Origin: Ignicoccus islandicus DSM 13165
GTDB taxonomy: Archaea > Thermoproteota > Thermoprotei_A > Sulfolobales > Ignicoccaceae
Reading direction: 5' to 3'
Assembly (NCBI RefSeq): GCF_001481685.1
Contig: NZ_CP006867.1
Span: 1,320,001 to 1,352,000 of the forward strand
Length of the DNA stretch: 32,000 nt
Shown: positions 1-32,000 of the stretch, piece after piece
Numbering within the stretch: the first letter of the stretch is position 1
Layout: each line of letters begins with the position of its first letter
Translations under genes and position numbers: made by a program
Notes under the pieces: model-generated
The model's input: only the letters and a program-made list of their open reading frames with translations
Told to the model about the DNA's origin: nothing
Databases searched by the model: none

Positions 1-234
1 TAGTAACGGTTCGCCTCCAGTAATTTTTACGTCCTCTGCACCTAACTTGCGTGCTATTCGTGCTATAATTGAGAATTCATACCATTCCAGTTCATCTTTT
101 ATAAGACCATCTATCCCTTCTCTATGACAGAAGAAACAATTGAAGTTGCAAGCGTAAGTTATAGATATTCTCAATGATTTAAAGGGTCGTCCATATGAAT
201 CGTAAAGTACGTTTATGTTATCATTTAGTTCAAT
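1..234 (-). CDS. moaA: GTP 3',8-cyclase MoaA-like radical SAM enzyme, N-terminal fragment (gene continues past window start)
   Basis: Minus-strand translation reads ...AIELNDNINVLYDSYGRPFKSLRISITYACNFNCFFCHREGIDGLIKDELEWYEFSIIARIARKLGAEDVKITGGEPLL. It has DxxGRP-x4-LRIS, a CxxxCxxC cluster motif and the GGEP motif in MoaA order. It is absent from the ORF track because no in-frame ATG/GTG/TTG precedes the conserved N-terminus. The 5' end is uncertain (see finding). Confidence 0.7.
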   Translation of the reverse strand, partial: MELNDNINVLYDSYGRPFKSLRISITYACNFNCFFCHREGIDGLIKDELEWYEFSIIARIARKLGAEDVKITGGEPLL

Positions 235-291
235 TGCTAGGACCCCATCGTAATTCGATGAGATATTTAGAAGTTTTTAGTAACATTGCTA

Positions 292-768
292 CTACTTTAC
301 ACTTATAAAGTACGTCTCAATGAAAGCTGCGATCAATAAATATAATATGCCTTTCAGAAAGGATCTCTTACTTCCTTTGAGAGCTAAGGCGTATGCGTAA
401 AGTTCCAAAATTGTATGGGCACCTAATATGACCGATAAAGGGTAACTTTTCGAAATATGCCTAGCCACTAATGCAGTAATGGTTATTACGTATCCTAAAT
501 AGAGCTCCTTAAGTAAGGCAGTTAAGGTTAATACAAGGAAATTGTTTGTGAAAATCTTCACATAGATCTCAAGAGCACTACCAACGATTAAATTCTCGAT
601 GCGTTCGTACGCCATCCTCGAAAGGAATGTTTCACATCTCCCTATTGATGCTACTGCTGCTATCGTAACCCATTCAACCAAAGTTATCTTCAAAGGATCC
701 AACTTCCTTAATCGAAGACCGTAGTATATGAGAGATACCGTGATGGGCACTAGTTCACAGAGTATCAA
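292..768 (-). CDS. hypothetical integral membrane protein (about 5 hydrophobic segments)
   Basis: 158-aa ORF rich in long hydrophobic stretches. Its TTG start lies 4 nt after the stop of the upstream ORF and it is co-directional with moaA, so an operon is likely. No family recognised. Confidence 0.5.
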   Translation of the reverse strand: MILCELVPITVSLIYYGLRLRKLDPLKITLVEWVTIAAVASIGRCETFLSRMAYERIENLIVGSALEIYVKIFTNNFLVLTLTALLKELYLGYVITITALVARHISKSYPLSVILGAHTILELYAYALALKGSKRSFLKGILYLLIAAFIETYFISVK

Positions 769-771
769 CTA

Positions 772-1194
772 TCATCCACCATATGGAACTAATAAGAGGA
801 TTCCCTCTCGAATTGCCTTGTTTAAAGATGAGGTTTCAATGTAAACGGATATTGGAAGCCATGGTTCTGGTGTAAAACCAGATAAGGAATATGATAAGGT
901 AATCCATCCGTTCGTATACTTCACTTCTTTGATACTTCGATTAGTACTAACTAACTTCAACATAGTAGGGCATTCATATAGAATTGAGTATGCTCTCGTC
1001 CCCCATACGTGATATCCCCAGCCTTTGCAATTTCCATATACTCTGATAGAAGGATCGTGTTCTACTATAATACATTTCTTCTCATCATTTTCCAATAGGA
1101 TGGAAACTATCTCAACGTCTTCTTTACCTTCTAACATCTTCTCTATTTTGATATGACGACAGTTTCCCTTACTCTTTCCCTTTAACATAATCAA
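772..1194 (-). CDS. hypothetical protein ending in a C-terminal diglycine (possible ThiS/MoaD-like beta-grasp tail)
   Basis: 140-aa ORF ending ...AIREGILLLVPYGG followed directly by TGA. It is the first gene of the apparent 1194->1 minus-strand operon that ends in moaA. Confidence 0.45.
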   Translation of the reverse strand: MIMLKGKSKGNCRHIKIEKMLEGKEDVEIVSILLENDEKKCIIVEHDPSIRVYGNCKGWGYHVWGTRAYSILYECPTMLKLVSTNRSIKEVKYTNGWITLSYSLSGFTPEPWLPISVYIETSSLNKAIREGILLLVPYGG

Positions 1195-1242
1195 TGGACA
1201 CCAACCAAAATCAATAAGTTCATAATATTAAGGCAATAACGC

Positions 1243-2097
1243 ATGTCCTTTAAGGGTACAACTGATTTGCCATGGCTTAGCATCAGAGATAAAGACGACG
1301 AGGATATACCGGTTCCGTATCCGTTTATAACCAAAATGGGTGTCAGTGATCTCTATATAATAGTACTTAAAATAGATCTAAACGTCTATACGCAACTAAT
1401 AAGATCGTTACTAGACTACTTGTACAACAAAGGTGTTGATGTAATTCATATAGTTAGAGGTAACATCGATGCTAAGAGTAAGTCGATTACGTATATATTA
1501 TTGGTAAATATGAAAAACGCCACAACGAACATCGAGGCACTGAAAGAGGATCTACGAAAGATAGATGGAGTAAAGAAGGTTATAGTCGGTAGCGAAAGAT
1601 TGTCCGACATACTGTTATTTCCAAACGCATTCCCTATCTTTACTTTCGAAAGAAGCATAATAATTCCATTGACAATGATTAAAGCGTTCTTTAACGCAAT
1701 AGCTGCCTACTTCAAACAACCGGCATTAGCCGCGAGCACATTATATCAACTTGGATTTAGAATAGGGTTTTCGCTCACTGAATTCTTAAGCGAAACGAGT
1801 GGTCATACAGGCGAAGTGCTATTGAGGGACGTTTTGGATTTCCTAAAAGCACAAGGCATAGGGTCCTTCGAATACAAGGCGAGAAATCTGGGGACACCTA
1901 AAGGTGAAATCATTATAAAAATGACGCATGGCATAGAAACTGCTGCTTCAAACTTGCCAGCGCCTAGATGTCATCTAACTAGAGGCATATTGAGTGGGGT
2001 TTCTAGCTACATTTTGAAGAGCTATGTTCCAATGCAAGAAATTAAATGCGTTGCAAAAGGCGATAAGTATTGTCTATTCGCAACAGTTAGGAAGTAA
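1243..2097 (+). CDS. V4R (4-vinyl reductase) domain protein
   Basis: The C-terminus reads ...APRCHLTRGILSGVSSYIL...EIKCVAKGDKYCLFATV. This matches the V4R pattern C-x3-G-x2-G ... E-x-x-C-x-x-x-G-D-x-x-C-x-F. The N-terminal ~150 aa are unassigned. Confidence 0.6.
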   Translation: MSFKGTTDLPWLSIRDKDDEDIPVPYPFITKMGVSDLYIIVLKIDLNVYTQLIRSLLDYLYNKGVDVIHIVRGNIDAKSKSITYILLVNMKNATTNIEALKEDLRKIDGVKKVIVGSERLSDILLFPNAFPIFTFERSIIIPLTMIKAFFNAIAAYFKQPALAASTLYQLGFRIGFSLTEFLSETSGHTGEVLLRDVLDFLKAQGIGSFEYKARNLGTPKGEIIIKMTHGIETAASNLPAPRCHLTRGILSGVSSYILKSYVPMQEIKCVAKGDKYCLFATVRK

Positions 2098-2485
2098 CTT
2101 GTTCGCGGAACCTTCCTTTGAGGTTCAAAAATTCCTCCATCTTCTCTACAGTTACGTCACTGAGACCGTGTTCCATATAACACGCATCGCTCTCTGCATA
2201 CTTCTCAGGTACATTTAACACCTCTATTAGGAATCTCTTTATGGTGTCAAACTTTCTCTCTATTTCCTTTGCCTTGTTGATGCCATCTATCGTAAGCTCA
2301 ACAATACCGTTCTGGTACGAAACAAGACCTTCTTTAGAAAGCTTATTTAAATACTCTATCACCGTCGGTAACTTCACTTTCATGTAATCGGCTATGTCCT
2401 TTGCTGAGACTACGTTCTTCTTCTTCTTTAGTCTGTATATAACCTTTATGTAATCTTCGTACCTCTTTCCGTATGCCGCCCTCAA
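2087..2485 (-). CDS. DtxR/MntR-family metal-dependent transcriptional repressor (HTH plus dimerisation domain, no SH3-like domain)
   Basis: YEDYIKVIYRL...VSAKDIADYMKVKLPTVIEYLNKLSKEGLV...ELTIDGINKAKEIERKFDTIKRFL...ESDACYMEHGLSD is the typical DtxR N-terminal wHTH plus metal-site helix. Confidence 0.8.
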   Translation of the reverse strand: MRAAYGKRYEDYIKVIYRLKKKKNVVSAKDIADYMKVKLPTVIEYLNKLSKEGLVSYQNGIVELTIDGINKAKEIERKFDTIKRFLIEVLNVPEKYAESDACYMEHGLSDVTVEKMEEFLNLKGRFREQVTS

Positions 2486-2784
2486 TCTCGTATCCTCTTC
2501 ATTACACTCTCAACCTTTCGATCCATTTTAAGCTCTTTGTCAGATCTGTAATCTATTCGTATTACAAAAACTACCCTCTTAATACCCCTAGCCTCCATTC
2601 TCTTCCTTATTTCATCCAAGACGTCTGAGATCTGGCTAAAATTATCTATTTCGAAGACTGTTGCCATAGGTGTAACCTTGAAATTTAATCCCTTGTCTCT
2701 TAGCACCTTAACTGCTTCCGCGACATATTCTGAAACGCTCGGGGAACCAGTTCCTAGTGGTAGCACTTGTATCTCTACAATCAT
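2482..2784 (-). CDS. MTH1187/YkoF-family (DUF77) small protein
   Basis: From the internal Met the product reads MIVEIQVLPLGTGSPSVSEYVAEAVKVLRDKGLNFKVTPMATVFE..., the hallmark N-terminus of the ~100-aa MTH1187 family. The ORF-track start at 2877 adds 31 hydrophobic, non-conserved residues, so I shortened it. There is a 4-nt overlap with the DtxR gene. Confidence 0.7.
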   Translation of the reverse strand: MIVEIQVLPLGTGSPSVSEYVAEAVKVLRDKGLNFKVTPMATVFEIDNFSQISDVLDEIRKRMEARGIKRVVFVIRIDYRSDKELKMDRKVESVMKRIRD

Positions 2785-2875
2785 CGAAGCTTCCCCTAGA
2801 GTTGTATTGAGGAAAGTAAAAAGCACTAGTTTCAGGTACGTGGATAAGGGTATCGAAGCAAAGAAATTAGTAGGC

Positions 2876-3592
2876 ATGAGGAAAAATCTTCATAGACCAC
2901 CAAGTGGCCAAGAAGTTACTGGGGTATTCGGAGTGGTAAAACTGAAAGTTAAAGTTGTGAGTTGGGGAGAAGTCGTAAGATGGAGTAACGAGCTAGCTTT
3001 CGTAATAATGGACTCAGGATATAAGCCGGACGTAATAGTCGCCATAGCTCGAGGCGGGTTAGTACCAGCAAGGCTATTAGCTGATTACATGGACGTAATT
3101 GACGTCCTATCTCTAAAGGTTGAGCACTGGATTGAAACAGGCTCCCATCAGGAAGAAGCGGTAATAAAGTACGAGACGAAAGATATTGACTTAAGCGATA
3201 AAAAGGTCTTAATAGTAGATGATATCTGCGATACTGGAAAGAGTTTATCTGTAGCTAAGGAGTTCGTAATTAAAAACTGGAAGGCTAGGGAAGTAAAGCT
3301 AGCAACGTTCCAATATATAGAACCAGTTGCACAAATTAAACCTGACTTCTACGTAGATCTGGTAAAGGATTGGACATGGTACATGTATCCGTGGAATTAC
3401 GTTGAGGACATGGTTAATTTAGTTAAAAAGATGTTAAAGGAAGAAGGTGAATTGAGCCTACAAGAAATTACCGTAAAATTCAAGGAATGGTATAACATAA
3501 CTCCCCCATTATCGATTGCCGAAACGGTCCATATAATGGAATACCGTGGCCTAATTAATAAGGTCAATGGGAAGTACGTACTAGTAAAGTGA
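2876..3592 (+). CDS. purine phosphoribosyltransferase (type I PRTase) with C-terminal extension
   Basis: PDVIVAIARGGLVPARLLADYMDV plus the PRPP loop VLIVDDICDTGKSL. The track start (2678) would run antisense through the neighbouring gene. In-frame ATG at 2876 or GTG at 2933 is more plausible. Confidence 0.8.
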   Translation: MRKNLHRPPSGQEVTGVFGVVKLKVKVVSWGEVVRWSNELAFVIMDSGYKPDVIVAIARGGLVPARLLADYMDVIDVLSLKVEHWIETGSHQEEAVIKYETKDIDLSDKKVLIVDDICDTGKSLSVAKEFVIKNWKAREVKLATFQYIEPVAQIKPDFYVDLVKDWTWYMYPWNYVEDMVNLVKKMLKEEGELSLQEITVKFKEWYNITPPLSIAETVHIMEYRGLINKVNGKYVLVK

Positions 3593-3641
3593 ATCTAGTT
3601 AAGACCTTTACACTTTTTCACATCTACGGGTAGACTTTACG

Positions 3642-4709
3642 TTGGTCGAAAGTGATTTCTATATAGTTGGTGGAGGCCCAGCTGGTATAGCAGCTGCGTA
3701 TTTCCTTTCTCAGAAAGGGTTTAAAGTAGAGGTATTTGAAGCCAAGAAAGTATTAGGAAAGAAGCCTTGTGGTGGCGGTGTTCCCGATGAAATAAACAAA
3801 TTGATTCCATTACAACCTAGGAGTATTTTACAAGAAGTTTATGGAATGGAAATTTACTACGAAGACAACTTGATCGGTATGTGGGAAACTAATAGACCTA
3901 TATTCTATGTAATAGATAGGACAATATATTTGGAGAGTTTAGTAAAGGACTTAGATATAGTCGTTAATAAGAACTCTCCGGTCAAAATAAGTAACAATGT
4001 ATTCATAAGTAAAAAAGGAAGACTCGATCCGAACAAGGTAATCGTTGCAACTGGTGTTTCATGGAGATTAAGAGAGCGAGATATGGTTGCACAGACGCTT
4101 CAATACGTCCTAGATGACGTGAAGCTAGATAACCCTCATCACATGAAATTCCTATTCTATAGAGATTTAGTAGGATACGCTTGGATATTCCCACTTGGAG
4201 AAAAAAAGGTTGAAGTGGGTATAGGTTCCCTTAACAAGAGCTTAGGTTACATGGAAGAGAGATTAAGAGAAATCATTAAGAGAAACAACTTCAATGAAGG
4301 AAAAGTAGAGAAACGGGAAGGTGCACCAATAGATATGGGTGGCTTAAAACCGGACTGGGGTGGAAACGGACCTTATGTAGTAGGTGAAGCCATAGGCGCT
4401 GTTATGCCACTCACGGGTGAAGGAATAAGACCGAGTATCATCACTTCATCTCTCTTAGCCCACAGCATTGAGAGAGGTAGTGATTATGTGAAGACTCTGA
4501 AGAACTCGGACTTGTTCAAAGCCACCAAACTCCAAAGGAAGATCCTTGAGAAGGTCTACAAGAATGGAGTATCAATTCCGTTAGAGGGAGTTCAACTAGA
4601 ACCCAGAACAGTTGAATTAATCTACAGGTTAGGCATGGGCAAAATGGATCTAAAAACGTTATTCCATATAGCTAGAAAGTTACCGTCGTTATTTATGGGC
4701 CTTATCTAA
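3642..4709 (+). CDS. geranylgeranyl-reductase-family FAD-dependent oxidoreductase
   Basis: N-terminal dinucleotide fold DFYIVGGGPAGIAAAYFLSQKGFKVEVFE, then the KKPCGGGV motif typical of digeranylgeranylglycerophospholipid-reductase relatives, and GEAIGAVMPLTGEGI near the C-terminus. TTG start. Confidence 0.75.
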   Translation: MVESDFYIVGGGPAGIAAAYFLSQKGFKVEVFEAKKVLGKKPCGGGVPDEINKLIPLQPRSILQEVYGMEIYYEDNLIGMWETNRPIFYVIDRTIYLESLVKDLDIVVNKNSPVKISNNVFISKKGRLDPNKVIVATGVSWRLRERDMVAQTLQYVLDDVKLDNPHHMKFLFYRDLVGYAWIFPLGEKKVEVGIGSLNKSLGYMEERLREIIKRNNFNEGKVEKREGAPIDMGGLKPDWGGNGPYVVGEAIGAVMPLTGEGIRPSIITSSLLAHSIERGSDYVKTLKNSDLFKATKLQRKILEKVYKNGVSIPLEGVQLEPRTVELIYRLGMGKMDLKTLFHIARKLPSLFMGLI

Positions 4710-4814
4710 TACAATCATTTAGTAAAAGGATGTCTATGAATAATAGCAAAAGTGCGATGGGGAGTAGCGTTTTAGTACATTTTTTATGTTTCGATCCATG
4801 GGAGATTCAACGGA

Positions 4815-5267
4815 ATGAAAGAGCTAGATGAGACCGACAAGAAGATCTTGATGAAGCTACAAGAAAACGCAAGAATTTCTTATTCGAAAATAGCGAAGGA
4901 GCTTAACTTAAGTGAATCAACAATACATCATAGGATAAGACGTCTCAAAGAAATTGGTATAATAAAGGGGTTTAGAACTCTACTCGATCCTGATAAGATA
5001 GGGCTTCATGTATCGGCTTTCGTATTACTCAAAACCGATCCACACCACCACAGTGAAGCTCTAGAGAAAATTACACGCATTAAGGGCGTTTACGAAGTGT
5101 ATGATGTGACCGGAGAATATTCCGGATTAGTAAAGGTCATGGTTCGTAGTCGTGAAGAACTAGCTGAGGTCCTAGATGAAATAGGGAAAATTGATGGTGT
5201 ACTTCATACGTATACTTTGGTTGTACTTAAAGTTATATCGCAGAAGGAAACAATAGAATTAGATTAA
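4815..5267 (+). CDS. Lrp/AsnC-family transcriptional regulator
   Basis: LDETDKKILMKLQENARISYSKIAKELNLSESTIHHRIRRLKEIGIIKGF followed by a RAM/ACT-like effector domain. A T-rich/TATA-like stretch lies about 28 nt upstream of the ATG. Confidence 0.9.
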   Translation: MKELDETDKKILMKLQENARISYSKIAKELNLSESTIHHRIRRLKEIGIIKGFRTLLDPDKIGLHVSAFVLLKTDPHHHSEALEKITRIKGVYEVYDVTGEYSGLVKVMVRSREELAEVLDEIGKIDGVLHTYTLVVLKVISQKETIELD

Positions 5268-6466
5268 CGAAGCTTAGCTACTTTCCGATTTAGTGATACA
5301 CGTGTTATCAAGTAAATTACTAATTCACCTTTCTCAAAACCGCGAACGTATGCGTCGTATGGGATTGTGGTGTGAGAATCTCTCTCCATGACGACAGCAA
5401 CCTCTCTGTTCAGTCCCAATTTCTTAAGCAACTTGTCTACTGTGATCCAGCGGTTCGCTTCAACGAAGCTCCATGTCACGAAGCCTTGTCCAATTATAGG
5501 AATATTTCCATCCTTACTCAGATAATCGATAGTTGGTTCTAACTCAGCTATTCTAAGACCTAATTCGCGTGCTTTTCTTCGAAGGTGACACGCCGGGCAA
5601 ATATCTCCGTAAGATATGGACCCACAATACTTGCACCTTTTAATAGATTCGAGATCTTTCTCTAATTTTATACTTTCCCCTAATCTTTGGAGGTTCCTTA
5701 GAGTTCTCAGCTTAATCGAAGGGTGTTCGACCTCTATTTCGTGCATGAAGTTCCTTATCCTGTCTGCGAAGAGTATACCTACGTCGTATAAGGGACACCT
5801 CTCTTTGATCCATTCGAGTCTCTTATTTATCGCGAAGGCTAGGACGTCTCGTTCATATATCCAGAAAAGCGGCTTTACGCGTCCTAGAGCACCTGGCAGA
5901 GGTTCTTCAATAGCTGTAATCTTCCTCAGGTTCTCAATATCGGATGAAAGCAATGAGGTTAGGCCGACTTGAAGCATATCGTCTAGGTTATGTCCCGTTG
6001 AAACGTATCTATAACCTAGTCTAGTCCCTACCAAGTTTATTGCATGATTTCGTATTAGAGAACACAAACCACAAGGTTTTCTCTTAAGTTCACGATAGTG
6101 AAGTGCTGTAAACCCATATACATCGAACGCGTGAACAGTTACGTGTTCTATTCCGAGTTCTTGGGAATACTTTGCGGAAACCTTGGCTTCTAGCGTAGTG
6201 TACTTGGGAACAGTATCCACGGTTACAGACTTTAAATCTTCAATTTCACCCCTTTCCTTCAGCTTACTTAACAGATAGATCATTGTCAAACTATCTTTGC
6301 CGCCCGAGGTAGCAACGAGGATTCTCTTCGGTAACTTAATTCTCTTTACCCTCTTTATAAGAAATTCTTCGAAATGGTCCTTACATAGTCGTAGCTTAGC
6401 ATAGGGTAATGTTACAACCGCTTCTTTAGAACACAGACTACATTTCGGGCGGCGTACCTCTACCAT
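5264..6466 (-). CDS. TtuA/NcsA-like PP-loop ATP pyrophosphatase (predicted tRNA thiolase) with ~95-aa C-terminal extension
   Basis: Zn-finger 1 is CSLC...CKDH and the PP-loop is VATSGGKDS. Fe-S ligand candidates are PCGLCSLIR and ERCPL, followed by GHNLDD. Zn-finger 2 is CKYCGS...CPACH. An extra tail follows residue ~300. Confidence 0.75.
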   Translation of the reverse strand: MVEVRRPKCSLCSKEAVVTLPYAKLRLCKDHFEEFLIKRVKRIKLPKRILVATSGGKDSLTMIYLLSKLKERGEIEDLKSVTVDTVPKYTTLEAKVSAKYSQELGIEHVTVHAFDVYGFTALHYRELKRKPCGLCSLIRNHAINLVGTRLGYRYVSTGHNLDDMLQVGLTSLLSSDIENLRKITAIEEPLPGALGRVKPLFWIYERDVLAFAINKRLEWIKERCPLYDVGILFADRIRNFMHEIEVEHPSIKLRTLRNLQRLGESIKLEKDLESIKRCKYCGSISYGDICPACHLRRKARELGLRIAELEPTIDYLSKDGNIPIIGQGFVTWSFVEANRWITVDKLLKKLGLNREVAVVMERDSHTTIPYDAYVRGFEKGELVIYLITRVSLNRKVAKLR

Positions 6467-8004
6467 ACTATTTCAGCTAATACGCTCCTGCTGTGATGCC
6501 TTTTTACTTCCACGCTTATCCACGAGTATTTCTCTAATTCCTGGGGTATTTCGACAGTTATTGGGTAACTTCCGGGTTGACGACCGTAACTAACGCCCCG
6601 CTCAACTTTTTCAATAACGACGTTTACCAATTTCGTCCCTATTGGTACGACCTTCCTCAACATCTCTTCTTGCCACTTCAAGACATACTTGCGGAAACTT
6701 TCGTAACCCTTAGCTATACGTGGTTTCTTAATCATATATGAGACTTTCGTCCCTTCAATTATTGAAAGCTTCCTAAGGTTAACTCTTCTGACGAGTAAGC
6801 CTTTCCTCTCAATTCGTCTCAGAAGTTCTTTATTAAACTCCCATGTCTCCTTACTCTCGCCCGGCAATCCTGCAATGAAATTTATACCCGGAAGCAAATG
6901 AGGTAATCCATTCCATCCTCTTTTTCTTCCTATTTCATTAATTACCTCTATTGCAAAAATGGCTTGATCGATGTCTACTTTGAGGTTATTCAGCTTTACT
7001 ACTTTTGGATCAACGCTCTCTATTCCTAAAGCCGCTACGTCTCCAGGTGTGTGATACTCAACGATCGTCTTTAATGCCCTTCTGGAGAGGTCGGGCCATT
7101 CGTATATAGTCCTTGGATTGACGTTATCAATATGCAAAGTGATAAGGGAAGGTGCTACGTTACGTATGCCATTAAAGAGTTGTGTGAGGAGCCGTATGTT
7201 CGGTTTAGGCCATTCGTTAACGCCTAGTTCAGGAGAGCCGTAGACAAGTATGTCACTTTGTCTACCGAGTCGGAAGTTCCTGACTCCCAACTTGTAAGCG
7301 TTCTCAACTTCCTTGACTATATCGTATATAGGTCTGACCAATGGCTTGCCGTATTGCGGATCAATACAAAAGCTGCATCCTCCACTTACCCATCGAGCAC
7401 ATCCACGATAAGTTTCTATTTCAAGCGTTAAGTTACCTATATTCATATTAGGATGTTGTAGGACTATTTCGGTTCCTCTAATCAATGCTTTACTACGTAG
7501 ATAGTAACTTTCCCTTGGATCGAGAGAGCTTATTCTATCAATTCCGTACTTAGCAGCTTGATAGAACCAAGGCGCGAGATCACCTCTAATAATAATGAAA
7601 TCCTCGTCAATAATTTCCGTTCTCTTCCCACCAATTCCGCCAATCCCATAAGTAGTTATTGGGCCTCCTAAAGCTATTGGAGAGTTGGACCAGAGCTTCA
7701 GTAACCTAAGTTCTTCCACATCCCTTAAAGGTTCGCCTCCAAGATATCTTCCAGGGACTAAAGCTCCAGCAACGACTAAAGTAAGGTCAACCTTTCCGGA
7801 AAGTTCAACGAAAAGACTCCTATTGCTCCTTACTTGATCTATCGTTAAGTAGTATACAGTCGAGTATTTATCGGCCAATTTCATTGCACCGTAAACTTCT
7901 CTTGAATAGACGTCCAAGTACGGTGGAACTCCTAGACCAGCTGGTTCGTCAGTGTAACCGTCCACTATTAGGAGTCGCCTTAGCTTCATTTCGTTGATGA
8001 CCAC
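6460..8004 (-). CDS. radical SAM protein with N-terminal Rossmann/B12-binding-like domain
   Basis: ETYRGCARWVSGGCSFCIDP cluster motif (spacing Cx7Cx2C) and LGGEPL glycine motif. There is a 7-nt overlap with the downstream PP-loop gene. Confidence 0.75.
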   Translation of the reverse strand: MVINEMKLRRLLIVDGYTDEPAGLGVPPYLDVYSREVYGAMKLADKYSTVYYLTIDQVRSNRSLFVELSGKVDLTLVVAGALVPGRYLGGEPLRDVEELRLLKLWSNSPIALGGPITTYGIGGIGGKRTEIIDEDFIIIRGDLAPWFYQAAKYGIDRISSLDPRESYYLRSKALIRGTEIVLQHPNMNIGNLTLEIETYRGCARWVSGGCSFCIDPQYGKPLVRPIYDIVKEVENAYKLGVRNFRLGRQSDILVYGSPELGVNEWPKPNIRLLTQLFNGIRNVAPSLITLHIDNVNPRTIYEWPDLSRRALKTIVEYHTPGDVAALGIESVDPKVVKLNNLKVDIDQAIFAIEVINEIGRKRGWNGLPHLLPGINFIAGLPGESKETWEFNKELLRRIERKGLLVRRVNLRKLSIIEGTKVSYMIKKPRIAKGYESFRKYVLKWQEEMLRKVVPIGTKLVNVVIEKVERGVSYGRQPGSYPITVEIPQELEKYSWISVEVKRHHSRSVLAEIVW

Positions 8005-8018
8005 GTGAGGGTACGAAA

Positions 8019-8297
8019 ATGAAGGGTAAAATAGTCAGAGATAAAATACCTCTACAAGTACCGGGACAGTACAGAAAATGTACATCGGATGAAGAAATAT
8101 TGTATTTAGCAAGAAAATTGGTCGAGGAAGGAATAGAATTTCTCATATCATTAGATCCCGTAGAGCTAGCCGATGTATACGAAGTACTTTATGAAATAAC
8201 GAAAAGAATTAATGTGGATATAGGAGAACTTAGGAAGCAAAAAGCTTCGGAGAAGGGAAATATGGTAAACCTTTGGTGCACAGAAGAGCAGCCGTAA
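8019..8297 (+). CDS. MazG-like / PRA-PH-like all-alpha NTP pyrophosphohydrolase
   Basis: The N-terminus KIVRDKIPLQ..., then LARKLVEEGIEFL...ELADVYEVLYEI, resembles the KLVRDKIP...EE..E...E.ADV pattern of this small family. Confidence 0.55.
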   Translation: MKGKIVRDKIPLQVPGQYRKCTSDEEILYLARKLVEEGIEFLISLDPVELADVYEVLYEITKRINVDIGELRKQKASEKGNMVNLWCTEEQP

Positions 8298-8406
8298 ATT
8301 CTTACAGATTTACAATTTAATTTTCTATTTATACCTAGCCTTATTATAGTACCTTGAGTGTAATGCTCACGAAGTAACGCATTGCACAGGATGAGGTGAA
8401 TGCTGG

Positions 8407-9096
8407 ATGATAACATTGATAGAGTTCCTTAAAGTTCTAATACAATACGCTTTACTGATTTCATTGCCATTATCCTATAATCTAACTCATTTAGACAATT
8501 ACATCGATGTACATCATATAACCGAATACTCGAACTATATTGTTAATGATTGCAAAATTTCCATACTTAGACTTTCTCCGGGTCGTTATATAATACCTCA
8601 AGCGAAAATTACTATTTTCGTTTCCCCTCAAATGCTGGCCTCACAGAAATCGTTCCTATTATCAAGTCTACAGAAATTACTGCAAAATAAATATGAGGTG
8701 TATTTAGTTAAACTGAGATGTCCGGACTATCCTCACTTAAACGACCTCCAATTAAGGAAATTCTTTAATGGCATCCTTAAGAGCCAAATATGTTATGGAT
8801 GGGGTCCTGAAGCTTACTATTGCGATTACGTAGATTCCATTATTAAGATAAGGGATTCGCCTATGGGCTCGTACGAACTCTTCTTGAATTCAACTCTATT
8901 AGATAGCTCCAAGGGTTCCCAACTTGCTATTAAGTACTTGATCAAAAGCGGTAAACTAAAGTCATTGGGCGTTTCCAGATGGATATACGTTAATCATCGC
9001 ACGTATGCGATTGGATCGCAAGTAACCCCTTCGCTCTTAGACGGTAATGTGGATGAGATATTTAGATTAGCGGATAAATGGTTATCGACAAAGTAA
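8407..9096 (+). CDS. hypothetical protein with N-terminal hydrophobic anchor/signal
   Basis: 229-aa ORF with ATG start. The N-terminal IEFLKVLIQYALLISLPL segment is hydrophobic. No family recognised. Confidence 0.4.
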   Translation: MITLIEFLKVLIQYALLISLPLSYNLTHLDNYIDVHHITEYSNYIVNDCKISILRLSPGRYIIPQAKITIFVSPQMLASQKSFLLSSLQKLLQNKYEVYLVKLRCPDYPHLNDLQLRKFFNGILKSQICYGWGPEAYYCDYVDSIIKIRDSPMGSYELFLNSTLLDSSKGSQLAIKYLIKSGKLKSLGVSRWIYVNHRTYAIGSQVTPSLLDGNVDEIFRLADKWLSTK

Positions 9097-9139
9097 TGCA
9101 AAAAAGCTGTAATCAAGATCACTTCGCGGTCGAATTATT

Positions 9140-11119
9140 TTGAAGAGAAGTGAACTGCTGAAGTACGTTGCCTTACTAACGCTTTTGATAGCATTAGCGT
9201 CAATCTCTGGTCAAGCATGGGACGATTACGTATTCATTGAATCTGCACGTCTACTTCTTCAAGGAAAGGATCCCTATGCATATTCTGATAGCATTAAGGC
9301 TTATGTAGTTGGTTTAGGGCCAATGTGGGTAACCTATCCTCCATTGCCGTTGCTCTTATGGGCGCTTTCGATTTCGCCGCTAGTCTTACTAAAAGTTCCA
9401 CTCTCATACTTATATTTACTCTTCATAAAACTTCCGTCAATCGTAAGTATACTATTTTCTATAACTATAGCAAAGAGGATGAACGCTAACTGGAAGATAT
9501 TGTTGTTAAACCCAATAGTAATAACCTCGATATTCATTCACGGTATGTTTGATTCCATCGTAGCCTTCTTCTTGTTACTTGCTCTCTACTTCCTTATAAG
9601 TGGAAAGGTTGAATACGGTGGGATTGCGTATGGATTAGCGCTATCCACGAAACAGCACGCTATTTTAGCACTCCTACCGATACTTTTCTATATTTATAGG
9701 AAATTTGAATCGCTTCGGATGATTTTAAGATTCGGACTAATGGCACTTGGAACTTTCGTCCTAATAATCTTACTTTACTCGTCTATATTCGGATTCAGTA
9801 ATTTAGAAGCTTTGTTCAGATCTATATTCCTCTTTCATTCACATAGACCCCCCAATTCGTTAGGTTTCGGTGGATTTGCTGTTCTGAACTTCTATTCTGA
9901 TGCTCTGTCTGGGTTCACTGGCAATACTGCAGTAGCACTAAGTATGGGCTCAGTTGTGGAGTTATACAAGGTAATTGATAAAGCGTCTCTACTATTCATT
10001 CCATCATATTTAATTCTATCTATCATTATTAGAGATCCCTTTGAGGGCGTACTTCTCGCGTATTTGGTTTATATACTATTAAGCTACGTTGGTGCTGTTC
10101 AACACTTAGTCGTTCCTGCTGTCCTTTATACCTTCGCATATCAATCTAGCCCGTTGTTAAGGAGGTATTCTAAGTTACTGATGTATGCATTTATTCTATA
10201 TTCGATCCAACATATATTGAGCTTCTGGGACTTGTTCCCAATGGTCGTAAACCCCTTATTCCTAAAGTCGTTCGGATTATGGTTGGCCAAGGTTTCCAGG
10301 ATCATAGATTACGTTTTCGAATATTGGGATGTGGTCCTTCGGATAATTGGTTCGATATCATTGTCCCTTGCTTTCATCTCACTAGTCTCATTCATTGTAA
10401 TGTACTTTAAGGATCATAGAAGGTATGCTTCGTACCTTGTAATTGGATCGTACATATTGGAATTAATAATACTCATTGCACTGGCTCCTAGCTTAACCCA
10501 TCATAATGAGATGAATGGAAATGAGATTGTGGAGGCGAAAGGTTGGTGTTTAATAGTACCTTGGGAGAACATGGAATATCCCGGGCAAATGTACGGAGAT
10601 TACATGTCGAAGTTCGCAGTTCCAATCTATGGCTACTATTCGTTTTCAAAACCTATCGCAGATAAACTAGTTCATGAGTTGAAGGGCAAATGTAACATCG
10701 GAATATTAGCTAGGTTAGATCTCTTTAGGGGGTATGAATACACGGATTTAATAAGCTCCTTGATCCAAAACAAAGTTAAGTACGCATGGGTATTGAGTCC
10801 AAATAATTACATTGACGGAGTTGGTAGCACTTCTCCAAACTCATTTAAACGCTTGTTGGAGGTGATAAGGGTAAATACACCCGTTAATGGATATTTCAAA
10901 CTAGGAGGTATCTTGGACATCTTAAACGAAACCTTAGGATTATTTAAGGACATTACATACTATGACGGTTATTATAAGTATAATGGAAAACCGCTATTGT
11001 TAATCTTAGGTAACCTATCTACTAGGGAACTAGAAATTATCGAAAAGTACGGTTTCGCCATTGACAGATTCAATGGCACTATTATAAATATTAGAGATAT
11101 GGAGCTATCCATATCCTAA
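9140..11119 (+). CDS. polytopic membrane protein, GT-C-like glycosyl/mannosyltransferase candidate, with C-terminal soluble domain
   Basis: About 12 or more hydrophobic segments over residues 1-450. An acidic motif (AWDDYVF) follows TM1, as in GT-C/DUF2029-type transferases. The soluble ~200-aa C-terminus is unassigned. TTG start. Confidence 0.5.
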   Translation: MKRSELLKYVALLTLLIALASISGQAWDDYVFIESARLLLQGKDPYAYSDSIKAYVVGLGPMWVTYPPLPLLLWALSISPLVLLKVPLSYLYLLFIKLPSIVSILFSITIAKRMNANWKILLLNPIVITSIFIHGMFDSIVAFFLLLALYFLISGKVEYGGIAYGLALSTKQHAILALLPILFYIYRKFESLRMILRFGLMALGTFVLIILLYSSIFGFSNLEALFRSIFLFHSHRPPNSLGFGGFAVLNFYSDALSGFTGNTAVALSMGSVVELYKVIDKASLLFIPSYLILSIIIRDPFEGVLLAYLVYILLSYVGAVQHLVVPAVLYTFAYQSSPLLRRYSKLLMYAFILYSIQHILSFWDLFPMVVNPLFLKSFGLWLAKVSRIIDYVFEYWDVVLRIIGSISLSLAFISLVSFIVMYFKDHRRYASYLVIGSYILELIILIALAPSLTHHNEMNGNEIVEAKGWCLIVPWENMEYPGQMYGDYMSKFAVPIYGYYSFSKPIADKLVHELKGKCNIGILARLDLFRGYEYTDLISSLIQNKVKYAWVLSPNNYIDGVGSTSPNSFKRLLEVIRVNTPVNGYFKLGGILDILNETLGLFKDITYYDGYYKYNGKPLLLILGNLSTRELEIIEKYGFAIDRFNGTIINIRDMELSIS

Positions 11120-11858
11120 GCAACGAATTGAACTCTAGTTCGTATTCAACTTTCATTGGTTTATCCTTACCAAAGGAAATCTTCGCCATTTCCGCAGCTT
11201 GGTATGCTCGGGACGCGTCATTCAAATGAGAAATAGAGTATTTAGCGTGGGCATCTGTATCTATATTTAAGGAAAGTAGCGGATTACCAATAGTTAGTAT
11301 AGCATCATACGATTTGTTAACTTCACTTGCATGAACCTTGATTTCGTTTGTCTCCTCGACAGCACTCAAATAGACCTCATCACCAACTACTTTCGCGTCA
11401 GCAACTATATCTCTGAAATCCTTAGGTTTCATTGAAAAGCTCGCTTCTAATTCAACGTCCGGTTCTCTCAGTTCCTCGCCGATTGAGAGTTCACTTGCCA
11501 AAATTTTGAATTCCCTTTCAACACTTGTCTTCTTATTTATGTATCTTATAACGAAGTATGGTGAGCTTGAATCGTAGTTTAGCTCGACGATGTCTTCACG
11601 TGTTGCTCTTTTTATAGCATTAGCCACTTCGCTTGAAGGTATTTCTACTAGGGCTTCCCCACCTTCTACATAGTATTCCTCGAACGATGTAGAGGTTAAT
11701 TCGAATACTATCATTAGGTTGTTGTCACTACTCATTTGCCTTATAGCTAGACCGTTTTGATCTATCTTTATTGGTAATGTATCGAGAAGTTTAACTATTG
11801 GCTGCCATATTTTCTTGAATTTAGTACCACTTGGATATACAGCGCGCAGTGTTACCAT
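11091..11858 (-). CDS. pcn: DNA polymerase sliding clamp (PCNA)
   Basis: MVTLRAVYPSGTKFKKIWQPIVKLLD... through ...KVEYELEFNSLLRIWIAPYL. Length, N-terminus and the C-terminal IWIAPxL match crenarchaeal PCNA subunits. I prefer the ATG at 11858 over the track TTG at 11894. The 3' end overlaps the convergent 9140-11119 gene by 29 nt. Confidence 0.9.
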   Translation of the reverse strand: MVTLRAVYPSGTKFKKIWQPIVKLLDTLPIKIDQNGLAIRQMSSDNNLMIVFELTSTSFEEYYVEGGEALVEIPSSEVANAIKRATREDIVELNYDSSSPYFVIRYINKKTSVEREFKILASELSIGEELREPDVELEASFSMKPKDFRDIVADAKVVGDEVYLSAVEETNEIKVHASEVNKSYDAILTIGNPLLSLNIDTDAHAKYSISHLNDASRAYQAAEMAKISFGKDKPMKVEYELEFNSLLRIWIAPYL

Positions 11859-11928
11859 ATTTCTAATTACACCGAATTCTAGTAGGTCTATCAAATTCTT
11901 ATTTTATTAGCCTCGGCCACGCGTTGGA

Positions 11929-12327
11929 ATGTGGGTAGATGTAATGGAAATTGAAGTGACCGTAGACATAGGAAAGTATAAATGGGTAAGGTTGCCTCGC
12001 GAAGACGCATTGAAGTTATTAGAAATAATTGAAACGAAACTTGGAGAGAGTCCTAGAGACTTACAAGAAGCAATGAGATACATTCGCCACTTCGATGAAT
12101 TCTATCAAGAGATGAAAAAGAGGTTTAAGGATTTCATTGCACCAACGCAATCCTTAAGTGACATGATTAAAGGAACTGTTGTTGTTGATAAGCTCTCACT
12201 AGAAAAGGAGGGAGGTAAAGATTACGTAACTATAGTATTCGACAGGAGGGTACCATTAGATGTGTTGAAGGAAGCACTGCAGGAAATGGGATACAGTGTT
12301 AGAGAGAAGGTGGAAAAAATATGGTAA
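11929..12327 (+). CDS. hypothetical protein
   Basis: 132-aa charged ORF. Its stop overlaps the next start (ATGGTAA at 12321-12327), which suggests translational coupling. Confidence 0.45.
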   Translation: MWVDVMEIEVTVDIGKYKWVRLPREDALKLLEIIETKLGESPRDLQEAMRYIRHFDEFYQEMKKRFKDFIAPTQSLSDMIKGTVVVDKLSLEKEGGKDYVTIVFDRRVPLDVLKEALQEMGYSVREKVEKIW

Positions 12328-12548
12328 GGGTATTGAGAGTAATGATTCACTCGTATGATAACGAGATCTTGGAAAAAGCTCTAGATTCTATTAGGAAAAC
12401 GTGTAATTGTGAACCTAAAATATCTAAATCAAAACTCATTCCAAATTACGCATTTGTAGAACTCCCATTAGTAATCTCACCCGATTCCGTTTCTAGGTTG
12501 TTAAAAGAATTAGGTATAGAGGATTTCAAGTTAGTTGTAATAGATTGA
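12321..12548 (+). CDS. hypothetical small protein
   Basis: 75-aa ORF coupled to the upstream gene. The sequence looks like a compact alpha/beta protein. It overlaps the convergent ATPase gene by 103 nt. Confidence 0.4.
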   Translation: MVRVLRVMIHSYDNEILEKALDSIRKTCNCEPKISKSKLIPNYAFVELPLVISPDSVSRLLKELGIEDFKLVVID

Positions 12549-13861
12549 ATTACTTCGTCTACGTCTAATCTAATCATCTTGATTCTTCCATTATGGAATT
12601 TCACAAGAGCTTCGCCTTTCCGCAGCAACGTAACGTAGCTACAGTAATCGCGTAGAGACGTACATATCCAATTATCTTTGTCTAACCTATTAAGTTTAAG
12701 TACAATCCAAGTGCCTATGTTACTCCATATCTCATAGCTTAGATCACTTGGGGACTGGGTTGCTACTATAAGACTTATTCCCTTACTCCTTCCTTCACGA
12801 GCTATTTCTTCCAAGAGGTTACTTTCTATAAGCCACGCTTCATCAACAACTATTACCTTCCTTAGATCTTTTGAAGGTTCCATATTTACTATTTCATCCA
12901 GAATATTCTCGATCACCCTGTTAATTTCTTCTTTTCTTAATGTAGAAGTCCCCTTAAATCTGTACACTTGCACCGGTATCTCCATTTCTCTTAATATATA
13001 CTCTAGGTCTCCTTTGGGATCTATTACTATCACGTTAACGTAGGAAAGGAGTAAATGTATTCTTATTATGAGTGAAGCTAAGATTGTTGTCTTGCCCATA
13101 CCAGTGCTTCCAATCACCCCTATGTGATGTCGTATACTGGTAGGTGGAATGAATTCTATGCGATTGGATTCAATGTCGATCCCTAAGTATATACCATCGC
13201 TTATTGTTGATTCAAGTGGTGGATTAGCTAAGGCTAGAGCAATGGAAGGTACTACTATTCCATTTTCCTTTACAACCTTCGGGTTAACCATCTTCTTGAG
13301 TTCTCTTGAATCGATGTCGCGTACTTGCGCTTTGAAAAGGCTACTCAACAAGTTTTTTAATGTATATTTCTCGGCTTCCAAGCGCTCTAAACCCCTTGAG
13401 TAGAGTAGGTAATTGATCTCTATTCTCGAAGGTAGTGTAGACGTGGAATAAAGCTTCAATAGTTTTTCTAAGTACCCTATTCTCAATTCTATTCTAATAT
13501 CAGTTGGATCGTTCATTTTTTGTACTTTTAAATGAGTTAATTCCCTCTCAATACTCTTTATAATAGATACCGGATCGATGCTTTTCTTTAGTAATCGTAT
13601 TTCCAAAGCTACGTCTAAATTCAATCTGTTTAAGAACTGAGTATACATTCTAATAATCTCGTCATACTCTTCAAGAAGTTTTACTGAATCTATATCTTCA
13701 ACTCTCAATCCCTTTACATATATAGGTCCCCTCTGAGTTCGTATACGAACAGTATTGGAATCAATTTCCTCAACAACCTTCTTTCTATTCTTAGGCTTGA
13801 TTCCACTTTTACATATAATGAATGGTGTAACAATGGCAACAAGTAGTTCTATTATTCCCAT
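12446..13861 (-). CDS. membrane-anchored FtsK/HerA/VirB4-superfamily P-loop ATPase
   Basis: N-terminal hydrophobic helix IIELLVAIVTPFIIC, Walker A IGSTGMGKTT, Walker B KVIVVDEAW, then AREGRSKGISLIVATQSPSDL (HerA/VirB4/DUF87-like). Confidence 0.75.
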   Translation of the reverse strand: MGIIELLVAIVTPFIICKSGIKPKNRKKVVEEIDSNTVRIRTQRGPIYVKGLRVEDIDSVKLLEEYDEIIRMYTQFLNRLNLDVALEIRLLKKSIDPVSIIKSIERELTHLKVQKMNDPTDIRIELRIGYLEKLLKLYSTSTLPSRIEINYLLYSRGLERLEAEKYTLKNLLSSLFKAQVRDIDSRELKKMVNPKVVKENGIVVPSIALALANPPLESTISDGIYLGIDIESNRIEFIPPTSIRHHIGVIGSTGMGKTTILASLIIRIHLLLSYVNVIVIDPKGDLEYILREMEIPVQVYRFKGTSTLRKEEINRVIENILDEIVNMEPSKDLRKVIVVDEAWLIESNLLEEIAREGRSKGISLIVATQSPSDLSYEIWSNIGTWIVLKLNRLDKDNWICTSLRDYCSYVTLLRKGEALVKFHNGRIKMIRLDVDEVIQSITTNLKSSIPNSFNNLETESGEITNGSSTNA

Positions 13862-13868
13862 TACGTTC

Positions 13869-15431
13869 TTACCACGTTCTTACAACGATCCTTTTAACAC
13901 CACCAGAGAGTAGCGTAGCTAAACTATAGATCGTTATCGATATAGTTGTTAAGTGTATGTATGGGATAGAAGCTAAAAAGAACGGCGCTAAAAGTATATC
14001 TGCAGTAGATAATTTCTGCTTAGAAACCCTACTCAGAAGTTGTAGACCCAGTTTGTTTGAGAGGTAACCTAGTTCGAAAAGGCTAGGTGGTGTAAAGCCT
14101 TTCTTTCTTCCATTTATTATAATATCGACCTCATTCCCTTTATCTACATCGAAAGTGACTTTCCAGACTTCTATGCCATTCCATAATTCATGTTCTAATT
14201 TACCATTCTTAACGTTGGATGAAAGATATATGCCGACAGTTTTTTCATCAAATATTCCCGAAAATGCTATTGAAACGCCTTGACAGTTCTCAAGAGGAAC
14301 GAACTTGAATCTCATTATTAAATAACCGTCTTGAGAGGTCTCAAACTTTGGTGGAGAAGTATAATAATATAAACTACAAGGTAAATAAATTGCTATTCCA
14401 GGATCGGGTACAATTAATCCCTTCACTTTTATTTTCGAGTTAGTGAGAATAGTGTTAGGGCTAACATAGATCTTCTTCCAATCTTCTTCAGATACATCTA
14501 TCTTAATACCAAGCAATTCCACTTTGATTTCAGAACGAGGCCAAGGAACACCACCTAGTGTATATGCGGTATCAAAGAAGCCTTTTGGATTCGTTGGATA
14601 TATTCCACATATTCCTTTTAAATCACAAAAATATACTAAAGCGTATGGAACGTGATTTCCCTGTTCATCCAAGAGAGTTCCTTGAAGGTAGAATACGTTA
14701 TAAGGTCCTCTCTCAAAGACCCCGGAGGCAATCATTTCAACGAAGTTAGCAATTGTTGGACTCATTGCTACAAATAATTTCATTATAGGTATAACGAGAG
14801 GCGTCATTACGTAAGTTACAACACCTAAAGAGAACATGAAAGCACCAGCAGATTTCGTAATTTTAAATGGAATACTCATGAGCAATATACCTATGGATAG
14901 GAATCCTGGAAGCAAGAGTTCCGATATTCTAGCTAAAATATAGAGAGCAGTCCAACTATAAACAGCTAACTTGAGGCTCGAAAGAAATATGTCTAGGAAT
15001 GGTCTCGTAAACAGATTATTGAAGACTTCGATACGCGAATACGCTACGTATAATGCCTCTAACACTTTCCCTAATGGAAACTTATTAAATACAGTTTTCA
15101 TTACCTTTGAAAGATAGTCTATAGTTATATAAGTAGATGCAATACCCTTATCTATCTCCAAGATTTCTTTGATATAACTTTCTCTATCCATTCCAATAAG
15201 AGCATAAGTTTTATCTAGAAACCATAATATTAGGAAGAAGGATGAAGTGAGTGTGAAAGTTGTGATAGAATCTGAAATGAGTATGGGGGCCCACCTTTTG
15301 AGACTTGGGAGGGGAAGTGGAATCGAATAGAGGAGGGTTCCTATAACGTACGTTAGAGCGGACAACGCGGCTGAAATTGCTAATATACCTAATATTAGGT
15401 CCATTAAACTCGAACCCTCCTTGTTCAACAA
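13869..15431 (-). CDS. polytopic membrane protein with large beta-rich extracytoplasmic domain and C-terminal anchor
   Basis: 520-aa ORF. It has about 6-7 hydrophobic segments in residues 10-240, a soluble Y/G/P/K-rich region at ~240-470, and a final hydrophobic segment ILLAPFFLASIPYIHLTTISITIYSLATLL. The next gene, the ATPase, starts 8 nt downstream. The start could be the Met at 15404. Confidence 0.6.
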   Translation of the reverse strand: MLNKEGSSLMDLILGILAISAALSALTYVIGTLLYSIPLPLPSLKRWAPILISDSITTFTLTSSFFLILWFLDKTYALIGMDRESYIKEILEIDKGIASTYITIDYLSKVMKTVFNKFPLGKVLEALYVAYSRIEVFNNLFTRPFLDIFLSSLKLAVYSWTALYILARISELLLPGFLSIGILLMSIPFKITKSAGAFMFSLGVVTYVMTPLVIPIMKLFVAMSPTIANFVEMIASGVFERGPYNVFYLQGTLLDEQGNHVPYALVYFCDLKGICGIYPTNPKGFFDTAYTLGGVPWPRSEIKVELLGIKIDVSEEDWKKIYVSPNTILTNSKIKVKGLIVPDPGIAIYLPCSLYYYTSPPKFETSQDGYLIMRFKFVPLENCQGVSIAFSGIFDEKTVGIYLSSNVKNGKLEHELWNGIEVWKVTFDVDKGNEVDIIINGRKKGFTPPSLFELGYLSNKLGLQLLSRVSKQKLSTADILLAPFFLASIPYIHLTTISITIYSLATLLSGGVKRIVVRTW

Positions 15432-15467
15432 ATATCAAGCTAAGGAGACCAGTGGGGTGATCGAAAG

Positions 15468-17438
15468 TTGGTAAGTACCAAAAAGAGATGGCGGATCAGA
15501 ACGAACATAGTATGGGACGTAGACAAGAACGTTCCTGTATTTAAAGATACATGTTGGGATTGTAATTACGTAGAACTTCCAATGACGGACCCCGGTGACG
15601 CTAGACCTTCTTTTGATAGTGATCGAGACCTCCTCGCTAAGACTCTAGAAGAAGAGTTTGGTGCTGGAAAGTACCTAAATGAAATAATCGGTAGCGGATC
15701 TTTTCTTGTAAATAAAGGGGCAGGATTAGACGATTTCAGAGAGATTTTTAGTCGCGGAACTATAGTTGGAAAGCTCTATTGGGATATTATCAAGAGAAGA
15801 TGGCGTTTCCGGCCTAGTTACTCAGCAGCGAAGATTATGGTTGAGAAGGGAGTAATACGAAAGGTAACGGTTCTCGACTATCCTAAAGAAGGTTCCAATA
15901 TAAGTGGTAATTGTGAAGTCGACGAACACGTAGCACTAGTACTCAATGGCGAACCAATTGGAATAGGGTATTGTCGTAGCAATGGAAGAATTAGAGTAGT
16001 AACTACTTTCCCCAAGGAATTGTATGGTCGGGAACCGTTCCCAGCGCCTGACATACCTACCAATATTCACGATTGGATTAAGGAGAATGAATTAAGAATA
16101 AGAATGATGACCTCTCAATCAGAAAAGTTCCTATATCAAATGATCGAAAAAGTAAAGAAACCAGTCACGGTGTCGTTCTCTGGAGGTAAAGATAGCTTAG
16201 TCTCTCTTCATCTCACGTTAAAGTTCGTGACTCCCACAGTAATATTTAATAATACTGGGATAGAGTTACCCGAAACTATAGAAACAGTACGCAAGGTCGC
16301 ATCGAAATATAATCTCGAAATAGTAGTCGCTGACGCTGGAGATGATTTTTGGCATGCTGTAAAAATGGTTGGTCCGCCTGCTAGGGATTTCAGATGGTGT
16401 TGTAAGGTAACCAAACTCGTTCCAATGGCTAAATTGGCAAAGGAAAAGTGGCCTGATGGTGCATTAAACGTAGTGGGTCAGAGAGCGTTTGAGAGTATTG
16501 AAAGGTCGAAATCACCTAGAGTATGGAGAAACAAGTGGTTCCCTCATATATTAAATATATCACCGATACATGAATGGACGCAATTGGACGTATGGTTCTA
16601 TATATATAAGAATAACTTGGTTGAGTTAGTAAATCCTCTCTATTTCAAAGGATTTGAAAGAATAGGGTGCTTCATGTGTCCTGCGAGTCCATTGGCGGAG
16701 TTCGAAACGACCAGAAGCGTACACCCAGAGTTGATGGAACGTTGGGAAAAAGAGTTAAAGATATGGAAAGACAGGCTAAACTTACCAGAAGAATGGATAA
16801 CCTATGGTTTATGGCGTTGGCTTTCGCCTTCTTCAAGGAAAAAGTCATTAATGAGAACAGTCGGTATCGAATATGATGTTTGGATAGAATATAAAGGTAG
16901 ACTTCATCCACCAATTATTGAGAAGAAGGTTGGCGATGGTTTTGTTCGCTTGAAATTTCTTTCGAATATTTCCCATTCTTTATCCGACCAGGAGAGCATT
17001 ATTGGTAAGAAAAGAGATGGTAAATTGAATGCAGAGGGTTACTCAGTTACATATAAAGAGAATGTAATTGAGATCGAAGGCGAAAATGCCATAGAGGGTG
17101 CAATAGAAGTCTCTGCATTGATATACAGATGGTTCAAATGTATGAGATGCAAGAGTTGTGAAGTATGGTGTCCAACTGGTTCGATCAAAGTGACTACGCG
17201 TCCAAAGGTTAACGCTGAAACGTGCATAAGTTGTAAGTTGTGCTTAATTGAGTGCCCCATGTACGACCCGTTCTCAGACAGAATAGTTTCCGCTGTTCTA
17301 CTAGATAGGTTCGACGGTTGGAGGAGGAGCACGAAACCCCTTAGAAAGGAAGTACTGAAAGAATTGAAAAAGACCTTTTCGAAGCCCGTTGGTGAGCCAC
17401 CCGTTACTGATGACGCTGCAGAATTAGGAGGTTTATAG
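15468..17438 (+). CDS. PAPS-reductase-family PP-loop enzyme fused to an N-terminal PUA-like domain and a C-terminal 2x[4Fe-4S] ferredoxin domain
   Basis: PP-loop VSFSGGKDSLVSLHL and CCKVTK. A PUA-like segment reads VTVLDYPKEG...HVALVLNGEPIGIGYC. The C-terminus has CKSCEVWCPTGSI and CISCKLCLIECP. TTG start. Confidence 0.8.
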   Translation: MVSTKKRWRIRTNIVWDVDKNVPVFKDTCWDCNYVELPMTDPGDARPSFDSDRDLLAKTLEEEFGAGKYLNEIIGSGSFLVNKGAGLDDFREIFSRGTIVGKLYWDIIKRRWRFRPSYSAAKIMVEKGVIRKVTVLDYPKEGSNISGNCEVDEHVALVLNGEPIGIGYCRSNGRIRVVTTFPKELYGREPFPAPDIPTNIHDWIKENELRIRMMTSQSEKFLYQMIEKVKKPVTVSFSGGKDSLVSLHLTLKFVTPTVIFNNTGIELPETIETVRKVASKYNLEIVVADAGDDFWHAVKMVGPPARDFRWCCKVTKLVPMAKLAKEKWPDGALNVVGQRAFESIERSKSPRVWRNKWFPHILNISPIHEWTQLDVWFYIYKNNLVELVNPLYFKGFERIGCFMCPASPLAEFETTRSVHPELMERWEKELKIWKDRLNLPEEWITYGLWRWLSPSSRKKSLMRTVGIEYDVWIEYKGRLHPPIIEKKVGDGFVRLKFLSNISHSLSDQESIIGKKRDGKLNAEGYSVTYKENVIEIEGENAIEGAIEVSALIYRWFKCMRCKSCEVWCPTGSIKVTTRPKVNAETCISCKLCLIECPMYDPFSDRIVSAVLLDRFDGWRRSTKPLRKEVLKELKKTFSKPVGEPPVTDDAAELGGL

Positions 17439-17449
17439 ATTTTGTTTCA

Positions 17450-17809
17450 TTAAAGTAATTTTAAGTGAGACGTCAACTCGTTAACCATTTCCTCCGGTGC
17501 TGGACCTATAGCTATAGCTGTCAAGGTGTTAGGTGGTAACTGAGTAAGACCAGCATCTCTAATAAGAGAGCATGGTAGACCTTTCTTAAGAGCTTTACTA
17601 TACAATTCTAATAATTCGCTTTCAGAAGAAGCTTTTAAAACAACCTTCTTCTGGCCTTCCATTCTCCATTTATGAACCCATTCACGCCATATAGCACGTT
17701 CTAATGCGATAAAAACTGCTTCGCATGAAGCGTGTGCTACTTGAGCCGCTATTTTTCCTCTTCCCATTTTAAGATCCGTTCTCACTACAATAGATTGCTT
17801 GAATTTCAT
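17450..17809 (-). CDS. pth2: archaeal-type peptidyl-tRNA hydrolase
   Basis: MKFKQSIVVRTDLKMGRGKIAAQVAHAS...IRDAGLTQLPPNTLTAIAIGP, with the full-length Pth2 signature at 119 aa. Confidence 0.9.
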   Translation of the reverse strand: MKFKQSIVVRTDLKMGRGKIAAQVAHASCEAVFIALERAIWREWVHKWRMEGQKKVVLKASSESELLELYSKALKKGLPCSLIRDAGLTQLPPNTLTAIAIGPAPEEMVNELTSHLKLL

Positions 17810-18779
17810 TCACGTCCACCTTTAATCCGCTCATTCTGATAGCATATATTACGTCCTTACACGTAGCTCTTAACCATCCAGCTACTTCAATTGCCGTTTT
17901 CAATGGATCTTCACCTTGCCTATATGCTTTTATCATCTCTTTCGCTATTCTCCACCTTTTCTCAGTACTACTCATAACTTCTATTATCGCTTTCTCTATG
18001 TTTCCTTGAAGCTCGAATCGAGCCCTTAACAACGCGTAAACTAATTTGTGAACTATTTGGGGAACTCCTATCGTACTTCCACGTAGAGTTATTTTCCTTC
18101 TCATGCATACTTTACAAGGAATCTTCGAGGTTAGACCTTTCCTAGGAATTTCCTTATCTACAATTCCACCGAAAATGAAGTATTTAGCTGACATCAGCTC
18201 CGTTATACTAAGTTCTCTTTCCGCGTTAGGATCAAGTAATATTACTCCATCTTCGTTCTCTATATCTTTTATAGATAGCAATTTAATGAAATTAGTTTTA
18301 ATATCAATGACCGAGTTTAGTGGCAAATCTATTAAGACGAAATGTTTGTCCCAAAGAAACGTTCTAACGGCATTGAGCGATTCCTTAACTTGCATCTTTA
18401 GTTTCCTCTGTTCGCGCGGCGTATGGAGGTCGAAAAACCCCATATATATGCCTACTCTCGGATACTCGGTAACTAATGGTTCAATATGGGTAACCTTAAT
18501 TTCACCATTTTCTTGATGAGTAGCATCGCTTGTTTCTGTACCTCCACGTAGAGCATACCAGACGCATTCTTCATCCACGCATCTCTTGAACCACCTTTTG
18601 CATTTGATTCCCTCTCCTAGTTTAATGGAAGAGCCTTTAAGTAGCATATGCACAGCAGTCTCTTGGAAGGGATCTCGAATAAATCGCTTATTCCTTACAT
18701 TATATTTACTGGCTAGAACATTTATACCTCTATCGGAAAGCACTTTAATGAGGGCTTCGCCGGGTCTGAGGTTTCCCAA
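17769..18779 (-). CDS. trm10: tRNA (purine-9 N1)-methyltransferase, Trm10/SPOUT family
   Basis: ...FLWDKHFVLIDLP..., VILLDPNAE..., YFIFGGIVDKEIPRKG..., and ITLRGSTIGVPQIVHKLVYALL follow the archaeal Trm10 pattern as I recall it from the Sulfolobus acidocaldarius enzyme. TTG start. There is a 41-nt overlap with pth2. Confidence 0.65.
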   Translation of the reverse strand: MGNLRPGEALIKVLSDRGINVLASKYNVRNKRFIRDPFQETAVHMLLKGSSIKLGEGIKCKRWFKRCVDEECVWYALRGGTETSDATHQENGEIKVTHIEPLVTEYPRVGIYMGFFDLHTPREQRKLKMQVKESLNAVRTFLWDKHFVLIDLPLNSVIDIKTNFIKLLSIKDIENEDGVILLDPNAERELSITELMSAKYFIFGGIVDKEIPRKGLTSKIPCKVCMRRKITLRGSTIGVPQIVHKLVYALLRARFELQGNIEKAIIEVMSSTEKRWRIAKEMIKAYRQGEDPLKTAIEVAGWLRATCKDVIYAIRMSGLKVDVNEIQAIYCSENGS

Positions 18780-18798
18780 GGCTCGCGAACCTCAATTG

Positions 18799-18851
18799 GG
18801 GATGTGGAAAAGCGTAAAGGCCTGATAGGTGAAGAGGCTGAGCTACGCTGA
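18799..18851 (+). ncRNA. candidate C/D-box sRNA
   Basis: GGGATGT (C, GAUG core) - 16 nt - CTGA (D', 18822-18825) - tag - GTGAAGA (C', 18829-18835) - 12 nt GGCTGAGCTACG - CTGA (D, 18848-18851). It is 53 nt long in a 74-bp intergenic gap, on the opposite strand to the flanking genes. The C and C' boxes are degenerate. Confidence 0.4.
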
Positions 18852-18853
18852 AC

Positions 18854-19903
18854 TCATATATATCCTTCTTTGAGCATTAGCTCGGCAGTAAGTAGGCTTA
18901 CGCCCGATGCTCCACGCAATAAGTTATGGCCGACCGCGACCATTCTAATTCTCCCGCTTTCCATAACCTCTATACGTCCCACAGTCACTGACATACCATT
19001 TCCATTATAGCGATCTAATCGAGGTTGTGGTCTATCTTCCTCTTCCCTTACTATTATAGGTGAAGGCGGAGCTGTAGGTAACGAAAGCTCTTGCGGTCTG
19101 GATCTGAATTCCACGAGAACGTCTTTAACGAGGTTAGCATCGACGCTCCTCTTGGGTTTAATATAGATGACTTCAGTATGTGAATCCAAAACTGGTACTC
19201 TAGTTGTAGTAGCCTCTATAGAGAATTTGGATGGCTTGATTTTTCCATTCTCTAGTTTCCCTAAAATCTTAACGCTCTCAACTTTCACTTTATATTCTTC
19301 TTTGGAAATATAGGGTATTATATTGTCTACTATCGAATATGCTGGAAGACCTGCGAATCCCGCACCGCTAATCGCTTGCATAGTTACAACGCTAATTTCC
19401 TCTATCCCGAACTCATCTAAGATAGGCTTTAGAGGTAGAGTTAACACGGCTGTGGTACAGTTTGGATTTTTAACGAGTTTCGCACCCCATCGCGTTTGAT
19501 ATTTCAAGAGTTCTAGATGTTCACTATTGACCTCAGGGTTCATAAGGGGAACGTCAGGTTCAAGTCTAAAGGGCGAGGCATTCGAAACGACTGGTATCCC
19601 TTTCTTGAGATACTTTAGCTCTATATCAGCTGCAACCTCACTAGGTAATGCGGAGAATATGAGATCCACCTTTTCCGTAAGTTGATCAGGATTACTTGCA
19701 TCGAAAACGACATAGTCCTTGAACTTCTCGGGGAAAGGTTTTGGTATAATCCACTTTACTACCTCTTTATATTTCTTACCAGCTGATCTCTTAGAAGCGC
19801 CTAGTGCAACCACTTCGAAATATGGATGGTTTTCGAGAAGACTCGCGAACCATTGACCGGCCATTCCAGTGGATCCTAGAACGGCGACTTTTACCTTATC
19901 CAT
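18854..19903 (-). CDS. asd: aspartate-semialdehyde dehydrogenase
   Basis: KVAVLGSTGMAGQ NAD(P) fold, the active-site NPNCTT, SGAG, and a C-terminal GHNLLRGASG. A Sulfolobales malonyl-CoA reductase paralogue is possible but less likely (see rejected). Confidence 0.8.
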   Translation of the reverse strand: MDKVKVAVLGSTGMAGQWFASLLENHPYFEVVALGASKRSAGKKYKEVVKWIIPKPFPEKFKDYVVFDASNPDQLTEKVDLIFSALPSEVAADIELKYLKKGIPVVSNASPFRLEPDVPLMNPEVNSEHLELLKYQTRWGAKLVKNPNCTTAVLTLPLKPILDEFGIEEISVVTMQAISGAGFAGLPAYSIVDNIIPYISKEEYKVKVESVKILGKLENGKIKPSKFSIEATTTRVPVLDSHTEVIYIKPKRSVDANLVKDVLVEFRSRPQELSLPTAPPSPIIVREEEDRPQPRLDRYNGNGMSVTVGRIEVMESGRIRMVAVGHNLLRGASGVSLLTAELMLKEGYI

Positions 19904-20186
19904 AATCTAAGACCCCATAGATCGCATAGCCTCGGAACCAATAACGTTTATTGAAAGTAATGAAATACAATAGTTAATATATCGTTTCGTGTACCGAAGG
20001 ACGGTGATCAGCATGGGGGGAAGGCAAAGGACCAGTCTGTTCATGGAAAGTGCGTCTGAGAGAAGTAAAGTAGAGAAGAGATTACAAAGCAAGAAAGGTA
20101 AAGGTTCTAAGAAGTAAACACGATATTTATAATTATACCCTTTAACTAATTTACTTTCTTATTACGGCCTACACGAGGTCTAAAGA

Positions 20187-21014
20187 TTGCCTAGATGTCC
20201 TTACAGGCAATTACATATCTCAATACCGAGCGATGCCCTGTCGACATACCCCTCATTAAGAGAAAAAACCTTAGTAGCTGGATTCATTGCACGAGCTATT
20301 GCAGCTTCGCGATCGGAAAGAGTTGCTATATATCATACGGCTTCAGATAACGGTTTAGATGTTCTAATCTCCATTCTGAAATATCTAGCTGAGCCTGTAT
20401 ACCTTAGGAAGAAACTCTTTCCGCTCAAACCAGAGCTTAAGTATGTGGGAATATTACCACCACTAAATATACCTAGTCTAAATGAAGGATTTAGGGATAA
20501 GGAAAGCTCAGCGCTCGTTAAAGTTGGATTAATTGTTGACTGTCGAAAGGGATCTAGAGCAATAATAGACATTGGAGAAGAAAAGGAAGTGGTAGTACAA
20601 TACGATAAATGCAGAAAAGGAAATACCGTTATGGTATTAATAAAGGAGAATGATGAGCTGGTCGTCCTCCCTAGGAAATATGGAATTTGGCATGGCACGT
20701 ATTGGGGCTATAAGGTTACAGTGTATAAAGATCTAAACAAACTTATCGATGAATACAGGAAAAAGAAGTTCAAGGTAATTGGAACCTCGAGATACGGTGA
20801 ATGGCCAGGGAGATTGAGAGAAATCATAAGACCAGACTCTAAGGTAATTATAATCTTCGGTTCACCCTCGGAAGGTTTATTAGAAAAAGTTGATGGAAAT
20901 GTGTTTGACGTTCTCGTAAACACGTTCCCTTGCCAAGGAGTTAAGTCAATTAGACTCGAAGAAGCGATTTGGAGTACGCTAGCTCTCTATTCTTCTCTTG
21001 AGTACGGATTATAG
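20187..21014 (+). CDS. SPOUT-superfamily putative RNA methyltransferase (DUF171/COG2106-like, with inserted OB-like domain)
   Basis: LHISIPSDAL...REKTLVAGFIARAIAASRSERVAIY at the N-terminus and VIGTSRYGE...IIIFGSPSEGL...NTFPCQGVKSIRLEEAIWSTLA at the C-terminus. TTG start. Confidence 0.6.
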   Translation: MPRCPYRQLHISIPSDALSTYPSLREKTLVAGFIARAIAASRSERVAIYHTASDNGLDVLISILKYLAEPVYLRKKLFPLKPELKYVGILPPLNIPSLNEGFRDKESSALVKVGLIVDCRKGSRAIIDIGEEKEVVVQYDKCRKGNTVMVLIKENDELVVLPRKYGIWHGTYWGYKVTVYKDLNKLIDEYRKKKFKVIGTSRYGEWPGRLREIIRPDSKVIIIFGSPSEGLLEKVDGNVFDVLVNTFPCQGVKSIRLEEAIWSTLALYSSLEYGL

Positions 21015-21023
21015 AGAACGATG

Positions 21024-21097
21024 TTGGACTAACTTTGGACAAGTTTTGGACAACCTTTGGATGATCTTTGTATAAAATATTGGATACCGATTTAGAC
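21024..21097 (+). repeat. array of seven direct TTTGGACAA-type iterons at helical (11-12 bp) phasing
   Basis: Core hexamers are TTGGAC at 21024, 21035 and 21046, TTGGAT at 21057, TTGTAT at 21068, TTGGAT at 21080 and TTAGAC at 21092. Spacings are 11, 11, 11, 11, 12 and 12 bp. Confidence 0.85.
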
Positions 21098-21290
21098 AAA
21101 CCCATACGATACTTTTCTCCCAGAACTCGTTTACCGGCTTAACTATTACATAAGAGTTTTGTATAATTTACTTTATCGAATCACTATAATGAAATGTTAA
21201 CTCGTGTAATATTTCTGAATACAACTTTCAACCTGTGAAATGTTATACAACGTACTGTACGACAATGAATACGAAAGAAATCTAAGTGAT

Positions 21291-21318
21291 GTTCAAGTCT
21301 TGTCCAAGACTTGTCCAA
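21291..21318 (-). repeat. three inverted-orientation copies of the same iteron at 11-bp phasing
   Basis: GTTCAA at 21291, GTCCAA at 21302 and GTCCAA at 21313 (reverse complement TTGGAC). They lie 22 bp from the stop of the 21340-22533 gene and face the 21024-21097 array across a ~190-bp AT-rich spacer. Confidence 0.7.
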
Positions 21319-21339
21319 AGTCAATATCTTTCGAATAAT

Positions 21340-22533
21340 TCAAAGGTATTTGAGCAATTCTATTAAACGTCTATCCGCGACCCTGTATTTACTTCTCCTC
21401 TTAGATTTCGTATTGGAAACCCTTTCTACGAGTCCCTTCTTTAAGAGAGGCTCCTTTAACCTATAGTGTATCGTGCTTTTCGCAACCTCGTAGCCTTGTT
21501 CCTTTAACCATTTAGTGACGTCGCTAGGCCCGGCCTCACCGAGAATAGCCAAAGCTTTCAAGATCATTCTATCCAACTCGTCTAATTCAAACAATATTGT
21601 AGTTTCCATAGCCCTTTCGGCCTCTCTAATTGCTAACTCAATGTGTTTCTTCGTCATTTCGCCTTCTTTGGCTGCATATGTTAGTGCTCTTTGTGCAACT
21701 TTAATCGTGTCTCTTAGGATAGGGAAATGACTCCATATTTCTTCAATCCATTCTTCTCTAAATGGATAAAATTTGTTATCAGGCTTGGAATATCCCTCTA
21801 ATCTCTTTAGGAATACGTGTTTTACTTCTTGGAAATTGTATCCGGGTATACGAATTTCTATAAACTTACTTACCACATGGGGATACTTCATTCTAAAGTT
21901 TTGTAAATGGTCCGGGAGAATTGTTATTATGAAAGTAGCTTTGTTTTGGCCTTGGAGGAGTTGATCAAACCAAAAAGCTAACTGTTCGAATGAGTCCGAG
22001 AAAGCAAATCCATCAATCATAAAGATTAATGGTATTGAAGTATTATCTATAACGAAGCTTAGCGCAGATTTCAACGTATCTAGATCAACCTTTCCAAATC
22101 TCTCGAATCTCGTGAGGACGTTCTCGACGACTTGTGAAAGATATTTGAATACCTTCTCATATTCTTGGTTAACTCCTACAAAGTATATCCAGCCTGGTTT
22201 CTTGAAACCCCTTTCCAAGCCTTTGAGCATGTTATATAAGAACTTCTGTAGATTCTCATCATATGTGGTCTTTACAACGATTGGTATGTTCTTCTTTACA
22301 GATGCTTCAAGTGGTGATTTCGGATATGGTAAATCTAACTCTCTTCTCCAATAGTTCAAGAAGGTTGATTTGCCTAAGCCATAACTTCCTACAACGAATA
22401 CTCTTCCGTTCCCTTTTTCCTTAATAATTCTTTCGAAAACCAATTTCTCGAATAAGTCGTCTGGTTCATATCTCTTTACGTAAAATCTTAACATTTCTCC
22501 ATCTAGGGGTGCAGGCTCAAACCGACGTATCAA
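21340..22533 (-). CDS. P-loop NTPase (archaeal ATPase/ORC-like AAA) with C-terminal winged-helix DNA-binding domain
   Basis: Walker A VFVVGSYGLGKSTFL, Walker B-like IPLIFMIDGFAF, and a C-terminal LDELDRMILKALAILGEAGPSDVTKWLKEQGYEVAKSTIHYRLKEPLLKKGLVERV (wHTH). Confidence 0.7.
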   Translation of the reverse strand: MIRRFEPAPLDGEMLRFYVKRYEPDDLFEKLVFERIIKEKGNGRVFVVGSYGLGKSTFLNYWRRELDLPYPKSPLEASVKKNIPIVVKTTYDENLQKFLYNMLKGLERGFKKPGWIYFVGVNQEYEKVFKYLSQVVENVLTRFERFGKVDLDTLKSALSFVIDNTSIPLIFMIDGFAFSDSFEQLAFWFDQLLQGQNKATFIITILPDHLQNFRMKYPHVVSKFIEIRIPGYNFQEVKHVFLKRLEGYSKPDNKFYPFREEWIEEIWSHFPILRDTIKVAQRALTYAAKEGEMTKKHIELAIREAERAMETTILFELDELDRMILKALAILGEAGPSDVTKWLKEQGYEVAKSTIHYRLKEPLLKKGLVERVSNTKSKRRSKYRVADRRLIELLKYL

Positions 22534-22570
22534 TTCGTAGAATTCGATAGTCCCCGTATAACAAATAGGT

Positions 22571-22730
22571 GTCTAAATGTAAAAACGAGGTAAGCGTAAT
22601 CTTTGGATAATTTGGACTATTCATTCCTGCAGGAATTTGGATACAACAATATTGCAGTACGACTGAAGTATTCGTACGAAAAACTGTTAGGATATTTGTA
22701 CAAGTATTATAAGTTGTCCAAACCTGCAGG
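22571..22730. promoter_or_regulatory. divergent promoter region carrying further TTTGGAYA motifs and a CCTGCAGG-containing inverted repeat
   Basis: GTCTAA at 22571, TTGGAT at 22603, TTGGAC at 22612, CCTGCAGG at 22626-22633, TTGGAT at 22637, hairpin GTACGA-n9-TCGTAC at 22657-22677, TTGTAC at 22696, GTCCAA at 22716, and CCTGCAGG at 22723-22730. CCTGCAGGaaTTTGGATA and the reverse complement CCTGCAGGTTTGGACAA form an inverted pair. Confidence 0.55.
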
Positions 22731-22784
22731 AAGAAGGATCGAAAATAATTTCGCGAGGAGGGGTTCAAGGGGTTGGACGTTTCA

Positions 22785-23387
22785 ATGAATAAAGAAGGGG
22801 TTGCTAAACCTAAGCTAATAACTAGAATATTAAGAGCGATCTACCCATTACATGACGACGTTGTCGCTAAGGCATTCATTAAGGCAGGCCTGTATCGAAA
22901 GGCACTAGAACTTCTACCTCCTTATTGGAAAAGAATAGTAGACTTGGGATGTGGAACTGGAAGGACGTTTGAAGTTGTGGAAGAAGGGAAAGTAGTAGTT
23001 GGTTTGGACTTAACCTTAGATTTTCTTAAAATAGCAAAAACTCGCCATCGACAAAAACCATTTGATTTGGTATATGGCACAGCTACCCACTTACCCTTCA
23101 GATCTAACTCATTTGATGGAGTTCTAACCTATACTATGATGCATCATTTAACATATGATGAGAAGCTAAGGACCCTTAGCGAGATAGCCCGTGTAAGCGA
23201 TACATACGTCTTCGGGGAAGTAGGAAAGAAGCTTTGTTGGAGTTCGATATTATTGAAAATGATTGGTTCGAAAGGTTTGATATCCAAGGACGTTTTCGAG
23301 AAAGTCGGATTGAGAATAGAAGTTTGGGAGGATCCGAAGTCATTTTGTCTAATAATAGGAAAAGCGAGCAGATTAAGAAAGGAATAA
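22785..23387 (+). CDS. class I SAM-dependent methyltransferase
   Basis: Motif I IVDLGCGTGRT, with post-I VVGLDL and FDGVL. I prefer the ATG at 22785 over the track TTG at 22773. Confidence 0.8.
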   Translation: MNKEGVAKPKLITRILRAIYPLHDDVVAKAFIKAGLYRKALELLPPYWKRIVDLGCGTGRTFEVVEEGKVVVGLDLTLDFLKIAKTRHRQKPFDLVYGTATHLPFRSNSFDGVLTYTMMHHLTYDEKLRTLSEIARVSDTYVFGEVGKKLCWSSILLKMIGSKGLISKDVFEKVGLRIEVWEDPKSFCLIIGKASRLRKE

Positions 23388-23408
23388 CCGCCCTAGAGTA
23401 ATGGGAGA

Positions 23409-24422
23409 TTGGGATTGAAAACGAAGATTCTAACCTCTCACTCAGGAGGCTATCCGAGGCCTCCAGAATGGCGTAAGAGCATTGATGCTTATCAAGCCGG
23501 AAAGATAGATTACAAGGCCCTTATGCGGAATTGGGAACTCCAAACGAGCTCAGTTATATTTGAACAAATGGAAGAGAACATAGACATTCTAACCTCTGGC
23601 AACTTGTTTTGGGATGATCTATTCAGACCGTTTGCCAAAGCATGGGATGGAATGGAGCTACCTGAAGTTGGTGGATATTACAGGTTTTACGAGCTCAACT
23701 TCTATTACAAAAGGGCAATAGTCAATGGAGAAATAAGACCGACTTATCCAGTCCTATATCACGAACAGAAGTTATTAAAAGAGCTAAATGGAAGATCTTC
23801 TAAAGTAGTAGTTCCAGGTCCATTGACTTTTGCGTTGCATGTCGAAAACAAGTACTATCCGAACATTAAATCTCTTTTAAGAGATATAACCTTAGCGCTC
23901 GCAACGGAGCTTGAGATGGTTAAGGACTTCGTGGACTATATTCAAGTGGATGAACCAGCATTAGTTGATCCAGAGGTTAACGACGAGTTAAAGGGCCTTG
24001 CGATTCATTTCATTAATGAATTATCAGCGTTGACTGACGAGAAGAAGATAATAGTTAAGACCTATTTCAAACCAGCAACGGACATTTACCATCTAATAGA
24101 AGATCTGGAGGTTAGCGGGATAGGTTTCGATGCTGTAAGTTGGAATTATGAAGATATGAAGGAAACAGTATCCGAATACGGATATCCTTTCGATGTCCTA
24201 GATCTCGGTATCGGGGATGCATTAAATGTAAGACTTGAACCAGTCGAAGAAACCGTAGGTAAAGTAATAGGATTAATGGATGAAATAAAGGTTAAGGAAC
24301 TACATATCTCTCATAACTATCGACTTGATCTGCTACCCTATTCGCATATTCGAAAGAAACTGAGGAGACTTAGCGAGATAGTCATTAATCTAAGAAGACG
24401 TATTCTTGAGGAGGTGGAGTAA
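23409..24422 (+). CDS. MetE-like protein, non-catalytic (N-terminal-half-like) subunit of split cobalamin-independent methionine synthase
   Basis: Same fold signature as the next gene (HSGGYPRP..., [10 protein letters not shown]) but without the His-x-Cys and Cys zinc ligands. It is immediately upstream of, and overlapping, the catalytic half. Confidence 0.65.
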
Positions 24423-24423
24423 C

Positions 24424-25458
24424 GTGAGTAACGCATATAAAATACCCAAAGTACTACCGACCACTGTTGTCGGAAGCTATCCAAAGTTTCCCGAAGCTAA
24501 GAAAGCGTTAAAATTATATGAGAAAGGCGAAATAAGTGAGGAAGAATTCGAACAACTCATTAAGGAAGCGATAAGAAAGGCAGTTGAAGACCAGATTGAA
24601 GCAGGAATAGACATAATCTCTGATGGTGAGCAAAGAAGGGAAGATATGGAAGTTTACTTTGCAGAGCGTCTTGAGGGATTCGTGGTCGGAAACAATCCTG
24701 AAGATTGGGTTAGAATATTCGATAATGTACATTATAGGAAACCCATAGTAGTTGGTAAAATTGCTTGGAAAGGACCTATGACCTTAACCGATTGGAAATA
24801 TGCAACCGAATTCTCTCAAGGGAGACCCGTAAAGGCTATAATAACCGGGCCGTATACCATGGCTGACTGGGCCTTCGATAATTACTATGGCGACAAAAGG
24901 GAACTAATAATTGATTTGGCTAAAGCTCTACAGAAAGAGCTGAAAATTCTCTACGAAGCCGGAGCTAGATTCCTTCAAGTTGACGAACCGGCCTTATCAA
25001 CCCATCCCTACAAAGACGATATTGAAATAGCAAAGGAAGCGCTTTCCATAGTCTTTAGCGGAATGGAGGATGCTAAGAAAATAGTACATATATGCCATGG
25101 AAGAGTAGAGAAGTTATTCCCAGATATTCTAGATTATCCTGTTGATCAATTCGATTTAGAATTCGTAAATAACAACTTCAAATTACTTGAGGCAATAAAG
25201 GAATATGATTACGCATCTAGCGGAAAAGAGCTCGGGTACGGAGTAATAGACATTCACTCGAAAAAGGTCGAAACTAAGGATTTCATAAAGAACGCAATTT
25301 ATAGAGTACTTGAAATTATGCCACCAGAGAAGGTCTACGTCAAACCCGATTGCGGTTTAAAAATACTGGGTGATAGGGACATAGCCTTCAAGAAAATGAA
25401 GGTGATGGTAGAAGCTACAAAGGAGGTTAGAAAGGAACTCGGGTACGACGAAAGTTAA
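24424..25458 (+). CDS. metE: cobalamin-independent methionine synthase, catalytic (C-terminal-half-like) protein
   Basis: [35 protein letters not shown] (His/Cys Zn ligands) and VKPDCGLK (Cys ligand). GTG at 24424 is preceded by GAGGAGGTGGAG (SD-like), so I prefer it to the track start at 24406. Confidence 0.85.
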
Positions 25459-26117
25459 GCTATTTTGCTCCCATATATCTCGAGTAGCTGACACTTGTCT
25501 TTCAACTTTTTCAATCTATCTGATAGCTCAGTTAATGAAGTAACCTCTATTTCGTTCTTGCCAAATCCCATTTGGACTCTAGTTAGATCCGGACATATGT
25601 CTCCCTTTAGTACTATGTTGCAAGCATCACCGCTCAATAAACCTTCTATGTAAATACAAGTATCTCTCGTAGTCATATAAAGGAAATCAGTAATCTTCTC
25701 TATAGACTTCTTAGCTGCGAAGTGAACGTATGATGGTTTGAAAGTTAACGACTTCCTTGAAGGGATCGGCATTGAGACCCTTGCTTCAGGGTTATCTCGT
25801 AAATCAACCTCTATTTTCTCCTCATCTAGTTGAATTATCTCAGCTACGCCTTCTACAGAGACCAAGGCCCTTTGAAAAATATCGACAGCTTCCGAACCGC
25901 GTAGCGTTCTTCCCTTATAGATTACCTCTAATCCTATTATGACGTTTCTTAGTATTTCAACGTATATTGTAATAGGACTTCCGTCAAGAACTCCATCAAC
26001 TGAAATCCTTCCTACGAAATTCTCCGAACTCAGTTCTTCAATTAAATCGAGTAAGCTGTACTCTTGAGGCGAAACTCTCTTGAACCCTATGGTCTTTCCA
26101 GAACTTATGAATGGCAT
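25455..26117 (-). CDS. hypothetical protein with DUF4388/PATAN-like N-terminal module
   Basis: [62 protein letters not shown] resembles the DUF4388 pattern (L.dLlq.l....tG.L.v......i.f..G.iv.A......G.eAl). It is the last gene of the four-gene minus operon. By-eye assignment. Confidence 0.5.
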
Positions 26118-26123
26118 CTAATT

Positions 26124-26567
26124 TCACACCTCCTTGAGGTCTTCTATTATTTTATCGAAGTTTGGCGCGTTAGGTGATAAAATAAATAATGATACAACTG
26201 ATGAATCTTTTAAAATCAATATAAAGAGATGGTTCTGGAATTGATCCTTGCGTGTTTCAACGAAAGCCATTAACTCTTCCAATTCATCTCGGAGTGCCTT
26301 GAAGTACTGTGAATTAAAGTTCTCTATATCATTTAATAGGACTATTGAGGACTCATGTAGTACTATTCGAGGCTTTTCGTTTAAGATCTTTTCTTCTTTC
26401 GGTTTGACCTTATATCCAAGTAACTTGTATTTGAGTAATTCCTTTCTCCCATGAACCATTATTTTAGAGGTTAGTCTGCCTATTTCATCTAGTTCTTTAG
26501 CCATTTCCTCGATGACTTTCTTACTTTTCTCGATAAACTCTTCTGGACCGTGTGCAACTATTATCAT
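26124..26567 (-). CDS. hypothetical charged/coiled-coil-like protein
   Basis: 147-aa, K/E-rich ORF. It has a 4-nt overlap with the upstream gene and a 6-nt gap to the downstream gene. Confidence 0.45.
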   Translation of the reverse strand: MIIVAHGPEEFIEKSKKVIEEMAKELDEIGRLTSKIMVHGRKELLKYKLLGYKVKPKEEKILNEKPRIVLHESSIVLLNDIENFNSQYFKALRDELEELMAFVETRKDQFQNHLFILILKDSSVVSLFILSPNAPNFDKIIEDLKEV

Positions 26568-27301
26568 ATCTTAATGACCCCCGTAACTACTTCTCGTGCC
26601 TTATTGATAAGGTTCTCATCAATTACGAAATTGATTGGTGCACAGTAAGTTGGTTTAGAAAATGTTACTATCCACTTACCTGAGCTTCCAAGGGGGTATT
26701 GGAAGGCATCCACACCGTAGATCGCACCCACTTGTTCTGGCATAGTTAGAGAGGCACCTATTATCGTTTTATTACATTTCACTACATCCAATATCCATCT
26801 ATCGTTTACTGAGACTATATTATACGCTACATCTTCTTCCGATCCTAGGAGTTCTCTAAGTTCCGAAGGTGGATCAGGAACATCGAGTAACATACTTCCC
26901 CAATTATCCGTATCTACTGAAACGGACGAAGGTTCGAATAATTGAACTACCGGTATTACCGTGCCGTTCAAAACGAGCGCTTCTCTTACTCTTATTTCTT
27001 TAACTAGTGTTAAGAGAGATTCGGGCGATTCTAGTTTTATGTAGTCTGGGTCCATCATCTCTATGAATAGTTCCTCCGAACTCATCTTTATGAACGTTAT
27101 TTCTATTTTACTTGGAATTGAAAACGCCGCCAAGTCACCTTTGAATGCTATCGCTACACCATCTGTAATGAGAATATCTAGCGGTGGCCATTTTACATTG
27201 AGTCTCCCGCTTAATCCAGCACTCCTAATTTCTTGTAGTGCTTCGAAGAGCGTATTGAATTTCTTATAGAACGTGCCACAACTCCAACAGACGTTACTCA
27301 T
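26564..27301 (-). CDS. hypothetical protein with N-terminal CxxC and two DUF4388/PATAN-like modules
   Basis: The first module is MSNVCWSCG...LFEALQEIRSAGLSGRLNVKWPPLDILITDGVAIAF. The second is VNDRWILDVVKCNKTIIGASL...AIYGVDAF. By-eye assignment. Confidence 0.5.
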   Translation of the reverse strand: MSNVCWSCGTFYKKFNTLFEALQEIRSAGLSGRLNVKWPPLDILITDGVAIAFKGDLAAFSIPSKIEITFIKMSSEELFIEMMDPDYIKLESPESLLTLVKEIRVREALVLNGTVIPVVQLFEPSSVSVDTDNWGSMLLDVPDPPSELRELLGSEEDVAYNIVSVNDRWILDVVKCNKTIIGASLTMPEQVGAIYGVDAFQYPLGSSGKWIVTFSKPTYCAPINFVIDENLINKAREVVTGVIKI

Positions 27302-27307
27302 GGCTTC

Positions 27308-27877
27308 CTACCCTGGGACAACCCTTTTTACACCTAATGGAGAGAGGTATTCTAATGCGATTTCCTCAATACGACTCCAAGGCACATCTTCATTACTCTC
27401 TATTCTCAAAAACGCGATCTTCTTTTTCACTTGTAGACTGAAATCCGTTATTTCAATGCCCAAAGCCTCGAGACGATAAAGCAGACCTAGTACTGCTTTT
27501 CCTAAAGCCACAATACCAGCAGAGGAAATGTAGTGAGATTCCGTGTCAAATGTAATTAGAGAGTCGGCGGTCATTTCACTCAAGCTTGAAACTTCCGGTG
27601 GAGGCGCTGAGAACAAGACCGTGACTATATCCTTATCATCGCCTATTTTTTCAAAGAACTTGGAATATTCAACTTCGTTGCCATTTATTGTGGCTTTGAT
27701 AATTTCTCCATTACACATAATTAATATGCCAGAGTTCCCTTTCTTACTATTAAGAATAGTTATTTGAGTACATACTGAAGGCAACATATTTTCAATCGCA
27801 TTACGTATACACTTCAAGCTCCCACTTGAAAGACCGTAAGGAACTTGAGAACTCATAGGTGCATTCTTCCCCATCAT
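27308..27877 (-). CDS. hypothetical protein with DUF4388/PATAN-like module
   Basis: SLKCIRNAIENMLPSVCTQITILNSKKGNSGILIMCNGEIIKATINGNEVEYSKFFEKIG. It is the first gene of the minus operon, with a T/A-rich element directly upstream of the ATG. Confidence 0.5.
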   Translation of the reverse strand: MMGKNAPMSSQVPYGLSSGSLKCIRNAIENMLPSVCTQITILNSKKGNSGILIMCNGEIIKATINGNEVEYSKFFEKIGDDKDIVTVLFSAPPPEVSSLSEMTADSLITFDTESHYISSAGIVALGKAVLGLLYRLEALGIEITDFSLQVKKKIAFLRIESNEDVPWSRIEEIALEYLSPLGVKRVVPG

Positions 27878-27935
27878 GATTTTATTGAAATAAAAATAAA
27901 CTTAGTCATACAGTTAGCTTAGGGGTATAACAGTT
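27878..27935. promoter_or_regulatory. 58-bp AT-rich divergent promoter spacer
   Basis: gattttattgaaataaaaataaacttagtcatacagttagcttaggggtataacagtt. It has TATA-like A/T blocks facing both operons. Confidence 0.4.
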
Positions 27936-28547
27936 TTGGAAGGTGAAGGAAAGGAAACAAAGGGCGTGAGAAAGATTTCAACTACGACCGATATAATGAA
28001 TGCAATTAAAAACGTGGAACGGGGAATTGCAATACTCTTAGTACTTAAGAAGGACTTAACGTGGGAACGCTATATTTTACACATAGAGAATAAAAGGATA
28101 ATTTCCGGTGAACCCAAAATACCCTCTGAACGAGATTTGAAGGATTCATTAATGTCGCTTCTCGTCTTACCACGTGTCCGAATCATCGAGGAAGGAATCG
28201 AAAGAATGGTTGAAAGCGCGGGGCTTGACGTGGAGACCCTTCCGGAAGATGTGAAGAGGCTAGTTCAACTAATTCCGGGTATTGAACTGTTCATTCCAGA
28301 CAAGGAACTTGTGGAAGCTAACGTGAGCGAAACTGTTATCCCAATAAATGAAGTAGTGGACGAAGTCGTTAGGATAGTTGAGAACATGATTGAGGAAATG
28401 GGTCTCAAAGGTGAGGTAAAAGTAGTAAACAGAGAGTTAAATATTGTAATCAGTAAGAGGGTTCCGAAGAAACTGGTACAACGATTAGAAAAAGCTCTCA
28501 AGGCAAGGTTAGGCGATATGTATGAGATCAAAATAACTACGGGGTGA
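27936..28547 (+). CDS. hypothetical protein with DUF4388/PATAN-like module
   Basis: DIMNAIKNVERGIAILLVLKKDLTWERYILHIENKRIISGE. The start is uncertain: TTG at 27936, GTG at 27966 or ATG at 27996. Confidence 0.45.
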   Translation: MEGEGKETKGVRKISTTTDIMNAIKNVERGIAILLVLKKDLTWERYILHIENKRIISGEPKIPSERDLKDSLMSLLVLPRVRIIEEGIERMVESAGLDVETLPEDVKRLVQLIPGIELFIPDKELVEANVSETVIPINEVVDEVVRIVENMIEEMGLKGEVKVVNRELNIVISKRVPKKLVQRLEKALKARLGDMYEIKITTG

Positions 28548-28554
28548 TGTAGAA

Positions 28555-29469
28555 ATGATACTATTCTTCGGTAAGAAGAAGAAAAAGAGAGAAGATACTG
28601 TCATTGTAGGGGTAGAGAAGGATAACGTCTTCGGAACTATGAGTCCTAAAGGAGGAGTTGGAAAAACTAGCATAACTGTTGAAGTAGCATCATTAATTAC
28701 ACTCAAGGATATGTCAGTTGCACTAGTTGACTGGGATCTGTGGTCTCCTAGGCTCACGAGCAGGTTAATTGGAGTAAACGAAGGTCCTGGCCTCTTAGAA
28801 CTCCTCTTAGGTGAAGCAGAGCCTGACGAGGTACTCAGAAACGTCGATTTCACTACGACCTCCGGTAAATTAATTCGATTCAAAGTTGTGCCTGCTTCCG
28901 ATAAAGAGGCGTTAACCAAGGGCTTAATGAAGAGGTTAGCAACTGAATTGGAAGAAAAGTACGATGAGATAAAGGAAAGAGCAATTAATCTCTCGAATTA
29001 CTTAGCTAGTACCACTGACATCGTCTTTAATGATTATCCCGTACCAAGCGGCCCAGCTCCAGCTCCCTTCCATAAAATTGCAGCTAGCGCCACCCATTGG
29101 CTAAATATAGTCATAGATGCTGTCCCAACAACTGCGGAGTACGCGGCAAGATACGTAGAGATGTTCTACCCAACTCTCCCGATATTCATCGTATTCGTAA
29201 ACATGATAAGACCAGTTCATCACGAATATAGCGCGGCTGTTGCGAGAGCACCCGAGCTATGTAAGAAGTTCGCTGCTAAGTACGTAGCCTTCGTTCCATT
29301 CGACGGTAAGCTTTACGACGTAAAAGTATCTGGGGCAGCTCCCCCAGCAAGTATAAACTATAAGCCCACGGAGTCTGACGCTCTAAAAGTACTTCGAGAT
29401 GCTGCTATGAAGATAGCGCGTAGAGAGAACCCAGCTGGATGCGTTGCATTACACTTGAAAGTACTCTAA
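28555..29469 (+). CDS. MinD/ParA-family (SIMIBI) P-loop ATPase
   Basis: Deviant Walker A with signature lysine (SPKGGVGKTS), Walker A' (ALVDWDLWSP), a MinD-like GLLELLLGEAEPDEVL segment, and Walker B (DIVFNDYP). The N-terminal lysine-rich tail reads FFGKKKKKRED. Confidence 0.75.
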   Translation: MILFFGKKKKKREDTVIVGVEKDNVFGTMSPKGGVGKTSITVEVASLITLKDMSVALVDWDLWSPRLTSRLIGVNEGPGLLELLLGEAEPDEVLRNVDFTTTSGKLIRFKVVPASDKEALTKGLMKRLATELEEKYDEIKERAINLSNYLASTTDIVFNDYPVPSGPAPAPFHKIAASATHWLNIVIDAVPTTAEYAARYVEMFYPTLPIFIVFVNMIRPVHHEYSAAVARAPELCKKFAAKYVAFVPFDGKLYDVKVSGAAPPASINYKPTESDALKVLRDAAMKIARRENPAGCVALHLKVL

Positions 29470-29490
29470 TCTTAGAAATATTATAGGTAG

Positions 29491-29817
29491 GTGATTAGCG
29501 TGAATCAGTGGAAGGAAGAGATACGAAAGGTCCCCGGATATGAAATAGAATGGTACGCCGTGTTCGAAATTACTGAAGGTAATCTAGAATTGCTTGACAA
29601 GGAATCAGTCTCTATTGAGGTCCTACGTAAAATAGAGCCTATGGTAGCTAGTGTGATTCATGACTTAAAAGCCATTTCGGAAGCAGAACTGAGAGACGAA
29701 CCTATGGAGAAAAGGAAGTTAGACGTACTTGTTAATACAGAGAAAGGATTTATTAGTATGAGTTTAGTGTCCGATAGCATACTTGTAATCGCTTCACTGA
29801 GAAAGAAAGAATTTTAA
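29491..29817 (+). CDS. Roadblock/LC7 (MglB-like) domain protein, candidate
   Basis: 108 aa. EEIRKVPGYEIEWYAVFEITEGNLE ... LDVLVNTEKGFISMSLVSDSILVIASL fits the Robl_LC7 pattern (vpGv.ga.lv..dG ... vlveTekGyvvl......Lvvla). GTG start. Confidence 0.5.
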   Translation: MISVNQWKEEIRKVPGYEIEWYAVFEITEGNLELLDKESVSIEVLRKIEPMVASVIHDLKAISEAELRDEPMEKRKLDVLVNTEKGFISMSLVSDSILVIASLRKKEF

Positions 29818-30185
29818 AGTCTTATTATAGCAACCCTAGGTCTCAATCCATCCCATATCGCTTCAACTTCTATTTCGGATTCTAATTCTGGTTCCGAAAA
29901 GATTGATCTAAATATAGCTATTGAGGACCGTAGTGTACTTAGGGACTTCATCGTATATGTGAGAACCCTCAGGGTCTGCTTAATTACCATTTCCTTATTC
30001 GGATCGACCAATATGGTTATACCAGGATAACTAGCGGAACCCTCGCCTTCTCCAGTCCATTCCTCTTCTATGATATTTAGAACTCTCTGAAGGTTCTCTT
30101 TACTTATATTAACTGAGTTCTCCATATCAGATAGAAGTTCTTTTAGACTATTGTACTTCTTTACTTCTAAAGGCATTTCCACCAA
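29814..30185 (-). CDS. hypothetical protein
   Basis: 123-aa ORF starting 16 nt downstream of the pepA stop, co-directional. Its stop overlaps the stop of the convergent 29491-29817 gene. Confidence 0.4.
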   Translation of the reverse strand: MVEMPLEVKKYNSLKELLSDMENSVNISKENLQRVLNIIEEEWTGEGEGSASYPGITILVDPNKEMVIKQTLRVLTYTMKSLSTLRSSIAIFRSIFSEPELESEIEVEAIWDGLRPRVAIIRL

Positions 30186-30200
30186 ACCCCTTCTGTAAAT

Positions 30201-31559
30201 TTATATTGATTCAAACGACTTTAGCATAAGTCGTGTACCCCAACCCGTCGGATAGGGCGAGGCCCACCTTACGTTAGCTTCGTGGGCCATGGCTGGTCCC
30301 GCTATATCGAGGTAGACCCATGGGTCTGGAGCAAACTCTTTCAAGAATAACGCACCTATGATACTTCCAGCTTGTCTCTTAGATGAAATGTTGGTCATAT
30401 CAGCAACTGGATGATCTAAGTCGCTCCTATATTTTTCGTAGAGAGGCATTCTCCAGACGAGTTCGCCTGTGTACTTAGATGCCTCTTCAATTAGTTTAGC
30501 GTAGTCGTCGGAGGTTGAGTATAATGCTGCAATATCGTAACCTAGAGCGATTATTTGCGCGCCAGTTAACGTTGCCAGGGTAAAAGTGACTTGAGGAGAG
30601 AATTTCTTGATGTAAGTTAGGGCATCAGCCAGTATAAGTCTTCCTTCAGCGTCAGTATTGCCTATATGTACGTATTTTCCAGAATAGCTCCTTATCACGT
30701 CTTCCATCTTATATGCCCTACCAGAAACGAGGTTTTCAGCTAAGGGAACGATGGTAGTTAGCTTCACTTTCAAGCCTAGTTTGGCTGCCCAGATAGTTGC
30801 TGCCGCAGCGACAGCAGCGCCTGACATATCAGCATGCATATTCTTCATATAGTTCGCGGGCTTCAGGTTGTAACCTCCAGAATCGAAGGTAACTCCCTTT
30901 CCTACCAGCCCTACCCTTCTTCCTTCTCCATCATAGTGAAGTATCAGTAACTTCGGTGGTATGTCGGAGCCCTTGCCTACTGCTAGTAGTAACTCTAACC
31001 CCTCTTTTTTGAGATCATCTTGATCTAACACCGTAACGTCTATAGGTAAACCCTTCGCTTGATCCATTACTAATTTAGGAAAGGTTGAAGGGTTGAGTTG
31101 GTTAGGAGGTTCCGATGCTAGTTCTCTTGCGAACATCTGTGCTTCTGAATGAAGCAATGCTCTCTTAACTTCACCTCTCTCGCAGTTATCTACGACGAAA
31201 TATATTCTTCGTTCCTTTTTATTGGATTTATACTTATCGAACTGCCATGAAGTTAGTGCAGTACCCGTGATGATGGGGTAGGGATCATCCACATCTCGCA
31301 AATCAACTACCGAAACCCTGAAGCTTTTCAAGGATCTGCCTATCTTATAGCCGGTCTCTATGTCATTCTTCTTTCCTAAGACCAGTAGTTTTAATTCAGT
31401 GCCTTCCTTGTAAAGGACCGGTTCTATTGACTCGACGTCCTCTGGTAAGACCAGCTGCGGAAGGGTATTCTGGAACTCGTTTCTATCTTCAATTATGTTT
31501 ACCTTAATACCGGGTATGGAAGAGGGATCCGAAGTCGTGCATTTGATTTCTAGAGGAAT
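30201..31559 (-). CDS. pepA: M17 leucyl aminopeptidase
   Basis: VGKGVTFDSGGYNLKP and GNTDAEGRLILADAL catalytic motifs. The in-frame N-terminal domain (IPLEIKCTTSDPSSIPGIKVNIIEDRNEF...LLVLGKKNDIETGYKIGRS) continues 77 codons upstream of the track TTG (31331) to a stop at 31563-31565. The true start is uncertain (see finding). Confidence 0.85.
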   Translation of the reverse strand: MPLEIKCTTSDPSSIPGIKVNIIEDRNEFQNTLPQLVLPEDVESIEPVLYKEGTELKLLVLGKKNDIETGYKIGRSLKSFRVSVVDLRDVDDPYPIITGTALTSWQFDKYKSNKKERRIYFVVDNCERGEVKRALLHSEAQMFARELASEPPNQLNPSTFPKLVMDQAKGLPIDVTVLDQDDLKKEGLELLLAVGKGSDIPPKLLILHYDGEGRRVGLVGKGVTFDSGGYNLKPANYMKNMHADMSGAAVAAAATIWAAKLGLKVKLTTIVPLAENLVSGRAYKMEDVIRSYSGKYVHIGNTDAEGRLILADALTYIKKFSPQVTFTLATLTGAQIIALGYDIAALYSTSDDYAKLIEEASKYTGELVWRMPLYEKYRSDLDHPVADMTNISSKRQAGSIIGALFLKEFAPDPWVYLDIAGPAMAHEANVRWASPYPTGWGTRLMLKSFESI

Positions 31560-31613
31560 TTTTTACTCACCGTGTATACCCTTTACGTGAAGGGGAAATT
31601 ACTGTTTTCATAT

Positions 31614-31667
31614 GCGATGAGGAGACCACGGCAAGACTGAAGAAGTGATGTATCAGAGTTACGCTGA
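31614..31667 (+). ncRNA. candidate C/D-box sRNA
   Basis: GCGATGA (C) - 16 nt - CTGA (D', 31637-31640) - agaa - GTGATGT (C', 31645-31651) - 12 nt ATCAGAGTTACG - CTGA (D, 31664-31667). GC/GC termini can pair. It is 54 nt long in a 120-bp intergenic gap, with the same geometry as the 18799 candidate. Confidence 0.5.
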
Positions 31668-31682
31668 GCTCAAACTAATTCC

Positions 31683-32000
31683 TTAGACTATTCCAAGCAG
31701 AATTAGAAATATATACATAATGAGCGCAATTAGTATTGATTGGACTATCGACTTTAGATCTATTTTACTTTCCGTAAAACCTCTACCTGCTAATACCATT
31801 AGAATAAGGCCAAGAACGTTAGTAAACGAATAACCTATCCAGTAGCCGATTTTCGTGTCTATCATGCAACATACTTGAAGTATCTTTGATATTGCAAGAG
31901 ATAATGGGACGTTAACGAATGCGTCGTTCCATGGAGTTAATGGCGATAACAACCATCCAATAATTCCTATGGATATGCGGATCAGTTGCGCCGGGCGTTT
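31683..32000 (-). CDS. hypothetical small membrane protein (open to window end)
   Basis: The hydrophobic ORF stays open upstream of the track TTG (31952) to position 32000 (…KRPAQLIRISIGIIGW-LSPLTPWNDAFVNVP…). The 5' end may therefore lie outside the window. Confidence 0.45.
   Translation of the reverse strand, partial: KRPAQLIRISIGIIGWLLSPLTPWNDAFVNVPLSLAISKILQVCCMIDTKIGYWIGYSFTNVLGLILMVLAGRGFTESKIDLKSIVQSILIALIMYIFLILLGIV

Follow-up and report, generated by a model that had tools for sequence, protein, structure and literature searches.

A cedA-cedB-like gene pair of Ignicoccus islandicus that probably encodes the core of a Ced DNA import system

Gene organization of the locus

We analyzed a 32,000-nucleotide stretch (hereafter the window) of the Ignicoccus islandicus DSM 13165 chromosome, in which two co-directional ORFs occupy the minus strand at 13869..15431 (520 aa, TTG start) and 12446..13861 (471 aa, ATG start). 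Both genes, EYM_07610 and EYM_07605, are annotated as 'hypothetical', and since conserved homologues exist for both, we consider them real genes and not chance ORFs. The true start of EYM_07610 is most likely the ATG at 15404 (511 aa) because it is the start in the NCBI model and in all homologues and has a GGAGG motif 11 nt upstream. An earlier note on this DNA had described a polytopic protein followed, after a 7-nt gap, by a membrane-anchored ATPase, and the ORFs, motifs, hydropathy and AlphaFold2 (AF2) models all agree with that description. The features of the locus are:

15405..15467, no strand: 63 nt between the divergently transcribed cedA and PAPS-reductase/ferredoxin genes
13869..15404, minus strand: cedA-like gene EYM_07610, 511 aa from the ATG at 15404 (ORF readable from the TTG at 15431, 520 aa)
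15189..15404, minus strand: N-terminal pilin-like (CedA1/VirB2-like) two-helix hairpin, residues 1-72 (AF2 helices 2-27 and 38-70)
14709..15188, minus strand: helical membrane core, residues 73-232 (AF2 helices 74-226), the part homologous to Sulfolobales CedA/CedE
14085..14708, minus strand: predicted extracytoplasmic all-beta ectodomain, residues 233-440, two beta-sandwich modules
13872..14084, minus strand: linker helices, C-terminal membrane anchor (residues 467-500) and basic tail GGVKRIVVRTW (hydropathy, AF2)
13862..13868, minus strand: 7-nt spacer (GAACGTA) from the cedA stop to the cedB start, operon-type coupling; a 4-nt gap or a 7-nt overlap in relatives
12446..13861, minus strand: cedB-like gene EYM_07605, 471 aa, ATG start
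13808-13861, minus strand: N-terminal transmembrane helix of CedB, residues 2-18, a single hydrophobic helix (hydropathy, AF2)
13202-13786, minus strand: CedB N-domain, covered by the NCBIfam CedB match
12536-13201, minus strand: FtsK/HerA/VirB4-type ATPase domain of CedB (Pfam, AF2, Foldseek)
13088..13111, minus strand: Walker A, GSTGMGKT, invariant in the ATPase alignment
12833..12850, minus strand: Walker B, VVDEAW, with D340, E341, A342 and W343 invariant

Besides the GGAGG motif, the 63-nt region upstream of cedA contains an A/T-rich, TATA-like stretch (GATATTTG), a putative promoter.

The CedA-like membrane protein

The best NCBIfam matches of the membrane protein were CedA (NF041796; 1e-23), CedE (8e-18) and CedA1 (2e-3). 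The CedA match extends over residues 15-214 in the 520-aa reading (6-185 of the 259 model positions), and the CedA1 match over residues 10-64. The precomputed Pfam family of EYM_07610 is PF27251 'CedA1'. An exhaustive profile search with the membrane-protein family also recovered Sulfolobaceae proteins named 'DNA import protein CedA'. The polytopic architecture was seen both in the hydropathy plot and in the AF2 model, which consists of the hairpin (2-27/38-70), helices up to residue 226, an all-beta part (strands at 237-434, pLDDT about 85-90) and a C-terminal helix (467-500). All regions of CedA are conserved among Ignicoccus species.

The N-terminal hairpin aligns with CedA1 proteins, and the family profile matches the solved Ced pilin of Aeropyrum pernix (8DFU; E 3e-4). 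Its loop, P-x-P...KRW, is conserved, and G22, P29, K36 and D45 are invariant in the alignment. The suggestion in the earlier note that a pilin-like hairpin had been specially fused to the channel protein did not hold, as the hairpin is normal for CedA: it is a published trait of the protein (Beltran et al. 2023, PMC9905601) and was seen across the family. It resembles CedA1 to a similar degree inside and outside Ignicoccus (14-20 bits in both groups). In the helical core, P179, F180, G187 and A188 are invariant. By the positive-inside rule, the conserved core loop PF(K/R)xx(K/R)xAGA and the C-terminal tail, basic in each of the 36 long CedAs that we examined, would be cytoplasmic, and the ectodomain would face the outside of the cytoplasmic membrane. 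VirB6 was absent from the top 50 Foldseek matches of the full-length model, which were dominated by the beta-sandwich ectodomain (core pLDDT about 65-80); the relationship between CedA and VirB6 comes from published HHpred and AlphaFold comparisons (PMC9905601, PMC11868833).

The first of the two ectodomain modules is transthyretin/carboxypeptidase-regulatory-like, and Foldseek returned only generic beta-sandwich matches for the ectodomain. We considered whether it could be a known domain, or the C-terminal anchor a homologue of Sulfolobales CedA2, and rejected both, with no Pfam or NCBIfam match at E values up to 10. The earlier note did not associate the large insert with CedA, and we also considered that it might be an oddity of Ignicoccus. 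Instead, a beta-rich ectodomain of about 230 aa followed by a C-terminal anchor is present in 94 of the 108 long family representatives and is thus the majority architecture outside Sulfolobales, the short form being found in Sulfolobales only. N-glycosylation sequons are enriched in the ectodomain outside Ignicoccus (1.55 per 100 aa), whereas Ignicoccus ectodomains carry zero to three each and that of the window CedA none.

The CedB-like ATPase

The second protein scored best with the NCBIfam CedB model (4e-28, vs 9e-12 for CedD). The match spans residues 68-319 (model positions 94-351) and so includes the N-domain; a disordered tail follows the ATPase domain. Pfam matches were to DUF87, AAA_10, TrwB_AAD_bind and FtsK. 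The top Foldseek match of the ATPase model was TrwK/VirB4 of the R388 type IV secretion system (T4SS) (8rtb_A; 2.7e-13), then HerA and FtsK, while the plasmid VirB4 model TIGR00929 reached only 5e-5. With phmmer, the window ATPase scored 52-83 bits against the ATPases of Ced operons, 40-45 against bacterial DUF87/HerA proteins and 28-30 against CedD-like proteins. The catalytic motifs are intact: invariance in the alignment extends from the two Walker motifs to the other ATPase motifs, and an ATQSPSDL motif is present.

These matches raise the question of whether the protein, instead of serving transport, is a repair helicase of the HerA type that has a membrane partner and takes part in DNA end resection. 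The DUF87 'HerA central domain' match (5.5e-9) and sequence matches to HerA structures in the PDB point that way, and the protein shares the FtsK/HerA-superfamily core with HerA. However, these matches are limited to that shared core (residues about 240-430), over which HerA models score only 25-36 bits, and the window ATPase differs from HerA of the HerA-NurA end-resection machinery by its membrane anchor, its CedB-like N-domain and its membrane-protein partner. Moreover, the same genome encodes a canonical HerA of 593 aa (408 bits with HerA_Thermprot, E 6e-122) divergently beside NurA just outside the window, about 19 kb from the pair, and with the cedB-type profile this HerA reaches only 47 bits. 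The clustering of the window ATPase with HerA-NurA that the earlier note had named as grounds for rejecting a Ced assignment was therefore not found, and for practical purposes the repair-helicase reading is refuted; we regard it as extremely improbable.

Ced operons in related lineages

We compared the pair with 35 loci from other Desulfurococcales, Pyrodictiaceae, Staphylothermus and Acidilobaceae, with no Ignicoccus among them. These relatives carry a cedA1-cedA-cedB operon: a small gene precedes a long CedA (461-501 aa) in 35/35 loci, and where enough sequence was available (30 loci), the next gene always encodes a homologue of the window ATPase. The small gene is a clear orthologue of the A. 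pernix pilin 8DFU (2.4e-25) and passes the NCBIfam CedA1 cut-off (123 bits vs 100). In some Pyrodictiaceae and Desulfurococcales loci, CedD-like genes occur about 4 kb from the operon. The window pair is orthologous to the cedA and cedB of these operons by its position.

The scores of the window pair are far under the NCBIfam equivalog cut-offs, with 84 bits vs 330 for CedA and 98 vs 700 for CedB. Long CedAs beside a bona fide CedA1 also fail the CedA cut-off (132-155 bits), and their ATPases score 32-102 bits. Because proteins from such operons fail as well, these cut-offs appear to be tuned to the Sulfolobales subfamily.

The Ignicoccus proteins share with the Desulfurococcales/Acidilobales system, of which A. 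pernix cedA1-cedA-cedB is an example, the whole layout of the long CedA (hairpin, core, ectodomain and anchor) and a membrane-anchored CedB-type ATPase encoded directly after it on the chromosome. Identity is only about 20-27%. In Ignicoccus, the core of CedA has about 30 additional aa, and the window ATPase is compact at 471 aa (439-628 aa in the relatives, most of them 549-628) and is missing an insertion between the two Walker motifs. Unlike the relatives, Ignicoccus has no cedA1 upstream of cedA at any locus.

Genomic context and conservation in Ignicoccus

The pair is surrounded by housekeeping genes, among them those for PCNA, Pth2, a PAPS-reductase/ferredoxin fusion and aspartate-semialdehyde dehydrogenase. 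A Pfam scan of the 30 window ORFs revealed no integrase, relaxase, plasmid or other element gene, in line with what had been noted from the sequence. The same pair in the same synteny was found in six Ignicoccus assemblies (I. islandicus, I. pacificus, I. hospitalis-like assemblies and two MAGs), with the conserved order PAPS reductase / cedA / cedB / small ORF / PCNA. Hence, the two genes are co-conserved, and a lack of such co-conservation in related genomes, the other ground that the earlier note had named for rejecting its proposal, was not observed. All Ignicoccus homologues behave like the window pair with NCBIfam, with CedA/CedE and CedB as best families. The location is kept down to about 30% protein identity, and the divergence of cedA and cedB among Ignicoccus follows the same order as that of the neighbouring genes. 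Within its syntenic block, no genes evolve faster than the pair.

Because of this synteny in six assemblies, the divergence parallel to that of the neighbours and the lack of element genes, the pair is chromosomal and vertically inherited, and is not carried by a mobile element. These data bear on the idea that the pair is no host system but was left behind by a plasmid T4SS (VirB6 + VirB4) or an integrated conjugative element. The components are indeed homologous to VirB6, VirB4 and VirB2 (PMC9905601; Foldseek), and the local G+C content (0.365) is slightly below that of some flanks. Yet this G+C is within the range of the window, and the best matches are to chromosomal Ced families, with the plasmid VirB4 model far behind. 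Synteny and gene content largely refute a mobile-element origin, which is in our view highly unlikely.

The missing cedA1 gene

The earlier note had seen no pilin gene, and we found none in the window; the missing adjacent cedA1 is the sole real peculiarity of the Ignicoccus locus, which is otherwise ordinary for its archaeal group. In none of the six Ignicoccus loci (the window, L001, L002, L003, L039 and L040) is cedA1 adjacent, as opposed to 35/35 elsewhere, and the 63 nt between cedA and its divergent neighbour are too short to hold it. A six-frame HMM scan of about 46 kb around the I. islandicus pair, which extended the search by about 14 kb beyond the window, gave no cedA1 (positive controls at 1e-40), nor was one found in about 17-21 kb at each of the five other Ignicoccus loci. 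Two small window ORFs with two predicted helices were considered as pilin candidates and discarded, as both are far from the pair and neither matches the CedA1 HMM. All the small matches in the exhaustive profile search were CedA fragments, and a combined CedA plus CedA1 profile run against a set of 5.8 billion proteins returned only four Ignicoccus CedAs, with the word filter saturated. A CedD-like ATPase was likewise not found within about 46 kb around the pair.

In Sulfolobales, ced genes are dispersed, with cedB and cedD apart from cedA1-cedA-cedA2 (PMC11868833). It is therefore quite possible that cedA1 lies elsewhere in the 1.39-Mb I. islandicus genome. Alternatively, Ignicoccus may have kept only the CedA channel and the CedB motor and truly lost the CedA1 pilus, leaving a pilus-less translocon, which we consider unlikely. 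In that case, the pilus would be replaced by the CedA hairpin together with the beta-sandwich ectodomain, which would face the intermembrane compartment, and the translocon would either take up DNA across the inner membrane or handle another cargo. A related proposal is that the pair has functionally diverged into a Ced derivative that works without a conjugative-type pilus. CedA and CedB might then carry DNA, or some other macromolecule, through the inner membrane to or from the intermembrane compartment, or the derivative might make use of nothing but the hairpin and ectodomain that CedA itself has. The unusual two-membrane envelope of Ignicoccus would suit such a divergence, and so would the absence of cedA1 from all six loci, the fast evolution of the pair and the low number of ectodomain sequons. 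Against it stand the dispersal of ced genes in Sulfolobales, which makes a distant cedA1 a real prospect, and the Ignicoccus CedA hairpin, which is no more CedA1-like than elsewhere. We therefore give this functional divergence a rather small chance of being correct.

Assignment to the Ced system and proposed mechanism

The Ced profile matches, the orthology to the 35 operons, the structural match to TrwK/VirB4 and the co-conservation in six assemblies lead us to conclude that the pair is probably the Ignicoccus orthologue of the crenarchaeal cedA-cedB core, which would import DNA from neighbouring cells. The earlier proposal of a Ced-type DNA translocation module is thus borne out, and of its 'Ced/Ted-like' label the Ced half stands and the Ted half falls. 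The Ted system of Thermoproteales (TedA/TedB/TedC) has the same three-part logic of VirB6-like, VirB4-like and VirB2-like components (PMC9905601), but Ted and Ced components have no recognisable sequence similarity (Beltran et al., PMC9905601) and the window proteins match Ced families directly.

According to published genetics, DNA import in Sulfolobales requires both CedA and CedB, and their genes are present in Desulfurococcales (PMC9905601, PMC11868833, PMC11823120). The Sulfolobales system, for which import was shown genetically, comprises CedA, CedA1, CedA2, CedB, CedD and CedE, and includes Ups pili and TFB3-dependent UV induction (PMC11868833, PMC11823120). CedA2, CedD, CedE and the Ups pili were not found in our analysis of the Ignicoccus locus. 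Its CedA core, hairpin and CedB ATPase are homologous to those of Ignicoccus. However, Sulfolobales CedA has about 260 aa (259 positions in the NCBIfam model), with no ectodomain or extra anchor, and cedB is unlinked to cedA there, whereas it adjoins cedA in Ignicoccus. Relative to bacterial conjugative T4SSs (VirB6/TrwI + VirB4/TrwK + VirB2; R388, 7o41 and 8rtb), the best fold match of the ATPase is TrwK/VirB4, and the relationship of Ced to a VirB2-like hairpin and a VirB6-like channel has been published (PMC9905601). In contrast to these systems, the Ignicoccus pair has no VirB3, B5, B7, B8, B9, B10, B11, D4 or relaxase, is chromosomal and host-owned, and the direction of Ced transfer is import according to the literature.

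Under the Ced assignment, the Ignicoccus machine would be a chromosomal, domesticated relative of type IV secretion systems that takes up DNA from neighbouring cells. CedA would serve as its VirB6-like membrane component, composed of the hairpin, the helical core and a roughly 200-aa ectodomain held by the extra C-terminal anchor. CedB, tethered by its single N-terminal helix, would sit beneath the CedA channel as a ring ATPase of the VirB4/HerA type and may power assembly and/or DNA translocation. The oligomeric state, the DNA substrate, the import direction and any DNA-damage induction are predictions for the Ignicoccus pair. The literature searched contained no Ced experiment for any Ignicoccus.

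Implications

Ignicoccus cells are enclosed by two membranes, with an outer cellular membrane and a wide intermembrane compartment, and have no S-layer. For this reason, the Sulfolobus model of Ced may not be fit for Ignicoccus. The Ced machine itself is already known, and what is new here is its Ignicoccus version, which provides a function-level annotation for two 'hypothetical' genes conserved in every Ignicoccus genome examined. More broadly, the usual CedA outside Sulfolobales is the long form, which has an ectodomain of two beta-sandwich modules as well as an additional membrane anchor. No model in the Pfam or NCBIfam copy searched covers this ectodomain, and structural models of the Ced machine based on the short Sulfolobus protein should account for it. 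If the pilin proved absent genome-wide, Ignicoccus would be a natural test case for the role of the Ced pilus in a two-membrane cell, and a pilus-less translocon, if real, would show a T4SS-derived machine in a naturally minimal form, suited to the double-membrane envelope of an archaeon.

Structure of the gene pair and of its predicted products

The two genes are found on the reverse strand, separated by a spacer of 7 nt (GAACGTA):

13869..15431, reverse strand, membrane-protein ORF (520 aa)
12446..13861, reverse strand, ATPase ORF (471 aa)

These ORFs are 100% identical to EYM_07610 and EYM_07605, respectively, of the Ignicoccus islandicus DSM 13165 chromosome, both annotated 'hypothetical protein', and all the sequence features quoted in the earlier note were found in the window. 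The membrane protein most likely starts at ATG 15404 (511 aa), since this is the start of the NCBI model and of all homologues and it is preceded by GGAGG 11 nt upstream. Only 63 nt separate this ATG from a divergent PAPS-reductase/ferredoxin gene. An alignment of four sequences was used for the AlphaFold2 model of the membrane protein (mean pLDDT 74), and the ATPase model had a pLDDT of 73. The following parts were predicted:

Membrane protein, residues 2-27 and 38-70, helical hairpin
Membrane protein, up to residue 226, further helices
Membrane protein, residues 237-434, all-beta region, the best-modelled part (pLDDT about 85-90)
Membrane protein, between the beta region and the C-terminal helix, two short helices
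Membrane protein, residues 467-500, long C-terminal helix, then the basic tail GGVKRIVVRTW
ATPase, residues 2-18, N-terminal helix
ATPase, about residues 30-182, alpha/beta N-domain
ATPase, residues 224-442, RecA-type ATPase domain
ATPase, tail, disordered

The Walker A (GSTGMGKT), Walker B (VVDEAW), REGRSKG and TQSPSD segments are invariant among the relatives of the ATPase. The positive charges of the membrane protein are found in the hairpin loop (PLPLPSLKRW), the PFKITKSAG loop and the C-terminal tail. As the positive-inside rule puts these charged segments in the cytoplasm, the beta region is predicted to lie outside the cytoplasmic membrane. This topology is supported by a basic tail in 36/36 long homologues and by the concentration of N-glycosylation sequons in the beta region of long homologues from outside Ignicoccus (1.55 per 100 aa vs 0.12 elsewhere in these proteins).

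Family assignment

Among NCBIfam models, the membrane protein matched CedA best, over its helical core (1e-23); CedE (8e-18) and, over the hairpin, CedA1 (2e-3) came next. Its precomputed Pfam family is PF27251 'CedA1'. The ATPase best matched CedB (4e-28), with a match that takes in the N-domain, by a wide margin over anti-phage HerA (1e-13), CedD (9e-12) and repair HerA (4e-9). In structural comparison, its model came closest to TrwK/VirB4 from the R388 type IV secretion system (2.7e-13), with HerA and FtsK next. The scores of both proteins are far below the NCBIfam equivalog cut-offs. Homologues that are operonic with bona fide CedA1 also fall far under them, and these cut-offs therefore seem to delimit a Sulfolobales subfamily. 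The window ATPase scored 52-83 bits against the operonic ATPases, 40-45 bits against bacterial DUF87 proteins and 28-30 bits against CedD-like ATPases.

A HerA of the HerA-NurA type was also considered for the ATPase and ruled out, as a canonical HerA is encoded beside NurA just outside the window, about 0.6-3.5 kb past its end and ~19 kb from the pair, in an I. islandicus stretch (L042) that reaches beyond it:

L042:5882-8742 (about window 32590-35450), divergent genes, HerA (593 aa) and NurA (355 aa)

The 593-aa protein matched HerA_Thermprot with 408 bits (E 6e-122), and this separate canonical system removes the HerA-NurA alternative. No Mre11 or Rad50 was observed among the called genes of L042. 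The pair is not Ted, not a plasmid type IV secretion system and not HerA-NurA.

Operons in related lineages

Scanning one genome per species yielded 35 cedA loci, none on an Ignicoccus contig, from Desulfurococcales, Pyrodictiaceae, Staphylothermus, Acidilobaceae and related MAGs. A small gene (67-121 aa) is located directly upstream of the long cedA in 35/35 loci, and an ATPase gene homologous to that of the window directly downstream in all 30 loci with a long enough contig. Judged by its sequence, the small gene encodes a true CedA1: it matched the Ced pilin whose structure was solved from Aeropyrum pernix (8DFU, 2.4e-25) and exceeded the NCBIfam CedA1 cut-off (123 bits vs 100). By operon orthology, the Ignicoccus pair belongs to Ced of the Desulfurococcales type and would work like it. 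Of the Ced/Ted-like module proposed in the earlier note, the Ced part is upheld by family matches and operon orthology, and the Ted part is dropped.

Some Pyrodictiaceae and Desulfurococcales loci also carry a second, CedD-like ATPase gene on the opposite strand, ~4 kb upstream of cedA1:

L010:1726-3693
L012:1726-3684
L021:982-1995
L025:716-2698
L030:969-2798
L034:710-2692

NCBIfam CedD was the best match for the second ATPases of L010 and L030 (1e-25 to 1e-28), and that of L025 scored best to CedB. Fragments of cedA1-cedA were found on short contigs of a Nitratiruptor sp. MAG (L032, 3.6 kb) and a Woesearchaeota MAG (L036, 1.1 kb); in these bacterial and DPANN bins, they most likely reflect mis-binning and not real transfer.

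The long form of CedA

When 1.84 billion representatives were searched exhaustively with a profile, 153 relatives of the membrane protein were retrieved, of which 149 were examined; 94 of these 149 are 450-500 aa long. The architecture of the window protein recurs in 94 of the 108 representatives with 430 aa or more: a hydrophobic core spanning about 190-220 aa leads into a non-hydrophobic insert of about 230 aa, and the protein ends in a C-terminal anchor. The short forms (~260 aa) are Sulfolobaceae proteins labelled 'DNA import protein CedA'. The large insert, which had been taken for a departure from CedA, is thus the usual form outside Sulfolobales. Similarly, the N-terminal hairpin is no special fusion of a pilin to the channel protein. 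It is through this hairpin that the long-CedA family profile matches 8DFU (3e-4), in agreement with the published homology between the CedA N-terminus and almost the entire CedA1 pilin (PMC9905601), and the hairpin is a family trait.

Outside Ignicoccus, similarity to the insert was mostly restricted to the first beta-sandwich. The beta region had no model in Pfam or NCBIfam, and Foldseek returned generic beta-sandwiches only, including transthyretin-like domains (carboxypeptidases, teneurins), the BcpA pilin and the Sulfolobus S-layer protein SlaB. A two-module beta-sandwich ectodomain with an extra C-terminal anchor is the majority CedA architecture outside Sulfolobales (for example L010:5998-7437 and L033:5968-7368; window ectodomain, 14085-14708), and no discussion of this form was found in the Ced papers searched. 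Ectodomain sequons number up to 12 in non-Ignicoccus CedAs (L020) and are rare in Ignicoccus, with none in the window (14085-14708) and 1-3 in three other Ignicoccus loci (L001-L003). Instead of sequons, four cysteines are conserved in the Ignicoccus ectodomain, including the invariant pair C260/C266.

Conservation in Ignicoccus and neighbouring genes

The earlier note had made its reading depend on the co-conservation of the two genes, and they occur together in 6/6 Ignicoccus assemblies (I. islandicus, a close MAG, I. pacificus, another MAG and two I. hospitalis-like assemblies). All six keep the block PAPS reductase, cedA, cedB, a 128-132-aa ORF, PCNA and a 650-675-aa membrane protein, and a long CedA is also present in I. 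hospitalis KIN4/I (WP_011998750.1). Across Ignicoccus, cedA and cedB are spaced by 4 or 7 nt or share a 7-nt overlap, an arrangement that indicates co-translation. Both evolve faster than the other genes of the block, with identities of 69/42/33/31% for CedA and 55/39/31/29% for the ATPase, compared with 76/64/59/60% for PAPS reductase and 81/56/49/48% for PCNA. Their divergence follows the same species order as that of the block neighbours and every CedA region is conserved, the second ectodomain module being the most variable, which fits vertical inheritance under constraint. No mobile-element genes were found within the window, and the absence of a visible integrase noted previously holds throughout it.

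Between cedB and PCNA, a 132-aa soluble ORF without a Pfam match (11929-12327, forward strand) has the same position in every Ignicoccus locus and a higher identity (87/67/70/70%) than PCNA. A 75-aa ORF (12321-12548, forward strand) is convergent with the ATPase gene (12446-13861, reverse strand) and overlaps its last ~100 nt, where the encoded tail is predicted to be disordered; gene calling also predicted it in L002, the closest relative, but not in Ignicoccus loci that are more divergent. The PCNA homologue (11091-11894, reverse strand) had weak Pfam PCNA matches (E 2e-6 and 2e-5), suggesting a divergent paralogue. Beside it, in all Ignicoccus loci, are a polytopic membrane protein (659 aa, 9140-11119, forward strand; 650-675 aa across loci), the 3' end of whose gene overlaps the PCNA gene, and a second protein (229 aa, 8407-9096, forward strand; 213-230 aa), both without a Pfam match. 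The adjacent overlapping genes 23409-24422 and 24406-25458 (forward strand) both match cobalamin-independent methionine synthase domains and represent a split or duplicated MetE. The 25455-29817 region contains five soluble ORFs without a Pfam match (220, 147, 245, 189, and 203 aa), a ParA/MinD-type ATPase (28555-29469) and a 108-aa ORF outside the Pfam scan; none is hydrophobic, and these ORFs are therefore not pilin candidates.

Absence of cedA1 from the Ignicoccus loci and proposed mechanism

A cedA1 gene was found at the locus in 0/6 Ignicoccus assemblies vs 35/35 loci of the other lineages. When all six frames were scanned with an HMM specific for CedA1, controls were recovered at about 1e-40, and the only hit in the window, in 17-21 kb of each further Ignicoccus locus and in the ~46 kb surrounding the I. 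islandicus pair was the hairpin of CedA itself; these ~46 kb also contained no CedD-like ATPase. Since ced genes are dispersed in Sulfolobales (PMC11868833), a distant cedA1 in the Ignicoccus genome is plausible. We consider it unlikely that Ced is truly pilus-less in this double-membrane archaeon.

The systems available for comparison are Sulfolobales Ced, studied by genetics, and the A. pernix Ced pilus (PMC9905601, PMC11868833, PMC11823120). By homology with these, CedA would be a VirB6-like membrane platform or channel, beside which CedB would form an anchored VirB4/HerA-type ring that powers assembly and/or DNA passage with ATP; the substrate would be DNA and the direction import. Ced-type pili, which contain lipid, reportedly form in A. 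pernix with no UV exposure of the cells. The ectodomain would stand on the outer face of the cytoplasmic membrane and, in S-layer-bearing relatives, one may speculate that it serves as a base or collar for the CedA1 pilus. In Ignicoccus, for which no genetic system is known, this outer face is the intermembrane compartment, and imported DNA would also have to cross the outer cellular membrane. For specialists, the points of interest are the Ignicoccus operon without a pilin gene and the long, ectodomain-bearing CedA, widespread and not represented by any profile in the copies of Pfam and NCBIfam that were searched; the pair itself joins the already known Ced system.

Follow-up and report, generated by a model that had tools for sequence, protein, structure and literature searches.

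The gene EYM_07645 of Ignicoccus islandicus lies on the minus strand at positions 21340-22533 of the window, meaning the whole 32-kb stretch of DNA analyzed here, and encodes a protein of 397 aa (protein match 100%). A 9-bp box, tTTGGACAa, brackets it on both sides, with ~21 copies in all; a first-pass annotation had recognized the same set of boxes but counted only ~16. Ten orthologous loci are known, with protein identities of 60-81%. Nine of the ten lie amid common housekeeping genes, and the tenth, L002 (60% identity), has entirely different neighbors. In the same proportion of loci (9/10) the spacer downstream of the gene is situated between convergent gene ends, and so contains no known promoter that would need regulation. 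On the upstream side lies a divergent methyltransferase/MetE operon. A ParA-like gene ~6 kb away matches the Pfam family of NUBPL iron-transfer P-loop NTPases (PF10609). An orthologue of EYM_07645 was not found in I. hospitalis, and the module is therefore dispensable within the genus Ignicoccus. A protein-based metagenome scan recovered no relatives, and GC skew across the window merely tracks the coding strand, making it uninformative as a proxy for an origin.

The downstream spacer comprises two inward-facing arrays of approximately seven boxes each, arranged around a gap of ~140 bp. The gene-distal array (21023..21099) adjoins the neighboring gene and is carried on the plus strand, hence facing its counterpart. 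Its boxes are GTTGGACTA at 21023, TTTGGACAA at both 21034 and 21045, TTTGGATGA at 21056, TTTGTATAA at 21067, ATTGGATAC at 21079, and TTTAGACAA at 21091, in steps of 11, 11, 11, 11, 12, and 12 bp. These are the seven direct copies, with the spacings, that the first-pass annotation had reported, but the "four perfect hexamers" one turn apart described there are only three (TTGGAC at 21024, 21035, and 21046); a perfect TTGGA pentamer is found in four distal copies and the perfect 9-mer in two. The gene-proximal array (21243..21319, minus strand) begins 21 nt past the EYM_07645 stop codon, a distance of 3-21 nt across the ten loci, and reads TTTGGACAA on the gene strand, again in steps of 11, 11, 11, 11, 12, and 12 bp. 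Three inverted copies had been described on this side, two of which are good (21300 and 21311) and one degenerate (21289), and the array in fact extends to ~7 boxes. Both arrays were delineated by a phased walk, are detected by TRF as period-11 repeats, and are present in 10/10 loci, where each consists of 6-7 phased boxes with largely conserved steps of 11, 11, 11, (11), 12, and 12 bp (mean step 11.3 bp).

The arrays are graded as well as phased. The best boxes of the distal array lie near its outer end (21034, 21045), and those of the proximal array are outermost (21311-21319, 21300-21308), with quality falling inward. Averaged over loci and counted from the outer edge inward, mismatches to the box rise from 0.2 through 1.4, 3.5, 4.0, and 4.6 before easing to 4.1 and 3.7 in one array, and run 0.4, 0.7, 2.2, 3.9, 2.9, and 3.0 in the other, against a null value of 5.7.

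The downstream spacer as a whole has a GC content of 31%, compared with 40% for the window, and its AT-richest 40-bp patch (21163..21202, 20% GC) belongs to the lowest 0.4% of all 40-bp stretches in those 32 kb. Its counterparts in the remaining nine loci rank among the lowest 0.1-0.8%, even in genomes of 52% GC, and the lowest-GC patch is central in every one of the ten; the earlier description of opposed phased arrays flanking an AT-rich center holds for all of them. Overlapping or abutting this patch is the element TTATACAAAA (21157..21166, minus strand), which occurs once in the window and is invariant in 10/10 loci while the spacer sequence around it is otherwise unconserved. It was absent from the first-pass account. 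For this host TTATACAAAA is TATA-box-like (Ignicoccus TATA boxes read TTTAC/TTATAC), and, apart from two fixed substitutions, it is a box as well, sharing the orientation and register of the distal array. Its distance to the innermost distal box is 65-68 bp (~6 x 11.2) in 8/10 loci, a figure that allows one 11-bp box step in three loci, and its distance to the proximal array varies from 47 to 108 bp, i.e., it is locked to the distal array only. A TATA-like element locked to one array is no less suited to a regulated promoter than to the unwinding of DNA.

The upstream spacer contains boxes at both of its divergent promoters. The promoter region of EYM_07645 (22556..22585, minus strand) includes the TATA-like TTTTTACA (22578-22585), directly 3' of which lies the box TTTAGACAC (22569-22577), overlooked in the first-pass annotation, and a second TATA-like sequence, TTATAC (22556-22561), 28 nt ahead of the TTG start; the TATA element and its adjacent box are conserved in the nine syntenic loci. 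At the far end of the spacer (22695..22730), the TATA-like TATTATAA of the methyltransferase/MetE operon (22705-22712, plus strand) is likewise followed by a box, TTGTCCAAA (22714-22722, minus strand), and preceded by the box-like TTTGTACAA at 22695 (plus strand). A further group of plus-strand boxes (22602..22644), namely TTTGGATAA at 22602, TTTGGACTA at 22611, and TTTGGATAC at 22636, has aligned counterparts in other loci. The palindrome CCTGCAGG is present in two copies in the window, both upstream of EYM_07645, as the first reading of the sequence had noted. Only the copy at 22723-22730 is conserved, standing beside TTGGAC in 10/10 loci including the non-syntenic L002, whereas I. islandicus alone has the copy at 22626-22633, within the 22602..22644 group, and the GTACGA/TCGTAC hairpin. 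A site directly 3' of a TATA box is the classic position of an archaeal repressor. Since the upstream boxes occupy such positions, an autoregulatory operator is, judging by placement, probably at least part of what they provide.

The repeats exceed what chance would produce. The phased pair TTGGAC-N5-TTGGAC, allowing at most one mismatch, has five matches in the 32-kb window, all in the downstream spacer, where 0.15 would be expected, and 0/100 shuffles attained five. The exact TTTGGACAA occurs four times in the window, always within 21034-22722. Taken over the two spacers of all ten loci, exact TTGGAC amounts to 92 copies in 5.0 kb (18.4 per kb), compared with 93 copies in 146 kb of surrounding DNA from the ten genomes (0.64 per kb), a 29-fold difference in density; these 146 kb hold no box cluster outside the module and no other array of three or more phased boxes. 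A triple-box scan of genome contigs gave at least 120 matches, and among the matches listed the only I. pacificus stretch is the known orthologous locus, the others being unrelated bacterial DNA. A double-box scan of metagenome contigs also gave at least 120 matches, and those listed are unrelated bacterial sequences, none encoding an EYM_07645-type protein. Box positions are conserved one by one across the ten species. When the loci are compared for synteny, as had been proposed, all ten keep gene and boxes together, and the module is intact in its other genomic context, with L002 retaining both arrays, TTATACAAAA between them, and an upstream cluster that includes CCTGCAGG. Within the DNA sampled, the box set is a genuine collection of locus-specific cis-elements tied to the enclosed gene. 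No mini-ORB-like match was found in or near the locus, in agreement with the earlier remark that the motif is unlike ORB/mini-ORB elements.

EYM_07645 encodes an AAA+ ATPase whose C-terminal part is a winged helix; its Walker A motif is GSYGLGKS and its Walker B motif IDGF. The Walker A form GSYGLGK[ST] fits the pattern GxxGxGK[ST], with G52, G54, and K55 invariant in an alignment of 24 sequences and G49 invariant in the ten orthologues. Nine of the ten orthologues share the Walker B IDGF, while P0008 has IDSF, and the catalytic Glu is present in none. An AF2 model built from the 24-sequence alignment (pLDDT 88.6) was used for fold searches; a first model from 10 close sequences (pLDDT 66) had given ambiguous fold matches and was replaced. 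The predicted three-part fold of AAA+ base, helical lid, and C-terminal winged helix has Orc1/Cdc6 as its nearest solved structures. The top six Foldseek matches in the PDB are all archaeal Orc1/Cdc6 proteins (TM 0.44-0.62), among them 2qby_A (0.58/0.62), 1w5t, 1w5s, 2qby_B, and 2v1u (0.54/0.55), followed by eukaryotic ORC/Cdc6, with SSO1545 ranked 27th and MalT 46th. Between strands 85-90 and 169-176 the model has four helices (~78 residues), a stretch larger than in generic AAA+ proteins, which by its place in the chain may correspond to the initiator-specific, DNA-contacting helical insertion between beta2 and beta3.

Profile comparisons point to the same family. A family profile search reached P0029, a bona fide Orc1/Cdc6 protein (371 bits on TIGR02928), at E = 4e-13, and an hhalign comparison of P0029 with just the ten orthologues gave 92.5% over 258 columns, aligning the FxPY box (IPGYN to FPPYN) and placing the Walker B IDGF opposite LDEV. 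In a control alignment with an AAA_22 protein only the P-loop matched. The curated thresholds for Orc1/Cdc6 were all failed (15.4 bits on TIGR02928, where the cut-off is 181.3), and Pfam returned no Cdc6_C, AAA_22, or PF01637 match. By predicted fold and by profile, the protein is a divergent Orc1/Cdc6 homologue, a more definite assignment than the "initiator-like" NTPase of the first-pass annotation. That annotation had also suggested the PF01637 family of archaeal ATPases, and the protein does resemble PF01637/STAND regulators such as MalT in joining a P-loop ATPase, a helical domain, and a winged helix or HTH. This identity was rejected on the missing Pfam match, on an hhalign value of 3.6% over 42 columns against P0033 (whose PF01637 label is one precomputed annotation among others), and on the rank of such folds far below Orc1/Cdc6. 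A defense system was also considered and set aside, as PADLOC and Avs models matched only at the level of the P-loop.

Among the orthologues, whose box is invariant, the recognition helix AKST[IV]HYRLKE hardly varies either (one I/V difference). In P0013, a distant homologue, both helix and motif differ; the motif there is TGTTCGG, and 8/8 copies of it lie in the two spacers flanking the P0013 gene. It is very probable that the EYM_07645 protein binds the boxes that surround its gene.

Inverted initiator sites around an AT-rich stretch beside an orc gene are an accepted signature of archaeal origins, which in canonical cases usually lie upstream of the orc gene and not downstream. The explanation preferred here, though its chances fall somewhat short of even, is that the locus is an assembly site of the origin type, orc-adjacent, whose graded arrays are analogous to those of DnaA at oriC. 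The module would then consist of a lineage-specific, very divergent Orc1/Cdc6-family protein and its own ~21 binding boxes, with the winged helix of each protomer reading one 9-bp box. The strong outer boxes of each downstream array would nucleate binding, and ATP-bound AAA+ to AAA+ contacts would lengthen a head-to-tail oligomer inward over ever weaker boxes, the 11-12 bp spacing (mean 11.3 bp) corresponding to an underwound register. If the opposed arrays are filled inward, two oligomers of opposite polarity would converge on the ~140-bp spacer whose AT-richest patch carries TTATACAAAA, and DNA might be opened, MCM loaded, or both, between the two inward-facing initiator arrays. From the upstream boxes 3' of both TATA boxes, the protein would repress its own gene and the methyltransferase/MetE operon. 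We infer both the cooperative, ATP-dependent growth of the filament and the repression from TATA-proximal boxes. Origin function is the least certain step, somewhat less likely than not. Against it stand a box unlike ORB, the failed curated thresholds, the missing Walker B Glu, and the existence of Orc1/Cdc6 paralogues, such as Orc1-2, whose roles are purely regulatory. The sole publication found on Ignicoccus origins is the genome paper of I. hospitalis (PMC2614490), a species that possesses canonical Orc1/Cdc6 genes, reportedly away from the predicted origin; because the genus has such genes, another initiator is not required. A bolder form of the preferred explanation, and a doubtful one, would make the locus a previously unrecognized class of archaeal origin, set by a divergent, lineage-restricted Orc1/Cdc6 paralogue that does not use ORB elements. 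Two ATP-dependent filaments converging on graded 9-bp, 11-bp-period arrays, where a TATA-like element marks the point of melting, would in that case be an independent archaeal reinvention of DnaA-oriC logic.

Many of the same features might instead reflect a non-initiator Orc1/Cdc6 paralogue acting as a transcription factor in the manner of Orc1-2 of the Sulfolobales, the leading alternative, though a rather unlikely one. Such a protein would repress its own and the methyltransferase/MetE promoters, and the downstream arrays would serve as operator or enhancer for a TTATACAAAA TATA promoter giving rise to antisense or read-through RNA. Boxes directly 3' of the TATA-like elements at both divergent promoters are consistent with this, as are the agreement of TTATACAAAA with the local TATA consensus (TTATAC/TTTAC) and its constant spacing to the distal array. 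A change of function would fit the missing Walker B Glu and the scores below the Orc1/Cdc6 thresholds, and the fold matches include MalT-type ATPases, which bind arrays of short boxes, MalT itself cooperatively. Orc1-2, itself a paralogue of Orc1/Cdc6, offers a precedent, as it recognizes a short motif in promoters and controls genes (PMC6061795). Against a regulator, there is no conservation 3' of TTATACAAAA in either direction, and hence no conserved RNA or ORF to express; Rfam gave no match in the 32 kb at gathering thresholds, nor an RNA gene in 20900-22900 at E values up to 10. A conserved target is also lacking, given convergent gene ends in 9/10 loci and another neighbor in L002. The 13-14 graded, phased boxes in two opposed arrays far exceed known archaeal operators, and no box clusters occur at other promoters in the 146 kb sampled.

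An architectural or partition complex is improbable. The protein would coat the arrays, bridge both clusters, and loop out the 1.2-kb gene, serving tight autoregulation or a centromere-like, chromosome-organizing landmark. Box clusters on both sides of the gene in 10/10 loci, the capacity of AAA+ oligomerization to join them, and the movement of the module as one unit speak for it, but looping leaves unexplained the inward polarity, the affinity gradients, and the AT-rich center with its invariant 10-mer. The partition site suggested at first reading also finds no partner, as no partition ATPase adjoins EYM_07645 and the ParA-like gene nearby fits NUBPL. The first-pass annotation had further proposed a captured extrachromosomal replicon, and an initiator-like gene with iteron-like arrays does have the layout of a plasmid; the module occurs in two different genomic contexts, and one weak viral fold match exists, to a "plasmid replication protein" of a haloarchaeal phage (TM 0.25). 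That a plasmid, virus, or integrative element left its origin and Rep gene behind here is nonetheless very unlikely: the 32 kb contain no integrase, tRNA, or other mobile-element genes, nine loci share the same housekeeping synteny, and GC content resembles the surroundings. A phage or plasmid origin was likewise discarded on weak PHROGs matches, tblastn searches of 72,556 plasmids and 50,697 phages that found nothing, and an equally empty search of IMG/VR. Least credible of all, and to be given almost no weight, are repeats arisen by chance or a motif of generic promoters or nucleoid proteins spread genome-wide, which the 29-fold enrichment over the 146 kb of flanking DNA, where no further run of at least three phased boxes occurs, the shuffles, the position-by-position conservation in ten species, and the single, orthologous I. 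pacificus stretch among the triple-box matches listed all contradict.

The origin-type assembly site may be set beside several known systems. Like the orc-adjacent origins of archaea (Sulfolobus oriC1 and oriC2, Aeropyrum oriC1, and those of haloarchaea), it has a winged-helix gene of the Orc1/Cdc6 family adjoining the spacer, presumed sites inverted around an AT-rich stretch, and gene and site inherited as a pair. Unlike them, it has 9-bp, non-ORB boxes in two graded, 11-bp-phased arrays of ~7, a candidate site 3' of the gene with an invariant TATA-like 10-mer at its center, and a protein that fails the curated models and carries a D-G Walker B. Iteron plasmids encode winged-helix Rep proteins; their iterons form direct repeats at the origin, and the rep promoter carries inverted half-sites. 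The Ignicoccus locus resembles these replicons in its direct-repeat arrays beside the gene of the presumed binder and in its mixed-orientation copies over that gene's own promoter; it differs in encoding an AAA+ Orc-like ATPase and not a RepA/pi/TrfA-type Rep, in a period of one helical turn instead of two, and in a chromosomal, syntenic context without mobile-element genes. In E. coli oriC, DnaA fills two opposed arrays of 9-bp boxes, 2 bp apart, inward from strong outer sites, the R1 and R4 anchors being combined with arrays of low-affinity 9-mers (PMC6070618). Shared with oriC are the 9-bp boxes, the 11-bp period, the opposite arrays with the strongest sites outermost, a special site between them, and a presumed binder that is an initiator-clade AAA+ ATPase. 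The present locus is archaeal, has a winged helix in place of the domain IV helix-turn-helix of DnaA, and keeps a ~140-bp box-free gap with its AT-rich patch central and not flanking. The resemblance to oriC is one of analogy and not of site homology. Orc1-2, an Orc1/Cdc6 paralogue of the Sulfolobales not needed as an initiator, regulates the response to DNA damage and recognizes many promoters through a single ANTTTC motif (PMC6061795, PMC9738581). It shows that the fold can serve transcription control, but it is a canonical member of the family, whereas the Ignicoccus boxes are concentrated around their own gene in long phased arrays and the protein has no visible regulon in 146 kb.

If the protein is a regulator, it would be a second, independent case of an Orc paralogue recruited to transcription control, and its operator would be unusually elaborate. 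To our knowledge, the archaeal origins described to date are linked to recognizable Orc1/Cdc6 or WhiP genes and ORB-type elements. Should the locus fire as an origin, archaeal initiator-clade AAA+ proteins would share the "strong anchor, weak phased array" logic of DnaA, and origin-prediction tools would need a wider set of initiator types. Under either reading, a family of "hypothetical proteins" gains a fold, a family, and a candidate DNA target. The locus is also a compact test object, made up of a single protein, a single 9-bp box, a pair of graded arrays, and one invariant central element, with ten natural sequence variants already in hand.

The minus-strand gene at 21340-22533 encodes a protein of 397 aa that matches EYM_07645, a hypothetical protein of Ignicoccus islandicus DSM 13165, at 100% identity. 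Close relatives are few: a search of 5.8 billion protein clusters found only nine (60-81% identity), from I. pacificus and uncultured vent Thermoproteota, and 1.8 billion representatives searched exhaustively with a profile yielded only 16 more, all weaker. The loci of all nine relatives and that of I. islandicus make up the comparison set (the ten loci). The gene order is common to I. islandicus and eight of the nine relatives, and includes a MetE-like pair, a methyltransferase, the gene itself, a SPOUT-type methyltransferase and Asd; the remaining locus, L002 (60% identity), has entirely different neighbours.

Both spacers flanking the gene carry copies of a short repeat, the box, with the consensus tTTGGACAa over the ten loci. 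The distal array of the downstream spacer (21023-21099, plus strand) holds seven boxes, in order GTTGGACTA, TTTGGACAA, TTTGGACAA, TTTGGATGA, TTTGTATAA, ATTGGATAC and TTTAGACAA, at steps of 11, 11, 11, 11, 12 and 12 bp. This is the arrangement described in the first-pass annotation, here confirmed and considerably extended, with small amendments: three perfect TTGGAC hexamers are present in place of the four reported, four being the number of perfect TTGGA pentamers (perfect 9-mers number two). Inverted copies lie at 21300 and 21311, and a degenerate one at 21289. Both period-11 arrays are picked up by TRF. Within 21034-22722 lie all four exact copies of TTTGGACAA in the window and nine of the 15 copies with one mismatch. 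When at most one mismatch is allowed, TTGGAC-N5-TTGGAC is matched five times in the 32-kb window, always within the downstream spacer, versus 0.15 expected, and chance repeats are an explanation to which almost no weight can be given.

A walk that starts at the outermost good box and moves inward 10-12 bp at a time delimits the arrays across the ten loci. The proximal array, on the gene side (21243-21319), comprises about seven phased boxes with mean mismatches, moving inward, of 0.2, 1.4, 3.5, 4.0, 4.6, 4.1 and 3.7, and the distal array about six by the same walk (0.4, 0.7, 2.2, 3.9, 2.9 and 3.0); past both arrays mismatches fall back to the null of 5.7. The two arrays face each other across 120-145 bp. 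The step series is 11, 11, 11, (11), 12, 12 in both, with a few loci deviating by one step, and the register widens toward the inner, weaker boxes in nearly every array. Because the register lengthens inward (the overall mean being 11.3 bp per box), underwound DNA in the protein-DNA complex is suggested.

Apart from the proximal and far-end arrays, conservation in the aligned downstream spacers is limited to an invariant TTATACAAAA midway between them (21157-21166), a single-copy element in the 32-kb window. On the strand that carries the distal boxes its sequence is TTTGTATAA, which differs from a box by two fixed changes. Its distance to the innermost distal box is 65-68 bp (about 6 x 11.2) in eight of ten loci, three of which fit once moved by a single 11-bp box step; that to the proximal array varies from 47 to 108 bp. 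In all ten loci the lowest-GC 40-bp stretch of the spacer overlaps or abuts this central element, and among all the windows of its own locus this AT-rich patch falls in the lowest 0.1-0.8%, genomes of 52% GC included. The element also resembles the TATA boxes of the organism, TTTAC or TTATAC some 25-35 nt before starts.

Across the ten loci the two flanking spacers, 5.0 kb in all, contain 92 exact copies of TTGGAC (18.4 per kb); the remaining 146 kb contain 93 (0.64 per kb, against 0.49 by chance), and no further box arrays were found there. In two collection-wide scans with box patterns the matches listed were otherwise unrelated, and the one part of the I. pacificus chromosome among them was this locus, whose downstream spacer lies at about 1.645 Mb in CP006868; the locus-specificity of the boxes rests on 151 kb from ten genomes and on those I. 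pacificus matches. L002 retains both arrays, the central element and the upstream cluster with its CCTGCAGG. Since it keeps all of these amid different neighbours, gene and sites behave as one module independent of their surroundings.

No Pfam or NCBIfam model reaches its own cut-off for EYM_07645. A structure model built on the ten orthologues alone scored poorly (pLDDT 66); with 14 distant relatives added, the model reached pLDDT 88.6 and pTM 0.76. Its best Foldseek match in the PDB is Orc1-1 of S. solfataricus (2qby_A, TM 0.58/0.62), with A. pernix ORC2 (1w5t, 1w5s), Orc1-3 (2qby_B) and A. pernix ORC1 (2v1u, 0.54/0.55) also leading; eukaryotic Orc1, Orc4 and Cdc6 form the next tier, SSO1545 ranks 27th and MalT 46th. 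The protein has an insertion at residues 95-164 that may correspond to the initiator-specific motif. A family-profile search reaches P0029 (E = 4e-13), a bona fide Orc1/Cdc6 protein since it scores 371 bits on TIGR02928 against a cut-off of 181. In hhalign the ten orthologues alone align with P0029 at 92.5% probability; the alignment spans 258 columns, beginning at Walker A and ending where the winged helix starts, and in it the FxPY box of Orc1/Cdc6 pairs with IPGYN (FPPYN in P0029) and the next arginine is also aligned. As controls, a PF01637-annotated protein gave 3.6%, and an AAA_22 protein aligned at the P-loop only. Walker B reads I-D-G-F in nine of ten orthologues and I-D-S-F in the tenth (P0008), where Orc1/Cdc6 has D-E. 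From the Foldseek ranking, the profile match, the hhalign alignment with its controls and the altered Walker B, the family is a highly divergent branch within the Orc1/Cdc6 superfamily, outside membership by curated thresholds. The initiator-like protein of the first-pass annotation is thereby upheld, and membership of the PF01637 family, which it had also put up for comparison, is rejected.

The recognition helix of the winged helix, AKST[IV]HYRLKE, varies at one position, where I. islandicus has I and the nine relatives have V; this near-invariant helix belongs to the same ten proteins whose loci have the common box. P0013, a distant homologue, has a different recognition helix and a different short motif, TGTTCGG. 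The eight copies of this motif on its 6.9-kb contig (L132) are all confined to the spacers on either side of the P0013 gene (1336-1704 and 2860-3449). This co-variation of helix and motif supports, short of proof, a protein that would read the boxes, and the locus is very probably a module of cognate protein and DNA sites. P0013 comes from a MAG labelled Thermoproteota or Korarchaeota; its 590-bp downstream spacer also has three copies of the palindrome TGCTGACCC..GGGTCAGCA, and the gene after it encodes another AAA+ protein, with a Cdc6/ORC-like lid.

Aligned over the ten loci, the spacer upstream of the gene (22534-22772) has at its far end an invariant CCTGCAGG with a box beside it, then several boxes of either orientation, and just before the gene a TATA-like TTTTTACA or TTTATC directly followed by a box. 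In I. islandicus the divergent methyltransferase/MetE operon has a TATA-like TATTATAA (22705-22712), then the box TTGTCCAAA (22714-22722), then CCTGCAGG. This 8-bp palindrome has, as first noted, two copies in the 32 kb, both in the upstream spacer (22626-22633 and 22723-22730). The far-end copy is kept in all ten loci, L002 included; among the ten, only I. islandicus has the copy at 22626 and the GTACGA/TCGTAC hairpin. A second factor could bind CCTGCAGG, or the palindrome could mark the module edge. Archaeal repressors usually sit between the TATA box and the start. Because the boxes occupy this position, autorepression and repression of the divergent operon are predicted as likely. As a box directly follows the operon's TATA box, methionine synthesis may be under the control of the Orc-like protein in the syntenic genomes. 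The operon's two adjacent MetE-like genes (337 and 350 aa, 23409-25458) follow a UbiE/MetW-like methyltransferase, and each matches both halves of cobalamin-independent methionine synthase. The N-terminus of the orthologues is M..DFYELIRRFEP; in I. islandicus the codons for EFYE precede the annotated TTG start (22533) in the same frame. Between EFYE and the in-frame stop at 22573-22575 there is no ATG, GTG or TTG (22531-22575, minus strand), and the TTG falls 28 nt past TTATAC; the start is either this TTG, possibly leaderless, or a non-canonical ATC or ATT. In L002 the upstream boxes and CCTGCAGG (5856-5989) fall within the 3' end of the NAD_binding_7 gene that precedes them, as annotated; either this ORF has been drawn too long or the sites form part of a coding region.

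The strong outer boxes, the weaker phased inner ones, the opposed arrays and the initiator-clade AAA+ protein point to an assembly in which both arrays would be bound by this protein, an oligomer nucleating at the outer boxes and then spreading inward. At E. coli oriC, DnaA fills low-affinity 9-mers 2 bp apart from R1 and R4 toward the centre (PMC6070618), and the proposed filling of graded, phased boxes from strong outer sites is alike. An orc gene with an adjacent site is of a known kind; what is unusual here is the architecture of the site, resembling that of DnaA at oriC.

The origin-type reading of the first-pass annotation is plausible, and although still putative it has a firmer basis now because the protein is a real Orc1/Cdc6 homologue. 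The site is tentatively proposed as a replication origin: next to a gene of Orc1/Cdc6 type, inverted sites enclose an AT-rich centre; the module is intact in a different genomic context; and the genes on either side of the site converge, with no conserved transcript there that could be regulated. However, canonical Orc1/Cdc6 genes are already present in the genus (PMC2614490), protein-cluster and profile searches found no I. hospitalis orthologue, the boxes are unlike ORB and the central element is TATA-like. A purely regulatory role, for which Orc1-2 offers the precedent of an Orc paralogue working as a transcription regulator (PMC6061795), is a serious rival, if a somewhat less probable one, and an architectural or partition role is unlikely. 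The captured replicon suggested in the first-pass annotation is very improbable: the window has no integrase, tRNA or Rfam match, searches of 72,556 plasmids, 50,697 phages and IMG/VR gave no homologue, and nine loci have a housekeeping gene order in common.

The window also encodes a HerA/FtsK-like ATPase of the Ced DNA-import system (12446-13861) and a 520-aa ORF (13869-15431) whose counterpart in the I. pacificus locus is annotated CedA1. Orc1-2 targets the ced genes of Sulfolobus, but the promoters of the Ced genes in the window show no boxes. A PCNA gene (11091-11894) adjoins these genes, and the group (11091-15431) lies about 6 kb from the module.

Follow-up and report, generated by a model that had tools for sequence, protein, structure and literature searches.

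An eight-gene block of Ignicoccus and some uncultured relatives, with a divergent MinD-type ATPase at its centre

Background

We describe an eight-gene module of the Ignicoccus lineage that is constitutively expressed and has a divergent MinD-type ATPase at its core. In analogy to other members of the MinD/ParA family, we propose, at a probability of roughly 40%, that the module may work as an ATP-dependent switch for positioning or assembly, the partners of which are novel. The block was found in a stretch of 32,000 nucleotides from Ignicoccus islandicus DSM 13165 (hereafter, the window), for which an original prediction had been made from the sequence. That prediction had taken the host for a Sulfolobales-type archaeon, which is not so, as Ignicoccus belongs to the order Desulfurococcales. 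It had also held that no characterised system of this composition is known, and our literature searches indeed yielded none.

Results

Seven ORFs were called at coordinates 25455-29817 of the window, four on the minus arm and three on the plus arm. The junctions are +6, -4, and +6 nt on the minus arm and +7 and +21 nt on the plus arm; because they are so tight (-4 to +21 nt), we regard the two arms as two operons. The ORF coordinates, strands, junctions, and spacer length had been predicted exactly, and all of the peptide strings quoted in the prediction were found in the translations. An eighth gene, g123 (29814-30185, minus strand), was absent from the prediction and belongs to the block. 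The divergent spacer (27878-27935, no strand) consists of 58 bp with 26% G+C and contains an A/T-rich TATA-like element, ATAAAAATAAAC, in the window. When six orthologous spacers were aligned, the A-rich element was conserved, the relatives' form being ATAGAAAAATAA(A/G)GCT; the spacer is a predicted divergent promoter. Near the cluster, there are no genes for a cargo structure, which speaks against the positioning or assembly switch.

The block is restricted to Ignicoccus and a few uncultured relatives. Besides the window, six loci were counted as complete (L004 from I. pacificus, L017 from an I. hospitalis-type contig, L005, L007, L008, and L016, the last of which lacks g220), and two loci at contig ends were partial; L006 ends inside the ATPase gene. 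Gene order and orientation are identical in the window and the six loci, and the cluster genes are syntenic and co-oriented in related genomes, in agreement with the original prediction. All of the cluster genes are kept at 23-83% identity across seven other loci, so the genes are real. All three Ignicoccus species have the block at the same locus. L007, a MAG, is the sole locus with differing outer flanks (ABC transporter and ribosomal genes on one side and SufBD on the other side), and the eight genes are still together there; wherever a locus extends far enough, L007 included, g123 adjoins the Roadblock gene. Part of the conservation among close relatives is general synteny, because four of the loci likewise keep the methionine-synthase and PepA flanks.

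The block is also expressed as protein. In I. hospitalis, all eight orthologues (Iho_0739-0746) were detected by proteomics (PMC3149612, Table S1), and among these eight, the ATPase Iho_0741 was the most abundant (ASpC 220/250). The protein levels were steady and moderately high with or without Nanoarchaeum, and none of the eight proteins carried a signal-peptide or transmembrane flag (PMC3149612).

The central gene, g304 (28555-29469, plus strand; EYM_07690, Iho_0741), encodes an ATPase of the MinD/ParA superfamily, as judged from Pfam, family alignments, and a PDB profile search. Its deviant Walker A motif SPKGGVGKTS, with the signature lysine K32, is intact and is followed by switch I (VDWDLW) and Walker B (DIVFNDYP). 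The Pfam cut-offs were passed for both ParA (33.1 bits; cut-off, 27.1) and CbiA (29.8 bits; cut-off, 25.4). In contrast, every score against the NCBIfam equivalogs was far under the cut-off, including those for the MinD models (22.5 and 16.5 bits; cut-offs, 212.9 and 201.75), and no curated orthologous group fits. An exhaustive search of 1.84 billion representative proteins yielded no more than six clusters of full-length family members at 50% identity. Even in comparison with paralogues at 25-41% identity, K32, G33-G34, G36, T38, D59-W60-D61, N159-D160, N216, and P248-F249-D250 do not vary. All of the complete orthologues have C236 and C296, and both termini, MI(L/F)FFGKKKK and GCVALHLKVL, are conserved in them.

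The best PDB relatives of the g304 family profile were Archaeoglobus fulgidus MinD-1 (1hyq, 5e-13) and then Aquifex aeolicus MinD (4v03, 6e-12), the latter aligned over almost its full length. The prediction had named a deviant-Walker-A ATPase that looks more MinD-like than SegA-like, and Pfam and the PDB ranking support one nearer to MinD than to the partition ParAs. With the MinD family (1hyq, 4v02/4v03, and FleN/FlhG), its best solved relatives, g304 aligns over residues 23-255 and shares the deviant Walker A with the signature lysine, the D-x-D switch I, the hhhhD-x-P Walker B, and N-x-x-P and P-F-D at the positions of the base-recognition and IPxD elements of MinD. It is about 300 aa long, and its extreme C-terminus, which corresponds in position to the membrane-targeting sequence of bacterial MinD, is short and hydrophobic or amphipathic. 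Unlike MinD, g304 has an insert behind Walker B that is invariant and unique (YPVPSGPAPAPFH...THWLN) as well as a hydrophobic-polybasic N-terminus, and the MinC, MinE, and FtsZ context is missing around it.

Upstream of the ATPase gene lies g203 (27936-28547, plus strand; Iho_0742), a 203-aa ORFan supported by the orthologue alignment and proteomics. It is the best conserved accessory protein (51-68% identity; 59 invariant residues), with an invariant block comprising E93, S94, G96-L97-D98, L102-P103, D105, Q111, I113-P114-G115-I116, L118-F119-I120-P121-D122-K123, L125, and E127-A128. Its N-terminal tail is basic and contains the invariant K9. No family match was found with Pfam, NCBIfam, or PF14332. 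A weak match to Rev7/HORMA (E=0.05) fell to E=0.13 with more sequences and was rejected as noise. The conservation of g203 matches that of the ATPase and is far above that of the other accessory proteins; because of this and of its adjacent position, g203 is likely to be the cognate partner or activator of the ATPase.

Downstream lies g108 (29491-29817, plus strand; Iho_0740; orthologues 41-51% identical), a 108-aa protein whose model supports a Roadblock/LC7 fold. The start is uncertain, either GTG at 29491 or 9 nt downstream according to gene callers. The AF2 single-sequence model (pLDDT 75.5, pTM 0.66) has the topology H-E-E-H-E-E-E, and in a Foldseek search of the PDB, all of the best 50 matches were Roadblock/LC7/LAMTOR/longin structures (probability 0.96-1.0, TM 0.38-0.60), with modest E-values (best, 6.6e-3) and 6-23% identity. 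The predicted Roadblock/LC7 likeness was thus borne out at the level of the fold and was not detected by Pfam, which gave no match, Robl_LC7 included. The α-β-β-α-β-β-β topology is shared with MglA-MglB, Ragulator/LAMTOR-Rag, and Asgard Roadblock proteins (7f8m, 9jue), and the g108 gene directly follows a P-loop NTPase gene, as mglB lies beside mglA. Unlike in MglA-MglB, however, the adjoining NTPase is a SIMIBI-class MinD-like ATPase and not a Ras-like GTPase. The known partners of Roadblock proteins are small Ras-like GTPases, not MinD/ParA ATPases, which counts against the proposed switch.

The other six of the seven accessory proteins, g203 among them, have no recognisable fold or family. 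On the minus strand, g220 (25455-26117; EYM_07665, Iho_0746) encodes a 220-aa ORFan with orthologues of 32-45% identity in six loci, detected by proteomics. It has a helix and a beta-rich module at the N-terminus and four invariant cysteines (C154, C166, C175, and C209), and it gave no match in Pfam, NCBIfam, PADLOC, PHROG, or the PDB. Next to it, g147 (26124-26567, minus strand; Iho_0745; proteomics) encodes a 147-aa ORFan with orthologues of 29-51% identity; its start and the stop of g245 share 4 nt. Judged by its sequence, g147 is mostly helical with a beta hairpin at the C-terminus; it has no family match, and its matches in the PDB profile search were all at chance level. The 245-aa ORFan g245 (26564-27301, minus strand; Iho_0744; orthologues 40-57% identical; proteomics) has 43 invariant residues, among them W6, G9, C176, C220, and the tripeptide M187-P188-E189, and no family match. 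In L009, a 233-aa protein adjoining the outgroup ATPase P0007 is a possible collinear relative of g245, at a non-significant level. The first gene of the minus arm, g189 (27308-27877, minus strand; Iho_0743), encodes a 189-aa ORFan with orthologues and proteomic detection; conservation in the block is lowest for this protein (23-41% identity), which has C36 and C55 invariant and no family match. The 123-aa ORFan g123 (Iho_0739; 31-49% identity; proteomics) is convergent with g108, with a 4-nt overlap, and has no family match.

Discussion

The original prediction had regarded four of the products as paralogous DUF4388/PATAN proteins that share a recurring module of about 60 aa. Every sequence test of this claim was negative. 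The module is without statistical support (pairwise BLASTP, E>0.5), and hhalign gave probabilities of at most 4% among the four whole-family profiles and below 5% among the isolated modules. PF14332 matched 0 of 24 orthologues and 0 of 10 isolated modules at E<=10, and none of the four window proteins at E<=1; the supposed shared motifs are also spaced differently from family to family. By eye only, g220, the C-terminal half of g245, and the g189 orthologues are like PatA, PixE, and PixG in having a helix, a beta hairpin, and a G-x-(D/E)-A-hydrophobic element (G74 and A77 invariant in g220; G196, A199, and F200 invariant in g245; EGEEAW in most g189 orthologues), and the low-confidence AF2 single-sequence model of g220 (pLDDT 39) reads H-E-E-E-E-H-E-E-E in its N-terminal half. 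This pattern resembles what we take to be the DUF4388 consensus, a lead rather than a test. PATAN paralogues, the supported Roadblock fold of g108, and the MinD-like ATPase would together make a switch for polarity or motility comparable to the bacterial PATAN/MglB/MglA circuits, and PATAN domains do act through protein-protein contacts with NTPase motors such as PilB1 (bioRxiv 10.1101/2021.06.11.447907). However, the ORFs and Pfam searches revealed no REC domain, type IV pilus gene, or small GTPase in the cluster, and the host is archaeal; we consider such a switch improbable.

Segregation of the chromosome or a DNA element, with a ParA-type motor on the nucleoid and g203 or g147 as the DNA-binding adaptor, is likewise unlikely. 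As in the ParA-ParB and SegA-SegB cassettes, a Walker-type, presumably dimerising ATPase lies beside small candidate partners, it matches a PHROG ParA-like partition protein (E=4.7e-9), and the basic N-terminal tail of g203 may resemble the ParA-activating peptides of ParB-type partners; the best PDB match of g147, P1 ParB, is at chance level (E=0.1). However, eight genes are far above the two or three of any known partition cassette, Pfam and NCBIfam detected no DNA-binding domain in any accessory protein, and there is no centromere-like repeat array within or around the cluster. Partition-type relatives of the ATPase also rank below MinD-type ones in every comparison: NCBIfam ParA_partition gave 25 bits against a cut-off of 180, and in the PDB, MinD and FleN came ahead of Soj and ParA.

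The invariant cysteines (four in g220, two each in g245 and g189, and C236 and C296 in the ATPase) could instead point to metallocentre or cofactor maturation, in which a SIMIBI NTPase of the Mrp/NBP35 or CooC kind would pass a metal or cluster to or through the accessory proteins. MrpORP was the second-best NCBIfam match, Cfd1 and Mrp structures were among the PDB matches, and the block in L007 adjoins SufC/SufBD and an iron-dependent repressor. We nevertheless hold this role to be quite unlikely: the CxxC or CxC by which the Mrp/NBP35 and CooC metal sites are defined is missing after switch II of the ATPase, MrpORP reached 30.5 bits against a cut-off of 450, the g220 spacing (C-x11-C-x8-C-x33-C) is no known cluster-binding motif, and the block adjoins Suf genes in a single locus. 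In hyperthermophilic Thermoproteota, intracellular disulfides would explain the invariant cysteines equally well.

A mobile defence or selfish island fixed by chance in the lineage, as the different context in L007 and a weak match of the ATPase, in the Walker A region only, to the PADLOC candidate system PDC-M28B (E=9e-5) might suggest, is highly improbable, given that profile searches found no integrase, transposase, nuclease, or toxin domains in the block, that the accessory proteins have no other PADLOC or PHROG match, that the G+C content of the block (0.38-0.43) is the same as in the remainder of the window, that the three Ignicoccus species have the block at one shared locus, and that its expression in I. 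hospitalis is steady.

We thus favour the ATP-dependent positioning or assembly switch, the mechanism of which is proposed by analogy with the MinD/ParA family. Upon ATP binding, two ATPase monomers would form a sandwich dimer via K32. The dimer would then gain affinity for a surface, most likely the membrane, through the N-terminus MILFFGKKKKK and/or the hydrophobic C-terminal tail, and also for partner proteins. The probable partner g203 would offer its basic tail with the invariant lysine as a candidate ATPase-stimulating peptide, and g108 may be a dimeric regulatory or platform subunit. Because all accessory proteins except g108 lack a fold or family that can be recognised, their roles are guesses; the four minus-arm proteins and g123 might be the scaffold or cargo that this switch would assemble or position.

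Layout and distribution of the gene block

The seven reading frames originally predicted were all reproduced in the ORF list. The minus arm encodes proteins of 189 (g189, 27308-27877), 245 (g245, 26564-27301), 147 (g147, 26124-26567) and 220 amino acid residues (g220, 25455-26117; identical to EYM_07665 of Ignicoccus islandicus DSM 13165). The plus arm encodes g203 (27936-28547, 203 residues), an ATPase of the MinD/ParA superfamily (28555-29469, 304 residues, EYM_07690) and g108 (29491-29817, 108 residues). The junctions of +6, -4 and +6 nt in the minus arm and of +7 and +21 nt in the plus arm were also reproduced, as was the 58-bp spacer between the arms (G+C content, 26%), and all the quoted peptide strings were found in the window. 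In an alignment of orthologous spacers, an A-rich TATA-like element was common to them. The start of g108 is ambiguous: the GTG at 29491 gives the longest ORF (108 residues), and the gene caller, on identical contigs, placed the start 9 nt downstream (105 residues). The start of g189 is also uncertain (189 residues, or 182 residues in the gene calls on L003). Neither a tRNA nor any Rfam family was found in the window.

The cluster is real; its size had been slightly understated at seven genes. An eighth gene, encoding g123 (29814-30185, minus strand, 123 residues), overlaps the stop of the g108 gene by 4 nt. As g123 accompanies the block in all loci, the unit consists of eight genes, not seven.

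The same block was found with the ATPase profile in I. pacificus and in two MAGs, one from the Desulfurococcales (L005) and one from the Thermoproteota (L006), and by exact-protein look-ups in further loci (L007, L008 and an I. hospitalis-type contig, L017). When metagenomes were scanned with the g203 family, a single further locus (L016) was added. By tblastn, every block gene was present in each locus that extended to that gene. All eight genes are kept together both between the Ignicoccus outer flanks (methionine synthase and PepA) and in L007, with an ABC transporter and ribosomal genes to one side of the block and SufC/SufBD to the other. The distance in L007 between the block and SufC/SufBD with an iron-dependent repressor gene (12491-14988) is about 900 bp; this adjacency was seen once and may be a coincidence.

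Two other neighbors were observed. Directly upstream of the block, tandem overlapping ORFs on the plus strand (23409-24422 and 24406-25458; 337 and 350 residues) are related to cobalamin-independent methionine synthase (Meth_synt_1 / Meth_synt_2) and look like a split or duplicated MetE. I. pacificus, the I. hospitalis-type contig and L005 have the pair beside the block as well. On the downstream side, at a distance of a few kb, a divergent NurA-HerA pair is conserved in Ignicoccus-type loci (8912-11772 of L001, the window's contig, about 1.5 kb beyond the window end; 6915-9779 of L008; and 9650-12468 of L017). It seems to reflect ordinary synteny, probably without any link to the block.

Conservation and expression of the eight proteins

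The identity of orthologues to the window protein was highest for the ATPase (68-83%), followed by g203 (51-68%), g245 (40-57%), g108 (41-51%), g123 (31-49%), g147 (29-51%), g220 (32-45%) and g189 (23-41%).

The orthologues in I. hospitalis are Iho_0739 to Iho_0746, which appear in the same order and with matching sizes in Table S1 of a study on the I. hospitalis / N. equitans proteome (PMC3149612). All eight were detected, in pure culture and co-culture alike (PMC3149612). The adjusted spectral counts (pure culture / co-culture) were 220 / 250 for the ATPase, Iho_0741 (302 residues), 38 / 39 for Iho_0739 (122 residues, g123), 38 / 29 for Iho_0740 (108 residues, g108), 84 / 55 for Iho_0742 (199 residues, g203), 58 / 42 for Iho_0743 (212 residues, g189), 28 / 36 for Iho_0744 (244 residues, g245), 31 / 25 for Iho_0745 (151 residues, g147) and 54 / 51 for Iho_0746 (220 residues, g220) (PMC3149612). 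In the same table, an arCOG is assigned only to the ATPase (arCOG 586, ParA family, class D), and none of the eight proteins carries a signal-peptide or transmembrane flag (PMC3149612).

An orphan branch of MinD-like ATPases

The prediction of a deviant-Walker-A ATPase was correct: the protein carries the deviant Walker A SPKGGVGKTS, the switch I VDWDLW and the Walker B FNDYP, and matches Pfam ParA (33.1 bits; cut-off, 27.1) and CbiA (29.8 bits; cut-off, 25.4). In nine aligned family members, G27, K32 (the signature lysine), G33, G34, G36, T38, E43, D59-W60-D61, R66, R70, D155, N159-D160, D188, N216, P220 and P248-F249-D250 are invariant. The catalytic apparatus typical of dimerising ATPases with a deviant Walker A is therefore intact.

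Against the NCBIfam models, every score was far under its cut-off, including that for the KGGVGR-variant AAA model (37 bits; cut-off, 90). The ATPase fell inside none of the curated groups scored (MinD, ParA_partition, SopA, MrpORP, ApbC and TIGR03018). An exhaustive HMMER search of 1.84 billion representative proteins gave only six full-length clusters of the family (647, 282, 182, 101, 89 and 78 bits); all lower-scoring hits, at 61 bits and under, were generic matches to Walker A. A defence or viral origin was considered and dropped; PADLOC and PHROGs match the Walker A region of the ATPase only.

The ATPase had been described as MinD-like rather than of the partition type, and the best solved relatives of a broad profile are indeed MinD proteins. 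A. fulgidus MinD-1 (5e-13) was followed by Aquifex MinD (6e-12, residues 23-255), Pyrococcus MinD, FleN and Soj. With a narrow profile of orthologues, BY-kinases, MinD and Cfd1/Mrp were about equidistant. By score, the protein lies outside MinD proper (22.5 bits, versus 212.9 for bacterial MinD, TIGR01968; 16.5 bits, versus 201.75 for archaeal MinD, TIGR01969). It also differs from the BY-kinases (Wzc/Etk/CapB), as it scores 28.4 bits versus 230.65 (TIGR03018) and its C-terminus, ...ENPAGCVALHLKVL, contains no tyrosine and so no C-terminal tyrosine cluster.

Two terminal peptides are common to orthologues of the ATPase: MI(L/F)FFGKKKK at the N-terminus, which is hydrophobic-polybasic, and GCVALHLKVL, a hydrophobic tail at the C-terminus. 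The tail lies at the position of the amphipathic membrane-targeting helix of MinD; the N-terminal peptide (MILFFGKKKKK) is extra relative to MinD. Judged from their sequences, both are candidate membrane-targeting peptides.

Paralogues of the ATPase have neighbor genes quite different from the block. One of the six clusters is EYM_05150, a second family member in I. islandicus (L014, 2193-3113, outside the window; 26% identical; Walker A KGGAGRT), which is located beside genes for a 371-residue protein with a C-terminal hydrophobic region and a 198-residue ORFan. As EYM_05150 has other neighbors, the ATPase family has been recruited to different partner sets. Another paralogue, P0009 (region 8001-9877 of L012), from the same MAG as L007, has a 4-nt overlap with the next gene downstream, which encodes a Peptidase_M50/PDZ protein (site-2 protease). 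This arrangement suggests that P0009, at least, has a membrane-associated role.

The nearest outgroup ATPase, P0007 (282 bits; region 1864-7467 of L009), is on a contig of 62% G+C. An upstream gene codes for a 678-residue surface protein that resembles metallophosphatases and has a Thr-rich linker and a C-terminal anchor, and P0007 is followed by a convergent gene for 131 residues and then by proteins of 250, 196 and 233 residues. The neighbors of the outgroup and paralogous ATPases (L009, L011, L012 and L014) showed no significant similarity to the accessory families of the block. Non-significant alignments, collinear from end to end at about 24% identity, were obtained between g245 and the 233-residue protein and between g189 and the 196-residue protein; the two L009 proteins may be very distant versions of these partners.

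Accessory proteins

The original assignment of g108 to Roadblock/LC7 held at the level of the fold and failed in the profile check. No Pfam or NCBIfam family, Robl_LC7 (PF03259) included, matched g108 at E<=1. A single-sequence AlphaFold2 model (pLDDT, 75.5; pTM, 0.66) has the elements H4-12, E17-28, E31-38, H42-66, E79-83, E86-92 and E97-105, that is, α-β-β-α-β-β-β. In a Foldseek search of the PDB with this model, the top 50 matches were all dynein LC7/Roadblock, LAMTOR/Ragulator subunits, or Asgard Roadblock or longin domains (probability, 0.96-1.0; TM up to 0.60; best E-value, 6.6e-3).

The g203 protein is conserved almost as strongly as the ATPase, with 59 invariant residues. Among them are K9, located in a basic tail at the N-terminus, and a long stretch of invariant positions around I113-P114-G115-I116 and L118-F119-I120-P121-D122-K123. 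A possible relation of g203 to HORMA proteins (Rev7, E=0.05) fell to E=0.13 with eight sequences and was dropped as noise. Profile searches of PDB sequences with the accessory families gave nothing credible, a homologue search with g220 returned g220 itself only, and a search with the concatenated alignment of all seven accessory families gave no match.

Alternative explanations

A PATAN/Roadblock polarity circuit would combine g108 with g189, g245, g220 and g203, which had been read as four paralogous DUF4388/PATAN proteins. By eye, in three of the four families a helix is followed by beta strands and these by a conserved G-x-(D/E)-A-hydrophobic element, a pattern that we take to resemble DUF4388 and regard as a lead only. 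PF14332 was unmatched by the four window proteins at E<=1, and by any of 24 orthologues of the four families or 10 excised modules at E<=10. BLASTP among the four window proteins gave no pair under E=0.5, and hhalign gave probabilities of 4% or less between whole-family profiles and below 5% between modules. A PATAN-like consensus had no tblastn match in plasmids even at E<=10. Of the four proteins, only g220 was modelled (single sequence; pLDDT, 39.4), and the fold search was uninformative (TM values of 0.18 or less, probabilities mostly below 0.25). Neither paralogy nor PATAN membership of the four proteins is supported, and the four may yet have a fold in common. The Roadblock fold otherwise partners with Ras-like GTPases; no Ras-like small GTPase was found among the eight block proteins or in the immediate flanks, and the adjacent NTPase is MinD-like.

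A partition system is another alternative. The ATPase is set apart from partition ParA by its scores (25 bits, versus 180 for ParA_partition, NF041546; 14 bits, versus 725 for SopA) and by the ranking of Soj and ParA structures under MinD. Centromere-like or operator repeats at the block did not exceed short chance matches, and there was no repeat array. A match of g147 to ParB (E=0.1) was at chance level and was rejected.

A metallocentre maturation system would call for a carrier such as those of the Mrp/NBP35/ApbC group. The ATPase differs from these Fe-S carriers in its scores (30.5 bits, versus 450 for MrpORP; 21.3 bits, versus 348 for ApbC), in the absence of the CxxC after switch II and in having no cysteine from Walker B to residue 235. 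Among the accessory proteins, g220 has C154, C166, C175 and C209 (C-x11-C-x8-C-x33-C) invariant in 7/7 orthologues, and g245 and g189 have two invariant cysteines each. The g220 cysteines form no recognised metal-binding motif and could be disulfides or a novel metal site.

A mobile island would be compatible with the different flanks in L007; the block has the same G+C content (0.38-0.43) as the remainder of the window.

Discussion

The best-supported interpretation is that the block, specific to its lineage, works as a module powered by a MinD-type ATP-dimerisation switch. In such a module, g203 would be the likely cognate partner of the ATPase, g108, with its Roadblock fold, would serve as a regulatory or platform subunit, and the remaining five proteins would be scaffold or cargo. 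Literature searches found no study of the block genes and no characterised system of such composition, in agreement with the original prediction; the system is uncharacterised. That prediction had also treated the host as a Sulfolobales-type archaeon; we place I. islandicus in the order Desulfurococcales.

MinD/ParA ATPases are general-purpose positioning switches of prokaryotes, and the present system is a variant of this theme with an unprecedented set of Roadblock-fold and ORFan partners. To our knowledge, a new cellular process has come to light with each new set of MinD/ParA partners. Here, an orphan MinD/ParA branch is tied to seven proteins without relatives outside one lineage, one of which has a Roadblock fold.

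No cultivated archaea have a more unusual cell plan than Ignicoccus, and we know of no structural determinant of this plan. The block might organise this architecture (the huge intermembrane compartment, in which vesicles and tubes are present, or contacts with the outer cellular membrane) through a Roadblock-type platform that regulates a membrane-binding MinD-like ATPase. We consider this a long shot, with odds of less than one in ten. The confinement of the ATPase family to Ignicoccus and close uncultured relatives, the expression of the eight proteins and the candidate peptides at both ends of the ATPase are compatible with it. Since I. hospitalis, a species amenable to cultivation and imaging, makes all eight proteins, the cluster is a concrete and testable entry point. 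If the architectural role were true, the block would be a prokaryotic counterpart of the Roadblock/longin-NTPase modules by which eukaryotes control membrane traffic; if its function is ordinary, it would still provide a new subfamily of MinD proteins and a highly divergent Roadblock protein.
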